Made by a program: the position numbers and the translations under genes. A DNA stretch of 64,000 bases from positions 1,528 to 65,527 of the forward strand of contig JBMFQR010000009.1 of NCBI GenBank assembly GCA_049968515.1, given 5' to 3'. Of this stretch, positions 1 to 64,000 are shown in pieces; position 1 is the stretch's first letter, and each line of letters starts with the position of its first letter. The notes beneath the pieces are model-generated. The model searched no databases. It saw only the letters and a program-made list of their open reading frames with translations, and was not told the origin of the DNA. Origin of the DNA: Brevinematia bacterium (GTDB lineage Bacteria > Spirochaetota > Brevinematia > Brevinematales > JAOACQ01).

Positions 1-417
1 GAATTTTCGGACATTGACATAGATCCAGCAGAAGAAGGAATTTTAACATCCCCTTTTTATTTTGAACTTGAGGAATTCTCGGTAGAATATGATACCATCC
101 CGGGCATTCTGATACAGAATCATACTAAAAGGATAAAGGGCTTCCTGGGTCAGACAACCGGGTTCAGGCTTGAAAAACTGAAAGAAAACATTATTATCTT
201 GAATCGTATACCTGAGAAAAACTGGGTAACTTACATATGTGGAGAAAAAGGAAAAGGCTTTTTCAGTTTTTTAGGAGGCCACGACCCCGAAGACTACAGT
301 CACAAAGTTGGAGACCCCCCAACAAACCTTGAGCTTTATCCTAATTCGCCGGGCTATAGACTCATATTAAACAATGTTTTCCTACCAGCAAGCAAAGAGA
401 AAAAGAAAAAGACATAA
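1..417 (+). CDS. hypothetical protein, C-terminal fragment (5' end outside the window)
   Basis: Frame 1 is open from base 1 (EFSDIDIDPAEEGILTSPFYFELEEF...) into the 199..417 track ORF and ends at the TAA at 415-417. No motif recognised. Confidence 0.35.
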   Translation, partial: EFSDIDIDPAEEGILTSPFYFELEEFSVEYDTIPGILIQNHTKRIKGFLGQTTGFRLEKLKENIIILNRIPEKNWVTYICGEKGKGFFSFLGGHDPEDYSHKVGDPPTNLELYPNSPGYRLILNNVFLPASKEKKKKT

Positions 418-440
418 TGAGAATGCTAAATTTTTCGACT

Positions 441-1301
441 TTATTTCAAGACCTTTCTTATTGCCCCTCCATCAGATGGGTCAATAAATCTATCTATTAA
501 TTTCCACCTCTCTATATGAATTAGAGGTACTTCTGGTATAAGAGTTGTTATAGGACTTAAAGTCTCAAGCTCACAGAAATTCTTGGAGGTATAAATCTCA
601 ATTGCACAATTGTCATCCGGATAAATCGCCCCCTGAATAAAATTAAACTTCTTTATAAATGTGTAATTCCTGTTGGATACTCCCAAAAAACCCTCATAGC
701 CTGTCGTACCAACCTTCGACATTTCACCATTCACCTTTATCAGAAAAAGATCTTTGCCCCTGATAAATTGTGTGCTATCAATATTTGTAGATTGCCCCGG
801 CCATTTTTCCCAGTAGATTATCTTTTTCATCTTCCATTCACCCGGAGTTGTCCAGGGAAAAAATATAGTTCCTTCTGGAATAATGCAGGTCAATGCCCAG
901 ATACCCCCCTGATAAAGCATTTCTCCTCTATTTATCAATATATGCTTAACAATGAAATCATCTCCATCAACTGAAATAATGATTGATTTTTCAAGCCCGG
1001 TTTTTTTATCAAGTTTAAAAACCTTTACAAAATCCTTTGAACTTTCGACCATACACTTATCATTATCCGGGACATAGGCATCCTCAGTTTCCGGACTTAC
1101 CCAGAACCTATGTCCTCCAATTATCTTCCATTTTTCGCGTTTGATTTTCTCCCTTTCATCTATGAACAAGATATTTTCATTCTCAAATCCAAAAAAAAGA
1201 ATTCTCGGTCCTACATCAGTTGTAATAATCATTCTCCTATTATTATGAGAGATTTCAAAACAATGATTGTACTTAAAAAACTTCACTTCTCTTATATCCA
1301 T
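441..1301 (-). CDS. hypothetical protein, possibly DUF4380 / galactose-mutarotase-like fold
   Basis: 286-aa ORF. GGHRFWVSPE...YVPDN and ELETLSP...IERWKL resemble, from memory, the DUF4380 pattern. Not verifiable here. Confidence 0.35.
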   Translation of the reverse strand: MDIREVKFFKYNHCFEISHNNRRMIITTDVGPRILFFGFENENILFIDEREKIKREKWKIIGGHRFWVSPETEDAYVPDNDKCMVESSKDFVKVFKLDKKTGLEKSIIISVDGDDFIVKHILINRGEMLYQGGIWALTCIIPEGTIFFPWTTPGEWKMKKIIYWEKWPGQSTNIDSTQFIRGKDLFLIKVNGEMSKVGTTGYEGFLGVSNRNYTFIKKFNFIQGAIYPDDNCAIEIYTSKNFCELETLSPITTLIPEVPLIHIERWKLIDRFIDPSDGGAIRKVLK

Positions 1302-1318
1302 TTAATCCTCCTCAATTT

Positions 1319-3754
1319 TTATCCACATTTTGAAAAACCACAATACAGACAGGAATAACAATCCTCTGTCTTTATAAAGGCTTTCTCACCACAATTTGGA
1401 CATATTAATGCCCCCTCAATCTCTGTTTTGTTTAATTCATCCATAGATTTCTTTTCATAGCCTTCTCTGAAGAGCGAAGGAGACTTTAGCTTGTCTTCAA
1501 GCTTTCTGGCATAATCCCGTAAGATTTTTCCCACAGCATCCGGAACGCTCTTTATCAACCTTCCATTATCCCAGGTGGTTGAATCTCCCGTTATACCAAC
1601 AAGTGTATCTGCAATCCTCGAAACTGAAACACCACTCTGCAGTGCAATTGAAATCACTCTCCCTAAAGCCTCAGAAAAAGCCGATATCTCAGAGCCGTGT
1701 TTTGATATATTTATAAAAATCTCAATGGGTAATCCATTCTCATCAAATCCAATAGAGGTGTATAATGTGCCGCTGCCTGTTTTTGTCTTTATTATCTCTC
1801 CACCGAGAGCCTTTGGTCTTTCCCATTTTACACATTCTCTGCTCACTTTAATTCCTTTTCCAGTTTTTTTAATTGAAGTCATCGGCTGAAATGATTTACA
1901 ACCATCACGGTAAATTGTTACCCCCTTTAAACCTCTTTCCCATGCATAAAAGTAAATTTCTTTTATCTCGTCGACTGTAGTAGAATTTGGAAGATTGATT
2001 GTAGAAGATATACTATTTGAAATATACTTTTGAATGGCCGACTGCATTTTTATCCTGTCTTTATAATCAAGGTCATGTGCCACAACAAAAACCCTTCTTA
2101 ATTCTTCGGGTAATTCCTTTATACTCTGACAGCTCCCGCCATTTTCAATAACTTTTTTAATTATTTCATCTTCGTTTTTAACAGCCTTTCTGAATTCTGG
2201 GTCAACAAAGATAAGACTCCCACCATCAATCAAGTTTTTGTTATAGGCAAGTGAAAATTGTGGCTCAAGTGAGTATGTATAAGCATCAAGAATCAAACTG
2301 ATAGTACCTGTAGGTGCAAGTGTAGTCCAGTTTGAATTTCTTATTCCATATTTTTCTATAAGATTTTCGACTTCTTTCTTCTCATCTTCATTATCAAAAT
2401 AAAGCTTAACCACATTAATAAGGGCTTCTTTGTTTTCCTCAAACAATGGAAAACTCCTCTTCTCTTTTGCAATCTCAATCGATTCATAAATTGCTGTCTG
2501 TGTCATTGCCTTTGAAACTTCACTGGCAAACTCCATTCCTTCGGATGAATTATAGGCAATTCTCAACTTAAAAAGTGTTTCGGCAAGGCCAGTAAAACCA
2601 AGGCCAATAGGCCTAATCTTCTTTGTATTTATCTCAAATTCTTCTGTCGGAAATGCTGAAACATCTATAACATTATCAAGCCCTCTTACAGCCAATCTCA
2701 CAACCTCTTTAAATCCCTCAATGTCAAAATCTCCATTCTTTTTCACAAATTTCACTAAATTTATAGAACCCAAATTACAACTCGTGTAGTTATGAAGGCT
2801 TTGCTCTCCACAGGGATTTGTTGAAGAAATACGTCCCAGAGATGGTACGGTATCAAACTCATTTGCTCTGTCAATAAACCAGACACCGGGGTCGGCAGTC
2901 CTCCATGCAGAGGTTGCAATCCTATCAAAAAGCTCTCTGGCCTTTAATTTTTTAATTTCTTTGCCGTTCCATCTCAAAGCAAAATCTAAATCATTCTTCA
3001 CTGCGTTCATAAACTCATCTGTTATAGCCACACTGATATTCATATTTGAAAGTGGCTCAAAAACCTTCCTGCGTAAATCTGAAAGAATAAGATTTTTGAT
3101 ATTCTCATCTGAAACAAACTCATTTACAAGATAATTAAGCTCGCCCATCATCCTATCGATAAAATCATCCGGCAAATCTAAAGAATTCTCCCTTTTTATG
3201 TTTTCAATAAAATCCTTTGATGTAATAAACTCTTCTATGTCTGGATGATAGACATTCATCATTGCCATAAAAGCAGCACGCCTCACACCACCACTCTTTA
3301 CAGTCTCACCTACCTCATCAAACAGATGCATAAAACTTACAGGTCCGCTTGATGTACCACCCCTTCCCACAGGAAACCCTTTTGGCCTTAAGACCCCAAA
3401 ATTTAACCCCATTCCAGCACCAGCCTTAAAAGTAATAGCTGTATCCATTGCAGCCTTCATTATCGCCTTCATATCATCTTCAAGTCCACCTACAAAGCAA
3501 CTTGAAGAAAGAGGAAAATCGCTTCCAGCATTAAATAATGTGGGGGAAGAAAACATAAACTTCTGTTCTACCATCAGGTTGAAAAAAAGATTTTTGTATT
3601 TCTGTTTGAGCTCTTCTGTCCTTTCTGCTGACGAGACAAAATTTGCCACTCTTTCAAATAACTCTTCCGGCGTCTTTTCTAAAAGATGGCCTTCTCTATC
3701 TTTTTTATAATAGAATTTTTCAAGTATGAAAAGCGCATTTTCTGAAAAAGGCAT
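1319..3754 (-). CDS. nrdJ: adenosylcobalamin-dependent (class II) ribonucleotide reductase
   Basis: 811 aa. Active-site blocks STNPCGEQSL and TSCNLGSINL, plus SSSCFVGG. C-terminal Cys-rich tail CPNCGEKAF...CYSCLYCGFSKCG typical of class II RNR zinc-finger tails. Confidence 0.9.
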   Translation of the reverse strand: MPFSENALFILEKFYYKKDREGHLLEKTPEELFERVANFVSSAERTEELKQKYKNLFFNLMVEQKFMFSSPTLFNAGSDFPLSSSCFVGGLEDDMKAIMKAAMDTAITFKAGAGMGLNFGVLRPKGFPVGRGGTSSGPVSFMHLFDEVGETVKSGGVRRAAFMAMMNVYHPDIEEFITSKDFIENIKRENSLDLPDDFIDRMMGELNYLVNEFVSDENIKNLILSDLRRKVFEPLSNMNISVAITDEFMNAVKNDLDFALRWNGKEIKKLKARELFDRIATSAWRTADPGVWFIDRANEFDTVPSLGRISSTNPCGEQSLHNYTSCNLGSINLVKFVKKNGDFDIEGFKEVVRLAVRGLDNVIDVSAFPTEEFEINTKKIRPIGLGFTGLAETLFKLRIAYNSSEGMEFASEVSKAMTQTAIYESIEIAKEKRSFPLFEENKEALINVVKLYFDNEDEKKEVENLIEKYGIRNSNWTTLAPTGTISLILDAYTYSLEPQFSLAYNKNLIDGGSLIFVDPEFRKAVKNEDEIIKKVIENGGSCQSIKELPEELRRVFVVAHDLDYKDRIKMQSAIQKYISNSISSTINLPNSTTVDEIKEIYFYAWERGLKGVTIYRDGCKSFQPMTSIKKTGKGIKVSRECVKWERPKALGGEIIKTKTGSGTLYTSIGFDENGLPIEIFINISKHGSEISAFSEALGRVISIALQSGVSVSRIADTLVGITGDSTTWDNGRLIKSVPDAVGKILRDYARKLEDKLKSPSLFREGYEKKSMDELNKTEIEGALICPNCGEKAFIKTEDCYSCLYCGFSKCG

Positions 3755-3873
3755 ATGTACCTCACAAATTCCTTATAAGATATTTTAAATCATTTTAAAA
3801 GATATGTCACCATTTTTTATTAATTCCCCCTCACTTTTTTGTGCTTATAAACAATAAACACCAGAATACAGAT

Positions 3874-3902
3874 TTGTCATTTTAAAGATTTTAGTGTATA
3901 AT
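3874..3902 (+). promoter_or_regulatory. sigma70-like promoter upstream of ychF
   Basis: TTGTCA (3874-3879), 17-nt spacer, TATAAT (3897-3902), 32 nt before the ATG at 3935. Confidence 0.4.
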
Positions 3903-3934
3903 AATTTAATAGAATCTAAAGATGAGGAAATAAA

Positions 3935-5029
3935 ATGGGTTTTAGTTGTGGTATCGTCGGTTTACCAAATGTTGGCAAATCTACTTTATTTAACGCGCTG
4001 ACAAAATTAAGTGTTCCAGCCTCAAACTTCCCATTCTGTACTGTTGACCCGAATGTAGGAATTGTTAATGTCCCGGATAAAAGGCTCGAAATTATCGCAA
4101 AACTTTCCGGTTCTGCAAAGATCACCCCTACCACAGTGGAATTTGTGGATATAGCAGGTCTTGTGAAGGGGGCAAGCAAGGGCGAGGGGCTCGGAAATCA
4201 GTTTCTGGCAAACATTCGTAATGTTGATGCTGTGGTACAGGTTGTTCGCCTTTTTGAAAATGAAAATATCATTCATATTGGAGAAGTAGATCCAGTAAGA
4301 GATATTGATATAATAAACTACGAGCTTATCTTTAAGGACCTTGAGACATTAGAAAACATTATATCAAAGAAAGAAAAGACAAGAGTGAAAGCAAAAGAGT
4401 CGGAAGCAGAACTTGATCTACTCAACAGAGTAAAAAATGAGATAACCGCCGGCAACCTGATGAAAAATATAAAACTCACAGAAGAAGAAAGAACCTATCT
4501 AAAACAATATCAGTTCTTAACATTAAAGAAAACCTTAATTGTAGCAAATGTAGCAGAAGACGACTTAAAAACCTATCAATCAAATCCAAAATATCTTGCA
4601 CTGGAGAAAAAGGCAAAGGAAATCAATTGTGACGTCCTCGTTCTTTCAGTAAGAATTGAGCAGGAACTTTCAGAACTTGAAGAAGAGGAAGCTAAAGAAT
4701 ACTTAAATGAACTTGGTCTCGACCAGAGTGGCCTCGAAAAGCTAATTTTAGAAGGCTATAAAATCCTTGGGTTAATCACATTTTTTACAACAGGTGAGAA
4801 AGAAACCCGAGCCTGGACAATAAAAAGGGGGAGTAAGGCTATAGATGCTGCTGGTGAAATTCATTCGGATATGGCAAAGGGCTTTATCAGGGCAGAGGTT
4901 GTCAGCTACGAGGATTTTGTCAGGGAAGGAAGCTGGAATACCTTGAAGGAAAAAGGTCTTATAAGGCTTGAGGGCAAAGATTATGAAGTTAAAGATGGCG
5001 ACATAATGATAATAAGATTCAGTGTATGA
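3935..5029 (+). CDS. ychF: ribosome-binding ATPase YchF (Obg-like)
   Basis: G1 motif GIVGLPNVGKSTLFNALT, DIAGLVKGAS, and C-terminal FFTTGEKETRAWTI...AAGEIHSDMAKGFIRAEV block. Confidence 0.95.
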   Translation: MGFSCGIVGLPNVGKSTLFNALTKLSVPASNFPFCTVDPNVGIVNVPDKRLEIIAKLSGSAKITPTTVEFVDIAGLVKGASKGEGLGNQFLANIRNVDAVVQVVRLFENENIIHIGEVDPVRDIDIINYELIFKDLETLENIISKKEKTRVKAKESEAELDLLNRVKNEITAGNLMKNIKLTEEERTYLKQYQFLTLKKTLIVANVAEDDLKTYQSNPKYLALEKKAKEINCDVLVLSVRIEQELSELEEEEAKEYLNELGLDQSGLEKLILEGYKILGLITFFTTGEKETRAWTIKRGSKAIDAAGEIHSDMAKGFIRAEVVSYEDFVREGSWNTLKEKGLIRLEGKDYEVKDGDIMIIRFSV

Positions 5030-5104
5030 ATAAAACACTTTCTTGCAAACTCATACAAAATTTCTAAAACTTGAATTATTTAAAAAAACTTTTTATCATT
5101 TCTT

Positions 5105-6049
5105 ATGGTATTTATCATAAGTATTCTAATCTTTTTGTCTGGCTTTCTATTTGGCAGTGTTAATATAAATGAAGTCATCTTCTTTGATAATATTGATGAA
5201 AGCTACAGATATACGACCAACTCAACTGAGATTATTTCAAATCTATTTGAAAACGCCACAATAAGCAACATTGCAGATAATATCAGCCTTAACACCATAG
5301 TGTACAGAATTGAAGATACCATCTACATCAAAATGAAGGCCTTCACAAACAATAATCTTATTGCCGAAGATGAGGTTTATACAAAGTATCCATTAAAAAA
5401 AGAGGGATGGCTTACTGCTATATCAAATATTTCTGAAAGGATGGTTATTATCTTAAATGGTGAAAATATAGAGCCCTATGTGTCAAAAGAAGACAGGGAA
5501 TTGAGAACAAAGATAAACAGCCTGTCTGATAATGAATTAACAGACCTGATTGAAAAAGAACTTAGTAAAGTAGAATCACTCCAGTTAATATCTTTGATGA
5601 ATATTGGTTACACCTATCCCTTGAATCTTGAGATAAGCTTCCTTGAGGTTTTTAAGACATGGAGCATTAAGAAACTATTTCATCTCGGAATTGGAACAAC
5701 CCTATTTAAGATATACCCACAACTCCCCTATGAGACCAATACAGCCACAACCATTTTTCCTGTAGAAATTTATCTCCCTGTTTTTATTTCAAAAGACTTA
5801 AAATATAATGACTTAATTATAAATTTTGAATGGGCGTGGTATAGAAATTTCTCAACACAAACAAACACCAATCAAAATGCACCTTCCGTAACAAGACCTA
5901 TATCAGAGGCAAACTATATCGATCTGAACATAAGATACTTTCTTCCCTACTCCATTATCAAAACAGGACTTCATTACAATTACATAAGGGATGAAATACT
6001 CTTTTACATAGGACTCGAGATTTTTATAGGAAAATATTCAAAAGATTGA
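5105..6049 (+). CDS. hypothetical membrane-anchored or secreted protein
   Basis: 314 aa with N-terminal hydrophobic segment MVFIISILIFLSGFLFG. The C-terminal half is rich in alternating aromatic/polar residues. No family recognised. Confidence 0.4.
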   Translation: MVFIISILIFLSGFLFGSVNINEVIFFDNIDESYRYTTNSTEIISNLFENATISNIADNISLNTIVYRIEDTIYIKMKAFTNNNLIAEDEVYTKYPLKKEGWLTAISNISERMVIILNGENIEPYVSKEDRELRTKINSLSDNELTDLIEKELSKVESLQLISLMNIGYTYPLNLEISFLEVFKTWSIKKLFHLGIGTTLFKIYPQLPYETNTATTIFPVEIYLPVFISKDLKYNDLIINFEWAWYRNFSTQTNTNQNAPSVTRPISEANYIDLNIRYFLPYSIIKTGLHYNYIRDEILFYIGLEIFIGKYSKD

Positions 6050-6050
6050 A

Positions 6051-6821
6051 CTACTTTTTCACATATAATTTTCTTATTTTTGCATACTCATCTTTTTTGG
6101 ACGGATCATATATTGAAAACCTGTCTTTTCCAAGATACTTGGCTTCATAAAGTGCATTATCCGCTTCGTGCTGTAACCTTTGATAATCCTCCTCAATCTT
6201 CTTATCATCAAGAAATTTCTGCTCCACAAATCGATAGCTAATTGAGGAAATGCCTGCACTTAAAGTCACTTTCAGATTCTCTCCTTTATATTCAATACAG
6301 ATACCCCGTACCTTATCCATAATTTTTGAAACATAAGTTTTAGCTCCTTCAACTTCAGTGGCTGGTAGTATAACATCAAACTCCTCTCCACCAAATCTTA
6401 TTACATAATCTGTAGGCCTCGAGTTGGCTTTAAGAATATTTGCAATCTCAACAAGAACCCTATCACCCACCTCATGACCATAACGATTATTAAAAACAGA
6501 AAAGTCATCTATATCAAACCTCACAAAAGAAACATGATAATACATCTGCCTGAAGCCATCATAAAATATCCTTGAAGCAGTCTTAACAATGTTAGTAAGA
6601 TAATCCCTTTTAAATTTAAGTAAATTTGTCTTTTCATCTATATTTACCTTTTCCTCAAGCAAACTGTACTTATCAAGTAAAGAAAAATATTCCAGCTCAC
6701 CAAGCCTTATAGTCTCAACTATATCATCATCAATAACACCAGCCTTATATAGCTGGGTCAAAAGCTGGATATTCCTTAGCTGAAAGTCTTTTAATTCAAT
6801 ACTTTTTCCCTCTTCATTCAT
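6051..6821 (-). CDS. GGDEF-domain diguanylate cyclase (stand-alone)
   Basis: Active site RFGGEEFDVILP preceded by RPTD five residues upstream (I-site RxxD). About 90 aa of N-terminal coiled-coil-like sequence and no recognisable sensor domain. Confidence 0.85.
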   Translation of the reverse strand: MNEEGKSIELKDFQLRNIQLLTQLYKAGVIDDDIVETIRLGELEYFSLLDKYSLLEEKVNIDEKTNLLKFKRDYLTNIVKTASRIFYDGFRQMYYHVSFVRFDIDDFSVFNNRYGHEVGDRVLVEIANILKANSRPTDYVIRFGGEEFDVILPATEVEGAKTYVSKIMDKVRGICIEYKGENLKVTLSAGISSISYRFVEQKFLDDKKIEEDYQRLQHEADNALYEAKYLGKDRFSIYDPSKKDEYAKIRKLYVKK

Positions 6822-6843
6822 AAAAAAGCTCCTGAAAAATAAT

Positions 6844-7446
6844 TCATCTTACCATTAAAGCAAGCACTCTTTTTATAATTTCTTCTACACCCATATTGTT
6901 TATATTATCTTTGTCGGAAAATACATTTTCTATTGTCTTTTTAGCCTCAAAGTCAGAATAACCCAATACTCTCAATGCCATCAAAACCTCCATTTTCTTC
7001 TTTTCAACCTCACTCAACTGTCCGGCATCTTCTAAAGGTTCCACTTTTTTTATCTTATCTCCAAGCTCAAGAATTATTCTTGAAGCAAGCTTACTTCCTA
7101 TTCCTTTAACACCTGCAAAAGCCTTTTCATTTTGAGAAATAATAGCCTTTCTTATATCATTTACAGAAAGCTCAGATAAAATTCTTAAAGATTGCTTCAA
7201 ACCAACCCCATTAACAGAAATCAGTAGCTCAAAGATTTTCTTTTCCTCCGGGGTTAAGAATCCAACAAGAGAAACCTCATTTTCCTTTATAATAAATTTC
7301 AAAAATAAATTTACCTCTTCACCAGATTCTGGAAGTGCCTCAAAAGTTTTCAAAGAGAGAAGGATTTCATAGCCAATACCATTACACTCAACTATTACCC
7401 TGCCCTCTTCTTTTCCAGCAATTCTACCCTTTATGAAGCTAAACAT
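6844..7446 (-). CDS. ruvA: Holliday junction branch-migration complex subunit RuvA
   Basis: MFSFIKGRI...VECNGIGYEI N-terminus, HhH region LISVNGVGLK and GIGSKLASRIILEL, 200 aa. Confidence 0.9.
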   Translation of the reverse strand: MFSFIKGRIAGKEEGRVIVECNGIGYEILLSLKTFEALPESGEEVNLFLKFIIKENEVSLVGFLTPEEKKIFELLISVNGVGLKQSLRILSELSVNDIRKAIISQNEKAFAGVKGIGSKLASRIILELGDKIKKVEPLEDAGQLSEVEKKKMEVLMALRVLGYSDFEAKKTIENVFSDKDNINNMGVEEIIKRVLALMVR

Positions 7447-7639
7447 AGCTTTATTCTAAAGCAAAAATATGCTTATGTCAATTCAGATTTTATTTACTCT
7501 CTACGTTGAGTAGCTATTTTTTACTCAATATATTTCGTAGTTACAAGTCAATCAACAGTTTGTTTTGCTCAATATTTTTACAACTTTCCAGACAATCCTG
7601 CTACATTAGATAAAATCTAAAAATTTTTTTGAAAATATA

Positions 7640-7668
7640 TTGACAGGAAAAATAAATTGTATTAAAAT
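7640..7668 (+). promoter_or_regulatory. sigma70-like promoter upstream of the esterase gene
   Basis: TTGACA (7640-7645), 17-nt spacer, TAAAAT (7663-7668), 53 nt before the ATG at 7722. Confidence 0.45.
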
Positions 7669-7721
7669 ATAACATACGTTATATAACTATTGTTATATAA
7701 AATTTCAAAGGAGGAAAGCTT

Positions 7722-8837
7722 ATGAAAGTAAAAAAATTATTAGTACTAATTCTGGGCATAATGATGTTTTGCCAGCTATGGGCTGGCGAAAAAACAAAGG
7801 GCAGTTTTGAAGTTGTAGATGTTGAGGCTACTTCCCTATCTAATAACATCTTTGGTGAATCCACAAAAAGGCAGGTAATTGTCTATTTGCCACCCGACTA
7901 CCAGAATGAAAACAAAAGATATCCTGTACTGTACTATATGCCGGGCTATACAATAACTGCCTACAATGTTGTGGGTAGTATAGCACTGGGATTTCCAATC
8001 ACTGACATAATGGATGAGCAATTGAAAAAAGGCAACATAGGAAAGATGATAGTTGTAGCAGTAGATGGGGTAAATATCTTTTCAGGTAGCTTTTTTGTCA
8101 ATTCCCCCCTCACCGGTAACTGGGAAGATTATATTGTAAAAGATCTAGTTAACTATATTGACTCAAACTACAGAACCATTGCAAAAGCCAGTTCAAGAGC
8201 AATATGTGGCCACTCAATGGGTGGATTCGGAGCTTTATACCTTGCATTGAGACATCCTGAAACCTTTAGTGTAGTTTATGCAATGTCCGCAGGTATCCTT
8301 GACAGAGAAGGTGTAAAAAATTCAACTGTTCTCGTTGACAAAAAGTATGAAAAAGACTGGTTCAATCTTATTGAAACGCTCGAAAAAATGTCAAAGGAAG
8401 AAGCTCTAAAATATATAAGAGATAACGCAAAAAGCTGGAGATTGACATATGATCCAAAACTTTTTAGTTTAGCCTATGGATGTGCTTTTGCATACGATTC
8501 AGTTGACAAACCACCTTTTATCAAATATCCAAAAAGAAAGGATGGAAGTTTTGATGAGGAAGTTGTACTAATCTGGAATAATGGTTTTGGAAACTGGGAG
8601 AAAAAAATTGAGGATTATAAAAATAAATCAATCAGATTAAAGGCAATCGCATGGGATTGTGGTAATCAGGATGAATACGAATGGATTCCACGAGGTGCAA
8701 AATATCTTGATGAACTTATGATGAAATATCACATACCTCACACTTATTTTAAATATGACGGGACACATATAAGCAAAAGAAAAGAAAGATTTGAACAATT
8801 TGCTCTCCCATTCATCTGGAAGAACCTGGAAAAATAA
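7722..8837 (+). CDS. secreted alpha/beta-hydrolase, putative esterase family (esterase D-like)
   Basis: Signal peptide MKVKKLLVLILGIMMFCQLWA, nucleophile elbow GHSMGGFGAL, VIVYLPPDY...YPVLYYMPG block. SD AGGAGG upstream. Confidence 0.7.
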   Translation: MKVKKLLVLILGIMMFCQLWAGEKTKGSFEVVDVEATSLSNNIFGESTKRQVIVYLPPDYQNENKRYPVLYYMPGYTITAYNVVGSIALGFPITDIMDEQLKKGNIGKMIVVAVDGVNIFSGSFFVNSPLTGNWEDYIVKDLVNYIDSNYRTIAKASSRAICGHSMGGFGALYLALRHPETFSVVYAMSAGILDREGVKNSTVLVDKKYEKDWFNLIETLEKMSKEEALKYIRDNAKSWRLTYDPKLFSLAYGCAFAYDSVDKPPFIKYPKRKDGSFDEEVVLIWNNGFGNWEKKIEDYKNKSIRLKAIAWDCGNQDEYEWIPRGAKYLDELMMKYHIPHTYFKYDGTHISKRKERFEQFALPFIWKNLEK

Positions 8838-8871
8838 AGACTTATCTCAACCCGTGGTCCCTAATTTTCGA

Positions 8872-8905
8872 TTAAGGGGCCTATCTATATGGATAAGCCC
8901 CTTAA
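8872..8905. terminator. hairpin between convergent genes
   Basis: Perfect 9-bp stem TTAAGGGGC (8872-8880) / GCCCCTTAA (8897-8905) with a 16-nt loop. Followed by T-rich sequence on the plus strand. Lies between the esterase stop (8837) and the lipoprotein stop (8915). Confidence 0.6.
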
Positions 8906-8914
8906 TTAAAATAT

Positions 8915-10018
8915 TTATTTCTTTTTCACAAAGCCAAACTGTGCAAAGAAAAAATCATTGGTATTGTAAATCCACCCCTCCCTTTCAAAAATAAATCCAC
9001 AGCTTAAATCTTCACTCAAAATGACACCACCACCTTCACCATTTGTATTCCACAAAGTATAAACATTAATCCCTTTATTTTGAACTGGAAATGAGTGAAC
9101 TTGCATTGTGGCAACATTTGTTCCATAAAACCAGACATCAATATAGCTACCATTATTTGACAATGTCACTATACCCTTTGTCAATTCAGAGGTCCAGTTA
9201 GTGCTATTTGGCTCTCTCCTCTGTGCATAGAACATTATGATATAATCCCCTGCAAGCTCTGAAGGAGTAACAGGGGTTGTCCTTAACTTAAGACCTACTT
9301 GGAATCCCTTACCAATACCCATATCGGCTGCCAATGTAGTATCACCTATAAACATAGGAATACTAAATTCTCCAGTTGGATTAACAGCATAAGCTAATTT
9401 TACTTCATTTGAAAAATAGATGGTTCCATGATCATCATTGCTTAAGCCACTATTTTCTCCTTTGTAATGAGACCAGTTGGTATTAGAAATCTCAACAGCT
9501 CCAGCATTAACCTCATACAAACCATTACCATAATCATTTGTAACTAAACGAAATGCCTCAAGTATTGCGTAAAAACCATTTAAATTTGTCAAATCATCCG
9601 CTGAATTAATCTTCTGGGGAACCAAAACTGCAAAGGCTGGAATATTCGTGTTGTTCTCACGAATATAAAAATTCACCACAAGCATCTTATCCGGAATCTC
9701 AATAAAAAACGCTTCTTCATCGACAACTGGAACTGTAAACTTACAGCTTCCATCAGATTCTTCAGAATAAGTTGAGCTCCAGAAATAACCTCGCGTGAGA
9801 TTGGAATACATTAGTTGTTTGCCTTCATGGTCAATTCCATACGATACAATATCACCTATCGAAGCCGAGCCAATATAGTTTTTCAAATTCAAAGAGGTGC
9901 CGGTAGAAGTAGAACTAGCTGAACTCGAGGCTGATGATGGCTCACTACCACATGAAAAGAAAAGTAACATGATAAGCAACACACCTAAAAGAACACCTAA
10001 ATACTTAAACTTAATCAT
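8915..10018 (-). CDS. hypothetical lipoprotein
   Basis: Signal plus lipobox LLFFSCGSE, then a Ser/Thr linker SASSSASSTSTGTS. No family recognised. Confidence 0.5.
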   Translation of the reverse strand: MIKFKYLGVLLGVLLIMLLFFSCGSEPSSASSSASSTSTGTSLNLKNYIGSASIGDIVSYGIDHEGKQLMYSNLTRGYFWSSTYSEESDGSCKFTVPVVDEEAFFIEIPDKMLVVNFYIRENNTNIPAFAVLVPQKINSADDLTNLNGFYAILEAFRLVTNDYGNGLYEVNAGAVEISNTNWSHYKGENSGLSNDDHGTIYFSNEVKLAYAVNPTGEFSIPMFIGDTTLAADMGIGKGFQVGLKLRTTPVTPSELAGDYIIMFYAQRREPNSTNWTSELTKGIVTLSNNGSYIDVWFYGTNVATMQVHSFPVQNKGINVYTLWNTNGEGGGVILSEDLSCGFIFEREGWIYNTNDFFFAQFGFVKKK

Positions 10019-10176
10019 AGCTTCCTCCTTTCAAGAAGATTATATATAACAATACACTAAAAGTAAAGTAAAAATGAAAATTTTTAGCAAATTTTTTTAA
10101 TAAAAAGATCAAAAGACATTTCAGATATCATTGATCCAATTAATTCTTATAATTCTTAAAACATCTCTCCATTTTT

Positions 10177-10205
10177 TTGATAAACTTTGAAAATACATGT
10201 ATAAT
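10177..10205 (+). promoter_or_regulatory. sigma70-like promoter of the liv-type operon
   Basis: TTGATA (10177-10182), 17-nt spacer, TATAAT (10200-10205), 26 nt before the ATG at 10232. Confidence 0.45.
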
Positions 10206-10231
10206 CTTAAACTAAAGGAGGAGGTCGGATT

Positions 10232-11407
10232 ATGAAAAAGCTATGTTTGATTTTTGCTGTTATGGCTCTGTTTGCCTGTGGAAAACAACAAACAATAAAG
10301 ATAGGCTTTATGGGCCCGCTTACGGGTGATGCTGCCAATTATGGAAAGCTTATGTCCCAAGCTGTAAGGATTGCAGTTGATGAAAAAAATGCAGAGGGTG
10401 GCATAGGAGGAAATAAAATCACCCTTATTCTTGAGGATGATGAGGGAAAAGTTGAAAAAGCCAACCCTGCCATTGAAAAGCTCGCAAGTGTGGATAAGGT
10501 GCTTGGAATTGTTGGACCTGTCTTTTCAAGCTGTGCACTCGCAATTGCTCCAAAATGCCAGTCAGAAAAGATTGTAATGATAACCCCATCTTCAACACAT
10601 AAGGCATTAACTTCAGTTGGTAACTTTATTTTTAGAAATGTGCTTTCCGATGAGCTTCAGGCAAAGGTATTTGCAAAGTACGTTTTCAAGTATATGAAGT
10701 TAAGAAAGATTGCAGTACTCCACCTTAAAAACGACTATAGTCAGGGACTTGCTGAGGATTTTAGAACCGAGTTTGAAAAGCTTGGCGGAAAGATTGTGGC
10801 ATTTGAATCCGCACTTCAGGGAGATAAGGATTTTAAGACCCAGCTGACAAGAATAAAGAATGCAAATCCAGAAGCCTTGTATATGCCAGATTATGTAGCA
10901 GAAATGGCCCAGATTATTGAGCAATCAAAACAACTCGGCCTTAATGTAAAATTTCTGTCAGGGGATGGATATTCAAATCCAGAGATCTTTGAATTAATAG
11001 GAGATAATGCCAATGGTGTAATCTTTGCTAATTCGGCTGAAGAAACTGGAGAGCTTTCCCCGATAAGAAAAGAATTTATCGAAAAGTATGAAAAGAGATG
11101 GAAAATGAAACCGGACGCATTCAGTATGAATTCCTATGACTCAGCAAAAATACTTATAAATGCGATTGAAAAGGTCTACAATGAAATGTCACCGGAAGAG
11201 AAAAAGGGTCTGAAGTTCAATCGTGATAAGATAAGAGATTATGTGGCTGCCACTGAAAACTACAACGGAGCAAGTGGAGTTGTTACATTTTTGAAGGAAA
11301 AAGGAGATGCTATAAAGAATGTTGGTATTTTCATTGCTGAAAACAAAAATTACAGGCAATTACAGGCTTTTACCATTAAAGATGATGAACTTGTAGAAAT
11401 AAAATAA
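10232..11407 (+). CDS. branched-chain amino acid ABC transporter, substrate-binding lipoprotein (LivJ/K-like)
   Basis: Lipobox ALFACGK, IKIGFMGPLTGDAANYG start typical of periplasmic binding protein type 1 (Leu/Ile/Val-binding). First gene of a five-gene ABC operon. Confidence 0.85.
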   Translation: MKKLCLIFAVMALFACGKQQTIKIGFMGPLTGDAANYGKLMSQAVRIAVDEKNAEGGIGGNKITLILEDDEGKVEKANPAIEKLASVDKVLGIVGPVFSSCALAIAPKCQSEKIVMITPSSTHKALTSVGNFIFRNVLSDELQAKVFAKYVFKYMKLRKIAVLHLKNDYSQGLAEDFRTEFEKLGGKIVAFESALQGDKDFKTQLTRIKNANPEALYMPDYVAEMAQIIEQSKQLGLNVKFLSGDGYSNPEIFELIGDNANGVIFANSAEETGELSPIRKEFIEKYEKRWKMKPDAFSMNSYDSAKILINAIEKVYNEMSPEEKKGLKFNRDKIRDYVAATENYNGASGVVTFLKEKGDAIKNVGIFIAENKNYRQLQAFTIKDDELVEIK

Positions 11408-11425
11408 TCTAAATTTTGGGTTTCA

Positions 11426-12349
11426 ATGAATCTCTTTAATATTCCTCTTAACGAGTTGATTCAACATTTAATCAATGGAATTACAATCGGGTTTATTTAT
11501 GCTCTCATAGCTTTAGGTTATACAATGGTTTATGGAATACTAAAGCTTATCAATTTTGCACATGGTGAATTTCTTATGATGGGCACATATATCTCTTTGA
11601 TAATCTGGGATCTTTTCATTTCAAGTGCAGGAGTAAATTTCATCTATTTTGTTTTAGCACTCCTTTGTGGAGTAATATTCTCAGCCACCTTGGGTGTGGT
11701 TGTGGAAAAACTTGCCTACAAACCACTAAGAAAATCAAACAGGCTTGCCCCACTGCTTTCTGCAATTGGAGTGTCCATAATTCTTTCTAATACCGCTGGT
11801 TTAATATTCGGAACAAAATCAAAAAAGTTTGATTATCCCTATCCCAATGAGCCTATTTTCTTACAGAATATATCAATAACTCCACATCAGATTGTCGTGA
11901 TACTTGTCTCATTAATTTTAATGATAATGCTTAGATTATTTGTCACAAAAACTCGCTGGGGAAAGGCAATGCGTGCAGCAAGTGAGGACATTGATACAAC
12001 TTCGCTGATGGGAGTTAATGTAGACTTTATAATAAGCCTTACATTTGCTATTGGAGCAGGACTTGCAACTGTTGCCGGAGTATTTATGGGAATGGAATAC
12101 AAGGTATTTCCTACAATGGGGACTATGGCTGGACTTAAGGCTTTTATTGCTGCCGTTTTCGGTGGCATAGGCAATATAAGCGGGGCAATGCTGGGTGGTG
12201 TTATTTTAGGAATTCTTGAGACATTTGGTGTTGCAATATTGGGAATCCCTCACGGGCTTAAGGATACAATATCCTTCACAGTCTTAATTTTAATCCTGAT
12301 TTTTAAACCTTCGGGGCTACTGGGGAAAAAGATAAGAGAGAAGGTCTGA
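11426..12349 (+). CDS. livH: branched-chain amino acid ABC transporter permease LivH
   Basis: 307-aa polytopic protein. NGITIGFIYALIALGYTMVYGILKLINFAHGE is the characteristic LivH N-terminus. Confidence 0.85.
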   Translation: MNLFNIPLNELIQHLINGITIGFIYALIALGYTMVYGILKLINFAHGEFLMMGTYISLIIWDLFISSAGVNFIYFVLALLCGVIFSATLGVVVEKLAYKPLRKSNRLAPLLSAIGVSIILSNTAGLIFGTKSKKFDYPYPNEPIFLQNISITPHQIVVILVSLILMIMLRLFVTKTRWGKAMRAASEDIDTTSLMGVNVDFIISLTFAIGAGLATVAGVFMGMEYKVFPTMGTMAGLKAFIAAVFGGIGNISGAMLGGVILGILETFGVAILGIPHGLKDTISFTVLILILIFKPSGLLGKKIREKV

Positions 12350-12350
12350 T

Positions 12351-13274
12351 ATGCTGAATTTTATATTTTTACTGATTATCTATTTCGGTATTTACGGAAT
12401 TCTTGCATTGAGTCAAAATCTCATTACAGGGTTTACTGGTTTGCTCTCAATATGTCAGGCTGGATTCTTCGCCATTGGGGCATATGTAACTGCAATCTAT
12501 CTTGTGAACACAAATGGAAGCTTCTGGATTGCTCTTCTTTTAGCCTCCCTTTTCAGCACCCTGTCCGGACTGCTTATTGGCCTACCATCTCTCCGACTGA
12601 GAGGTGACTATTTAGCAATTGCAACACTCGGCTTTGGCGAGATAGTAAAAAATGTCATTATCAACTGGGATAAGGTGACAAGAGGCCCCTTAGGAATAAT
12701 AAATATTCCAGTATTAAAAATTTTTGGGCTATCATTTTCCCCATCAAACAAGCTTTTTTATGCTGTCTTCATATGGAGCTTTTTAATAATAATTTATTTC
12801 ATTTTAGAAAGGATAATTCACAGTCGCTTCGGAAGGGCACTTGAAGCAATCAGAGAAGATGAAATTGCAGCAGTCTCAATGGGAATAAATATAACTCTAT
12901 ATAAGATTGTCGCTTTCTCGGTCGGTGCCTTATTTGCTGGAATTGCAGGGAGTTTATGGGCTATTTATCACCAGTCTGTTTCGCCCCAAACTTTTGACTT
13001 TATGCTCTCCGTAATGATACTCTGTATGGTGGTTTTAGGGGGAATGGGAAACAATTTATCTTCAATAATAGGCACAACAATACTTGTTACAATTTCAGAA
13101 CTCCCAAGATTACTCGGTTTCTCGAATATATTTCCTCCTCAGATAAATCAGATATTTTTCGGAATTCTTTTAGTACTCATTATGATCTTCAGACCACAGG
13201 GGATACTAAAAAGAAAGAGGGTGGATTTTGAAAGACTTATAGAGAAGAAAATCAAAATGGAGGTAAAAAGTTGA
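12351..13274 (+). CDS. livM: branched-chain amino acid ABC transporter permease LivM
   Basis: 307-aa polytopic protein with GLLSICQAGFFAIGAY and PSLRLRGDYLAIATLGFGEI blocks. Starts 2 nt after the livH stop. Confidence 0.85.
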   Translation: MLNFIFLLIIYFGIYGILALSQNLITGFTGLLSICQAGFFAIGAYVTAIYLVNTNGSFWIALLLASLFSTLSGLLIGLPSLRLRGDYLAIATLGFGEIVKNVIINWDKVTRGPLGIINIPVLKIFGLSFSPSNKLFYAVFIWSFLIIIYFILERIIHSRFGRALEAIREDEIAAVSMGINITLYKIVAFSVGALFAGIAGSLWAIYHQSVSPQTFDFMLSVMILCMVVLGGMGNNLSSIIGTTILVTISELPRLLGFSNIFPPQINQIFFGILLVLIMIFRPQGILKRKRVDFERLIEKKIKMEVKS

Positions 13275-14059
13275 GTTATCTTTATACATCAAGCCTGCGA
13301 AAGGAGTTTGGTGGTGTTGTGGCTCTTTCTGACGTTGATTTTGTGGTAGAAAAGGGACTTATAACAGGTCTTATAGGTCCAAATGGTGCAGGAAAAACCA
13401 CTCTGTTCAATATAATCAGCGGGCTTGAAACGGCAACAGAGGGCTTTGTATTTTTCAAAGGCACTGACATTACCAACTACAAGCCATACAGAATAACAAG
13501 AATGGGTATAGCAAGGACATTTCAAAATTTAAGACTTTTTAAGGAGATGACCGTCCTTGAAAATGTTATGGTAGGCAGACATTTTAGGTCGGCGTGTCAG
13601 TTTTTTCCAAAAAATCGATTTCTAAATTCAATATACTGCCTTTTCAATACAAAAAGAGAAGAGGAGGACATCTATTATTCCTCAATGAAATGGCTCTCCT
13701 TTCTGGGACTTGATAAATTCAAGCAGGAATTACCAGCCAATCTACCATACGGAAAACAAAAGGTTGTGGAAATTGCAAGGGCAATTGCCACAGATCCCGA
13801 AGTTCTCTTGCTTGATGAGCCAGCAGCAGGGCTAAATCCAAAAGAGACAATGGAATTGCTTGAGATTGTTAGAAAAATAAATGAGATGGGTATAACCATT
13901 GTCCTGATTGAGCACGATATGAAATTTGTAATGAAACTCTGCCACAGAATTTTTGTATTGAACTATGGTAGACTAATTGCAGAGGGAAAACCTGAAGAAA
14001 TACAGAAAAATCCACTTGTTATAGAAGCTTATTTAGGAAAAGAAAATGAAATTGCTTGA
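13271..14059 (+). CDS. livG: branched-chain amino acid ABC transporter ATP-binding protein LivG
   Basis: Walker A GPNGAGKTT, signature LPYGKQKVVEIARA, Walker B LLLDEPAAGL. TTG start preceded by GGAGG; 4-nt overlap with livM. Confidence 0.85.
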   Translation: MSYLYTSSLRKEFGGVVALSDVDFVVEKGLITGLIGPNGAGKTTLFNIISGLETATEGFVFFKGTDITNYKPYRITRMGIARTFQNLRLFKEMTVLENVMVGRHFRSACQFFPKNRFLNSIYCLFNTKREEEDIYYSSMKWLSFLGLDKFKQELPANLPYGKQKVVEIARAIATDPEVLLLDEPAAGLNPKETMELLEIVRKINEMGITIVLIEHDMKFVMKLCHRIFVLNYGRLIAEGKPEEIQKNPLVIEAYLGKENEIA

Positions 14060-14777
14060 GGCTAAAAATATTTCTATCAACTATGGCGGGCATAAGGCTG
14101 TCAAAGATGCAAGCTTTGAAATCCTTGAAAATGAAATTGTGGCTTTTATCGGTGCAAATGGTGCTGGAAAGTCCACACTGCTTAAATCAATTGTAGGGCT
14201 TGTGCCTCTGAAAACTGGTAGCATTACATTTGACAGAAAACCAATAAGAAGTGCAGGTGGCATAAATTTTACAACCGACAATATCGTAAAAATGGGGATT
14301 TCTCTGGTGCCAGAGGGTAGAAAAATCTTTGGCGACCTATCTGTCAGAGAAAATCTTGAAATGGGGGCATACATCATTAAAGAAAGAAAAAAAATTGAAG
14401 ATAGACTTGAGTTCGTATACTCACTTTTCCCCATTCTGAAAGATAGACAGAGACAAAGGGCTGGATTGTTGTCTGGCGGTGAACAGCAGATGCTATCAAT
14501 CTCAAGAGCACTGATGAGCTATCCGAAACTTCTTCTTCTCGATGAACCGAGTCTCGGGCTTGCACCATTCGTTGTAAAAGACATTTTTGCCATTCTTAAG
14601 AAAATAAATAAAGAAGAAAAGGTAAGTATTTGCCTTGTCGAACAGAATGCAAAGCTTGCCTTAAAAATTTCAAAGAGGGGATATGTTATAGAAACGGGAG
14701 AGATAATATTCAGTGACGAAAGTGAAAAATTACTTATGGATCCAAAAGTAAAATCAGCATATCTTGGAGAAGGCTAA
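14046..14777 (+). CDS. livF: branched-chain amino acid ABC transporter ATP-binding protein LivF
   Basis: Walker A GANGAGKST, signature LSGGEQQML, Walker B LLLDEPSLGL, C-terminal KVKSAYLG. Confidence 0.85.
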   Translation: MKLLEAKNISINYGGHKAVKDASFEILENEIVAFIGANGAGKSTLLKSIVGLVPLKTGSITFDRKPIRSAGGINFTTDNIVKMGISLVPEGRKIFGDLSVRENLEMGAYIIKERKKIEDRLEFVYSLFPILKDRQRQRAGLLSGGEQQMLSISRALMSYPKLLLLDEPSLGLAPFVVKDIFAILKKINKEEKVSICLVEQNAKLALKISKRGYVIETGEIIFSDESEKLLMDPKVKSAYLGEG

Positions 14778-14790
14778 TATCCCATAACAG

Positions 14791-15654
14791 CTAATCAAAT
14801 AAGAGTGATTCTATCTCCTTAAAGATTATCAGTGTTGCCTTTGACTTATTAAGAGTGTAAAAATGTATTCCAGCCACACCATTCTTCAAAAGATCCTCTG
14901 TCTGATGTATTGCATATTCTATGCCTATCTTCTCAACATCCTCATCTGAATCACGGTGTTTCTCAAGGAGATTTTTCAACTGAGAAGGTATTTTGGCATT
15001 ACACATAGAGGTAAACTTTGTGATCTGATTGTAGTTTGTAATTGGCATTATACCTGCAACAATAGGAATGTAAATACTATACTTTTCACATCTATCAAGA
15101 AAATCATAAAATGCAGAATTATCAAAAAAGAGCTGTGTTATGCCAAATTCCATACCGGCCTCAACCTTAATTCCCAAAAATCTCATCTCATCATCCCAGT
15201 TTTCAGATTCAGGATGTCTTTCTGGATATACAGCTCCACCAATAGAAAAATAATCATCATAATTTTCTTTAATCAATCTTATCAAATCACTTGAGTGATA
15301 AATGCCTAAAACATTTCCTTTCACCGGCAAATCACCTCTTAATGCAAGAATATTCTCTATTCTGTTATCCTTATAGTCATCAAGGATTGAAATCAATTCT
15401 TCACTGGAATGAGAAATGCAGGTCAGATGTGCCATAACTGTAAGATTGTTCTCACCTGCAAGTTTTATTACAAGTTCTCTTGTCTTTTCTCTGGTACTCC
15501 CACCAGCCCCATAGGTTACAGAAACAAAAGAAGGATTTATCTTCTCAAGACTCTTTATGTTATCAAGCAATTCAGCAAAACCATTTTCAGTCTTTGGTGG
15601 AAAAAACTCGAATGAGATTGTTCTTTCTTTTTTTAAAATCTCACTTATCTTCAT
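14791..15654 (-). CDS. metF: 5,10-methylenetetrahydrofolate reductase
   Basis: SFEFFPPKT, VSVTYGAGGSTRE, MAHLTC and LALRGD blocks; 287 aa. Confidence 0.85.
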   Translation of the reverse strand: MKISEILKKERTISFEFFPPKTENGFAELLDNIKSLEKINPSFVSVTYGAGGSTREKTRELVIKLAGENNLTVMAHLTCISHSSEELISILDDYKDNRIENILALRGDLPVKGNVLGIYHSSDLIRLIKENYDDYFSIGGAVYPERHPESENWDDEMRFLGIKVEAGMEFGITQLFFDNSAFYDFLDRCEKYSIYIPIVAGIMPITNYNQITKFTSMCNAKIPSQLKNLLEKHRDSDEDVEKIGIEYAIHQTEDLLKNGVAGIHFYTLNKSKATLIIFKEIESLLFD

Positions 15655-16192
15655 AATTAGGCCCTCTTAACGTTAGATTTATTCTCTTTCCATCTATTTT
15701 GAGTATGTAATTTCCCTTTCTCAAATTCTTTATTGTGACCTCATTCTCTGCATTGATCTTTGAAAAAAGAGGTAGCTCATCTTCATTCTTTAATAACTCC
15801 ACATCAAATAGCTTCTTTCCACCTATAACTGTAATCCAGAAGGTTTCATCTTCCTGTAAAGAAATCTTAATGGAAAAATCGCCATAATGTGTTTGAAATA
15901 AAGCTCTACTCGATTTCTCCTTCTTTCTAACACCAGTCTCAACCACCCGTGGTCTGGAAAGATTGGTAAAGAATGAGACAATTCTATCTTTTACTACCTG
16001 AAGAGTAATTGCCTTGATTTCTTTTAACAATCCTTTATCACTATGTGCCATCTCAGAATTTATCCTATTCAATTCAAGAAGCTCTTTCAGACAAAGCCTG
16101 CACGTCTTTAAATGCCTTTCTATCTCATCGTCCATATTGCCATCTAAAAAAGCAAGCATTCTAATCTCCTCAAATTTTCCACAACCAAACAT
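15641..16192 (-). CDS. putative anti-sigma factor (zf-HC2 type), no transmembrane segment
   Basis: H-x3-C-x2-C motif HLKTCRLC about 30 aa from the N-terminus. ATG at 16192 lies 1 nt after the stop of the upstream sigma-like gene (the track uses a GTG at 16207). The 3' end overlaps the metF start by 14 nt. Confidence 0.45.
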   Translation of the reverse strand: MFGCGKFEEIRMLAFLDGNMDDEIERHLKTCRLCLKELLELNRINSEMAHSDKGLLKEIKAITLQVVKDRIVSFFTNLSRPRVVETGVRKKEKSSRALFQTHYGDFSIKISLQEDETFWITVIGGKKLFDVELLKNEDELPLFSKINAENEVTIKNLRKGNYILKIDGKRINLTLRGPNYEDK

Positions 16193-16193
16193 A

Positions 16194-17054
16194 TTATGAC
16201 CCCACACCGGATTGCTTTAGTTTTAAATAATAAAATCTGAACTTTTCTCTAGCAATCTTAATCCTGTAACTTGCCTTTTCTTTTGACTTAAAAAGCTCGG
16301 AAAGACAATTAATAATTTCGCTATTTTTATGATTTATTCTCTGAAGATTCTTAAACCTTTCTCCCTCAAGCCTTGCAATTTTTGCCATCATTTCATATTT
16401 CTGGTTGTTGTCACATTCTTCCCTGTAAAGAATGTATTTTATTTTTAGAATCCTCGAATTTAAAACTCTTATCTTCTCACAAATCTTTCTTGTATTTTCA
16501 AGTTCCTTATATCTTAACTCAATCAGCCTTCTTTGAATCTCCAGAATCTTTGAGACAGAAATATCGAAGCTTGAAGAGATAAATTCTACATCAGCCTCAT
16601 CAATCAATTCTGGGAGGTAATAAAGCTTTAGAATTGCCTTATCAGAAGAATCAATCTCATTCAGAGCTGAATAAACATCCCTATAAGAATCATCCTCACC
16701 TTCAAATACTTCAACATAAACTGTCTCTTTATAGTCCTCAAGGGATAAATCTGTAACAGCATTCCCTTTTGAGTATTTCATAAAGTTGATAAAGTTATTC
16801 TTAAGCACATAATTAAACCAGGTCTGAAATTTAATGCTCGCTTTTGGCGGAAAGTTTTTTATTATCTTTTCCATTCTTTCCATAATATAGAGGTAAAATT
16901 CACCACATATGTCAAGATTTTTTTTGAATGCAACCCTTGGATAATAATAGACATATTCACCTAATTCTTTTTTAATGTCTTCAATGAGTTCAGGAAAAGA
17001 ATCTTTTAAATATTTCTCTACAAGATTTTTAATTTTCTCATTATTGATTTTCAT
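16194..17054 (-). CDS. divergent ECF-like RNA polymerase sigma factor with C-terminal coiled-coil extension
   Basis: Region-2-like FQTWFNYVLKNNFINFMK and region-4-like DKAILKLYYLPE...ISSSFDISVSKILEIQRRL, then about 110 aa of K/E/R-rich helix. Start moved to MKINNEK (ATG 17054, AGGA upstream); the track start is 17111. Confidence 0.45.
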   Translation of the reverse strand: MKINNEKIKNLVEKYLKDSFPELIEDIKKELGEYVYYYPRVAFKKNLDICGEFYLYIMERMEKIIKNFPPKASIKFQTWFNYVLKNNFINFMKYSKGNAVTDLSLEDYKETVYVEVFEGEDDSYRDVYSALNEIDSSDKAILKLYYLPELIDEADVEFISSSFDISVSKILEIQRRLIELRYKELENTRKICEKIRVLNSRILKIKYILYREECDNNQKYEMMAKIARLEGERFKNLQRINHKNSEIINCLSELFKSKEKASYRIKIAREKFRFYYLKLKQSGVGS

Positions 17055-17114
17055 AATATTTCCTGAAAAATGGAGGTATTTTATTTTATGGAATGAATTG
17101 TAAAAAATCAAAAT

Positions 17115-17729
17115 TTATATTAACTTTTTCTCATTTAACATATTGTATACACTTCTATGTATCTCTTCCATAGCAAGTCTTCCATCAATTTTTACAATAT
17201 TTGTGTATTCACGAAGAATTTTTAAGTAATGATTACGAATATTCTGGTGAAATTCAAGACTTTCTTTCTCAATTCTATCAAGTTTTGAATTGCTTTTCCT
17301 GATGAAGGCTTCTTCCACGGTAATATCAAGATAAAAAACTAAATCGGGAACTACATCATTGACAACTGCCCGGTTTAAATCTTCAACAAAGCCTTTATCC
17401 ATTCCCCTTCCACCAATCTGATAGGCAAGTGTGGAATAAAAATATCTATCAGATATTACTATCTTTCCATTTTGAAGGGATGGTTTTATAAGCTTCTCTA
17501 TATGTTCTTTTCTGTCAGCAAGAAATAAAAAAAGCTCCGTGATTGAAGAAACTTCATCCGAATGAAGCAGTAAATTTCTTATCTTCTCCCCAAAATCAGT
17601 GCCGCCCGGTTCTCTTGTCAGAACTACATTATGACTTTCTCTCTTTAACCTTTCTGCAAGCAATATTGCCTGAGTTGTTTTACCACAGCCCTCAATCCCC
17701 TCAAATACTATGAAAGACCCTTTTCTCAT
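17115..17729 (-). CDS. tmk: thymidylate kinase
   Basis: P-loop FIVFEGIEGCGKTTQ, REPGGT, DRYFYSTLAYQ. Start taken as ATG 17729 (MRKGSFIVFEG); alternatives are 17747 and a TTG at 17762. Confidence 0.9.
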   Translation of the reverse strand: MRKGSFIVFEGIEGCGKTTQAILLAERLKRESHNVVLTREPGGTDFGEKIRNLLLHSDEVSSITELFLFLADRKEHIEKLIKPSLQNGKIVISDRYFYSTLAYQIGGRGMDKGFVEDLNRAVVNDVVPDLVFYLDITVEEAFIRKSNSKLDRIEKESLEFHQNIRNHYLKILREYTNIVKIDGRLAMEEIHRSVYNMLNEKKLI

Positions 17730-17733
17730 TTTC

Positions 17734-19695
17734 TTAACCAATGTCATCGATATTTGTAACAAAATTTACGTTGGAAAGGATAAATTTTTTTCTCTGACCG
17801 GTATTACTGTCATCACCCATAAGTATCTTTACCATATTTTCTGCCTCTTCAAAGTCAGTAATCTTAACCTTTATAAGCTTTCTTGTTTCTGGATTCATCG
17901 TTGTTTCCCAGAGCTGCTCGGGATTCATCTCTCCCAAACCCTTATACCTCTGAACCTCATACTTTGAATTCTTAAACCTTTTATTTATAATTTCATCCTT
18001 TTCTTCATCACTGTACGCATACTCAACATGCTTACCATTAGAGATTCTGTAAAGAGGGGGCATTGCAACATATATATTCTCGTTTTCTATAAGAGGCCTC
18101 ATAAATCTATAGAAAAATGTCAGAAGAAGTGTCTTTATGTGAGAACCATCAACATCGGCATCAGTCATTATAATGATTTTATGATAATTAAGCTTATCAA
18201 GTTCAAAGGATGTTGTATATCCAGTACCTATAACTGCAATCAGCGTCCTTATCTCCTCATTGTTGAGAATGGAATTCAAAGAATTTTTTTCTATCCTCTT
18301 TTCCACATTGAGTATCTTACCCCTCAAAGGAAGAATCGCCTGTGTCTCTCTATTTCTTCCCTGTTTTGCAGAACCACCTGCCGAGTCTCCCTCAACAATA
18401 AATAGCTCCCTCAATTCCTTTTTCTTGGTAGTGCAATCAGCAAGCTTACCGGCTACAATCGCTGCAACACCTTTCTTCCCTTTTATAAGGCCAGTTCTAA
18501 CACCTTCTCTTGCTCTTTCAGCCTCTTCTAATGCCTTTAACTCAAGAACAGCTTTTTTCACAATCTTTTCTGCAAGCTCGATATTCTTTTCAAAGTAAAG
18601 AGAAAGCTCCCTTTCTAAAATATCTCTAATTATACTCCTTGCAGAAAGAGGCTCTGTAAGCTTATCTTTAGTCTGTCCTTTAAACTCTGCATCAGGAATC
18701 TTTGTACTTAAAACACAGGTCAATCCGAATGATAGGCTTTTCTTGTCAATTTTTTCGGCTTTTCTGTCAATGTTCAATCTTACACCAAACTTCTGCATAA
18801 CCTTTTCATAAGCCATCCAGAATGCATCAACATGAATTCCATGATTTCTTGTGTGTATTGAGTTAACATAACTATATATTTCAGGATCATCGCCTGAATT
18901 TCTATACTGAATGGCAAGATTGACAGATATATCTCCTTCAGAAGAGGTTATCATAATAGGCTTATCAAACAATACCTCAATATCTTTATTTAATTCCTTG
19001 ACAAGAAAGTCCTCAATACCATTCTCATAGTTGAAAAGATATCTTACAAAATCCTCACCCGTTTCAGTATCCTCTACGGTTCTATCAATAAACTCAATGG
19101 AGAGGCCGGGATTCAAAAAGGCAATCTCTCTCAATCTTGAGATTAAAGCTGATGAACTAAATCTGTTTATCTGGAATATTGAAAAATCCGGCCTGAATTT
19201 CACAAGAGTACCGGTCTTGTTTGCCTCCCCAATAACCTTCAGATTTTGAACCTTTTTTCCCCTCTCATATCTGATATGATAACACTTACCATCCTTAAAG
19301 ACATCAACCTCAAGAAAGGCTGAAAGGGCATTAACAACCGATAACCCAACCCCGTGAAGACCACCTGAAACCTTATAGACACTCCTGTCAAACTTACCAC
19401 CAGAGTGAAGTTTTGAAAGAACAACCTCTATTGCTGGAATTTTCTCTACCGGATGAACGTCAACGGGAATGCCCCTGCCATCATCCTCTATCTCAAGAGT
19501 TGAATCTTTATGCAATGTAACCTTTATCTTCTTTGCGAAACCAGCAAGGTGTTCATCAACAGAATTGTCAAGAATTTCATATGCAAGATGATGAAAACCA
19601 TCAACCCCCCTATCGCCTATATACATATCAGGGCGAACTCTAACACAATCAGGAAAATCAAGAGAAACTATAGATTCAGCTGTATATTTTTCCAT
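17734..19695 (-). CDS. type IIA DNA topoisomerase subunit B (GyrB/ParE family; paralogue not assignable)
   Basis: GHKL ATPase YEILDNSVDE and GGLHGVG, Toprim ELFIVEGDSAGGSAKQGR, PLRGKILNVE, IMTDADVDGSHI. 653 aa, no A-subunit gene adjacent. Confidence 0.9.
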   Translation of the reverse strand: MEKYTAESIVSLDFPDCVRVRPDMYIGDRGVDGFHHLAYEILDNSVDEHLAGFAKKIKVTLHKDSTLEIEDDGRGIPVDVHPVEKIPAIEVVLSKLHSGGKFDRSVYKVSGGLHGVGLSVVNALSAFLEVDVFKDGKCYHIRYERGKKVQNLKVIGEANKTGTLVKFRPDFSIFQINRFSSSALISRLREIAFLNPGLSIEFIDRTVEDTETGEDFVRYLFNYENGIEDFLVKELNKDIEVLFDKPIMITSSEGDISVNLAIQYRNSGDDPEIYSYVNSIHTRNHGIHVDAFWMAYEKVMQKFGVRLNIDRKAEKIDKKSLSFGLTCVLSTKIPDAEFKGQTKDKLTEPLSARSIIRDILERELSLYFEKNIELAEKIVKKAVLELKALEEAERAREGVRTGLIKGKKGVAAIVAGKLADCTTKKKELRELFIVEGDSAGGSAKQGRNRETQAILPLRGKILNVEKRIEKNSLNSILNNEEIRTLIAVIGTGYTTSFELDKLNYHKIIIMTDADVDGSHIKTLLLTFFYRFMRPLIENENIYVAMPPLYRISNGKHVEYAYSDEEKDEIINKRFKNSKYEVQRYKGLGEMNPEQLWETTMNPETRKLIKVKITDFEEAENMVKILMGDDSNTGQRKKFILSNVNFVTNIDDIG

Positions 19696-19794
19696 TTCTC
19701 CTCCCCGAATTCAAGAAAAAAGGTTTACATATTATAACTTATTTTTGACAAAAAATAAAAAAAGCGACAGATGTTAAGTCTGAAAATTCCAGTA

Positions 19795-20856
19795 TCAACC
19801 GAGAGATTTTATTAACTCCTGCTGCTCATTCAAAATGCAGGCATTTATGAGTTCATCACAATCCCCATCAAGTATCATATCAAGCTTATAGAGGGTTAGA
19901 TTTATCCTGTGATCAGTAACTCTATTCTGTGGAAAATTATAGGTTCTTATCTTATCAGAGCGATCCCCACTTCTAATAGAGCTTCTCCTGATTTCACTCT
20001 CTGTGGAAAGCTTCTTCTGTATCTCTAAATCAAGAAGCTTCGACCTCAAAATTCTCATAGCCGTGGCTCTATTCTGAAGTTGGGATCTTTCCTCCTGACA
20101 GGCAACAACTATTCCCGTTGGTATATGGGTAATTCTTACTGCAGATTCTGTCTTATTCACATACTGCCCCCCAGCTCCACCAGCCCTGAATGTATCTATC
20201 TTAAGATCCCTCGGGTCAATATCAATATCCACCTCATCAGCCTCTGGGAGAACAACCACGGAGGCTGTTGATGTATGAATCCTACCACCAGCTTCTGTAA
20301 TCGGGATTCTCTGGACTCTGTGCACACCGGATTCAAACTTCAAATGCCCGTAAACATCCTTCCCCTTTATTGAAAAAATGACCTCTTTATAACCACCAAG
20401 ACCAGTAGCATTAAAATCAAGGACATCATATTTCCATCTCTTCCTCTCTGCATATCTTGTATACATTCTAAAGAGATCCCCTGCAAAAATAGCAGCCTCC
20501 TCCCCACCTGTTCCAGACCTGATTTCCATTATGACATTTTTTGATGCCATATTGTCCTTTGGAAGCAACAAAAGCAATATCTCATTTTCAATATTTTCTT
20601 TCTTTGATTTAAGAATTTCAAGCTCCTCTCTGGCAAGTTTTTTTAGTTCTTCATCTTTTTCCATTTCAATAAGCTGCTTTGCTTCAAACTCTTCTTTTTC
20701 AATCTTCTTAAACTGCCTGTATTTTTCAACAAGCTCTTCAAGTTCACCCCTTTCCTTTGCAATCTTTATGTATTCACTGCTGCCGGGAGATAAATCTGTA
20801 AGTTTTTTTTCAAGATCTTCATACTTTTTTACCAGTTCAAGTGCCTTTGGATGCAT
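19795..20856 (-). CDS. prfA: peptide chain release factor 1
   Basis: GGQ loop RAGGAGGQYVNKTESAVRITH and RF1-type QRIPITEAGGRIHTS. Start moved to ATG 20856 (MHPKALEL, SD AGAGG 7 nt upstream); the track start at 20985 would overlap the upstream ABC gene by about 100 nt. Confidence 0.93.
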   Translation of the reverse strand: MHPKALELVKKYEDLEKKLTDLSPGSSEYIKIAKERGELEELVEKYRQFKKIEKEEFEAKQLIEMEKDEELKKLAREELEILKSKKENIENEILLLLLPKDNMASKNVIMEIRSGTGGEEAAIFAGDLFRMYTRYAERKRWKYDVLDFNATGLGGYKEVIFSIKGKDVYGHLKFESGVHRVQRIPITEAGGRIHTSTASVVVLPEADEVDIDIDPRDLKIDTFRAGGAGGQYVNKTESAVRITHIPTGIVVACQEERSQLQNRATAMRILRSKLLDLEIQKKLSTESEIRRSSIRSGDRSDKIRTYNFPQNRVTDHRINLTLYKLDMILDGDCDELINACILNEQQELIKSLG

Positions 20857-20881
20857 AAATTTACCTCTTTTATGACTTATT

Positions 20882-22612
20882 TCAAACAGAAAGCTGAAGT
20901 CTAAAAAGCCTGTGATATATACCTTTTTCTGAAAGAAGCTCTTTGTGAGTCCCAGTTTCAACAATTCTTCCATTTTCAAGTACAATAATTTTATCAGCCT
21001 TCATTATTGTAGATAGTTTATGGGCTATTATAAAAGTTGTCTGTTTGCCAAGTATATTTTCCATTGATTGGTGAATAAGTGCCTCTGATTCAGCATCAAG
21101 TGAACTTGTAGCTTCATCAAGTATCAAAATTCTTGGCTTTCTTAAGATTGCCCGGGCAATTGCAATCCTCTGTCTCTCTCCCCCGGAAAGATTTATACCT
21201 CTATCACCAATCTGAGTATTATATCCATCCTTAAGTTTTAATATAAAGCTATGTGCATTTGCTATCTTAGCTGCCTCAATAACATCTTCAATGGTTGCCT
21301 CAGAATTAGATAATTTTATATTCTCTTCAATTGTACCGGAAAACAAAATATTCTCCTGTGTCACAATACTAATCTGCTTCCTTATAGTCAGGGGATTATA
21401 GTTGGCAATATTCTTTTTGTCAATAAGTAGTTCCCCCTTACAGGGCAAATAAAATCCCATAATCAAAGATATAAGTGTGGATTTGCCAGCCCCACTATGA
21501 CCAACAATTGCTACAGTTTCACCTTCCTTTACCCTAAAACTAATATTCTCAAGCACATTTTTATCAGCCTCATATCCAAAATAAACTTCCCTGAACTCTA
21601 CCTCACCTCTTATAACACCAAAATCTAAAAGATTTATATTAAACTCTTCTATCTTATAATCAAGTATCTCAAAGATTCTCTTGCCTGCAGGAACAAGCTT
21701 TCTCAAAACCATAAAAACCTCTGTGGCCTTGCTTAAAGGTTCGGCAAGTATGAGGGAAAGAGTTATAAAGCTTATAATTTCGCCCGGAGTGGCAAGATTA
21801 TTTCTTACTATTACAGCACCAAAAAATAAAATTATTATAATCCCGAGAGCCCCTAAAAATTCAGATGTCGGTGTACCCAGAAATCTTACCCTCATTTCCC
21901 TCTTTGTTGCATTAAGATAATCCTTATTTACTTTAAAAAACTTACTTTTTTGATTTTCCTCAATTGCAAATCCCTTAATAACCTCTATTCCATAGATTGA
22001 TTCCTGAATAACCGAAGTCACATTGGCAATATTTTTCTGAACCGTATGGCTGAGTTTTTGAACAAGGTTTCCTATGCCTGAAATCACAACGGCTATTACT
22101 GGGGCTATCGAAAAAAAATAAATCGAAAGCTTAAAATTTATAAAAAACAAAACTAAAACCACAGAAATTAATGTGAGAGGTTGAATAAGCATTTCTACCA
22201 TAATATTCATAAAAAAAATCTCAATAATCTGCACATCATTAAGAAGCTTTGAAATAATCTCTCCAATCTTATTCTTCTTAAAATAGCTTATAGGAAGGGA
22301 AATCACCTTCTCATAAACACTCCTTCTTATATCATGCATTACATTCATTGCTAAAGAATTGGATGAAATAAAGATTAAGTAATGAAAGGTTACCCACAAA
22401 AAAGCTAAAAGAATCAATATAAAGAGTGAGAAAAAATCCGTGGAATTTATATTTCTCTCAATAAATGCAGAAGAAAAATACTTTGTGGCAAAAAAGGCTG
22501 CACCGACCTTTGCTGCAACAAATAGAATACCGAGGAAAAGAGAGATAAAAAACAGAAATGGATAACTAATTCCATAAGAAAGAATTCTAAAAAATACAGG
22601 TTTATCTTTCAT
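20882..22612 (-). CDS. ABC exporter, fused permease/ATPase (MsbA-like)
   Basis: Six-TM N-terminal half. Walker A GHSGAGKST, signature LSGGERQRIAIARA, Walker B ILILDEATSSLD. Confidence 0.85.
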   Translation of the reverse strand: MKDKPVFFRILSYGISYPFLFFISLFLGILFVAAKVGAAFFATKYFSSAFIERNINSTDFFSLFILILLAFLWVTFHYLIFISSNSLAMNVMHDIRRSVYEKVISLPISYFKKNKIGEIISKLLNDVQIIEIFFMNIMVEMLIQPLTLISVVLVLFFINFKLSIYFFSIAPVIAVVISGIGNLVQKLSHTVQKNIANVTSVIQESIYGIEVIKGFAIEENQKSKFFKVNKDYLNATKREMRVRFLGTPTSEFLGALGIIIILFFGAVIVRNNLATPGEIISFITLSLILAEPLSKATEVFMVLRKLVPAGKRIFEILDYKIEEFNINLLDFGVIRGEVEFREVYFGYEADKNVLENISFRVKEGETVAIVGHSGAGKSTLISLIMGFYLPCKGELLIDKKNIANYNPLTIRKQISIVTQENILFSGTIEENIKLSNSEATIEDVIEAAKIANAHSFILKLKDGYNTQIGDRGINLSGGERQRIAIARAILRKPRILILDEATSSLDAESEALIHQSMENILGKQTTFIIAHKLSTIMKADKIIVLENGRIVETGTHKELLSEKGIYHRLFRLQLSV

Positions 22613-22622
22613 TGTAAAATCC

Positions 22623-23687
22623 CTACTTCAAAATCGATATTCCATTGACTCCAAAGGAAGAGTACAAAAGCTTTCTTTTCTCATCGAAAAAAATCTGGTC
22701 GGCAATTGCACCCTGCTTATATATTTTAGCCAGCCTGTACTCTCTGTCCTTATACTCAAGCCCTAAAACTCCATTTATCCCGTCAGCCACAAAGACATCA
22801 TTTTTGCTCATACTAACAGAAAAGGCATCCCCCGATGTATCATAATGGAAAAATAACTTTGGCCTTGAGATATCTGAAATTTTATAAATCGTAACACCAA
22901 GCATCCTGTCAGAAACAGCAATCTTTTCGCCACTTACAGAGCAATCAGAAACATAGTTTATTTCGCTTACTATTCTTGAAACTATCCTAAATTCACCCCT
23001 TTCGAGTTTAGCTATATAAAGACCATCTTCGTTAGCAGGTATATAGAAAAGATTTTTATAATGCCTTATAATATTTCCACCATTTATATTTACCATATAT
23101 CTTTTTATCTTTCTTCCCATAAGATTATCAAATTCAAACTCAAAAATTTCTTTTGCCGAAGTCAGGACATAAATTTTGTTATCAACCACACAAAAGCTTT
23201 TTGGAGTTGAAAAGTTGAGAGGTAAAACATTTAATTCAGACACAACATTGGAAATACCAATAGAAAAGAGTATCAGCCCCCTTTCATTTTCACCCACCCC
23301 ATTTAAAAAGGAAGCCACAAAAAAATTACTTCCCCCTGCTTTTAGAACATCAATTCTCTTTATGTTAAACTTCATCTCATTGGTTTCAAGAATTAAATTT
23401 GTTACAAACTCAAGGTTTTCTCTTTTAAAAACATAAATCCCTTTTTCTCCAACAGCAGAATACAAAAGGTCATTCACTAAAATAAAATCCTCTACAACCT
23501 CTCCATTTGTACCCGTCCATTTTGCAACAAGATTAAAATTCTTTACCTTTTTTAACTGCCCCTTACCCTCAATTGCTGACTTTCCAGCATTAATAGAAAA
23601 AGTCATAACAAAAATAAAAATAACCAGCCCGAGAAAAGAAAACTGCAAAGAGGTTGGCTTCCTAAAAAATCTTAAAAAATCAGACAT
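22623..23687 (-). CDS. membrane-anchored beta-propeller protein, LVIVD-repeat-like
   Basis: N-terminal TM FSFLGLVIFIFVMTF. Recurring ...GIYVFK, GLYIAK, GVTIYKISDISRP, GVLGLE and GISILK units resemble LVIVD repeats. Start moved to MSDFL (23687); 8-nt overlap with the AMMECR1 gene. Confidence 0.4.
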   Translation of the reverse strand: MSDFLRFFRKPTSLQFSFLGLVIFIFVMTFSINAGKSAIEGKGQLKKVKNFNLVAKWTGTNGEVVEDFILVNDLLYSAVGEKGIYVFKRENLEFVTNLILETNEMKFNIKRIDVLKAGGSNFFVASFLNGVGENERGLILFSIGISNVVSELNVLPLNFSTPKSFCVVDNKIYVLTSAKEIFEFEFDNLMGRKIKRYMVNINGGNIIRHYKNLFYIPANEDGLYIAKLERGEFRIVSRIVSEINYVSDCSVSGEKIAVSDRMLGVTIYKISDISRPKLFFHYDTSGDAFSVSMSKNDVFVADGINGVLGLEYKDREYRLAKIYKQGAIADQIFFDEKRKLLYSSFGVNGISILK

Positions 23688-24240
23688 CCTTTTCCCCAAA
23701 AACCTCTGCCTCAAATTTATAAACCTTTGCACCATTTTCCCAACAATATGGTTCCATTCCAGCTTTTCTACAGGTCTGATTCAAAAACTCCTCCCTGTTC
23801 CAGCCATACTCTGTAGCAACCTGGGGAAGCAATAGCCCCTTATAATAACCCCTCTCCATTACAATCCCATGTTTGCCGACTTCTATTTCATTGATATCCT
23901 TTACCTCTTCAAGCGGGTAAAGAACAGATATCTCTACCTCTATCGCTGAAAACTCCTCTTTTGTAAGAGGATAAAAACGAGGATCTTTGAAAGCCGACTG
24001 AATGGCAAGATCCTTCACAGCTTCCCTCAAAGGCTTGATTCCTTCAATATAACCAATACAGCCTCTTAACCTCCCATGAATGGTAAGTGTTACAAATACC
24101 CCATATTCTTCAGAAAAGATTTCGTCTGACATATCTGGAAATTCTTCCTCTAGATTTTCAAACAACGCCTTCTTGATAGTCAACCTGGCGAGTAGAAGTA
24201 ACTTTCTCTTCTGTTCAGAAGTAAGTTTTAATTTTTTCAT
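23680..24240 (-). CDS. AMMECR1-domain protein
   Basis: LRGCIGY motif, FKDPRF, LLLPQV; 186 aa. Confidence 0.8.
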   Translation of the reverse strand: MKKLKLTSEQKRKLLLLARLTIKKALFENLEEEFPDMSDEIFSEEYGVFVTLTIHGRLRGCIGYIEGIKPLREAVKDLAIQSAFKDPRFYPLTKEEFSAIEVEISVLYPLEEVKDINEIEVGKHGIVMERGYYKGLLLPQVATEYGWNREEFLNQTCRKAGMEPYCWENGAKVYKFEAEVFGEKDV

Positions 24241-24267
24241 AACAAACCTCCAGATTTTTTTAATGTT

Positions 24268-25371
24268 TTACCTAATTTTTAATGTTGTCAAAGATAGAAG
24301 TGCAAAAAGAGCAGCAAGTATCCAGAATCTTATCACAACCTGGGTCTCTTTCCAGCCCTTTTTCTCAAAATGATGATGTATAGGTGCCATCAGAAAAACT
24401 CTTTTACCAGCCCCATATTTTTTTTTAGTGTATTTAAAATATGTGGTTTGAATTAAAACAGAAAGTGTTTCAAGCACAAACATAAACCCTGCAATAACAA
24501 GCAAAACCTCCTGCTTTAAGATAACAGCAACAGTGGCAATCATACCGCCTATGGCAAGAGAACCAGTATCACCCATAATTATTTCGGCAGGATAAACATT
24601 ATACCACAAAAATGCCCCGAGTCCACCAACAAACGCAGAAAGAATTACAGCAATCTCACCAGCTCCGGGAATAAAAGGAAATTTAAGATAATCAGAGGCA
24701 ACAAAGTTACCTATGACATACGCCATAATGCCAAAAGGAACAATCAGAAAAATGCTCATTCCCGCAGCAAGACCATCAAGACCATCGGAAAGATTTGTCG
24801 CATTTGAAAAAGCCACAATCGTAAAGATAACAAAAATTATGCCCAGTAAAGGCGGCCAGAAAAAAAATGGTCTGTTAAGAAATGGTATATAAAAAGACCA
24901 CGAAAACCTCTCACCAGATGGATTGAAATAAAGTAAAAGAAAGATGACAGATGCAGAAATTATCTGCAGGATGAGTTTCAATCTGGCTTTGATTCCCTTT
25001 GAATTTTTCATTGAAATCTTAAGATAATCATCATAAAAGCCAATCGCAGCAAAAACGATTATAGAAAATAAAACCACAAACACATAATAATTATAGATAT
25101 TCCAGAGAAGGGAAGAAATTATTACGGAAATAATGATAAAAATCCCCCCCATCGTAGGTGTCCCAGCCTTTACAATGTGGGTTTCCGGACCATCATCTCT
25201 GATTGATTGGCCGATGCCGATTTTTTTAAACTTTCTTATGAAAATCGGTGCCAGTATCATTCCGATAAAAAAGGCTGTAAAAAAAGCGGCAAGCGATCTG
25301 AATGTTATATACCTCAAAAGATTAAACACAATAAATTTCGTTCTTAAATTGAAAAGAAGATAATAAAGCAT
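24268..25371 (-). CDS. mraY: phospho-N-acetylmuramoyl-pentapeptide transferase
   Basis: TPTMGG, NATNLSDGLDGLA, MGDTGSLAIGG, APIHHHFE; 367 aa, polytopic. Confidence 0.95.
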   Translation of the reverse strand: MLYYLLFNLRTKFIVFNLLRYITFRSLAAFFTAFFIGMILAPIFIRKFKKIGIGQSIRDDGPETHIVKAGTPTMGGIFIIISVIISSLLWNIYNYYVFVVLFSIIVFAAIGFYDDYLKISMKNSKGIKARLKLILQIISASVIFLLLYFNPSGERFSWSFYIPFLNRPFFFWPPLLGIIFVIFTIVAFSNATNLSDGLDGLAAGMSIFLIVPFGIMAYVIGNFVASDYLKFPFIPGAGEIAVILSAFVGGLGAFLWYNVYPAEIIMGDTGSLAIGGMIATVAVILKQEVLLVIAGFMFVLETLSVLIQTTYFKYTKKKYGAGKRVFLMAPIHHHFEKKGWKETQVVIRFWILAALFALLSLTTLKIR

Positions 25372-25441
25372 AAGACTCTCCAGAATAAAGATTTTTCACC
25401 TAATATTATAAAGCATAATAATCTTATTGTCCAGAATAATT

Positions 25442-26689
25442 TTAAGCCTCTTTTTCTGATTTGGAAAGGTTTTTAATAAGATTTGAAAGCTCCTGACGTG
25501 TTTCATCATCATCTATAAAGAATTCAAATGCTACATTCAGTCCGGCATTTTCACCGGAAATATAGTGATACCTGACAACTCTGGATTTAATATTAAGCAA
25601 TTTATCTTTATACTTTAAAGAAAGCACAACGACTGTATTCTCTTTAATATAGTGAGTGATGTAAACATTCTTTGTGTTTGCAAGTATTCCCCCCATTGAG
25701 AGATCTATAACCGAAAACAAAACATCAGCACTCTCGCTTGTAGTCTGGGTCTTAACAATAACCTCTCCAACAATATCAGCTAGTCCCTTTATATAAAATA
25801 TTTCATAAATACTCAGAGGCTTATACTTGGGATCATTTGGAACAGAAACCTCAATAACACCAAACACTCTATCACCAATTATAATCGGAACCATACAATA
25901 GGAAATAATCCCCTTGGAAACATAACTCTGTCTGATCTGCTCAAGGATCTGAGGATTAACCTTCTTGCCTACAATTTCAAAGTATTTCTCATAACCCACA
26001 ACTCCATATTTTTCACCAAGATGAACATAACTTGTAAGATTATCGGTATCTCCAACCCAGAATGTTTTTTTATAAACATTAACAACATTTTCAATGGGAG
26101 TAAGTTTAGAAATATCCTTAAAAAGGTTAATTCTAAACCTGTTTGAAAATCTTGAAAGTTCTTCTCCAATCATCTTAATAACTTTTTTGACATCCGGCTT
26201 TTCGTTCTGAACCTCAAGATATATACTTCTCAGCGTAGCAGGTAGCTCAGCAAGATTAACAACAGAGGTTTTTGTAACCTCTGTTGCCTCAATGTTTTTA
26301 ATAAATACCTTTATTTCTTCAAGACCGGATACTCTCGGATACTTTCTTACAGAATGAAAAAGAAGCTTTTCAGGAAGGTTCATTTCAAGGTTTCTTAAAG
26401 AAGTATTAACAAGTCTTATATTAACCGGTTCAGAACTATAAAAATTATTATTTAAGTCAAAGCAGATTTTTACATTCTTTAAAGCGATAATATCTGGCAT
26501 CTCATCATAAAAAATTCCCAGCAATGAAGGATCAGCCTTGGTTATAAAACCTGATAATTGAAATCTCTTTTCCTCATTCTCAAGTCTGATTTTTACCCTG
26601 TTCAATCTCAATTTGTTGAATAGAGAAACTATTTCATTTCGCTGACTTATTTCTTTCTCCACAAGTTTTCCCCTGATTTTAAAGCTCAA
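25442..26689 (-). CDS. PilZN / GAF-like / PilZ-like protein (candidate c-di-GMP receptor)
   Basis: N-terminal YcgR-N-like segment ending LPEKLLFHSVRKYPRV (RxxxR), middle GAF-like end VPIIIGDRVFGVIEVSV, C-terminal barrel with DLSMGG (DxSxxG). Paralogue of 58898..60076. Confidence 0.45.
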   Translation of the reverse strand: MSFKIRGKLVEKEISQRNEIVSLFNKLRLNRVKIRLENEEKRFQLSGFITKADPSLLGIFYDEMPDIIALKNVKICFDLNNNFYSSEPVNIRLVNTSLRNLEMNLPEKLLFHSVRKYPRVSGLEEIKVFIKNIEATEVTKTSVVNLAELPATLRSIYLEVQNEKPDVKKVIKMIGEELSRFSNRFRINLFKDISKLTPIENVVNVYKKTFWVGDTDNLTSYVHLGEKYGVVGYEKYFEIVGKKVNPQILEQIRQSYVSKGIISYCMVPIIIGDRVFGVIEVSVPNDPKYKPLSIYEIFYIKGLADIVGEVIVKTQTTSESADVLFSVIDLSMGGILANTKNVYITHYIKENTVVVLSLKYKDKLLNIKSRVVRYHYISGENAGLNVAFEFFIDDDETRQELSNLIKNLSKSEKEA

Positions 26690-26692
26690 TTC

Positions 26693-27763
26693 CTACTGCA
26701 CAAGAACCTTATAAAATAAAATATCCCCTTTTTCATTTCCTGCAACAAGTAAACTATTATCTATACTAAAATCAATGCTAAAAACTGAACTCCCAGCACT
26801 AATTTTTTTTAAAACATTGCCTGTGTTTAAACTAAAAAAATATATGTCACCATCCCTACCACCGGAAACAACCACATCCTCATCTAAAAATCTCGCAACA
26901 AGAACACTATCAATATGTGCACTTAATACCCTTGCAGGTTTATCCAGATTATTCATATCAAAAACGACAACCTTTCCCCCTGCATCAGCAAAAAGGAAAA
27001 AGCTACTGTCTGGAGAAAAATCAACAAACTCTACAGGATAATCATTCTTAATCATTTTTTTCAGCTTCAAATCTGGAAAATTATAAAGACAAACAAGTTT
27101 TTCACTCCCACCACACAGGGCAAATTTCTCATCTTTTGAAATAGAGACACTCCAGACCTCTTTAATGCCGGTAGAGACCTCTTTCTTCAAAGACAAGTCT
27201 GGAAAACTCCACAAAACCAGCCTCCCATCAGATCCACCGGTAAGGATAAAATGATCCTTTGAGATAAATAAACTCTGTACTCCAGACCTATGACCAAAAA
27301 CCCTTGAATAAACCCTGAAAGAATTATTCACATCATAAACAACAATTTCCTCATAGGCACCAACGGCAAGAAAAGCTCCATTCTTACTAAAACTTACAGG
27401 AATACCCCACCTGCCCTTATAATCAAAAGCTATATTTGTAACAACCTTATTTTCTTTCCATCTACATACAGAAATAGTGTTATCAGCACTTCCAGAGACT
27501 ATAACATCACTCCATATATCAAGATAGAATACATAATCCTTATGTTTAAAACCATTAAACAGATAATCAACCTCTATAATTTTTTCACTTTTTCTATCCA
27601 CAGATTTAAGGGGTTTACTTTCATTAACACAGGAGAAAAAAAACAAAAAAGAAGAAATCAAAACCAAAAACATCGATATAAACAAAAAGGCTGAAGTTTC
27701 CCCCCAGCCTTTATAATTATCATAAGAAGTTCCTAACAAAATAGACACAAAGAATAAACTCAA
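26693..27763 (-). CDS. WD40-repeat beta-propeller protein with N-terminal hydrophobic anchor
   Basis: About seven blades (SGSADNTISV, TGGSDGRLVLWSF, CGGSEKLVCLYNF, SGGRDGDIYFFSL, AGNEKGDILFYKV). N-terminal FLVLISSFLFFFSC, a possible lipobox. The track start is a TTG 3 nt after the upstream stop; alternative ATG at 27673. Confidence 0.6.
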   Translation of the reverse strand: MSLFFVSILLGTSYDNYKGWGETSAFLFISMFLVLISSFLFFFSCVNESKPLKSVDRKSEKIIEVDYLFNGFKHKDYVFYLDIWSDVIVSGSADNTISVCRWKENKVVTNIAFDYKGRWGIPVSFSKNGAFLAVGAYEEIVVYDVNNSFRVYSRVFGHRSGVQSLFISKDHFILTGGSDGRLVLWSFPDLSLKKEVSTGIKEVWSVSISKDEKFALCGGSEKLVCLYNFPDLKLKKMIKNDYPVEFVDFSPDSSFFLFADAGGKVVVFDMNNLDKPARVLSAHIDSVLVARFLDEDVVVSGGRDGDIYFFSLNTGNVLKKISAGSSVFSIDFSIDNSLLVAGNEKGDILFYKVLVQ

Positions 27764-27766
27764 ACA

Positions 27767-28489
27767 TTACCAGTGATCAAGCATATCATCCGGATTCTGT
27801 TTTGTCTCAGAAAAGAGATCCACATCCGCTGTCATATAATCCAGATAGGTATAAAATGGCCTCCCCAAAATATCATCTGGATCAAAATCAAGCCTAAAAC
27901 CTATAAATGTAATACCTCTGTCCTCTGTAACCTTATAATTCTCCTGATGAATCGTGTCCGGAATGTTAATATTTACCTGTTTCCATCCAGTCCATATAAG
28001 TTTCTCTGATCTGACAACCTTCAATCTATCCAGATAGTCCTTTAGTATCAAACTTATAGAATGTTTATAATTTCTACCAACAACCCAGAGAGAAACCGTC
28101 TTGGTAATACCCTTTATCTTTATGGGTTTTGCAGGTTCAATAGTTGCCCAGCCCCACTCTCTTTTCATAAACTCAATCTTTACACCGAGTACATATTTAT
28201 TTTTGTCAGTTGCAATATCCCTCGGTGAACCCTCTCTTCTCATAGAAGTTGCAATTCCAAAGTCTCTCGGCATAAAGGCAGTCCATTCTCCTGCTGTTTC
28301 AAAATCTTCCACGAGTACAGTCTGAACAAGCTCGGTTGCTACAGTTTTATCAGCCGATTCTCTTGCGTTTGTATTAATAACCTCAAGCTCGCCAACTCTT
28401 TTATAACCCGCATCACCAACCTGCTGGGAATAAATAATCCCTGTAAGTAACAGTGTAAACAATGTAAAATAAAATATTTTCCCTTTCAT
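27767..28489 (-). CDS. flaA: FlaA-family protein (flagellar filament outer-layer protein-like)
   Basis: Signal peptide MKGKIFYFTLFTLLLTGIIYSQQ. FlaA core pattern VLVEDFE..W, LGVKIEF..REWGWATIEP, VSLWVVGRNYKHSISLILKDYLD, IWTGWKQVNINIP..IHQ, FIGFRLDFDP, YTYLDYM. Confidence 0.65.
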   Translation of the reverse strand: MKGKIFYFTLFTLLLTGIIYSQQVGDAGYKRVGELEVINTNARESADKTVATELVQTVLVEDFETAGEWTAFMPRDFGIATSMRREGSPRDIATDKNKYVLGVKIEFMKREWGWATIEPAKPIKIKGITKTVSLWVVGRNYKHSISLILKDYLDRLKVVRSEKLIWTGWKQVNINIPDTIHQENYKVTEDRGITFIGFRLDFDPDDILGRPFYTYLDYMTADVDLFSETKQNPDDMLDHW

Positions 28490-28501
28490 ATCACACCTCT
28501 C

Positions 28502-29314
28502 TTACCAAGCCTTTGTGGCAAGGTCATCGCCATTGAACCTTTCCAAATAAACATCAGTCTGAACCTGCAGATAATCAAAATAGGCATAGAATTGATCCAC
28601 TCTCTCATCGGGATACGCCCATATCTTGATAGTCTGAAGCTTCAATGGCTTTAAAAAAGGCACCCTGTTCTCAGCCTGTGGAATATATTCAGGTATCTTG
28701 GTTCTCAAGTTTCTCCATCCAACATACTTAATGTCACCCACCGGTATTCTATGGAGAAAACCCTTGTAATCAAGCAGATAAAACTCAATCCAATAATTAT
28801 AGTTTCCACCCCATACCCACATATCAAGACTTTTAATAATACCCACAAGTGGCAATGGCTCAAGTTTAGCCTCGACATCAGCATTGGGTGCACCTTGTGA
28901 GTCTAAAATACTCTTACCATCAGTCTTGGCAGGATAAAGCTCAATCCAATTATAACCTTTTTTAATAAACTGAGCCTTCACTCCCAACGACCATTTTTGC
29001 CTGACATCAACCTCCTGAGGTAAACCCAGCGGCTTTGCTTCAAAATACCTTACATTGCAGGCATTTGAATCCCACCCACTCATTTCCTTTGTGGGGTCGC
29101 TCGGTTTTGCAAATCTTGAAAACCTCACCTTCCATACAACACCATTGGTTTGATCCTTTTCATCTCCGAAATCAGAGACAGTTATAGTCTGGAGATTGAT
29201 AGTTTCTCTGCCTTTCTCAGAAAAACCAAAAGAAAAAACAACATTATAAGCTGCCATAGATATAAATAAGATCAGCAAAAAAGTAAATAACTTCAACCTT
29301 CCTTTGTATTTCAT
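28502..29314 (-). CDS. flaA: FlaA-family protein, second paralogue
   Basis: Signal peptide MKYKGRLKLFTFLLILFISMAAYN. VWKVRFSRF, LGVKAQFIKKGYNWIELYPA, LDMWVWGGNYNYWIEFYLLDYKGF, KYVGWRNLRTKIPEYIPQ, YAYFDYLQVQTD. Start moved to ATG 29314 (SD AGGAG 7 nt upstream), which removes the overlap with panD. Confidence 0.65.
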   Translation of the reverse strand: MKYKGRLKLFTFLLILFISMAAYNVVFSFGFSEKGRETINLQTITVSDFGDEKDQTNGVVWKVRFSRFAKPSDPTKEMSGWDSNACNVRYFEAKPLGLPQEVDVRQKWSLGVKAQFIKKGYNWIELYPAKTDGKSILDSQGAPNADVEAKLEPLPLVGIIKSLDMWVWGGNYNYWIEFYLLDYKGFLHRIPVGDIKYVGWRNLRTKIPEYIPQAENRVPFLKPLKLQTIKIWAYPDERVDQFYAYFDYLQVQTDVYLERFNGDDLATKAW

Positions 29315-29330
29315 ATGCCTCTCCTTAGAA

Positions 29331-29702
29331 CTATTTTTTTTCAAACAGAAGCTTCTCAATTCTGTTGTTACTATCAAGTAAAACAATTTTCGGTGTAAAA
29401 TTTTTTAATTCATTTTCATCAATCAAAGCAAAGGCGGCAATTATAACCTTATCACCCTTCTGATTCAAATGTGCAGCGGCTCCATTCAAACAGATTACTC
29501 CACTTCCTCTCTCTCCAGGAATGGCATAAGTCATAAGTCTTGACCCATTTGTAATATTCCATACATGCACCTGTTCATAGGAATGTATATCCGCTGCCTC
29601 CATAAGAGACACATCTATTGTTATACTGCCTACATAATCAATATTTGTTTCTGTAACCGCCGCTCTATGAATCTTCGACTTCAAAATACTTACAAGCATC
29701 AA
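29331..29702 (-). CDS. panD: aspartate 1-decarboxylase
   Basis: [24 protein letters not shown] (Gly-Ser self-processing site), NGAAAHL; 123 aa. Confidence 0.9.
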
Positions 29703-29755
29703 TTCAACCTACATAATACTTATTTTAATACACAAAAAAAAATATGTAAAGAGTT

Positions 29756-30448
29756 TTAATATATTTTTAAATAAAAATCTTTATTTCCCCAGTATCTTTC
29801 AATCTTATTAAGAATATCTCCATCCTCATCTTTCACATCAAACCTCACAAAGATATTATACTCCCCTACTTCAAGGAAATCCCCATCAGTTTTTCTTGCA
29901 TTCCAGTATTTTGTCAGTTGTGCCTGTCCATTAATAACCTTTATATTTTTCACACTTGAAATCAAAAATCTTGGCTTTTCTTTCCCTTTTGGAATAGCAT
30001 AAACATAAAAATCAACACTTGATGCCTTTTCTGATTTAACAACAACCGCAAAAGTAAGCTTTAAGAACTTACGTGGAGAAACACTCTGCCCACTTTTATC
30101 ATTACCAATAATTATGTAGCTCCCCGCTTTTTGAGAAGCAATCTTTTTAGAGGGTTTAACCTCTATACCTTCATCTGCAATCTTAGGTTTTTCTTCTACT
30201 TCAACAACAGATGTTGAAGAGGCAGATAATTCTCCCACTTTCTGTGATTCAGATACAACATTTGTATTACTAACCTTCTCGGTAATCTCTTCATCCATTA
30301 CAATGTTTGTAGAAGTATTTGTACCCAAAAGATTTTCCTTTAAAAGCTCTGCAACAAGATCCTTCTCAGAAGGAGTTTTTTCTTTTTTTTCACATGCTCC
30401 TATTACAAAGAATGCCAGTGCTATTAACAAAATAAAAAATCTTTTCAC
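29756..30448 (-). CDS. hypothetical lipoprotein with FlgD-Ig-like C-terminal domain
   Basis: Lipobox FFVIGACEKK. C-terminal YWNARKTDGDFLEVGEYNIFVRFDVKDEDGD resembles the FlgD Ig-like (W.G.d..G..l..G.Y...v...D..G) pattern. Confidence 0.4.
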   Translation of the reverse strand: MKRFFILLIALAFFVIGACEKKEKTPSEKDLVAELLKENLLGTNTSTNIVMDEEITEKVSNTNVVSESQKVGELSASSTSVVEVEEKPKIADEGIEVKPSKKIASQKAGSYIIIGNDKSGQSVSPRKFLKLTFAVVVKSEKASSVDFYVYAIPKGKEKPRFLISSVKNIKVINGQAQLTKYWNARKTDGDFLEVGEYNIFVRFDVKDEDGDILNKIERYWGNKDFYLKIY

Positions 30449-30457
30449 TCCAGCCTC

Positions 30458-31747
30458 CTATTCAGCCAGAAAACCAGAATATCTAAAAGAAAATAAAATC
30501 AGACCAACGGGTATCTGGGGAAAAAGACAAAAACTATTAGGAGAACTCTCCTTATTATTATCCATCAATCCAATTATTTTTGACTTGTTGGTTCCATTCA
30601 AAAATAAAGTAGCCTCGTGTGTGCCATTTTTTACATATTCACAGGCAGTTTCATAATCATAAAAATAGCTTACAACTGAATCATCAAGGGGACTTACATT
30701 AATTTTTGCAAGCAATGTCTTATTAAGAACATCTATATCAACAAAGTTACCCGTCTGTGACTTATAGCTCAACATAAAATATCTATTCAGGGCAGCTTTA
30801 TGATAAAAACCAAAACTTACAACGCCCTTGCCTCTGTTCTCTGAAATCAAAAGACTAAGCTTTCTTCTTGCAATCAACTCCTCTCTCTGATTATTGAACT
30901 GAAGTGCTGCAAACTTATAATCGATTGAAAGAACCTTTAAAAACTCTGTTATCGGAATATTTAACTTCCTCAAACCCCTGTGAACCGGATTGATTTGAAC
31001 CCCATCATTATAAAAGTTAAATAAACATACAAGAGTATAATTAAATGCCTCTTTCCCAGTATATTTTTGACCCTTCTGGCTCTTCATTTCCTTCATATAT
31101 TTTAAAGCAGCCTCATAATCCGAATGCCCATCTACAATATATACAGGAGTATTCTTAAAGAAATTTTTTACCTCTTTAAATAGTTCAACGTTATCAATCT
31201 TAAATAATTTATAATTTGTCTTAAAAAAATCAAATTCAAAAATAAGCTGTTTATCTGGAAATTTAATCAGTTTGTCTTCCAGAATACCATTCTGGTCTTT
31301 ATATAAACAACCCACTGGCTTCAAACTCGACTGGGACTCTTTTAATAAAGAATACCTCTCATTTGTATACTTCTCAAGAGGCATTTCTCCCCTTTTTACA
31401 CTTTTACCATAGTCCTCAAGCTTGAGAAGGCCTATCAACCCAGCAACCCTTCGCTGTTCCCCACCACTTACTTTTTCTGCCTCAACAACATAAAAAGAGG
31501 GTTTCTTATCTATAATCAAAACATCACGAAGCAACCAACCAAAAAATTTATTTACAGCATTTTTATACTTCTCTGCTTCATTTCCATCAGGTAATAACAA
31601 ATGAGCATAATTGTTTACTTCTTCCTTTAATTTTGATCTAACTTCTTCCGTGATGAATGCAAAGCCGGGAGAAACAAGACTCTCAATTTTACTAACTTTA
31701 TCTGGATTATAATAAACCCCTCCAAAAGGAATTACATCTGGCATCAC
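30458..31747 (-). CDS. DUF1015-family protein (tentative)
   Basis: 429 aa. The N-terminus MMPDVIPFGGVYYNPDKV resembles the ..I.PF.a.rY start of the DUF1015 family. Low certainty. Confidence 0.35.
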   Translation of the reverse strand: MMPDVIPFGGVYYNPDKVSKIESLVSPGFAFITEEVRSKLKEEVNNYAHLLLPDGNEAEKYKNAVNKFFGWLLRDVLIIDKKPSFYVVEAEKVSGGEQRRVAGLIGLLKLEDYGKSVKRGEMPLEKYTNERYSLLKESQSSLKPVGCLYKDQNGILEDKLIKFPDKQLIFEFDFFKTNYKLFKIDNVELFKEVKNFFKNTPVYIVDGHSDYEAALKYMKEMKSQKGQKYTGKEAFNYTLVCLFNFYNDGVQINPVHRGLRKLNIPITEFLKVLSIDYKFAALQFNNQREELIARRKLSLLISENRGKGVVSFGFYHKAALNRYFMLSYKSQTGNFVDIDVLNKTLLAKINVSPLDDSVVSYFYDYETACEYVKNGTHEATLFLNGTNKSKIIGLMDNNKESSPNSFCLFPQIPVGLILFSFRYSGFLAE

Positions 31748-31861
31748 TTCTCCTTAAAAAAAAATACAATCCATTTAGATTTATCGGAAACTTATAATAT
31801 AAAAATAAAGAAATTCTTAATAAATAGAGCGGTTATATCAACGGTTGCATCAGATTATTTA

Positions 31862-34393
31862 TTAAAAACCTTTGCTATGCTCAACCACAATCTGCTTTAT
31901 TTTATCCTTTAGTTTTTTATCTTTCTTTGCCTTCTTTGTTTTATAACCCTCAAGCAAAAATTTCACCTCACCCCCTTCAAGATAAACTTTAACACTCTTT
32001 CTTGAATTTTCAGAAAAAATATCACTGCCAAGAGAAAAAAGATAATCAGTAAATGGAATCTCTATAAATTTGTTTATCGCTCTCAAAAGTGATCTTGCTC
32101 CATACTTTTTATCATAGCCATTTTCAACAATATAATTCTTAACATCATCTCCGACATCAAGATATAAACCATTCAAAATGAGTGTATCATTCAACTCATT
32201 AATCATTTTTCCAGCAATAGAAATAAGCACCTCCCTGCCAAGTCGATTAAAAATAACAATCTCATCTATTCTGTTTATCAATTCAATCTTAAAAATCTTT
32301 TTTAATTCAGAAATAAAAAACTCATTATTTTCCATTTCAGTTCTACCCGACAAAAATCCCGGCCTTTCTCTGCCATAAAATTTTTCTGTTCCAATATTAG
32401 AAGTCAATATTATTACAGTATTTTTAAAATCCACAATATTTCCAAGACTATCGCTCAATCTACCTTCTTCAAGAATCTGAAGCAAAATATTATAAATATC
32501 CGGATGTGCCTTTTCAATCTCATCAAACAAAACCACGGAATAAGGCTTTCTTCTCACCTTTTCAGTTAAAATTCCTCCAGATTCATATCCAACATAACCC
32601 GGCGGAGCACCTATAATCTTTGATACCTGAAACTTCTCCATATATTCTGACATATCAAGCTGAATTAGTTCATTCTCCGAACCAAACATAAACTTTGCCA
32701 GTGCCTTTGCAAGCGCGGTTTTTCCTACACCAGTAGGACCCAAAAAAACAAAGCTTCCTATAGGCTTATTTACTTTTCTGATACCTGCTACACTTTTTTT
32801 AATCGCATCCGAAAGCACCTTTATGGCATAATCCTGACCCAAAATGCTCTTTTTCAACTCTTCCTCTATGGATAGATATTTATTTCTATCCACTCCTCTG
32901 TCAATCACTGAAACTGGCAGTCCAGTAATGAAAGAAACAACATCCTCTATCTCTTTTCTACCAAGCTCTATCCTTCTACTTTTTATGTTATTCTTATGCC
33001 ATTTCTTTAACAAATTGTAATACTGCGCCTTTAATCTTTCAATTTCATCACGGAAAAATGCTGCCTGTCCAAAATTTTGATATTTTACAAACAATTTTTT
33101 GTCTTCTTCAAGCTGCTTCAATTTAAGCTCGATCTTAACAATTTCCTTCGGTTTTTCTTCCTGTCTGCTTCCCCAGTATGCACCGGCTTCATCCATCAGA
33201 TCAATAGCCTTATCAGGTAACCTTCTTTCCGGTAAAAACCTGCTTGAAAGATGCACAATGGTTGAAATAGCTTCCTTTGTAAAAGAAACATTATGATAAT
33301 CCTCATATTTGACCTTTAATTGAGACAATATCTTTATTGTCTCCTCTATAGAGGGCTCATTAATAATTACAGGCTGAAACCTGCGAAGTAAAGCCTTATC
33401 TTTCTCAATTTTCCTTCGATATTCATCAAAGGTAGTAGCACCTATACAATGGAAGCTCCCCCTTGCCAGTGCAGGTTTCAACATATTTGAAGCATCAAGG
33501 GCACCATCAGAATTTCCAGCACCCAGAATTGTATGTATCTCATCAATAAATACAATAACATCCTCTGAATCCTCAACCTCTTTGATAAGGTTTTTAAGTC
33601 TCTCCTCAAATTCACCCCTGTATTTCGTACCAGCCACTATCAATCCCATATCCAGCAGCATAATCCTTTTATTTTTTAACTTATCCGGCACCATTCCCAT
33701 AACAATCAACTGGGCAAGACCTTCAACTATTGCAGTTTTACCAACACCTGCCTCACCAATAAGTATGGGATTATTTTTCTGCCTTCTCGATAGTATCTGA
33801 ATTAATCTCTGAAGCTCTGATTCCCTTCCAACAACAGGATCCAGAAGATTTTGTGAAGCCATAAGTGTTAAGTTTCTTGAAAACTTATCAAGAAAAGGAG
33901 TTTTAACATTCTTCTTGGAAGGAATTTTATTTGCTACAAAAAAATCTCCATATCCCACAATCTTTATAATTGCCTGCCTTAACATTGGCAAATCAATGCC
34001 TCTATTTTCAAGAAAAACAGGGAGAACGGCTTCATCATCGTTTTCTGCAAATATTCCAAGTAAAAGATGTTCTGTCCCAACATAATTATGTCCTATCTCC
34101 TCCGCTTCCTGTTTGGCTAATTCCACCACATTTAAAAATCTGTTTGAAAGAGGTATACTGCCTAAAATAAAGTTCTGACTTATCCTTGAACGAATTGTTG
34201 TCTCGACCTCTCTTTTCAAATCCTCTATGTCAATTCCAAGATTTCTTAATGCCTTAATTCCTATTCCATCCCCCTCGCGGATCAAAGCAAGAAATAAATG
34301 TTCAGGCAAAACACTTGGACATGAAAGTCTTCGAGCTTCCTGATAGGAAAGAATATCAAGAATTTTTTGTGCACGTGGAGTAAAAGCACTCAT
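31862..34393 (-). CDS. clpC: ATP-dependent Clp protease ATP-binding subunit ClpC
   Basis: Double Clp_N repeat, D1 Walker [13 protein letters not shown]-like linker [16 protein letters not shown]2 Walker [19 protein letters not shown] sensor; 843 aa. Confidence 0.9.
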
Positions 34394-34403
34394 AAATCAC
34401 ACC

Positions 34404-35438
34404 TTAAATATAAGCTTTTTTGTACTTTAAGGCACCAACAATTTTGTGAATTAAAAAAAGCCTCGCCTCATCAAGATTATCAACATCAAGTCCATATTTA
34501 TATCTTAAGTAATCATCCTGTCCCGAAAATAATAGACCCCTTAAGTAATTTATATCATCGACATAAAAAACGTGTTTGTTGAGTAAATCAAAGATAGAAA
34601 CATACTCTACAAGCTCCGGATAGGTTAACTTTTCAATTTTATTCAGCTTAAGACACTTATCAAAAATCCTGCCCACCTCCGTTTTTTTCCCAAAAATGAA
34701 ATTTTCTCTCATTTCACGCTCAACCTTAAGAATATTAATAAGTAGAGACTCAAACTCATTCATAATCTCTTCTTCAGAAATGCCAAGTGAATAAAGATTA
34801 AATATATAGAACAAAGGAATGTTTGAATTTAAAAAAGGCTTAAAAGAGTAAGACATTTCATTTAAAGACCTGGTAAAACTCTCCAGATTACCCGAATATA
34901 AAATTCCTGGAAGATTAACCAGCACAGAAATTCTTAAAGCTGTACCAACATTTAAAATAGAAGTTGTAAGATAACCAAACTCCTCATCGTATGCAAACTC
35001 TACCCTTTCTTCAAGATCTGTAAGAAAGCCATTTATCCTTTCATACATATTTCTTATATTATAACCAAATTCAACAGAAAAAATCTTTAAGTGATCCTCT
35101 TCATTAAAAAGCACAACCCAATTACCATTTTTCTGATAACAGAAAACCCTGCTATTCTTTATGAAACTGTCACTCAAAACCTTACTGGCAAGGTATACTT
35201 GCAGATCCTGACTTGAAAGCTGCTCAATCCTTTGAATCTCCACATCTTTACAAAGGCTCTTTATTTCCTCACAAACCTTCTCTTCTATTTCCATCTGTGT
35301 TTTTTCATCAAGAAACAAAGGAAACTTAAGCCCATCAAGATTTCTTGAAATTCTTACCCTTGAGGTTAACACGAAGTCATCAAGAGGATTTTTTCGGCGA
35401 TTTTGTTTTTTTGGAAACTCAATATAGTTCATCTTCAT
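34404..35438 (-). CDS. mcsB: protein arginine kinase McsB (ATP:guanido phosphotransferase family)
   Basis: VLTSRVRISRNLDGLKFP, NEEDHLKI, LTTSILNVGTALR blocks. Lies between mcsA-like and clpC as in Gram-positive operons. Confidence 0.75.
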   Translation of the reverse strand: MKMNYIEFPKKQNRRKNPLDDFVLTSRVRISRNLDGLKFPLFLDEKTQMEIEEKVCEEIKSLCKDVEIQRIEQLSSQDLQVYLASKVLSDSFIKNSRVFCYQKNGNWVVLFNEEDHLKIFSVEFGYNIRNMYERINGFLTDLEERVEFAYDEEFGYLTTSILNVGTALRISVLVNLPGILYSGNLESFTRSLNEMSYSFKPFLNSNIPLFYIFNLYSLGISEEEIMNEFESLLINILKVEREMRENFIFGKKTEVGRIFDKCLKLNKIEKLTYPELVEYVSIFDLLNKHVFYVDDINYLRGLLFSGQDDYLRYKYGLDVDNLDEARLFLIHKIVGALKYKKAYI

Positions 35439-36021
35439 AGTTTATTGGATAAGTTCCTATAAGCTTCTCAAGCCTTTTTTTTACCTTTTCTGCCTCTTCA
35501 TAATTTTCGTTCAAAAGAAGTCTTTTTATTTTATTCATCAGAAACATAATCTCTTTTTTAACAAGAAATAGAGAAACATACTTTTTCGGCATCCTACCCT
35601 TATGCTGAACTCCTCTCTCAAAATCCATTATGTAATCTTTTATTTTCTTTCTAAACGTGGTGTAACAATAAGGACATCCAAGAAAGCCACTCTCTGTAAA
35701 GCCTTTAAATGTTATACCACAATGTGAGCAGATTTCTTCTTTTGCTTCAGTATAACTTTTTGTTTTTGCTGCTACTTCAACGCCTTTAATTATATAGCCT
35801 ATCAGATCCCTCACCTGTGTGAGAGAATTTAATATTTTATCGTCTATATGAGTAAAATCCAGCTTACCTGTGGAATTCTCAAGATAATGTAAAGCACAGC
35901 GGGCACAAAAACCCCTTTCCTCAACCACATTATTCTTTATTATTTTTAGAAAAACAAGAGCATCTTCTTTACCACAAACGCTACAAACTTTTCGATGACC
36001 GGATTTTTCTGAATGAGGCAT
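35419..36021 (-). CDS. mcsA: McsA-like protein (zinc-finger plus UVR domain)
   Basis: CSVCGK...CARCA and CSHCG...CPYCY cysteine pairs, C-terminal UVR-like NENYEEAEKVKKRLEKL. 20-nt overlap with mcsB. Confidence 0.6.
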   Translation of the reverse strand: MPHSEKSGHRKVCSVCGKEDALVFLKIIKNNVVEERGFCARCALHYLENSTGKLDFTHIDDKILNSLTQVRDLIGYIIKGVEVAAKTKSYTEAKEEICSHCGITFKGFTESGFLGCPYCYTTFRKKIKDYIMDFERGVQHKGRMPKKYVSLFLVKKEIMFLMNKIKRLLLNENYEEAEKVKKRLEKLIGTYPINYEDELY

Positions 36022-36156
36022 AAAAGGCTCCTTTCAGCTTTAGAGTAGAAGTGCTGATACACAAAGTTTCGTCACCCCGATAACGAAACTAAATCTTATA
36101 TATATTATACAATATATAAAAAACAAAGTAAAGCCCTTATAAAAAGTTTTCTCCAG

Positions 36157-36210
36157 CTTTTCCACTTTCAAACCTTGAGTTATATTTCCACTCTCATTGT
36201 TGTAACAACA
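36157..36210 (-). repeat. 54-nt element, copy 1 (52/54 identical to 63593..63646 on the opposite strand)
   Basis: Minus strand reads TGTTGTTACAACAATGAGAGTGGAAATATAACTCAAGGTTTGAAAGTGGAAAAG. Contains AGTGGAAA twice, 25 nt apart. Lies about 135 nt upstream of mcsA in the sense orientation. Confidence 0.8.
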
Positions 36211-36221
36211 TTTTCCTGAAA

Positions 36222-36259
36222 AAACAAAAAAGCATTGCCTTATTTCAAGCAACGCCTTT
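36222..36259 (-). terminator. rho-independent terminator after vapC; near-identical copy of the flgE terminator
   Basis: Minus strand AAAGGCGTTGC-TTGAAATAAG-GCAATGC followed by a T-run. Matches 37032-37070 except for one indel and one substitution. Confidence 0.6.
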
Positions 36260-36285
36260 AAGATTAAAATCTCCCTCACAACTTA

Positions 36286-36705
36286 TCAACTTATGAAAAC
36301 ACACTCATAATCCAACTCAACCTTTGCAATTTTATATAACATTTCATCAGAAGTAATAAATCTATCAACCTCTTTTATTTTAGCAGAAGTTAATTGTATA
36401 CTATCAAGTGTTCTCAGTCTGTGCTTTCTAATCATTTCAATGGCAAGCAGTTCCAGCATCGCATCAAACTTAACAATTTCAAAATTAAGATAATCCAGTT
36501 TAAACTCACGCAAAACAGTTTGAAACTCTTCTTTACTTAATGACTTATCCACCAATCTTCTCTCAATTGCTGAATGAAATTCTATTTTTGTAATCGGTGA
36601 GACAAATATTTCTGAAGATACATCAAAAACGTGATTTAACTCTTCACTTCCTGATTCTTTTATATACCTTTTAACAAGAGACGACGTATCAATAAACACT
36701 CTCAC
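36286..36705 (-). CDS. vapC: PIN-domain toxin VapC
   Basis: MRVFIDTSSLVKRY (first acidic residue), ...LDSIQLTSA..., ITSDEML; 139 aa. 4-nt overlap with the upstream small antitoxin-like ORF. Confidence 0.7.
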   Translation of the reverse strand: MRVFIDTSSLVKRYIKESGSEELNHVFDVSSEIFVSPITKIEFHSAIERRLVDKSLSKEEFQTVLREFKLDYLNFEIVKFDAMLELLAIEMIRKHRLRTLDSIQLTSAKIKEVDRFITSDEMLYKIAKVELDYECVFIS

Positions 36706-36887
36706 TCTTCATACCTCAATCGCACAATTGTCTTAGATAGAGGTTCTCCTTTAATAGAAACCTGATTTATCTTTCGTTGCCATGACTTTTTTTCTATTCG
36801 AATCTCAACATCACTTTTACTCTCCGGCAAATCATTGTCCAGAATCTTTATTTTACCATTTTCATAGGTTCCATGTAGTATTATCAT
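36702..36887 (-). CDS. antitoxin (DUF104 / VapB-like small protein)
   Basis: MIILHGTYENGKIKILDNDLPESKSDVEIRIEKK resembles the G.y.nG.i.l......l.e...v.i pattern of DUF104 antitoxins. Start moved to ATG 36887 (track start 36917). Confidence 0.5.
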   Translation of the reverse strand: MIILHGTYENGKIKILDNDLPESKSDVEIRIEKKSWQRKINQVSIKGEPLSKTIVRLRYEE

Positions 36888-37031
36888 ACCACATTCCTCC
36901 ATAGAGTGATATTGCAACCTCTTTCCTTTTGCAAAATTTTATAAAAATTACACAATTTATATAATATGGAATAAACACATTTTTCTGTATGTTTTAATTA
37001 TATAAACAACTGCTTACAAAGTCAATATTTC

Positions 37032-37070
37032 AAACAAAAAAGGCGTTGCCTTATTTCAAGCAACGCCTTT
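37032..37070 (-). terminator. rho-independent terminator of flgE
   Basis: Minus strand AAAGGCGTTGC-TTGAAATAAG-GCAACGCC followed by TTTTTTGTTTG, 17 nt after the flgE stop. Confidence 0.7.
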
Positions 37071-37086
37071 CTCTTTATCTAAAATC

Positions 37087-38451
37087 TTATCTCTTCAGAT
37101 TCAAAATTTCCCTCAGCATATCATCACTTGTTGTTACCACTCTCGAGTTAGCCTGAAAGCCTCTTTCAGTGACAATCATATCGGTAAATGTTTCGGAAAG
37201 GTCAACGTTAGACATTTCGAGTGTACCAGCATTTATTTTTCCTCTACCCTGGGTGCCAGCCTCACCTACATTTGGCATTCCGGAGTTGTTTGACTCAGAG
37301 AATAATGTCTCACCTTCTTTTATCAAACCCATCGGATTAACAAAGGCTGCAACTGCTATCTGACCCAACGTCCTGATTTCACCATTTGAGTAATTTCCTG
37401 TGATAGTTCCAGAATCATCTATCTTGAATGACTCAAGATAGCCCATCTCATAACCATCCTGAAAATATGCCCTTGTTGAAGTTGGAGCACTGAATTGAGT
37501 TACTGAATCTTTCACCTGTCCTGATGTGCCGAGTGCAAGGTTGAAATTTCTTGTTTCACCATCGGGAAGTGTGTAGACCACATTCGCAGTCAATATCCCT
37601 TCTGTTAAAGTTTGAGGATTTGCACCTGCTGCTTCTCCAATAGAAGCGATTGTTCCATTGGTATTAAAGTTTAAAATCAACTCATTGTTTGTGTCGACCT
37701 TGGCTCCACCAACGTTTATCTTTATCGTATCTGTTGCAACACCATCAATTGTGGCAGTCATTCTCCACCTGTTCAAATCTTCTCGTCTGAAATTCAAGAG
37801 AAGGGCATGTTTATTACCATATCTGTCGAAAATGTCTATTCTTGTGGAATGAGTATTCTTTATCAATTCTTCCTGCGTGGGATTTGCACCCAAAATTGGC
37901 GTGTCAAAATTCAGATTGCTCTTTACTCTGACAACAGAGGTTTCTCTTGCCTCAAGTTTTTCCATTAGAGGAATCTTTATGTCTTCAACAGGCGCAGAGG
38001 TGTTTATAATTCTCTCCCCATTTTCAAGGGTAATTGCATTCCAACCCTGAACCTTTAAACCATTTGCATTAACGAGTGTCCCTTCCTTATCAATCAGAAA
38101 GTTTCCATTTCTTGTATAAAATGTCCTCTCACCGAGCTTCATCACAAAGAACCCCTCTCCTGCAATGGCAAGGTCAGTATTCTTTCCGGTAACCTGCAAG
38201 CTTCCCTGATTCATCAATGTATCGATAGAGGCAATTGTCATACCAAGACCTACCTGCTTCGGGTTTAAACCACCTCTTTCATCGGTTGGTTTTGCTGCAC
38301 CGGTCAATGTCTGGGAAAGAATATCCTGAAATGTAACCCTTCCTTTTTTAAAGCCCGTAGTATTAACGTTTGCGACATTGTTACCAATCACATCCATTCT
38401 TGTTTGATGGTTCTGTAAACCAGAAACCGCTGAATATAATGAACGCATCAT
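37087..38451 (-). CDS. flgE: flagellar hook protein FlgE
   Basis: N-terminal MMRSLYSAVSGLQNHQTRMDVIGNNVANVNTTGFK, C-terminal GTLEMSNVDLSETFTDMIVTERGFQANSRVVTTSDDMLREILNLKR; 454 aa, no cysteine. Confidence 0.92.
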   Translation of the reverse strand: MMRSLYSAVSGLQNHQTRMDVIGNNVANVNTTGFKKGRVTFQDILSQTLTGAAKPTDERGGLNPKQVGLGMTIASIDTLMNQGSLQVTGKNTDLAIAGEGFFVMKLGERTFYTRNGNFLIDKEGTLVNANGLKVQGWNAITLENGERIINTSAPVEDIKIPLMEKLEARETSVVRVKSNLNFDTPILGANPTQEELIKNTHSTRIDIFDRYGNKHALLLNFRREDLNRWRMTATIDGVATDTIKINVGGAKVDTNNELILNFNTNGTIASIGEAAGANPQTLTEGILTANVVYTLPDGETRNFNLALGTSGQVKDSVTQFSAPTSTRAYFQDGYEMGYLESFKIDDSGTITGNYSNGEIRTLGQIAVAAFVNPMGLIKEGETLFSESNNSGMPNVGEAGTQGRGKINAGTLEMSNVDLSETFTDMIVTERGFQANSRVVTTSDDMLREILNLKR

Positions 38452-38462
38452 AGGCTAACTCC

Positions 38463-39014
38463 TTAAAATCTTGAAAATACAAAATTATCTGTGTGCTCAA
38501 ACTTATCTACAGTTACATTATCAACTTTTTGAGATTGAGAAGATGTGGCTTCTCTCTTATTTTCCATCTCTTTTACCTCTACAATCTTATCTGGAGAAAC
38601 CTCTTTTCCGTCAACCATAAGGAATGTTTCACCGGCCTTTACCTTGATACTTTCAACCTGTCCACTCAATGTATTGCCATTATCATCATTCCAGAAAACA
38701 AGCTTATTAACAAGCCCAAGTGACCTTGTAAAAGCAAACTCTCTCACAAGATTTTTCATACTCTCCCCCACCTGATTCATCTGCTTTAAGGCAGTAAACT
38801 GTGCCATCTGTGTTATAAATTCTCTATCCTCCATCGGTTTTGTGGGATCCTGTGTCTTTAGCTGTGTAATAAGGAGTTTCATAAAATCAGCTTCTTCGAG
38901 TGTTGCCTTGCTGACAACCTTCTGCCTTTCCTTTAGTTCTTTATTGAATGCATCCACCTTGTAATTAGTTTCAGTTATCTCAGCTGGTGACATCAAAACA
39001 TTTATACTCATCAC
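38463..39014 (-). CDS. flgD: flagellar hook assembly (capping) protein FlgD
   Basis: ADFMKLLITQLKTQDPTKPMEDREFITQMAQFTALKQM is the FlgD signature. Confidence 0.85.
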   Translation of the reverse strand: MMSINVLMSPAEITETNYKVDAFNKELKERQKVVSKATLEEADFMKLLITQLKTQDPTKPMEDREFITQMAQFTALKQMNQVGESMKNLVREFAFTRSLGLVNKLVFWNDDNGNTLSGQVESIKVKAGETFLMVDGKEVSPDKIVEVKEMENKREATSSQSQKVDNVTVDKFEHTDNFVFSRF

Positions 39015-39020
39015 TTCCTC

Positions 39021-40226
39021 CTACACCAGATAATTTATTATTCCATCATAAAGAGAACCTGTATAATGCTCTGTTTCTTCACTAACCTCATTAAGATTCT
39101 TTACCCTGCCAAAAGTAAAACTTTTCTCTTCCATTCCCTCAAAATTTTGCTCACCTGAAGTATCAAACTCACCGAGGCTTATATCGATTCTGCCAATATT
39201 CACACCAGCCTGATTCAGGGATTGAGCAAGGCTCTCTTTATTCTGGTCAAAAAGCATAAAGGCTTCTTTTGTTGAAACCACAATCTTTCCGGTAAGCTGT
39301 CCATCCTCGAGTGTAAATTTCATATTCATCTTTCCGAGATCTGGCGGAAAAAGCTGCATTTTTAACTCACTTTTGCCTTCTCTTACGATTATTACAGCTT
39401 TTCCGGTAATCTGGGCAATAAGTGACTCAATATTAACCCTGTTAAGGCTGCTTGTAAAAACATTGTAATTTTTAACAACAGCATTTTCTATAGGTTTCTC
39501 GACCCTTTTGTCATTAACCAGTATAAATTCCTTTAAAAAATCCACCTCTTTTTTGTTTACATTTAAATACTTTTCATTTGTACTAAGTAAATTCTCTATA
39601 TTCTTATCCCTTTCAATCCTCACATTTTCAAATTTTACAACCGGTTTTTCTGTTGTTTTCGATAATTCTATATTTTTCTTATCTTCAATCTTGTTAATCA
39701 ATTTGCTAACATCCTCTGTGTTCTTCTCTAAGGGGAAATGTATATTTTCTCTAATAGCAGAAAGAATAGGAGAAGTGGATTTAATCAACTCTTTTAGCGA
39801 TTTAAAGTCTGCTTTTTCGATAAGATTCAACGTTAAAGCTAAAAGCTGTTCAATCGAGAAGATTAGATTTTCAAAGTTCGATAGATCGTCAAAAATTTTA
39901 CCACTTTCAGATTTAACATTAGCTTCTTTAATAAGGTCTAAAAGTAATTTTAAATCCTTTAGAAAATTCTTTATTGTTATCTGGTCTTCAATACTCAAAT
40001 CTTTATTTTCTTTTATGGCTTCCAGTTTCTTTTCAATCTTATCAATCTTTTCTGTTATTTTTGAGGTTTCCTGTTTATTGGCTTTTATGTCTTTTTCAAT
40101 CTTTTCGAGTGTTTCTTTAAAAGAAATGCCGTTCTCATTTTCATTAAATCTGACTTTTGTTTTTTCAACTATGTTATCTGATTTTATGTCTGATATAGAA
40201 TTATTTTTATTTATTAACTCAAGCAT
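39021..40226 (-). CDS. fliK: flagellar hook-length control protein FliK-like
   Basis: K/E/I-rich low-complexity N-terminal part. C-terminal Flg_hook-like ELKMQLFPPDLGKMNMKFTLEDGQLTGKIVVSTKEA...LAQSLNQAGVNIGRIDISL. Start moved to MLELINK (ATG 40226, GGAGG upstream). Confidence 0.65.
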   Translation of the reverse strand: MLELINKNNSISDIKSDNIVEKTKVRFNENENGISFKETLEKIEKDIKANKQETSKITEKIDKIEKKLEAIKENKDLSIEDQITIKNFLKDLKLLLDLIKEANVKSESGKIFDDLSNFENLIFSIEQLLALTLNLIEKADFKSLKELIKSTSPILSAIRENIHFPLEKNTEDVSKLINKIEDKKNIELSKTTEKPVVKFENVRIERDKNIENLLSTNEKYLNVNKKEVDFLKEFILVNDKRVEKPIENAVVKNYNVFTSSLNRVNIESLIAQITGKAVIIVREGKSELKMQLFPPDLGKMNMKFTLEDGQLTGKIVVSTKEAFMLFDQNKESLAQSLNQAGVNIGRIDISLGEFDTSGEQNFEGMEEKSFTFGRVKNLNEVSEETEHYTGSLYDGIINYLV

Positions 40227-40298
40227 CCTGCCTCCTGCTTTATTTCTCATTTTATCTTTTCGGTAGAAAAAGAAAAATGTTAACAAAAAATTGTGAAA

Positions 40299-41675
40299 TT
40301 AAAAAAACAACTTTGCAATTTTTTCCTTCTTCTTTGTATAAGGTGGGTAGCGTAATTTTATATCGATGAGATTTGAATTCTTAAAGACTGCCTTTTTATT
40401 TGAAAAGGTTTCAAAGCTAAATATACCATGATATTTACCTATACCGCTATAGCCCACTCCGCCAAACGGGAGATTATAGTTTCCAGTATGCAAAAGTGTG
40501 TCATTGACACATACACCACCGCTCGAGACATTTTCAAGATAAAACCTCTCCCTCTTTTTTGAAGTGGTAAATAGATAAAAAGCCAAAGGTTTTTCCTTCT
40601 TTAAAATATAGCTAACAGCCTCTTCATCCCTATCAAAAGTTATTAGGGGTAAAACAGGACCAAAAATTTCATCCTGCATTACCTTTGAATTATCCCTTAC
40701 ATTATCAAGAAGGACGAGAGGCATAAACAAATCATCTTTGTCTGGCAAAGCAGGATTTAAAACATTTCCCTCTTTTAGATAACCTGAAAGCCTTTCAAAA
40801 CTTTCATTGGAAATAATACGAGAAAAATCATTCGATTTTTTTAGATTCTCACCATAGAAAAGCTTTAATTCTTTTAGAATTAGTTTAACAAGCTCATCTT
40901 TTACAGAGCTACTGACAAGCAAATAATCAGGTGCAACACACGTCTGACCTGCATTAACCATCTTGCCCCAGAGTATCCTTCTTGCTGCAATCTTAAGATT
41001 GGCATCCTCACAGATAACACAGGGACTTTTGCCACCAAGTTCAAGCACAACTGGAGTTAGATTTTTAGCTGCACTTTCCATCACCACCCTGCCAAGTTGT
41101 GGGCTTCCAGTAAAAAAGATAAAATCAAATCTCTGTTTTAATAAAATCTGATTCACATCTCGATGACCTTCGACAACAGTAATGTACTCATCCAGAAACG
41201 TGTCTTCTAGGATTCTTCTAATAACGCCAGATATAGCAGGTGTGTACGGAGATAGCTTTAGTACACAACAGTTGCCAGCAGCAATCGCCCCAATAAGTGG
41301 GGAAAATGAAAGCTGGAAAGGGTAATTCCATGGTGAAATTATAAGCGCCACTCCATATGGTTCATTGTAGATATAAGAACTCCCCGGAAAGGCAAATAAA
41401 GGTGTCTTTACTTTCTTTGGTTTCGCCAAACTATCAACTTTTCTGATTAAAAATTTCAATTCATGTAAAATAATGCCTATTTCTGTTAAAAAAGACTCAA
41501 ATGGAGGTTTCTTAAAATCCTTAAATATTGCAGCTTTAATGTCATCTTCAGCCTGGGTTATAGCCTTATAAAGCCTTTTGAGTTGACTTTTCCTGAATGT
41601 AACTTTTCTGGTTATACCTGTAGCAAAAAATTCTTTTTGCTTTTGAATAACACTTTTTATTTGCGATTCATCCAT
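40299..41675 (-). CDS. NAD(P)+-dependent aldehyde dehydrogenase (ALDH3-like)
   Basis: ELGGKSPCVI (catalytic Glu) and GQTCVAPDYLLV (catalytic Cys), EIFGPVLP; 458 aa. Confidence 0.85.
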   Translation of the reverse strand: MDESQIKSVIQKQKEFFATGITRKVTFRKSQLKRLYKAITQAEDDIKAAIFKDFKKPPFESFLTEIGIILHELKFLIRKVDSLAKPKKVKTPLFAFPGSSYIYNEPYGVALIISPWNYPFQLSFSPLIGAIAAGNCCVLKLSPYTPAISGVIRRILEDTFLDEYITVVEGHRDVNQILLKQRFDFIFFTGSPQLGRVVMESAAKNLTPVVLELGGKSPCVICEDANLKIAARRILWGKMVNAGQTCVAPDYLLVSSSVKDELVKLILKELKLFYGENLKKSNDFSRIISNESFERLSGYLKEGNVLNPALPDKDDLFMPLVLLDNVRDNSKVMQDEIFGPVLPLITFDRDEEAVSYILKKEKPLAFYLFTTSKKRERFYLENVSSGGVCVNDTLLHTGNYNLPFGGVGYSGIGKYHGIFSFETFSNKKAVFKNSNLIDIKLRYPPYTKKKEKIAKLFF

Positions 41676-41737
41676 ATAACGAAATATTACATAACAACGT
41701 AAGGCATTATAGTCTGATATCCCTAAATAAAACTTTT

Positions 41738-42604
41738 CTATTTAAAGATATTCTTAAAGAACTTCTGCCATCCACTTTCTTCTTCAGGAACTTCAAGATT
41801 CATAATTCTTCTTGCAATGTGATTGACACAAATCGAAACATTGTGAGAAGGATATAGCTGCACATAAGGAATCTGTTTTCTAACCGAATTTGATACCACT
41901 TCATCATCATAAATAAATCCAAGATTCTCAACTTTTACATTCAAAAACTGTGAGCATACATCGATGACCTTCTTTGCAACCTTTGTAGCCTCAGATGTAT
42001 TCTTTACCCTGTTTATCACAAGCTTTATATCTGGGTTTTCAACCTCAGCAACTATCGACTTTATTACACCATAGGCATCTGTTATTGCTGTCGGCTCTGG
42101 TGTTGTAATAACAATAATTTCGTGCGCAGATGCAACAAATGTCAATACATTGGATGTAATACCCGCAGCTGTATCAATAATAATAAAATCAGCATAGCTT
42201 ATTTCCTTTAATGCACTAACAAGATTTTCCTTCTCTTCTTCCTTGAGATTTGCAAGCTGGAATAATCCTGATGCACCCGCAATAAAATCAATGCCATATT
42301 CAGACTTATATATCACATCCGTCATCTTTTTCTGCCCCTTTATCACATGAAAAAGGTTGTATTTTGGTATAAAACCAAGCAAAATATGTATATTGGCAAG
42401 CCCTAAATCTGCATCAAAAACCATAACTTTCTTCGGATTGTCCTTCATATTGGCAAGACTTATTCCAAGATTGAGCGAAAAGCTTGACTTTCCCACCCCA
42501 CCCTTTCCAGAGGTAATAGCTATAATCTTTGTATTGGAGCGAGGCAATTCTCTCATCAACTTTCTTAAACCTTCTGCCTGATCAGGCCCAAGAAGTGTAG
42601 ACAT
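41738..42604 (-). CDS. flhG: flagellar number regulator FlhG (MinD/ParA-type ATPase)
   Basis: Deviant Walker A ITSGKGGVGKSS and C-terminal amphipathic GWQKFFKNIFK. Immediately downstream of flhF. Confidence 0.8.
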   Translation of the reverse strand: MSTLLGPDQAEGLRKLMRELPRSNTKIIAITSGKGGVGKSSFSLNLGISLANMKDNPKKVMVFDADLGLANIHILLGFIPKYNLFHVIKGQKKMTDVIYKSEYGIDFIAGASGLFQLANLKEEEKENLVSALKEISYADFIIIDTAAGITSNVLTFVASAHEIIVITTPEPTAITDAYGVIKSIVAEVENPDIKLVINRVKNTSEATKVAKKVIDVCSQFLNVKVENLGFIYDDEVVSNSVRKQIPYVQLYPSHNVSICVNHIARRIMNLEVPEEESGWQKFFKNIFK

Positions 42605-42626
42605 AAGTCATTCCACCTTAATTTTC

Positions 42627-43922
42627 TTACTTTAATGAATCGGAAATTATTTTTTCTACATTAGCAATTTCAAAATCCTGAGGAACCTCCTGCCCATTTG
42701 TCACAAAGGATAAAGGCTTCTTTATCCTGTATAAAAGAGAGACAATTGAACCGAGATACTGAGTCTCATCAAGCTTTGTAGCAATAATATGAGCAAAATT
42801 AATAATCGAATATCCAGCGGCAATAATATCAAGATCTTTAGGCTTAGTCGTAGCACTTACAACCAGATATACATCAATCGGCTTACCTGACTGTTCAATC
42901 CATTGAGAAAGCTCTTTCAATACGATAGTGTCTTTTGGACTCTTGCCAGCTGTATCAATAAAGGTAAAATCTGTTTCCTCTTTATTAAGTAACTGGAAAA
43001 AGTCTTCTTTTTTATGAATCTGAAAAAATGGTGCATTCATTATATCAGCATAGGTTTTCAACTGAGAATCAGCACCAACTTTATATCTGTCAATGGATAG
43101 AAAACGAAGACTTTTCTGTCTTATTGCAGCAACGTGAGCCGCAAGCTTTATCAGTGTAATAGTCTTTCCTACCCCTGTAGGTCCTACAAAAATAACATCC
43201 TTCCCATTCTGATAATTCTCAAACATTATCTCTTCCTGATTGATGTTGGCCTTCAGAAAATCCTTTATCAGATTTAGAATATGTCCTTTATCCAGAAGCA
43301 CACTACTCTTCTGCATCTTCAAAAACTCAACTATATCATTTATCACTTCATTATGAAATTCCCTTTCTCTTAAATATTCTTCTGCCCAGTGAATATTTTG
43401 CTGGGTAATCTCAAGATCCTGCATTATCTTTTTCCTGTTCTCAATTGAGGAATTTCTTGTATTCTTTACAAGCCCCTCTTTTATTTCTTCAAATTCATTC
43501 TTTATATAAGATTGTATCTCAAACAAGGAATTTTTTAATACCTCAACCTCCTGTTCAAGCTTTTTATTTTTTTCAAGAAGAGATGAATAAATGCCATCAT
43601 CACTCGGAAGTGGTCTTCTAACCTCTTTCTTAACAGAAGGATAACTGACTTCCTCAATTTGATTCTCATCAAAAAGACCGGGCTGGGAAGTATTTCTCTT
43701 TGAATAGTGAGACTTTCTTTCTCTCTCAAAGATTTTTTCCTCATCAATACAGGCAGTGGCAATCCAGATGGTTTCCTTTTTTAGCCCCCAGAATTTTCTT
43801 CTTTCTTCAGGATATGTCCGAATAAGCATTGTTTCATTGACACGATTTTCAAGACGTGCAGCCATAAACATCTTGTCTATGGCTTCCTGTTTTGTTCTTC
43901 CCTCATAAACAGCATAACGCAT
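42627..43922 (-). CDS. flhF: flagellar biosynthesis GTPase FlhF (SRP-type)
   Basis: G1 [18 protein letters not shown]3 IDTAGKSP, G4 ATKLDET. Confidence 0.85.
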   Translation of the reverse strand: MRYAVYEGRTKQEAIDKMFMAARLENRVNETMLIRTYPEERRKFWGLKKETIWIATACIDEEKIFERERKSHYSKRNTSQPGLFDENQIEEVSYPSVKKEVRRPLPSDDGIYSSLLEKNKKLEQEVEVLKNSLFEIQSYIKNEFEEIKEGLVKNTRNSSIENRKKIMQDLEITQQNIHWAEEYLREREFHNEVINDIVEFLKMQKSSVLLDKGHILNLIKDFLKANINQEEIMFENYQNGKDVIFVGPTGVGKTITLIKLAAHVAAIRQKSLRFLSIDRYKVGADSQLKTYADIMNAPFFQIHKKEDFFQLLNKEETDFTFIDTAGKSPKDTIVLKELSQWIEQSGKPIDVYLVVSATTKPKDLDIIAAGYSIINFAHIIATKLDETQYLGSIVSLLYRIKKPLSFVTNGQEVPQDFEIANVEKIISDSLK

Positions 43923-43951
43923 CTTCCCCTCCTTTATACTAATTCTATTTC

Positions 43952-43980
43952 ATTTTAACATTTAATTATATTTATTGCAA
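43952..43980 (-). promoter_or_regulatory. possible internal sigma70-like promoter upstream of flhF
   Basis: On the minus strand TTGCAA (43980-43975), 17-nt spacer, TAAAAT (43957-43952), 29 nt before the flhF ATG. Lies in the 126-nt flhA-flhF gap. Confidence 0.35.
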
Positions 43981-44049
43981 TAAAAATACAATTCTTTTGG
44001 AGATTTTTGAGATGAAAGTTTGTATGTAGCAAACCCCCACCTCAAAACC

Positions 44050-46119
44050 TTATATACTTATAATTCCTACCTGTTCTATATTAAAATTCACAGGAATTTC
44101 AGAGTAAGATAAAATTCCAACTGAAGGATAGCTTCTACCAAGTAACTCTCTTATCAATCTCCTTATCTTCTGAGAAGAAACAACTACAGGCTGAATTCCA
44201 TTCTTCAACTGAGTTTCTATAACGTTTGAAGCCTGAACTACAAATTTATTTACTGTTTCGGGATCAAGTGTGGACACAAGTCCCTGTGGCGTCTCCTGCA
44301 AAGACTCGCTTAAGACATCTTCAAGTTCCGGATCAATGAGTATGGCATAAAGCTTATTACCTTCAACAGCATAAGTTGAGGCTATTTCTTTTCCAAGTGC
44401 CTGTCTGACATACTCGGTAAGCAAATCAATATTCTTCAGACTCGGAGCATAATCAGCAATTGTTTCAAGAATTACAAGCATATTTCTAATTCTAACCCCT
44501 TCCTTTAGTAAATTCTGCAAAACCTTCTGAATTTCTCCTATACTGGAATGCTTTAAAACCTCTTCAACTATTACAGGATATTCTTTCTGAATTGCATCAA
44601 GCATAGACTTCACATCCTGTCTTGTCAAAAGCTCACTTGCGTATTTTTTGATTACCTCAGTGAGGTGAGTTGCCACAACAGAAGGGGGATCAAACACATC
44701 AAACCCAAGAGTTTCAGCCTTCACCCTCTCCTCCTCTGAAATCCACTTCGCTTCAATTCCAAAGACTGGCTCCTTTGTCTCAATTCCTTCTATCTGCTTT
44801 AAATCAAGCTTTGGATTCATAGCAAGAAACTTGTTGAAATATACCTTGCCCCTTGCAACCTCAGACCCTCTAATTTTTATGAGATATTCTGAAGCCTCTA
44901 TGGCAACATTATCAACAATCCTTATTGGCGGGACAAGAATTCCAAGATCAAGACCTATTCTCTTCCTGATAAGCTTTATTCTATCAAGCAAATCTCCACC
45001 TTGCTCCTTATCCACAAGTGGTATAAGGTTATAACCTATCTCAATGTTTACAGGATCAACCCTTACTATATCCTCAACAGTTGTAACCTGTTCAGCTGGC
45101 ACTTTAGCCTTTATCTCCCTCTGCTTTTCCTCTTCAGCCTTCTGTCTTGAGCCCATCATATAGCCAATCCATATAAAAAAACCACCAACAATGAGATTGA
45201 GCAGGGTTGGAAATCCAGGAATAAAGCCCATCAAAAACACTGCAGCACCTGCAATATACAAAACCTTTGGAGCATAACCAATCTGCTGAACCACATCCTG
45301 ACCAAATTTTTCTCTTGCCGAAGTTCTTGTGACTATTAAACCGGTAGCAGTTGAGATGAGAAGTTGTGGAATCTGGGAAACAAGACCATCTCCAACTGTA
45401 AACAAGGTGTAAGTTCTCAAAGCCTCACCTATCGCCTCTCCCCTAATTAAAACCCCGGTAATCAAACCCACAACTATATCAACAAAGGTAATAAACAATG
45501 CAACCTTAACATTTCCAGAAACAAACTTTGAAGCACCATCCATCGCTCCATAAAAATCCGCCTCCAGTCTAACTTCATCCCTTCTTCTCCTTGCCTCATC
45601 CTCAGTAATGAGCCCTGCATTGAGATCCTCATTTATTGAAAGCTGTTTACCGGGTAGAGCATCGAGTGTAAATCTTGCAGCAACTTCGGAAACCCTTGCC
45701 GCACCCTTTGTTATGACAAAGAATTGAATAGCAATGATGACAATAAATATTGTTAAACCTATAAGATAGTTACCCTTAACCACAAAATTACCAAAGGTGG
45801 TTATAACTTTACTATCAAAGGCTGGTCCCATTGTTAAAATCAACCTTGTTGAGGTTACATTCAGTCCGAGCCCAAAAATAGTAGTCAGAAGAATTACTCC
45901 GGGAAATGCAGAAAACTCTGAAGGCTTTTTTACATATATGGTACTCAAAATAATCATCAAATTTATCAGAAGATTAAGAATTAAGAGAAGGTCGAGCAAG
46001 AAGGTGGGAAAGGGAATAACAAGCATCAGAATTACAACAATCAAAGAGACAGCAACAAAAAGATCTAAATTATTTTTAACCCTTTCAAGACTTAAAATTG
46101 ACGAAAACCTTGTAGCCAT
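44050..46119 (-). CDS. flhA: flagellar type III export apparatus protein FlhA
   Basis: 689 aa. FVVKGNYLIGLTIF, FFVITKGAARVSEVAARFTLDALPGKQLSI and GAMDGASKFV blocks. Confidence 0.95.
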   Translation of the reverse strand: MATRFSSILSLERVKNNLDLFVAVSLIVVILMLVIPFPTFLLDLLLILNLLINLMIILSTIYVKKPSEFSAFPGVILLTTIFGLGLNVTSTRLILTMGPAFDSKVITTFGNFVVKGNYLIGLTIFIVIIAIQFFVITKGAARVSEVAARFTLDALPGKQLSINEDLNAGLITEDEARRRRDEVRLEADFYGAMDGASKFVSGNVKVALFITFVDIVVGLITGVLIRGEAIGEALRTYTLFTVGDGLVSQIPQLLISTATGLIVTRTSAREKFGQDVVQQIGYAPKVLYIAGAAVFLMGFIPGFPTLLNLIVGGFFIWIGYMMGSRQKAEEEKQREIKAKVPAEQVTTVEDIVRVDPVNIEIGYNLIPLVDKEQGGDLLDRIKLIRKRIGLDLGILVPPIRIVDNVAIEASEYLIKIRGSEVARGKVYFNKFLAMNPKLDLKQIEGIETKEPVFGIEAKWISEEERVKAETLGFDVFDPPSVVATHLTEVIKKYASELLTRQDVKSMLDAIQKEYPVIVEEVLKHSSIGEIQKVLQNLLKEGVRIRNMLVILETIADYAPSLKNIDLLTEYVRQALGKEIASTYAVEGNKLYAILIDPELEDVLSESLQETPQGLVSTLDPETVNKFVVQASNVIETQLKNGIQPVVVSSQKIRRLIRELLGRSYPSVGILSYSEIPVNFNIEQVGIISI

Positions 46120-46129
46120 TCATTCCTCC

Positions 46130-47299
46130 TCATGCTGCAACTGTTCCTTTCATCTGATAAACAATAGAAAGTATCTTTGCAACTGCAACAAAAAATTCTG
46201 GAGGTATCTCCTGCCCTACATCAACTCTTTTGTAGAGTTCTCTTGCCAGAGGCTTATTCTCTATAACATAAACATTATTCTCTTTAGCAATCTCTTTAAT
46301 TCTCTCGGCCATAAGCCCTTCTCCTTTGGCAACAACAATAGGAGCATTCATATAGCTTGGTTCATACTTCAAAGCAACAGCTATGTGAGTAGGGTTTGTA
46401 ATAACGACATCTGCCTTTGGAACCTCCTGTATCATCCTTCTTGAAAGCAATCTTCTCTCCATTTCCCTAATCTTTGCCTTTATTTCTGGATTTCCTTCCA
46501 TTTCTTTAAACTCTTCTTTAAGTTCCTGCTTTGTCATTTTCAAAGATTCAAGATATACCCACCTCTGAAAGGCATAATCCATAACAGCAAGCAAAAGCAA
46601 ACCAATCCCGGAAAAACTTACAAATTGAAATATAATTCTCCAGAGAAGCAAAAAACCTTCAGCTACACCCATCTGAGAAATACCCATCAACTTACCAAAA
46701 TCATTATTCAATATCAAAAAAGCAATAACAAAAACCATAAAAACCTTTAGCAATGACTTGACAAGGTTAAAAATTGCTTCTCTCGACCAAAACATTTTAG
46801 AAAGATTTGTGGGTATATTTGCAAAAACTCTGCCAAAATTAAATGAAATTCTCTTCGTAGAAAAGATGAAACCTCCCTGAATAACATTTCCTAAAATTGC
46901 CGACACAACACCCGTTATTAAAAATGGAAATGTGCTTCCAGATGAAATCCAGAGCACATCAAGTAAAAAAGGAAGCAGATTGTTTCTTGAAATATCAAGT
47001 CTGTTTATATTTTCCAGATAATATCTCATTATATTCCATAGACTGCGAAAAACAAATTCACCAATTAATGACAGAGCCCAGAAATTGGCAAGGAAAACAA
47101 TTATTGCAGTCAGTTCCTGAGATTTTGGAATATTTCCTTCTTCTCTTGCCTTTCTCTTCTTGTACTCTGTTGGTTCTTCAGTCCTACCCTCATCCTCTGC
47201 AGCAAACAATTGTAAATCAACAACATAAAACAAAGGTAGATTGTCTATCTTTTTTAAAACCTTAAGAAATTCAATAATGTTATAATCTCCTTTCAGCAT
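46130..47299 (-). CDS. flhB: flagellar export apparatus protein FlhB
   Basis: LQLFAAEDEGRTEEPTEYKKRKAREEGNIPKS N-terminal block and the NPTH autocleavage site in VITNPTHIAVAL. Confidence 0.9.
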   Translation of the reverse strand: MLKGDYNIIEFLKVLKKIDNLPLFYVVDLQLFAAEDEGRTEEPTEYKKRKAREEGNIPKSQELTAIIVFLANFWALSLIGEFVFRSLWNIMRYYLENINRLDISRNNLLPFLLDVLWISSGSTFPFLITGVVSAILGNVIQGGFIFSTKRISFNFGRVFANIPTNLSKMFWSREAIFNLVKSLLKVFMVFVIAFLILNNDFGKLMGISQMGVAEGFLLLWRIIFQFVSFSGIGLLLLAVMDYAFQRWVYLESLKMTKQELKEEFKEMEGNPEIKAKIREMERRLLSRRMIQEVPKADVVITNPTHIAVALKYEPSYMNAPIVVAKGEGLMAERIKEIAKENNVYVIENKPLARELYKRVDVGQEIPPEFFVAVAKILSIVYQMKGTVAA

Positions 47300-47303
47300 A
47301 AGA

Positions 47304-48089
47304 CTATTTTACCCCCATTGCCTCAACCCATTCCTTTGAGGTATTAATTAATTCCATTATAATATCTTCCCCTACATTCAGGATAACTGGCATCAAAAAC
47401 CAGACCACTATAAAACCTGCAAGCATCTTTATATTAAATCCCATTATCATCACATTAAACTGAGGTGCAACTCTTGATATCAGTCCCATTGAAATATCAA
47501 GAAGAATGGTAACTGAAATTATTGGCAGGGCAATTTTTAAAGCAATTTCAAACATAACAATCAACGCCGAGCTTAACCCCTTTACAATAATAACGCTGAT
47601 ATTTTTATCAATCAAATCAACTTTCTTAAAGCTTTCCACTATTAGGTTTATCAAATAAAAATGGCCATCAAGCCTCAAAAAAATCATAAGTATAAGTATT
47701 CCAATAACATTCCCGATAGCTGGCACCTGAACTTCGGAGACAGGATCAACAACCTCATTCATTCCAAGCCCCATATGAATTGAAAAAATCTGTGCAGATT
47801 GCTGAAATGAAGCAACTATAAAAAAAGCAAAAAAGCCAGCGGCAAAACCAAAAACAAAGTTTGACACAAGAGAAACGCCGAATGTGGCAAGATCGGCTGG
47901 AGTTTTTATCCCTGTTCCAATTAAAAGTGGGATGGTAATGAGGCTTACAAAGAAAGCAAAGGCAAGCTTAAACCTGAAAGGCATTATATAACCAGAAAAA
48001 AATGGGGCAGACATAAAAATTCCGACACATCTGACAAGAATAATCAAGAATAATTGAAAGTAATTATTAAAAACATCATATATGTTCAT
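47304..48089 (-). CDS. fliR: flagellar export apparatus protein FliR
   Basis: 261-aa polytopic protein between fliQ and flhB, with RVAPQFNVMIMGFNIK block. Confidence 0.85.
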   Translation of the reverse strand: MNIYDVFNNYFQLFLIILVRCVGIFMSAPFFSGYIMPFRFKLAFAFFVSLITIPLLIGTGIKTPADLATFGVSLVSNFVFGFAAGFFAFFIVASFQQSAQIFSIHMGLGMNEVVDPVSEVQVPAIGNVIGILILMIFLRLDGHFYLINLIVESFKKVDLIDKNISVIIVKGLSSALIVMFEIALKIALPIISVTILLDISMGLISRVAPQFNVMIMGFNIKMLAGFIVVWFLMPVILNVGEDIIMELINTSKEWVEAMGVK

Positions 48090-48091
48090 TA

Positions 48092-48370
48092 CTACATCCT
48101 GGCATTTGCAATAAGTTCAAATAAATTCTTAGTAAAATCTATCATATTATTAACCAGAAAAGGCCCTATTATAACAAGCAACAGGAGTATAATAATCATT
48201 TTTGGAACAAAAGTCAGAGTTTGCTCCTGAATGGATGTTGTGGCCTGAAAAATACTTATTATCAAGCCAACTATCATAGCACTGCCGAGAAGTGGAACAC
48301 TGATAATAAGAATCTCATAAAACGTCATATTCATTATGGTCAACAGCAAACCCTGACTCATAAAACTCAC
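48092..48370 (-). CDS. fliQ: flagellar export apparatus protein FliQ
   Basis: 92-aa two-TM protein with IISIFQATTSIQEQTLTFVPK block. Confidence 0.85.
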   Translation of the reverse strand: MSFMSQGLLLTIMNMTFYEILIISVPLLGSAMIVGLIISIFQATTSIQEQTLTFVPKMIIILLLLVIIGPFLVNNMIDFTKNLFELIANARM

Positions 48371-49132
48371 CTACATTCTGAAACTTAATATCAACTTTTC
48401 AATAAGCAAATCCCATCCATCCACAAGCAAAAACAACAAAAGCTTCAATGGGAATGAAATCATAATTGGTGGCAGCATCATCATTCCCATTGACATCAAA
48501 ACACTTGCAACAACTATGTCTATTATGGTAAAAGGAATTAATATCAACATACCCATATAAAATGAAATGGTAAGTTCATTCAGTATAAAAGCTGGAATGA
48601 GAACATATGTAGGAACATCCTCAGGTGTCCTTGGTCTCTCAAGCTTTGACATCTTTACAAATCTGTAAATGTACCTCTCCGACGTCTGTTTGAACATAAA
48701 CTCCCTTACTGGCAAAATTGCCTTTTTATAGCCTTCTTCAAGGGAAATCTTACCATCAAGGTATGGTCTTACTCCATCCTGATAGGATTTTGAAAAAGTA
48801 GGAAACATCACAAAAAGCGTTATAAACAATGCAAGACTGACTATCACCTGATTTGGTGGTATTGTCTGTGTGGCAAGACCCCTGCTCACAAAAGAAAGTA
48901 CAATATAGAGCCTGATATACGAGGTTAAAACAATCAGTAGAGTTGGAGCAAGTGAGATTATTGTAACAAGAAATAATATCTGCAGCGATAGGGCAACCTG
49001 TCTGGGGGTTTTAGCTTCCTGAATATTCAAACCTATTGTTGGAATTGGAAGTCTTTGTGCCTGTTGAGAATGAATAATCCCTCCCGACGAGAGCATCAGC
49101 AATAACACACAGACAACACCGAATTTTTTCAC
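48371..49132 (-). CDS. fliP: flagellar export apparatus protein FliP
   Basis: Signal peptide. LAPTLLIVLTSYIRLYIVLSFVSRGLATQTIPPNQV and PAFILNELTISFYMG blocks. Confidence 0.9.
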   Translation of the reverse strand: MKKFGVVCVLLLMLSSGGIIHSQQAQRLPIPTIGLNIQEAKTPRQVALSLQILFLVTIISLAPTLLIVLTSYIRLYIVLSFVSRGLATQTIPPNQVIVSLALFITLFVMFPTFSKSYQDGVRPYLDGKISLEEGYKKAILPVREFMFKQTSERYIYRFVKMSKLERPRTPEDVPTYVLIPAFILNELTISFYMGMLILIPFTIIDIVVASVLMSMGMMMLPPIMISFPLKLLLFLLVDGWDLLIEKLILSFRM

Positions 49133-49333
49133 TTCCCCTCCAGAAAACCACAGTTATTCATTCTGAAGAAAAAACAAGCATTCAACTCTTTTAGTAGAAA
49201 AAAAATTACTACTATAATATTATTACTTATCTTGAAAAAAAATGCAATAGTTTTGTAAAAAAAATTTTAATTTTTTTACTTTATTTCTGTTTTACTGTAT
49301 AATTTAATGCTCTTTTAATGTGGTTTTTTAGGC

Positions 49334-49714
49334 ATGGAGGATAATGTGAATTTTGATATTGATTTTGAAAAGATGGGGGGACTTGTCCCTGTTATTACCC
49401 AGGATGCAAAAACAAACAAGGTGCTTATGCTTGCATTCGCAAATGAAGAAGCCTTCCAAAAGACCCTTGAAACTGGAAAGGCAACTTATTTTTCACGTTC
49501 AAGAAATAAATTATGGTGTAAGGGAGAAGAATCCGGTAACTATCAGGAAATTGTAGAGATTCTTATAGATTGTGACAATGACACTCTAATTTACAGGGTA
49601 AATCAAAAAGGTAGTGGTGCTGCCTGTCATACTGGCTATGTAAGCTGCTTTTTCAGAAGCTGGAAAAATGGGCGGTGGGAATACAATGGCGAGGAAAGAA
49701 AATTTATCCCATAA
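49334..49714 (+). CDS. hisI: phosphoribosyl-AMP cyclohydrolase (monofunctional HisI)
   Basis: [47 protein letters not shown]...[11 protein letters not shown]. Confidence 0.9.
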
Positions 49715-49748
49715 AAATTTAGTGTTTAAATATAAAGGAGATTCACTT

Positions 49749-50627
49749 ATGGAAGATAAAGTGCTAAAATTTGGTATTCCAAAAGGCAGTCTTGAAGAAG
49801 CCACAATAAATATGTTCAGGAGGGCCGGTTATAATATTACTGTGAACTCAAGATCCTACTATCCATGGGTAGACGATGAAGAACTCTCTCTGATGTTAAT
49901 AAGGGCACAGGAAATAGCAAGATACGTAGAAGAGGGTGTTCTGGATGCTGGAATTACTGGAAAAGACTGGATAGAAGAAAGCGGTGCAGATGTAATTTCT
50001 GTAGCTTCCTTACAATACTCAAAAGCAAGTAGAAATCCAGTGCGCTGGGTTTTAGCCGTTCATAAAGATTCTGGCATCAAATCAGTAAAAGACCTTGAGG
50101 GAAAAAGAATTGCTACAGAGGCTGTGGAAATGACAAAAAAATATCTCAAGAAACATAATGTAAATGCAACAGTCGAATTTAGCTGGGGTGCTACAGAAGT
50201 AAAGTGTCCGGTACTTGCAGATGCTATTGTGGAAATAACTGAAACCGGATCAAGCCTTAAGGCGAATAATCTTGTTATAATTGATGAGGTTATGGTATCC
50301 ACTACCCAGTTGATTGCAAACAAAGAATCCTGGAAAAACGAATGGAAAAAAGAAAAGATTGAAAGGATAAATCTTATGCTTCAGGCTGTTTTAGAAGCAG
50401 AAGGCAAAGTTGGACTGATGCTAAATGTCAGAAAAGAAAACCTTGATAAGGTGCTTAAAATTCTTCCAGCCATAAAAAATCCTACTGTAAGTCCTTTAAG
50501 CGATCCGGAATGGGTGGCCTTAAATACAATAATTGATGAGAAGATTGTCAGGCATATTGTCCCGGAGCTAAAAAAGAATGGAGCTTCTGGAATTGTTGAG
50601 TATCCTTTAAATAAAATTATCAACTGA
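49749..50627 (+). CDS. hisG: ATP phosphoribosyltransferase (long-form HisG)
   Basis: [51 protein letters not shown], and a C-terminal regulatory-domain-length tail. Start moved to ATG 49749 (SD AAGGAG); the track start is 49668. Confidence 0.85.
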
Positions 50628-50653
50628 ATAATTTTACTCTTTTTGTTTCATCC

Positions 50654-50699
50654 AGCCTTTTTGCTATACATTTGGCTTTGCAGAATGGCTTTTTTGTTT
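50654..50699 (+). terminator. probable rho-independent terminator of hisG
   Basis: AGCCTTTTTGC (50654-50664) pairs with GCAGAATGGCT (50680-50690) at 9 of 11 positions, followed by TTTTTGTTT. Confidence 0.45.
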
Positions 50700-51046
50700 C
50701 AAGAACTGCGTGCTTCTACTGAGACGCTGTCCAAAAAGTGGCAAATTTTTTTTCTTTTATTTTGAATAAAATGAAGAATATCTTTAAGCTTTCAAGGTGC
50801 GGGTGAGTTGTAGAGTGTCCTTTTGCGAACAAATACAAAACAAGTCGCTTTAGCAGAGACAGGATAGCATGGCAATAGATTGCCAGAAGACAGTCTGTAT
50901 TGACCTTCCTTTCAGGTTCTGAAAAAAAATAAATTTTACTTTAATTTTTTTATGATGTATAATTATGATGTTGTGTTTTTCCTTTAAAGTAATTATTCTG
51001 CAGCACTCTACAGCACAATAATTGTTGTCAAAAGAAGAGATGTAAT

Positions 51047-51556
51047 ATGAAATATTTGAAATTCTGCATTTCTATTATCTTGATTCTCTTTTTCTCCTGT
51101 CAAAGGCAAAAGGAGGAAGTCAAGCAAAGTGGCTTGAGACCTTATAAAATAAACGAAAGGTATGGTTTTTATGGATATATCGATGGAAAGGAAATAAGAA
51201 TAGAGCCAGACTATCACTATGCAGAAGAGTTTTCAGAAGGACGTGCTGTAGTGGGGTACAATGGAAAATATGGCTATGTCAATGAAAAAGGAGCTCTTGT
51301 AATTCCGATGATGTTTGATCTGGCATATAGATTTTCTGAAGGTATTGCAAAGGTAAAAAAAGGCGATAAATACGGTTATATAGACATGGATGGAAAGGTT
51401 ATAATTGATTTTATCTATGATGATGCAAAGGATTTTAAAAACGGCAGGGCATTTGTAAGAAAAGGGACAAACCAATTTTACATTTTTCCAGATGGTTCGC
51501 CAGTATGCATTTCAAATACAAATCAAACCTTCAGACGTAATCTCAGAAATTTTTAG
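51047..51556 (+). CDS. WG-repeat (KWG-type) lipoprotein
   Basis: Lipobox LFFSCQ. Three or four repeats of YGFYGYID / GKYGYVNEKG...I..F / DKYGYIDMDGKVII.F.YD.A.DF..G.A.V. Confidence 0.55.
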   Translation: MKYLKFCISIILILFFSCQRQKEEVKQSGLRPYKINERYGFYGYIDGKEIRIEPDYHYAEEFSEGRAVVGYNGKYGYVNEKGALVIPMMFDLAYRFSEGIAKVKKGDKYGYIDMDGKVIIDFIYDDAKDFKNGRAFVRKGTNQFYIFPDGSPVCISNTNQTFRRNLRNF

Positions 51557-51566
51557 GAGGTTTTTT

Positions 51567-52121
51567 ATGTATTGTATAATCTTGGGAAACAATTTTGAGG
51601 ATGTTGAAGCACTTGCTTTGATTGATATTTTAAGAAGGGCAAAGATAGCAGTTGAAATTTTTGGAGTTGGTTCAGATAAGATAAAAAGCAGAAGTAATAT
51701 TATCTATTTCACTGAAAGAGTCTTCCTGAGTGAAAAAGATATTGAAACATCACAATATCAGGGAATTTTACTACCGGGAGGACCTGGGGTAAATGAGCTT
51801 GTAAACAATAGTGAATTAATAAAAGTTATAAAGAACTTTCACAAAGAAGACAAGCTAATCTTTGCCATTTGTGCTGCACCAATGCTACTCGATGTTGCCG
51901 GTATTCTCGAAAACAGAAAATACACCTGTTTTCCAGGCACAATTATCAACTCAGGAATATATGTCGATAAGAAGGTGGTGGTTGATGGAAAGATAATTAC
52001 TTCAAAGGGAGTTGGAACCTCACTCGATGCTGCCTTAAAGCTTGTGGAAATAATAAACTCGAAGAAAGAAGCAAGTGAACTGGCAAAAAGAATAGTTTAT
52101 GAAAACTGGAGTGGAGAATAA
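51567..52121 (+). CDS. DJ-1/PfpI (ThiJ) family protein
   Basis: LLPGGPG and nucleophile-elbow AICAAP, ITSKGVGTSLD. Start moved to ATG 51567 (AGGAGG upstream). Confidence 0.8.
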   Translation: MYCIILGNNFEDVEALALIDILRRAKIAVEIFGVGSDKIKSRSNIIYFTERVFLSEKDIETSQYQGILLPGGPGVNELVNNSELIKVIKNFHKEDKLIFAICAAPMLLDVAGILENRKYTCFPGTIINSGIYVDKKVVVDGKIITSKGVGTSLDAALKLVEIINSKKEASELAKRIVYENWSGE

Positions 52122-52124
52122 AGT

Positions 52125-55100
52125 TTGATAAAAAAGTTCAGCTTGTGTTTTTTTGTTTTATTAAATTTTTGTCTGCTTTTTAATAGTCTTCATTCTTTAG
52201 AAGAAAGCACAAACAAAATCGCTAATTTTTATGAAAACAGAGAATCGTTAGATTACGAAAAAAAGCTTTATATTTTCTACTTTGATCCATTCGCTTCACC
52301 AACAAATATCACATCACTTGAGAATTTAAAATTGGAGCTTGCCGAATACATTTTCCCCGTAAAGAACCTTCTTTTCAAAAAACCTTATGAAAGACTAAAG
52401 CATCGATATAAGCCTTCTCTCATAAGTGAGGATATACTAATGGGCTATTCAGATGAAGACTTTAAGAATGCCACACAGAAGAAAAAGACCTTCAGAGCAG
52501 AAAAAGTAGAAACAGAAAAAAAACAACTCCAACTCGGTTATGAAGAGTGGGAGACAAAAATTATCCTTTCAGGAGGCGTAAGTTTCAGGGCAGGATATGG
52601 TTTCATATGGAAAGATCCTGCTTATCCATCGAGCTTTCCGGGTATCAATTTTGGTTTAAACTTAGACCAAAAGATGAGGGTAAATGTCGTAGGAAAGGTC
52701 GGAGAGAGGGTGAGTGTGAGTATTGATCACAGTTCTGAAAGCCCAGAGAATATCTACGAAATAGGCTACAAGGCACTGGAAACTGATAAGGGGATATTAA
52801 GAGAGCTTAGAGCCGGGAATGTAGAATTAAATATTCCACAGTCAAGTTATTTTATCAAGTATGAAGGAACAAGTAAAGACAATTATGGATTAAAAAATGT
52901 CCTGAAGTTTGGTGATGTCGAAAATCAGACGGTTCTAAGCCTCATAAAGAGCAAGAAAGGGTACAAAAGGTTTATTGGAAAGAGACAGCTCGAAAACATT
53001 GAAATAATGGATATTAACTATATTAAGAGAAAGTACGTAGTGCTTCCGGATAGCCAGATAGATTCCGGGAGTCTTTATCTATATATCTCCACCTCTGAAG
53101 CTGTAAGAGCTGAAAAGATTATTGATGGAAACTATTTTATAAGGCTTGTAGAAGGCAGAGATTTTACTGCAAACTATAATTCAGGAGAGATATTTCTCTC
53201 CAACACAATTGACAGGAATAGTTCACTTCTGGTTAGTTATACACACCATGGAGGCTCTGTTTTTTCTACAAATTCTAACGATGTATTATCACAGGATGGA
53301 AAATATATATATATCTGGAGATCAGACTTCAAGTTTTCAAGGTTTTTTCACTATTCATATTACCAGCTTCCTTACAAAAACTTTGATCCTTCATACGGAT
53401 TTTTTATAACAGTAGTTTACACCTACAATAAATCACAGAAGGCAGACTTTCAGTTCAGCATGGGGGATTTTATTTTCTACTCAGATCAGGGGCTAATCAA
53501 ATTTAAAAGTTCCACTCCATTTCCTGATTTAAACGGAAAAATATATACAAACGCTTCAGATCCAACATCCCAGGATTCTGTGTATACAATGCAGATTTCT
53601 TATTTTAGAGAGGTTTCAGGTTATCAACTTGATTTCAATGTCATCGAGGGAAGTGAAAAGGTTTACATTAATGGAAGACTTCTATCTCAATCTGAATACA
53701 GGCTTGTACCCTCACTTGGCGAGATATATTTTAATAATCCGAATATTATTAACGATAGTGATGTAATAGACATATATTACGAATATAAACCATTCTGGTC
53801 TGGCTCACAGAAGTTTAGCATTGCAAACAGGATTGACTATAAGCCAAATAATATAATAAACCTAGGGAGTACAATAGCTTTTAATATTCTTCAACGGGAA
53901 GCGGGTGCCTCACCAGTGGGTATGACGCCGGATAGCCTGTTAATGGGAGAAATTGATGGAAGCTTAAATTTTGCAAGACTTTTTGGTCTGCCAGATCCCT
54001 TAAACATTATCCTGAAAGGGGAATATGCTCTCTCTTACTATGATCCAAATACCTTGAATTATGCAATTGTTGAGGATTTTGAAAACATAGGTGAATATTT
54101 TAGCATCAATAAAAATGAAAGTGAGTGGATATTAAGTTCTCCTACGACAAATATTGATAATATAAGATATGAAAACCGTGGATGGCTTCTGTATAAGGAT
54201 TACAGAATAGATAACTGGGATGGCTCTTCAACCCCACTTCATTATTCTGTTAGCCTTTCTCCTGAAAAAATTCTGGATTATTCATTCAAGCCGGGACCAT
54301 ACAATACACTCGGAGGGCATCTGAGTCCTGCAGAGTACCCAAATATAAGCCAGACTTCACTTGTTTTTGATTATGACTTTAGAAATGGTGGGGAGTGGGT
54401 GGGAGCCGTACAACCTGTGGGAAATGGACCTGCCGGTATAAACTTGCAGGATTATAATGAAATTTCTTTCTGGGTTAAACTTCAAAGTGATGTTAATGGT
54501 GATAATACCTATGAAGATACTGGAAATGAAAGTGTGGAATTTTTTATCGCATTGGGGCAATTCAACGAGGACAGCGATGGAGATGGAAATTTTGATTATG
54601 AGATAAACGTTACCGACCCGGGATATGAATTCAACAATTACGGTATTAATAATGTTGCAACCCGTGTTGGCAGAGGGAGAAAGGGCGGTGGTGATGGAAA
54701 GATTCAGACTGAGGATCTGAATAAAGATGGAAGGCTTGATACTACTGAAAGGCTTGTCGTAATTCCTTCAAAATATGTAAACACCGATGTCACAAATGTC
54801 ATTGTTGAGCAGGGGGAATGGAAAAAGTTTACAATCAATTTGAGATCACTGACTGAGGAACAGAAAAATATTCTCAATAACGTAACAGGGCTCGGAATAT
54901 ACATAAAAAAGAAAAACGGAAATAAGGGAAGAGTAATTGTCGAATCCATAGATTTTAAAAAGGTAAGCTGGCAGGAAAAAAGAATTGATAATGTTAATAT
55001 TGAAACAAGCGATGCTTTCAGAGTAAATATGGTTACCACACTTCAGGATCCATATTACTCATTAAAGAGATTCTACACCCATTATCCCGCAAATGATAAA

Positions 55101-57755
55101 GATCAGGAAAGACTGGAAACCTTTGAGAAACTTCATGGTTACAAATCAGATTCTGAAGCAAATCAATATGAAGAAAAAGCATTAATCATACAATACTCAT
55201 TGAGCAACACTACAATTTTGACCAATACAGCAAACTGGACCGGTGGGAAAAGTGGCCTTGTTTATAAAAGAATTACAAGGGCTTACAATCTCTCACTTTA
55301 TAAAAACCTTTCTTTTTATTTCTACTTGCTTAAAAACGACAAATATGGAAGAAAGTTTAAAGATTTGACAGATACTTATGATGGTGAAAACCTCATCTTT
55401 ATCCTCGGTAATACAGAAAATAGCTACTATAAATGGAAAATTCCATTAAAGGAGGTTTCCGAAGAGGAATGGATAAAGGTAAATCTTAACCTTTCAGACC
55501 TTTCGATGGATATTAATGGAGTGAAGCTTATGCCAACTAATTCCGGCACCCCAAGTTTAAGGGACATATACTATGTGGCTATAGGAGTGGAAAATGAAAA
55601 TACAAATGAAGCAATTAATAGAGGAGCGCTGTGGATTAATGAGATATATGTAAGTGAAGATAAGCCTTCCTTTGGAACGGCCTACTATATTGAGGCAAAT
55701 ATTGAGTATAAAGAGCCGCTGTTAAAGATTAATGAGTTTGAAATAGTTGGGCCAACCGGCATAACTGGAAATTATGAGAATAAAGGATTGGGCTTCTTTT
55801 CTTCAGAAACAAATAAAAATGAAACCTCATATAACAGGCTTTCTCTTTCTTATAATTCTTCTCTTATAAAATTAATAAATTACAAAATCTCATATCAGGA
55901 TGAAAATACAGCAACTGAAACAAACAGCCTGATTTTGCCAGTCTATCTTCAGTGGAACTCAGATAGAAAAACCTACAACCACTCCATTAATTTAACCGAA
56001 ACAACATTTGTTCCTTCGCTTGGACATTCTTATACTGAGAGTTTTGAGAAAAAGATATGGAGAAATCTAATTTCCATGGAAACACAGGAATATTCTTTAA
56101 TGAATGATGAAGCTAAATTTAATGCCTCTTCAAAGCTAAGTCTTTCAAAATCAATCTTTATTTTTACTGAATTTGTAAAACTTACTCCACAAATAATCTG
56201 GGAAGACAATTATGCTCTCTATGATCTTTCAAATCTTACCAATGAGGAAAAGAAAATTTTTATTTCAAACTCAACAATTTATGGAATGGAATCGTTTGGC
56301 AAGAATCTATCAACTGATACTGGACTTGGTATTTTCTCATTTAAAATTAATGGAATATACAATAAAGGCATTGAAAAATACAATAAAGTGTTTGATATTG
56401 CGGGATATAGAAGCAAATTTGAGGAAATAGAAAACTCTCCATTTCTTTCTAAATATCCAGAAAGACTTTTCTCATTTCTTGATGGTTTTTCTTTCACAAA
56501 TTCACCACTCTATAAACTTGACAAAGAGGAATATAAAGGAAAACTTGCAGGTAACACTCCTGCAGGGCTGGAATTTTTCAAATTTGACTTTTACATTGAT
56601 GATTCAATCTCAAGGGAAGCAAATGCCTTTATTTATGATAATAAGGGAAATCTACTTAACAGGTTTGAGAGATTTTTACTCATTAATGATAATAAACTCT
56701 CTCTTTTTCCAAAGTTTATTTTAGACAGAATCACATTCAATATGAGAAGAAATCTTGATTTTGGCTACCAGTCGGTATCAAACATACTTGAACTATCAAA
56801 TGTTTTTAATACATTTTCGCAGATTTATTACTATCATCCTTTTTACTATAATCCATACATTCTTGGAGATGAAGCAAGGCTTAATTCTCTTGTTCTTGTA
56901 AGTAATTATAATGTTACAAACTTTCAGAGTTCTTCAAGATTTAATGAGCTTTATAGTATCGAATTCACTCTTGTCAATTTTAACAATATTTTTGATGTTA
57001 TATTACCTGTTTCATATTACCTTAAAAGCTATAATGTGACTGAAAGAAACTACCAGTCCTATTCCCAGTCAAAGGAGGGGGAAATATCATTTACATATAG
57101 CTGGAAAATATCAGATTACTTTACGTTCTTGAAGAAATTTTCAAATCTCAGAGTGGGAGATTTAAGACTTGACCTTAAAGTAAACAACAAAGAGAATTAC
57201 AATGAGAGAAAGATAACGGATGAATATGGCGGAAGCTTGAGTCAGAATATCTGGCTAACTTTATATCAGAATTTTATTTATAGCTTTTCAGTAAGCTTTT
57301 TGAAAGAAAGCTACGATTATAAAATAAGTGATTTTGATCAGGATTTTGGATTGCACAATATTAATACAAACTACTCTCTTTCAGAAAAGTGGCTTTTAGG
57401 TGGCAGTCTCATCTATAACTGGGAAATAAGAACTCCAACCGATTTGAATATTTTTATTGCAAGGCTTCCACTGAGTGAACAGAAGATTTTAAATAAGGAG
57501 GGAGTAACTGTAAATAGTGAGATCATTAATTATGACGGATTAAAGTTTTCAAGATTTTTGCAGAAGATTGTGGAGGTTATCTTTGACCACGAGACACAAT
57601 ATAGATTTTCTGATTATATTACTGGAAGCCTGCTCTTTCGTTTTCTTTATAACCAGTATGCTGATGTTTCAGCAACAGAAGGTGAAATCAAAAAGACCTA
57701 CTTTGAGCCGGGTTATGGTTTGCAGGTAGGCGTTGATATAAGAATAACGTTTTAA
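52125..57755 (+). CDS. giant (1876 aa) secreted / outer-membrane protein, tentatively SprA/Sov-like
   Basis: Uninterrupted ORF with a TTG start 3 nt after the DJ-1 stop. Signal-like FSLCFFVLLNFCLLF. C-terminal beta-signal VGVDIRITF. N/Y/S/F-rich throughout. Residues about 183-283 (KMRVNVVGKVGERVSVSIDHSS...LRAGNVELNIPQSS...YGLKNVLKFGDVENQTVLSLIKSKKG) resemble, from memory, the conserved N-terminal SprA block. The ORF itself is near-certain; the family call is not. Confidence 0.5.
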   Translation: MIKKFSLCFFVLLNFCLLFNSLHSLEESTNKIANFYENRESLDYEKKLYIFYFDPFASPTNITSLENLKLELAEYIFPVKNLLFKKPYERLKHRYKPSLISEDILMGYSDEDFKNATQKKKTFRAEKVETEKKQLQLGYEEWETKIILSGGVSFRAGYGFIWKDPAYPSSFPGINFGLNLDQKMRVNVVGKVGERVSVSIDHSSESPENIYEIGYKALETDKGILRELRAGNVELNIPQSSYFIKYEGTSKDNYGLKNVLKFGDVENQTVLSLIKSKKGYKRFIGKRQLENIEIMDINYIKRKYVVLPDSQIDSGSLYLYISTSEAVRAEKIIDGNYFIRLVEGRDFTANYNSGEIFLSNTIDRNSSLLVSYTHHGGSVFSTNSNDVLSQDGKYIYIWRSDFKFSRFFHYSYYQLPYKNFDPSYGFFITVVYTYNKSQKADFQFSMGDFIFYSDQGLIKFKSSTPFPDLNGKIYTNASDPTSQDSVYTMQISYFREVSGYQLDFNVIEGSEKVYINGRLLSQSEYRLVPSLGEIYFNNPNIINDSDVIDIYYEYKPFWSGSQKFSIANRIDYKPNNIINLGSTIAFNILQREAGASPVGMTPDSLLMGEIDGSLNFARLFGLPDPLNIILKGEYALSYYDPNTLNYAIVEDFENIGEYFSINKNESEWILSSPTTNIDNIRYENRGWLLYKDYRIDNWDGSSTPLHYSVSLSPEKILDYSFKPGPYNTLGGHLSPAEYPNISQTSLVFDYDFRNGGEWVGAVQPVGNGPAGINLQDYNEISFWVKLQSDVNGDNTYEDTGNESVEFFIALGQFNEDSDGDGNFDYEINVTDPGYEFNNYGINNVATRVGRGRKGGGDGKIQTEDLNKDGRLDTTERLVVIPSKYVNTDVTNVIVEQGEWKKFTINLRSLTEEQKNILNNVTGLGIYIKKKNGNKGRVIVESIDFKKVSWQEKRIDNVNIETSDAFRVNMVTTLQDPYYSLKRFYTHYPANDKDQERLETFEKLHGYKSDSEANQYEEKALIIQYSLSNTTILTNTANWTGGKSGLVYKRITRAYNLSLYKNLSFYFYLLKNDKYGRKFKDLTDTYDGENLIFILGNTENSYYKWKIPLKEVSEEEWIKVNLNLSDLSMDINGVKLMPTNSGTPSLRDIYYVAIGVENENTNEAINRGALWINEIYVSEDKPSFGTAYYIEANIEYKEPLLKINEFEIVGPTGITGNYENKGLGFFSSETNKNETSYNRLSLSYNSSLIKLINYKISYQDENTATETNSLILPVYLQWNSDRKTYNHSINLTETTFVPSLGHSYTESFEKKIWRNLISMETQEYSLMNDEAKFNASSKLSLSKSIFIFTEFVKLTPQIIWEDNYALYDLSNLTNEEKKIFISNSTIYGMESFGKNLSTDTGLGIFSFKINGIYNKGIEKYNKVFDIAGYRSKFEEIENSPFLSKYPERLFSFLDGFSFTNSPLYKLDKEEYKGKLAGNTPAGLEFFKFDFYIDDSISREANAFIYDNKGNLLNRFERFLLINDNKLSLFPKFILDRITFNMRRNLDFGYQSVSNILELSNVFNTFSQIYYYHPFYYNPYILGDEARLNSLVLVSNYNVTNFQSSSRFNELYSIEFTLVNFNNIFDVILPVSYYLKSYNVTERNYQSYSQSKEGEISFTYSWKISDYFTFLKKFSNLRVGDLRLDLKVNNKENYNERKITDEYGGSLSQNIWLTLYQNFIYSFSVSFLKESYDYKISDFDQDFGLHNINTNYSLSEKWLLGGSLIYNWEIRTPTDLNIFIARLPLSEQKILNKEGVTVNSEIINYDGLKFSRFLQKIVEVIFDHETQYRFSDYITGSLLFRFLYNQYADVSATEGEIKKTYFEPGYGLQVGVDIRITF

Positions 57756-57770
57756 ACGTAGGAGGAAGAT

Positions 57771-58802
57771 ATGAGGTATTTTATCTTAATCTCTCTTATT
57801 CTCTTAGCTGGTTGTGCACCGGTAAAAAAAGATACCGTGGCAAAGGTTTTCAATTCTGGCATAAAGGGCAACTACCCGGAAGGTTCTGTTGTGGCAAAAT
57901 ATGGGAAGCTTTGTGTAATAGGAACAAAACTCTGCGATAATAAGGGAAATCCAGTTCAGCTAATGGGTATGAGCACCCATGATATAACCACAAGCTATGC
58001 TTATATTACTCCGCAGACTGTTAGCTATCTGGCAAAGAGCTGGAAGATTGATGTCCTCAGGATTGCAATGTATTACGACAACGAAAAGTATGCTAATAAT
58101 CCAGAGGAGGTTAAATCGAGGGTTAAAAGCATTGTTGATATCTGCGAATCGAATGGGATTTATGTTATAATTGACTGGCATACTCTATCCGATAAAAATC
58201 CTCTCAAGCACAAAGAGAAAGCAAAGGCTTTTTTTGATGAGATGTCCTATCTTTATGGTGAGAAGGATCATGTAATTTATGAAATATGCAATGAGCCCAA
58301 TGGAGAGGATGTTCACTGGAATAACGCAATAAAGCCTTATGCAATGGAAGTTATACCTGTCATCAGAAAGCATGATGGCGATGCAATAATACTTGTAGGA
58401 ACAGGGACATGGTCTCAGGATATAGATGAACCTGCTTTAGACCCATTACCTTACTCAAATGTAATGTATGTTTTTCATTTTTACGCCAATAGCCACAAAC
58501 AGGAGTTAAGGGAAAGGGTGATATCAGTAGCTGATAAAATACCTCTCTTTTGTTCTGAGTGGGGGACAACCGGTAATACTGGTCTAAGTGGCTTTAATCC
58601 AGAAGAGTCAAGAATATGGCTTGAATTGCTGGCAAAGTATAAGATAAGCTGGTGCAACTGGGCATTCTGGGCTGCAGCAGATGATTGTGCTGCCATAAAG
58701 ATCTTCAAGCTCAAGGCTGGCTCACTCGAAAGTGGAGACATCACCGATGATATGCTGTCAAAGTCTGGTAGATTTGTGAGAGACTGGTTGACAAACAGGT
58801 AA
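57771..58802 (+). CDS. glycoside hydrolase family 5 endoglucanase (cellulase), lipoprotein
   Basis: Lipobox LLAGCAP. Acid/base IYEICNEPNG and nucleophile FCSEWGT, HFY block. SD AGGAGG; starts 15 nt after the giant gene. Confidence 0.8.
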   Translation: MRYFILISLILLAGCAPVKKDTVAKVFNSGIKGNYPEGSVVAKYGKLCVIGTKLCDNKGNPVQLMGMSTHDITTSYAYITPQTVSYLAKSWKIDVLRIAMYYDNEKYANNPEEVKSRVKSIVDICESNGIYVIIDWHTLSDKNPLKHKEKAKAFFDEMSYLYGEKDHVIYEICNEPNGEDVHWNNAIKPYAMEVIPVIRKHDGDAIILVGTGTWSQDIDEPALDPLPYSNVMYVFHFYANSHKQELRERVISVADKIPLFCSEWGTTGNTGLSGFNPEESRIWLELLAKYKISWCNWAFWAAADDCAAIKIFKLKAGSLESGDITDDMLSKSGRFVRDWLTNR

Positions 58803-58897
58803 ATCTTTAAAAAATTGCACATTAAGATAGAAAAAGTCTTTCTAATTCTATTTAAAGTATATATTGTTATTTCCGATAAATCTAACAAGAGTTTTAT

Positions 58898-60076
58898 ATG
58901 ATTACAGAAGAACTATACAGAGAAGAAAGAGAAATAATCAAGTTCATTTCTTTATTCTGTGCCAATGGTATTTCTGGTATTTTAAAGGATCAGGATGTAA
59001 GATTTAATGTAAGATTTAAAGAATATAGAAATGGACAGATTATTTTTTCAAGTGTGGAATGCAATAGAGCGGGTGTAACACTCGGTGATTATAAGATGCG
59101 CCCCCTTGAAGCAGAGGTAGTTATGGGAGCAAATGTTTTTCTTTTTACTGTAATCCCCGTGAGCGATAAAGCAATCTCCCTTCCAGACGCCATAAAATCC
59201 CATCCCAAAAGAAAGGCCGTAAGAATAAAGGTTGCAGGTAACCCTTTTATTTTAAAAATGTATGCTATTCTTACCTTGAAGGTTGTTGACCCTTCAATTC
59301 AGGATGAAGAACTTGCAAAAAAGATACATCTTATAATTAGTACCATCGAAAGTACGCTTATAAGATCAGAAAACTATGACATTGCTAAAATTACACTTTT
59401 TGATGGCACAGAGAAAAATCCTATTTTTCAACTTATAAAGAAATTCCAGAAGCCTTTTGTTGTTTTTGATACCTCAAATTTTTCTGTGAAAGGAGAAAAT
59501 GTCCTGACTTATGAAGATTATGTAAAATTTATGAATGAAGCGGGGCTTGACAGTAAAGGAATTTTACAACAACTTGATAAGATGAAGGAATTCTATAAAA
59601 AGCATGGGATAAGAAGTGAAGCCACAGTACCGCTTGTTTTTGAAGATGAAGTGATAGGGGTTATAAAGGTTGTTTCTCTTAAAGATGTCATGAGTAAGCC
59701 TTCTGTTATAAGACTTAATCAGCTTTCTTTAAAAGCGGTGGATGATTTGTTTACAAGATGTGCTTTCGAGATAGTATCAAAAGAGCCCCAGACAATTGTG
59801 GATTTAGGAGTAAATGGAGCAAAATTAATAATAAATCAGAAGGATTTTTATAAGTATTTGAGATTGATGAAAAGGATTTATATACAGCTCATATTTCCAG
59901 ATGATACAATGATAAAGACAATGGCTACGGTTGTAAATATCTATGAGCCAACGCTTGAAGGATATAAGGTTATCGGAATAAAGTTTTCTGCAAATATGGA
60001 TTGGAAGGATAAAAATAAGCTTGATGAGTTTATCCAGAGTGTTGTCAGACTGCAAAACTCCGATTTGATTGCATAG
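58898..60076 (+). CDS. PilZN / GAF-like / PilZ-like protein, paralogue of 25442..26689
   Basis: ISLPDAIKSHPKRKAVRIKV (RxxxR), GAF-like VPLVFEDEVIGVIKVVS, C-terminal VDLGVNGAKL (degenerate DxSxxG). Same domain order and length class as the paralogue. Confidence 0.45.
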   Translation: MITEELYREEREIIKFISLFCANGISGILKDQDVRFNVRFKEYRNGQIIFSSVECNRAGVTLGDYKMRPLEAEVVMGANVFLFTVIPVSDKAISLPDAIKSHPKRKAVRIKVAGNPFILKMYAILTLKVVDPSIQDEELAKKIHLIISTIESTLIRSENYDIAKITLFDGTEKNPIFQLIKKFQKPFVVFDTSNFSVKGENVLTYEDYVKFMNEAGLDSKGILQQLDKMKEFYKKHGIRSEATVPLVFEDEVIGVIKVVSLKDVMSKPSVIRLNQLSLKAVDDLFTRCAFEIVSKEPQTIVDLGVNGAKLIINQKDFYKYLRLMKRIYIQLIFPDDTMIKTMATVVNIYEPTLEGYKVIGIKFSANMDWKDKNKLDEFIQSVVRLQNSDLIA

Positions 60077-60090
60077 GGATTAAAATCTCC

Positions 60091-62529
60091 CTATTTCCCT
60101 CTAAGTTCTTCAGGTGTTATCAAAACCTCTCTCGGTTTACCACTTCCCTTTGAAGGTCCTAAAATCTTCATCCTATCCATTGCCTCAATTATTCTTGATG
60201 CCCTGTTGTACCCTATTCTAAATCTTCTCTGAAGAAATGAAGCAGAAACTTCTCCATTTTCTGTAGCTACTCTAAGACACTCCTTAAAGAGAGGATCTTC
60301 CGTGTAGTCAGTAATACTTTCATCATCCTGTATTTCTGTTTCTTTTTCAAGAAGCTCGGTTGGATTGATAACATATTCAGGCTCTCCATTTCTTTTCAAA
60401 GTTTTCACTATGGTTTCAACATCTCTTATTGAAACAAAAGGAGCCTGAATTCTTATAAGGTCAATGAAGTTTGGTGTCATAAATAATAAATCTCCTTTGC
60501 CCAGCAACTTTTCTGCACCACTTCTGTCAAGGATTGTTCTCGAATCGGTCTGAGAGCTTACTCTGAACGCTATTCTTGAAGGAAAATTAGCCTTTATTAT
60601 TCCAGTAACCACATCAACGCTCGGTCTCTGGGTTGCAACCACAAGGTGAATGCCTGTTGCCCTTGCCATTGCTGCCAGTCTCGATATTATTTTCTCCGTC
60701 TCCTTAGGCAGCCTCAGCATAAGGTTAGCAAATTCATCTATAATTATAACAATAAATGGTAACTTTTCACTTTCAGGAAGGTTATTTATTGAAATTTCTT
60801 TATTATAGTCAATTATATTTCTAACACCAGCTTCACTTAAAAGGTTATATCTGTTATCCATTTCTTCTGAGACCCATTCGAGCACGGCAATAGCTTCCTC
60901 CGGGCTTGTTATTACAGGGGAGAGAAGGTGTGGTATCCCATCATAGAGTTCAAGTTCAACCATCTTTGGATCTATAAGTATGAATTTGACCTCGTCTGAT
61001 GTTCTTCTAAATACTATGCCGGCTATCAAAGAGTTTACAAAGACACTTTTCCCGCTTCCAGTAGTGCCAGCAATCAAAAGATGCGGCATTTCTGTAAGGT
61101 CCTCAATTATAATATTACCAGCAATGTCCTTACCTAAAATCAAAGGAAGAATAGCCTTCGACTTCTTAAAATTTTCGCTTTCTATAATTTCTCTAAGTAC
61201 TACTGTATCTCTTATCTGGTTTGGAACTTCAATGCCTATAATGCTTTTATTGCCAATCGGTGCAACTATCCTCAGATGTTTTGTGCCAAGTTTTAATGCA
61301 AGGTCATCTGTCAGATTTACTATACTTTTCAGTTTCAGTCCATCAGGAGGTAATATCTCATATCTTGTAATTGATGGTCCACGCGAATACCCGGATACTT
61401 TAACATCTATTCTGAAACTTGCAAATGTAGTCTCAATAATCTCCGACACTCTTTTTATTTCTGTTTCCTCCTCTGAATGAGAAAGAGTTTTAAAGCTTTT
61501 TTCAAGCTCCTCTACTGCTGGAAATATGTAGTTTTCCAGTTTATTTTCAGGAATGTATGAGAGAGCCTCTTCATCTTTCTCTCTCTGTGCAATGATTTCT
61601 CTGTAATCCGCCTCACCGGTAATTTCTTCTTCTTCAACAATTGAGTTTTCTTCAATACTTTCTTCTAAAATTGGTACTGGCATATTTGTTTCTTCAGCTT
61701 CTTTTATTTGCCGCATTTTTTCTTCTGGCTGATTGGATATTTCTTCTTCAACTGGTAGTTTTTTTATTTTATTCAACACCTTTTCCTTCTCATTTCTGTC
61801 AATAATCCAGGCAGGAACACTTTCCTTTAAAGCTGTTTTTTCAAAAACGACATCCTGCTTTTTCAGAAATTCTGGCTCTTTAACACTGATATTCTGGTCT
61901 TCTTTTTTTTCAGGCTGTTCTTTTATTTCAACATCAGGAAAATCAAATTGCTTTTGATGGGATGTTTTATTTTTCTGCATTCTTTTTGATGATAAAATCC
62001 AGTTAAATGGAAAAACAAAAATGAATATAAGTGCTTTTCCAACTAATGATGTAAATGACCTAAAAAGCTTCATTGAAGATATTAAGGAAATTAAAAAAAG
62101 AGAAAGAAAAAGAATGAAAATAAATTCTTTTGGAAGAAACTCACCCAATAGATTTGAGATTACAGTCCCGGAGATTCCAAACCTTATAAAATCTGGATTT
62201 TTTGATATTGCAGACAATGCAATCGATAAAGAGATTGCAGAAATAAAGAAGAGAATAAATTTGGTAAGTACTTTGCCAATCTTTTTGTTCGTCAGAAGAT
62301 TAATCCCCATTGAAAAAAATCCAAAATTTAATATGTAGGAAGCAAATTTTCCGTACATTGTTATAAAAATTGAGGATAGAAATACCCCAATTTTACCGGC
62401 TATATTTTGAGGGATTCTGAGATAGCTGGAGGTGAAAAATGAGGAATCCAGTGGCGAAAAACTTATTAACGAAAGAAAAAGCACACCTGAAAATGCAATA
62501 ATAAGATATCCAAAAATTATTTTAATCAT
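60091..62529 (-). CDS. ftsK: DNA translocase FtsK/SpoIIIE
   Basis: N-terminal TM segments, acidic linker, Walker A AGTTGSGKSV, Walker B IVIIIDEFA, C-terminal gamma winged helix SASFLQRRFRIGYNRASRIIE. Confidence 0.95.
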   Translation of the reverse strand: MIKIIFGYLIIAFSGVLFLSLISFSPLDSSFFTSSYLRIPQNIAGKIGVFLSSIFITMYGKFASYILNFGFFSMGINLLTNKKIGKVLTKFILFFISAISLSIALSAISKNPDFIRFGISGTVISNLLGEFLPKEFIFILFLSLFLISLISSMKLFRSFTSLVGKALIFIFVFPFNWILSSKRMQKNKTSHQKQFDFPDVEIKEQPEKKEDQNISVKEPEFLKKQDVVFEKTALKESVPAWIIDRNEKEKVLNKIKKLPVEEEISNQPEEKMRQIKEAEETNMPVPILEESIEENSIVEEEEITGEADYREIIAQREKDEEALSYIPENKLENYIFPAVEELEKSFKTLSHSEEETEIKRVSEIIETTFASFRIDVKVSGYSRGPSITRYEILPPDGLKLKSIVNLTDDLALKLGTKHLRIVAPIGNKSIIGIEVPNQIRDTVVLREIIESENFKKSKAILPLILGKDIAGNIIIEDLTEMPHLLIAGTTGSGKSVFVNSLIAGIVFRRTSDEVKFILIDPKMVELELYDGIPHLLSPVITSPEEAIAVLEWVSEEMDNRYNLLSEAGVRNIIDYNKEISINNLPESEKLPFIVIIIDEFANLMLRLPKETEKIISRLAAMARATGIHLVVATQRPSVDVVTGIIKANFPSRIAFRVSSQTDSRTILDRSGAEKLLGKGDLLFMTPNFIDLIRIQAPFVSIRDVETIVKTLKRNGEPEYVINPTELLEKETEIQDDESITDYTEDPLFKECLRVATENGEVSASFLQRRFRIGYNRASRIIEAMDRMKILGPSKGSGKPREVLITPEELRGK

Positions 62530-62539
62530 AGTTTTTACT

Positions 62540-63343
62540 TTATTTCTTTATTAAAAAATATATAATTATTGCTAAACCCAAAATTATTCTGTAAACCGCA
62601 AAAGGCACAAAATTATGTTTTCTTATAAAGTTAATAAAGAAGGAAATTATAAAATATGCTACAATAAAAGATGTAACAAACCCTGTAATCAAAAGACCCC
62701 ATTCCTTTAAAGTAATATTAAAGCCAGTTTTAAGAATTGAGTATCCAGTCGCCATTAACATTGTCGGCAGAGCAAGAAAAAAAGAAAACTCTACGGCTAT
62801 ACCCCTCGAAAGTCCCAAAAACATTGCACCAATTATTGTGGCAGCCGACCTTGATGTCCCCGGAATGAATGATAAACATTGAAAAAGTCCGATTAGTATG
62901 CATATTTTATAATCAAGCTGGTTTATGGAATAATATTTAAAGTTACTATTCCTCATTTCAAGTAATATCATAACCAATCCACCAAGAAGTAACATTATTG
63001 CTACAACAATTGGGTTAAATAGAAACTTCTGTATCAATCCGCCGAATAAAGCCCCTATAACAATTGAGGGAATAACTGCAATAAGTGTTTTAAGCCATAG
63101 ATTATACGTTTCCTGTCTTTGCTTGCCCTCCTTGTTTTTCTCAAATGGATTGAGCCTGTGCCAGAAATAAAAAACCACGGATAATATGGCACCAAGCTGA
63201 ATAAATATATCGAAAGTTTTCTCAAATCCCCTTTCAAATGAAAGAAACTGATTCAGTAGTATAAGATGCCCTGTGCTGCTAATCGGCAAAAATTCAGTAA
63301 AGCCTTCCACTATACCTAAAAGAATTGCTTTAATAAAATCCAT
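62540..63343 (-). CDS. uppP: undecaprenyl-diphosphate phosphatase
   Basis: GIVEGFTEFLPISSTGHL and IPGTSRSAATI motifs. Start moved to ATG 63343 (AGGAG upstream); the track start at 63358 is a TTG. Confidence 0.9.
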   Translation of the reverse strand: MDFIKAILLGIVEGFTEFLPISSTGHLILLNQFLSFERGFEKTFDIFIQLGAILSVVFYFWHRLNPFEKNKEGKQRQETYNLWLKTLIAVIPSIVIGALFGGLIQKFLFNPIVVAIMLLLGGLVMILLEMRNSNFKYYSINQLDYKICILIGLFQCLSFIPGTSRSAATIIGAMFLGLSRGIAVEFSFFLALPTMLMATGYSILKTGFNITLKEWGLLITGFVTSFIVAYFIISFFINFIRKHNFVPFAVYRIILGLAIIIYFLIKK

Positions 63344-63592
63344 TTTTTCTCCTATCAAAATCTGCTATATGATTTTAAAAAGAAATTATGATAAAATCAA
63401 ATAAACTTATACAAGAAAGAATTAACGTGAATTGAATGATTTTTATAAGTTTGAATTGAGATAGGCAGTATACACGCTCGTCTTTTGTATCAAACACACC
63501 TCCCAGCCACCTACAGTAATACTCACTCAATTCAGGTTTTACATAAATTTTGTAAAATTTTAATTTTCTTGACACACAAAGCAATGGAATTT

Positions 63593-63646
63593 TGTTGTTA
63601 CAATAATGAGAGTGGAAATATAACTCAAAGTTTGAAAGTGGAAAAG
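63593..63646 (+). repeat. 54-nt element, copy 2, 25 nt upstream of the transposase-like ORF
   Basis: TGTTGTTACAATAATGAGAGTGGAAATATAACTCAAAGTTTGAAAGTGGAAAAG; 52/54 identical to the minus strand of 36157-36210. Confidence 0.8.
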
Positions 63647-63670
63647 TTTAAGAAAAGAAAACCTCCTTGC

Positions 63671-64000
63671 ATGCCGAAAATATCTGGCAGAGGCAAGGAG
63701 GTTAAAATGCTTCAACGTGATATTATTATCGAACATTTCAGGCAAGTAGATGAGGGAAAAATGAAAATATCTTCTTTATGCCTAATTCATGGAGTAAAGA
63801 AAAGCCAACTTTATAAGCTTTACAAAAGGTATAAAGAAGGCAAAGAGGTATTTTTAAAGAGGGGGCACAGGAAGAAGAGGCTTACAGAAGAATGGGCTTT
63901 AATAATTCAACAAAAGTATAAAGAGTTAATCATCAAGGATGGAGATAGGTTTTTATATCCATCCATGCAAATACTTAGAAACATAGTTGAGAATGACAAT
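63671..64000 (+). mobile_element. 5' part of an HTH-containing transposase/integrase-like gene (runs off the window)
   Basis: Open frame from ATG 63671 to the window end, not in the track because it has no stop: MPKISGRGKEVKMLQRDIIIEHFRQVDEGKMKISSLCLIHGVKKSQLYKLYKRYKEGKEVFLKRGHRKKRLTEEW... The HTH plus basic linker is typical of IS481/IS3-type DDE transposase N-termini. Confidence 0.4.

What the first reader, a model, noticed from the sequence alone, without database searches (positions are those of the whole stretch)
25442..29314. flaA-flaA-WD40-PilZ-like operon: possible undescribed sheath accessory and c-di-GMP input for FlaA-coated flagella
Seen in sequence:
- Four minus-strand genes are separated by only 12, 3 and 3 nt.
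- Two are paralogous signal-peptide proteins with the FlaA-family core (WVWG.NY, GW..L...IP..I.Q, Y.YFDYL).
- The third is a seven-blade WD40 propeller with an N-terminal hydrophobic anchor or possible lipobox.
- The fourth is a PilZN/GAF-like/PilZ-like protein.

Established knowledge: FlaA proteins form the outer layer of spirochaete periplasmic flagellar filaments. As far as I know, the described sheath accessory proteins (FcpA/FcpB of Leptospira) are not WD40 proteins. PilZ proteins commonly couple c-di-GMP to motility, but usually at the motor (YcgR-type), not in sheath operons.

Inference: the WD40 protein could be a periplasmic sheath or assembly partner. The PilZ-like protein could be a second-messenger input co-expressed with it.
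Basis: partly seen in the sequence, partly recalled or inferred. Interest (0 to 1): 0.65.

Follow-up and report, generated by a model that had tools for sequence, protein, structure and literature searches.

The report
Sheath genes, propeller lipoprotein, c-di-GMP receptor
In a hot-spring spirochaete lineage, two ordinary flagellar-sheath genes are always followed by a terminator and then a membrane-tethered propeller protein and an already-described type of c-di-GMP receptor, so only the propeller partner and the conserved neighbourhood are new.

Summary
Two are FlaA sheath proteins. One is a seven-blade WD40 lipoprotein. One has a PilZN / GAF-like / PilZ architecture.

- **Gene spacing.** With starts placed by orthologue alignment, the gaps are 12, 93 and 30 nt, not 12, 3 and 3.
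- **Terminator.** The 93-nt gap holds a covarying intrinsic terminator.
- **Transcription.** Metatranscriptome contigs laid on a relative end at that terminator. Two other contigs span the WD40/PilZ junction. The locus therefore reads as an abundant flaA1-flaA2 message followed by a weaker WD40-PilZ pair.
- **The PilZ protein.** It is a YcgR homologue with a GAF-like insertion (YcgR^GAZ), a family published in 2025. One Leptospira member was shown to bind c-di-GMP. It is motor-type, not a sheath-specific input.
- **Conservation.** The block DUF1015-lipoprotein-panD-flaA1-flaA2-WD40-ycgR^GAZ is intact in all 21 genomes of one Brevinematales clade, although its flanks differ. One metagenome contig lacks only the WD40 gene. 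Four flaA tandems outside the clade lack both WD40 and ycgR.
- **The WD40 protein.** Nothing shows it is a sheath component, and its lipid anchor argues against that.

The parts
28502..29314 (-). flaA1-like gene: a 270-aa secreted FlaA-family sheath protein. Start ATG 29314, preceded by the ribosome-binding site AAGGAGAGG.
   Evidence: Pfam FlaA PF04620, 6.4e-24. Best NCBIfam match is Leptospira FlaA1, but far below its cut-off. The ribosome-binding site is read.
27767..28489 (-). flaA2-like gene: a 240-aa secreted FlaA-family sheath protein, 12 nt after flaA1.
   Evidence: Pfam FlaA, 9.8e-20. Best NCBIfam match is Leptospira FlaA2, below its cut-off. Alignment A3 has 67% mean column identity.
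27677..27712 (-). Intrinsic-terminator-like hairpin (AAAGGCTG...CAGCCTTT) with a T-run, lying between flaA2 and the WD40 gene.
   Evidence: Found by the terminator scan. The motif occurs once in the 64-kb window. RNAalifold on 19 loci gives 10 pairs, 7 of them with compensatory changes. RNA contigs laid on relative L002 end at the equivalent site.
26693..27673 (-). WD40 lipoprotein: a 326-aa precursor with signal peptide MFLVLISSFLFFFS|C, a disordered tether and a seven-blade propeller. The longest ORF would start at TTG 27763.
   Evidence: Pfam WD40. Cys15 is invariant in 23 sequences. AlphaFold2 mean pLDDT 93. Foldseek top hits are WDR61, WDR5 and G-beta with TM about 0.8.
25442..26662 (-). 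ycgR^GAZ: a 406-aa cytoplasmic c-di-GMP receptor candidate. It has a PilZN barrel, RxxxR, one strand, a GAF-like insert and a PilZ barrel with DxSxxG. Start GTG 26662, preceded by AGGGGA. The longest ORF would start at TTG 26689.
   Evidence: Pfam PilZ. Alignment A1 has R115 and R119 invariant, D329 nearly invariant, and S331 and G334 invariant, in 415-aa numbering. AlphaFold2 model. Foldseek hits to YcgR, MrkH, MotI and PP4397, then phytochrome GAF domains. Family described in PMC11800159.
29331..29702 (-). panD (aspartate 1-decarboxylase), 16 nt upstream of flaA1 and part of the conserved block. A sigma-70-like promoter candidate lies inside its 3' end at 29440-29468.
   Evidence: Pfam Asp_decarbox, 4.4e-51. 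Promoter scan. Present in the block in 20 of 20 genomes.
29756..30448 (-). Conserved 230-aa lipoprotein of unknown function with a conserved C-terminal beta-rich domain. Part of the conserved block.
   Evidence: Cys19 is invariant. No Pfam match for the window's own protein. FlgD_ig matches weakly (E = 0.012) in 2 of 7 orthologues.
30458..31747 (-). DUF1015 protein (429 aa), the first gene of the conserved seven-gene block.
   Evidence: Pfam PF06245, 6.7e-45. Present in the block in 20 of 20 genomes.

Best explanation
The four genes form two adjacent expression units inside a seven-gene block. The block, DUF1015 - lipoprotein - panD - flaA1 - flaA2 - WD40 - ycgR^GAZ, is fixed in one clade of Brevinematales spirochaetes.

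Unit 1 is flaA1-flaA2. It encodes two Sec-secreted FlaA-family sheath proteins of the periplasmic flagellar filament. FlaA pairs are also adjacent in Leptospira and Treponema denticola. The unit ends at a conserved intrinsic terminator.

Unit 2 is a less abundant message that carries both remaining genes. There is no room for a promoter between the terminator and the WD40 start, so this message probably arises by read-through of the terminator. This step is inferred.
- The first gene encodes a lipid-anchored periplasmic seven-blade WD40 propeller.
- The second encodes a cytoplasmic YcgR homologue with a GAF-like domain inserted into its PilZ domain (YcgR^GAZ).

Proposed mechanism for YcgR^GAZ. 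It binds c-di-GMP through its conserved RxxxR and D/NxSxxG motifs. It then acts on the flagellar rotor or stator as a brake or clutch, as YcgR, MotI and PlzA do. The motifs and fold are shown here. Binding is shown only for a Leptospira homologue. The target is inferred.

Proposed role for the WD40 lipoprotein. It is a membrane-tethered periplasmic adaptor for an unknown partner. I put the chance of any flagellar role at about 40-45%, and rate a motor-proximal role as more likely than a sheath role. It is not a stoichiometric sheath subunit.
For: - Families and folds.
- c-di-GMP motifs are invariant or nearly so in 35 orthologues.
- The family and its c-di-GMP binding are published (PMC11800159).
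- The lipobox cysteine is invariant.
- The terminator is conserved with compensatory changes in 7 of 10 pairs. The motif occurs once in the window.
- Metatranscriptome contigs on relative L002 cover flaA1-flaA2 and end at 5886/5888 or 5969, at the hairpins. Coverage is zero over 5970-6860. Two independent contigs span the WD40 stop and ycgR start.
- The block is intact in 20 of 20 species-representative genomes plus the window. At least 4-5 different contexts occur on each flank.
- 21 of 22 informative metagenome contigs have WD40 directly after flaA2.
- Within close relatives YcgR^GAZ is 80-91% identical, as conserved as the FlaA proteins. WD40 is only 45-59% identical.
Against: - The RNA evidence comes from assembled contigs of a relative, not from this genome. 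Contig depth is a poor measure of expression, so zero coverage does not prove termination.
- No run holds the window's own sequence.
- panD and DUF1015 are in the same conserved block, so gene order alone does not prove a shared function.
- The published survey found flagellar genes rare near YcgR^GAZ genes.
- No data bear directly on what the WD40 protein or this YcgR^GAZ binds.
- Pfam DUF1577 does not match the window's own protein at E <= 1.
Confidence: 0.6

Rival explanations
1. All four genes form one sheath operon. The WD40 protein is a periplasmic sheath or sheath-assembly partner of FlaA1/FlaA2. The PilZ protein is a c-di-GMP input co-expressed for the sheath.
For: WD40 lies directly after flaA2 in 21 genomes and in 21 of 22 informative contigs. 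It is exported to the periplasm. Expression probably depends on read-through from the flaA promoter, because there is no room for a promoter after the terminator.
Against: - A lipid anchor is hard to reconcile with a subunit of a rotating filament.
- A conserved terminator separates WD40 from flaA2, and RNA coverage drops there.
- The known sheath accessory proteins named FlaAP are helical: T. denticola FlaAP1 is a HEAT-repeat protein and Leptospira FlaAP has alpha-helical bundles. None of the named sheath proteins is described as a WD40.
- L045 keeps flaA1-flaA2-ycgR but has no WD40 gene.
- Four flaA tandems outside the clade have no WD40.
- The PilZ protein is a YcgR-type motor regulator.
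Confidence: 0.1
2. Frozen synteny without shared function. The WD40 lipoprotein is a surface, outer-membrane or general periplasmic scaffold unrelated to flagella. The adjacency of WD40 and ycgR^GAZ to flaA is historical, as it is for panD and DUF1015.
For: - The block also contains panD, a metabolic gene.
- WD40 is the fastest-evolving gene of the block, at 32-59% identity. That fits an exposed or weakly constrained protein.
- WD40 has been lost in L045.
- The fold is a generic WD40 with no informative structural neighbour.
- No paper in the searched library links WD40 proteins to periplasmic flagella.
Against: - The block stays intact while both flanks were rearranged several times.
- WD40 and ycgR^GAZ are co-transcribed and closely spaced in every locus.
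- YcgR-family proteins are flagellar regulators wherever they have been tested (PMC11800159).
Confidence: 0.3

Closest known systems
YcgR^GAZ family (e.g. Leptospira interrogans LIC_11920; Visnardi et al. 2025, PMC11800159; Pfam DUF1577 + PilZ)
   Same: It has the same architecture: a PilZN barrel, RxxxR, the first PilZ strand, an inserted GAF-like ('GAZ') domain, then the rest of the PilZ barrel with D/NxSxxG. The family was already reported in Brevinematales, in Thermospira aquatica.
   Different: Here one orthologue is fixed next to flaA1-flaA2 and a WD40 lipoprotein gene throughout a clade. The paper found flagellar genes rare near YcgR^GAZ genes. Pfam DUF1577 matches only 10 of 35 orthologues in my scan and not the window's own protein. 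Binding is untested for this protein.
Canonical YcgR / MotI (DgrA) / PP4397 / MrkH / PlzD two-domain PilZ proteins
   Same: These are the top Foldseek matches (E = 1e-8 to 4e-4), with alignments running through both barrels. The YcgR-N domain alone (5y6h) matches with TMt 0.65. The c-di-GMP motifs are the same.
   Different: An insertion of about 165-200 residues (GAF-like domain at 151-315) separates RxxxR from D/NxSxxG. No interaction with FliG, FliM or MotA has been shown.
Tandem flaA genes of Leptospira (flaA2-flaA1 operon) and Treponema denticola (TDE1408-TDE1409, FlaA1/FlaA2)
   Same: Two adjacent genes encode Sec-secreted FlaA-domain proteins of about 240-310 aa. Tandem flaA pairs were also seen in four other spirochaete loci.
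   Different: By sub-threshold NCBIfam best match, the order here is FlaA1-like then FlaA2-like. In Leptospira flaA2 lies upstream. The scores are far below the Leptospira equivalog cut-offs. No WD40 or ycgR follows the tandem in the four loci sampled outside the clade.
Known sheath accessory proteins: FcpA/FcpB and FlaAP (Leptospira), FlaAP1/FlaAP2 (T. denticola)
   Same: They are periplasmic proteins associated with FlaA-coated filaments.
   Different: T. denticola FlaAP1 is a HEAT-repeat protein, FlaAP2 is only 139 aa, and Leptospira FlaAP has alpha-helical bundles. As far as I know FcpA and FcpB are not propellers either. In the two sheath papers searched for the term, 'WD40' does not occur. 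The protein here is a WD40 propeller with a lipid anchor.
Periplasmic beta-propeller proteins such as BamB (lipoprotein) and TolB
   Same: Like BamB, it is a membrane-tethered periplasmic propeller that would serve as an interaction platform.
   Different: It is a canonical seven-blade WD40 (PF00400). By my own knowledge BamB is an eight-blade PQQ-like propeller and TolB a six-blade one. Neither appears in the top 50 Foldseek hits.

Membership tests
FlaA (Pfam PF04620, flagellar filament outer layer protein) | Match to the family HMM above the gathering score | tested here: met
   85.3 bits and 71.6 bits against a cut-off of 25.
FlaA (Pfam PF04620) | Sec signal peptide for export to the periplasm | tested here: met
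   Both proteins have a basic N-terminus followed by a hydrophobic stretch, and this is conserved in the orthologues. This was read by eye; no predictor was run.
Leptospira FlaA1 / FlaA2 equivalogs (NCBIfam NF047845 / NF047846) | Score above the equivalog cut-off | tested here: not met
   85.6 bits against 500, and 63.9 bits against 440. Only the ranking of the best match supports the labels FlaA1-like and FlaA2-like.
YcgR^GAZ (PMC11800159) | N-terminal PilZN barrel plus C-terminal PilZ barrel | tested here: met
   The AlphaFold2 model has barrels at 12-113 and 325-391. Foldseek matches YcgR, MrkH, MotI, PP4397 and the YcgR-N domain. Pfam PilZ scores 26.1 bits against a cut-off of 22.5.
YcgR^GAZ (PMC11800159) | GAF-like domain inserted after RxxxR and the first PilZ strand | tested here: met
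   RxxxR lies at 115-119, a strand at 127-135 and an alpha/beta domain at 151-315. That domain matches phytochrome GAF domains. Pfam GAF matches weakly in 23-26 of 35 orthologues.
YcgR^GAZ (PMC11800159) | Conserved c-di-GMP motifs RxxxR and [D/N]xSxxG | tested here: met
   R115, R119, S331 and G334 are invariant and D329 is at least 90% conserved in 35 sequences.
YcgR^GAZ (PMC11800159) | Match to Pfam DUF1577 (PF07614) | tested here: inconclusive
   DUF1577 is listed in the precomputed domains of all 35 homologues. My own hmmscan finds it in 10 of 35 (best 5e-10) and not in the window's own protein at E <= 1.
YcgR^GAZ (PMC11800159) | Binds c-di-GMP | not testable with these tools
   Shown by ITC only for L. 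interrogans LIC_11920.
WD40 repeat propeller (PF00400) | HMM match and a seven-blade propeller fold | tested here: met
   70.9 bits against a cut-off of 27. The model has 28 strands and mean pLDDT 93. TM is about 0.8 to WDR61, WDR5 and G-beta.
Bacterial lipoprotein | Signal peptide ending in a lipobox with an invariant Cys | tested here: met
   The sequence is ...FFFS-C15. The cysteine is invariant in 23 orthologues, with S, A, G or T at position -1, and a disordered tether follows. Acylation itself cannot be tested here.
Single four-gene operon | Continuous transcript with no internal terminator | tested here: not met
   A covarying terminator follows flaA2. RNA contigs laid on relative L002 end there and no contig bridges flaA2 to WD40 in six runs. 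Weak read-through is not excluded.
Spirochaete sheath accessory proteins (FcpA/FcpB/FlaAP) | Resemblance in fold to, or identity with, a known sheath accessory protein | tested here: not met
   The FlaAP proteins whose folds are described are helical (HEAT repeats or alpha-helical bundles). The protein here is a canonical WD40 propeller. Physical presence in filaments cannot be tested here.

The most novel reading that the evidence does not exclude
The WD40 lipoprotein is a clade-specific periplasmic component of the flagellar apparatus. It could be a stator or collar scaffold, or a factor that guides sheath assembly. It would be functionally paired with the cytoplasmic YcgR^GAZ made from the same mRNA. 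Together they would form a module that spans the inner membrane and links c-di-GMP level to flagellar output. This would be the first genomic-context evidence that a YcgR^GAZ protein is a flagellar regulator.
Probability: 0.2. Interest if true: 0.6.

Novelty: new variant of a known kind. Interest (0 to 1): 0.38.

Why it matters
The target of YcgR^GAZ proteins is an open question. The paper that defined the family found no flagellar gene context for them (PMC11800159). In this Brevinematales clade one orthologue always sits beside the sheath genes. It is also as conserved as the FlaA proteins. That gives a concrete reason to test it as the motility brake of this lineage.

The block is also present in L028, the complete genome of 'Brevinematales bacterium NS', which may be a cultured strain. 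If so, the test could be done there.

The co-transcribed WD40 lipoprotein is an unstudied candidate partner. The conserved terminator explains how abundant sheath proteins and scarce regulators can share one locus. If the WD40 protein proves unrelated to flagella, the locus is ordinary.

Tried and rejected
I could not look in the window's own genome for further FlaA, YcgR or WD40 copies. I also could not check L045's genome for a relocated WD40 gene.
- No public sequencing run holds the window's own sequence. RNA evidence had to come from relative L002.
I used the FlaA2 alignment instead.
- A BamB-like or TolB-like reading of the propeller is rejected. It is a seven-blade canonical WD40, and neither protein appears in the top 50 Foldseek hits.
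- The idea that the PilZ domain is degenerate because RxxxR is missing is rejected. The Pfam match starts at profile position 23. The motif lies about 210 residues upstream, before the insert, and is invariant.
- The idea that the hairpin is a generic repeated terminator is rejected. The motif occurs once in the 64-kb window.
- A profile of the upstream lipoprotein against PDB sequences gave nothing significant. Pfam FlgD_ig matches only weakly.
- I considered a promoter for the WD40 gene between the terminator and its start. Only about 8-60 nt are available in most loci, which is too little.
- A literature search linking WD40 proteins to periplasmic flagella found no paper.

Full report
**1. 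What is in the sequence**

Four co-directional minus-strand ORFs occupy 25442-29386.
- The 270-aa protein matches FlaA (PF04620) at 6.4e-24.
- The 240-aa protein matches FlaA at 9.8e-20.
- The third protein matches WD40 (PF00400) at 70.9 bits.
- The fourth protein has a C-terminal PilZ domain (PF07238) at 26.1 bits against a cut-off of 22.5.

NCBIfam ranks the first FlaA protein nearest Leptospira FlaA1 and the second nearest FlaA2. Both scores are far below the equivalog cut-offs. The neighbours are panD, a lipoprotein, DUF1015 and clpC upstream, and mraY and an AMMECR1 gene downstream. Names attached to homologues place the organism in Brevinematales.

**2. Start codons and gaps**

The '3 and 3 nt' gaps come from taking the longest ORFs.

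All 23 aligned WD40 orthologues begin with a short hydrophobic signal peptide that ends in an invariant cysteine. In the window this corresponds to ATG 27673 (MFLVLISSFLFFFS-C). The gap after flaA2 is therefore 93 nt.

The PilZ-protein orthologues start at MEKEI. In the window this is GTG 26662, six nt after AGGGGA. That gives a 406-aa protein and a 30-nt gap.

The flaA1 start at 29314 has a strong ribosome-binding site. The 12-nt flaA1-flaA2 gap is correct.

**3. A conserved terminator splits the locus**

The 93-nt gap holds a hairpin, AAAGGCTG...CAGCCTTT, followed by a T-run at 27712-27677.
- Equivalent hairpins follow flaA2 in nearly all related loci.
- RNAalifold on 19 loci gives a 10-pair stem in which 7 pairs show compensatory changes.
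- The motif occurs once in the 64-kb window, so it is not a generic repeat.

No public run holds the window's own sequence. Six hot-spring-mat metatranscriptomes do hold sequence of relative L002, whose FlaA proteins are 81% identical to the window's. Laid on L002, their contigs show the following.
- They cover the lipoprotein gene, panD, flaA1 and flaA2.
- They end at 5886 or 5888 (two runs) or at 5969 (one run), at the foot of the hairpins that follow the flaA2 stop at 5863.
- No contig crosses 5970-6860.
- Thin contigs at 6914-7158 and 6862-7121 span the WD40 stop and ycgR start (6987/6990).

Contig depth is a poor measure of expression, and this is a relative, so the evidence is supportive rather than conclusive. 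The simplest reading is an abundant flaA1-flaA2 message followed by a weaker WD40-ycgR message. Most loci leave no room for a promoter after the terminator. The weaker message therefore probably arises by read-through. This step is inferred.

**4. The PilZ protein is a YcgR^GAZ**

In 35 orthologues R115 and R119 (RxxxR) are invariant. In the second motif ([D/N]xSxxG), S331 and G334 are invariant and D329 is at least 90% conserved. About 210 residues separate the two motifs.

The AlphaFold2 model has mean pLDDT 80. It shows these elements in order:
- an N-terminal barrel at 12-113;
- one strand at 127-135;
- an alpha/beta domain at 151-315;
- a second barrel at 325-391.

The top Foldseek matches in the PDB are MrkH, YcgR, PP4397, MotI and PlzD, with alignments that run through both barrels. 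Phytochrome GAF domains follow.

This is exactly the architecture published as YcgR^GAZ (PMC11800159).
- A GAF-like domain is inserted after RxxxR and the first PilZ strand.
- c-di-GMP binding was shown by ITC for LIC_11920.
- The family was reported in Leptospirales, in Thermospira aquatica (Brevinematales) and in some Spirochaetales.
- The paper notes that flagellar genes are rare near these genes.

Pfam DUF1577 matches 10 of 35 orthologues in my scan, but not the window's own protein. The protein is therefore a YcgR-type, motor-directed receptor candidate.

**5. The WD40 protein**

AlphaFold2 (mean pLDDT 93) gives a signal helix, a disordered tether and a 28-strand, seven-blade propeller. 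The Foldseek neighbours are generic WD40 proteins (WDR61, WDR5, G-beta, TLE) at TM about 0.8. No BamB or TolB appears in the top 50.

It is the fastest-evolving gene of the block. It is 45-59% identical in the genomes where YcgR^GAZ is 80-91% and FlaA 74-90% identical.

The known FlaAP sheath accessories whose folds are described are helical. None of the named sheath proteins is described as a WD40. No paper in the searched library links WD40 proteins to periplasmic flagella.

**6. Distribution**

- A scan of species-representative genomes with the YcgR^GAZ alignment found 20 Brevinematales genomes.
- My HMMs find DUF1015 - lipoprotein - panD - flaA1 - flaA2 - WD40 - ycgR^GAZ in the same order in all 20.
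- At least 4-5 different neighbourhoods occur on each flank.
- In metagenome contigs, 21 of 22 informative loci have WD40 directly after flaA2. Several of these loci are duplicates.
- The exception, L045, keeps flaA1 - flaA2 - terminator - ycgR^GAZ with the usual downstream genes. It has no WD40 gene. WD40 is therefore dispensable in at least one lineage.
- Outside the clade I sampled four flaA-flaA tandems: another Brevinematales MAG and three other contigs whose organisms are not named. None has WD40 or ycgR downstream.

Tandem flaA genes are therefore widespread. They are also known from Leptospira, where flaA2 lies upstream of flaA1, and from T. denticola TDE1408-1409. The WD40-ycgR addition is specific to this clade.

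**7. Verdict**

The operon reading and the 'sheath accessory / sheath-specific c-di-GMP input' reading are not supported as stated. The flaA pair and the YcgR^GAZ are known kinds.

Two things are new:
- the invariant placement of one YcgR^GAZ orthologue beside the sheath genes;
- its co-transcribed WD40 lipoprotein partner, whose function is still unknown.

panD and DUF1015 share the conserved block, so gene order alone cannot establish function.

No genome-wide census of paralogues was possible.

Noticed in passing
L045:6720-8127: A natural variant of the block. After flaA2 and the conserved terminator comes a spacer of about 130 nt and then ycgR^GAZ directly, with no WD40 gene. The upstream block and the downstream cNMP-binding and K-channel genes are as in relatives that do have WD40.
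   Followed up: partly
L035:6249-10198 and L036:6461-10128: In two loci outside the clade (organisms not named) the flaA-flaA tandem is followed by a 257-273-aa protein with no Pfam match, a bactofilin and a cNMP-binding histidine kinase. This may be a different conserved flaA neighbourhood.
   Followed up: no
window 29331-31747: panD, a lipoprotein and DUF1015 are closely spaced upstream of flaA1 (gaps of 9, 53 and 16 nt) and are conserved with it in every genome of the clade. RNA contigs laid on relative L002 also cover the lipoprotein gene and panD. It is odd to find a beta-alanine biosynthesis gene locked to sheath genes.
   Followed up: partly
window 29756-30448: The conserved lipoprotein has an invariant Cys19, a low-complexity linker of variable length and a conserved C-terminal domain with the motifs NGQAQLTKYWN, YNIY and RYWG. 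Pfam FlgD_ig matches weakly in 2 of 7 orthologues. A PDB sequence-profile search gave nothing significant.
   Followed up: partly
L032:9995-11245: In one long-read MAG the ycgR^GAZ gene is split into three ORFs. This could be frameshift errors or a pseudogene.
   Followed up: no
window 25405-25433: A strong sigma-70-like promoter (TGGACA-17-TATAAT, 11 of 12 matches) lies between ycgR^GAZ and mraY, so mraY probably has its own promoter. The mraY adjacency occurs only in the window's subclade. Most relatives have a cNMP-binding protein and a K+ channel there instead.
   Followed up: partly
L034:4339-7789: The metagenome assembly that also yielded block locus L008 holds a second flaA-flaA tandem, next to fliS and a spermidine synthase gene. 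It could belong to another organism or be a second FlaA pair in the same one.
   Followed up: no
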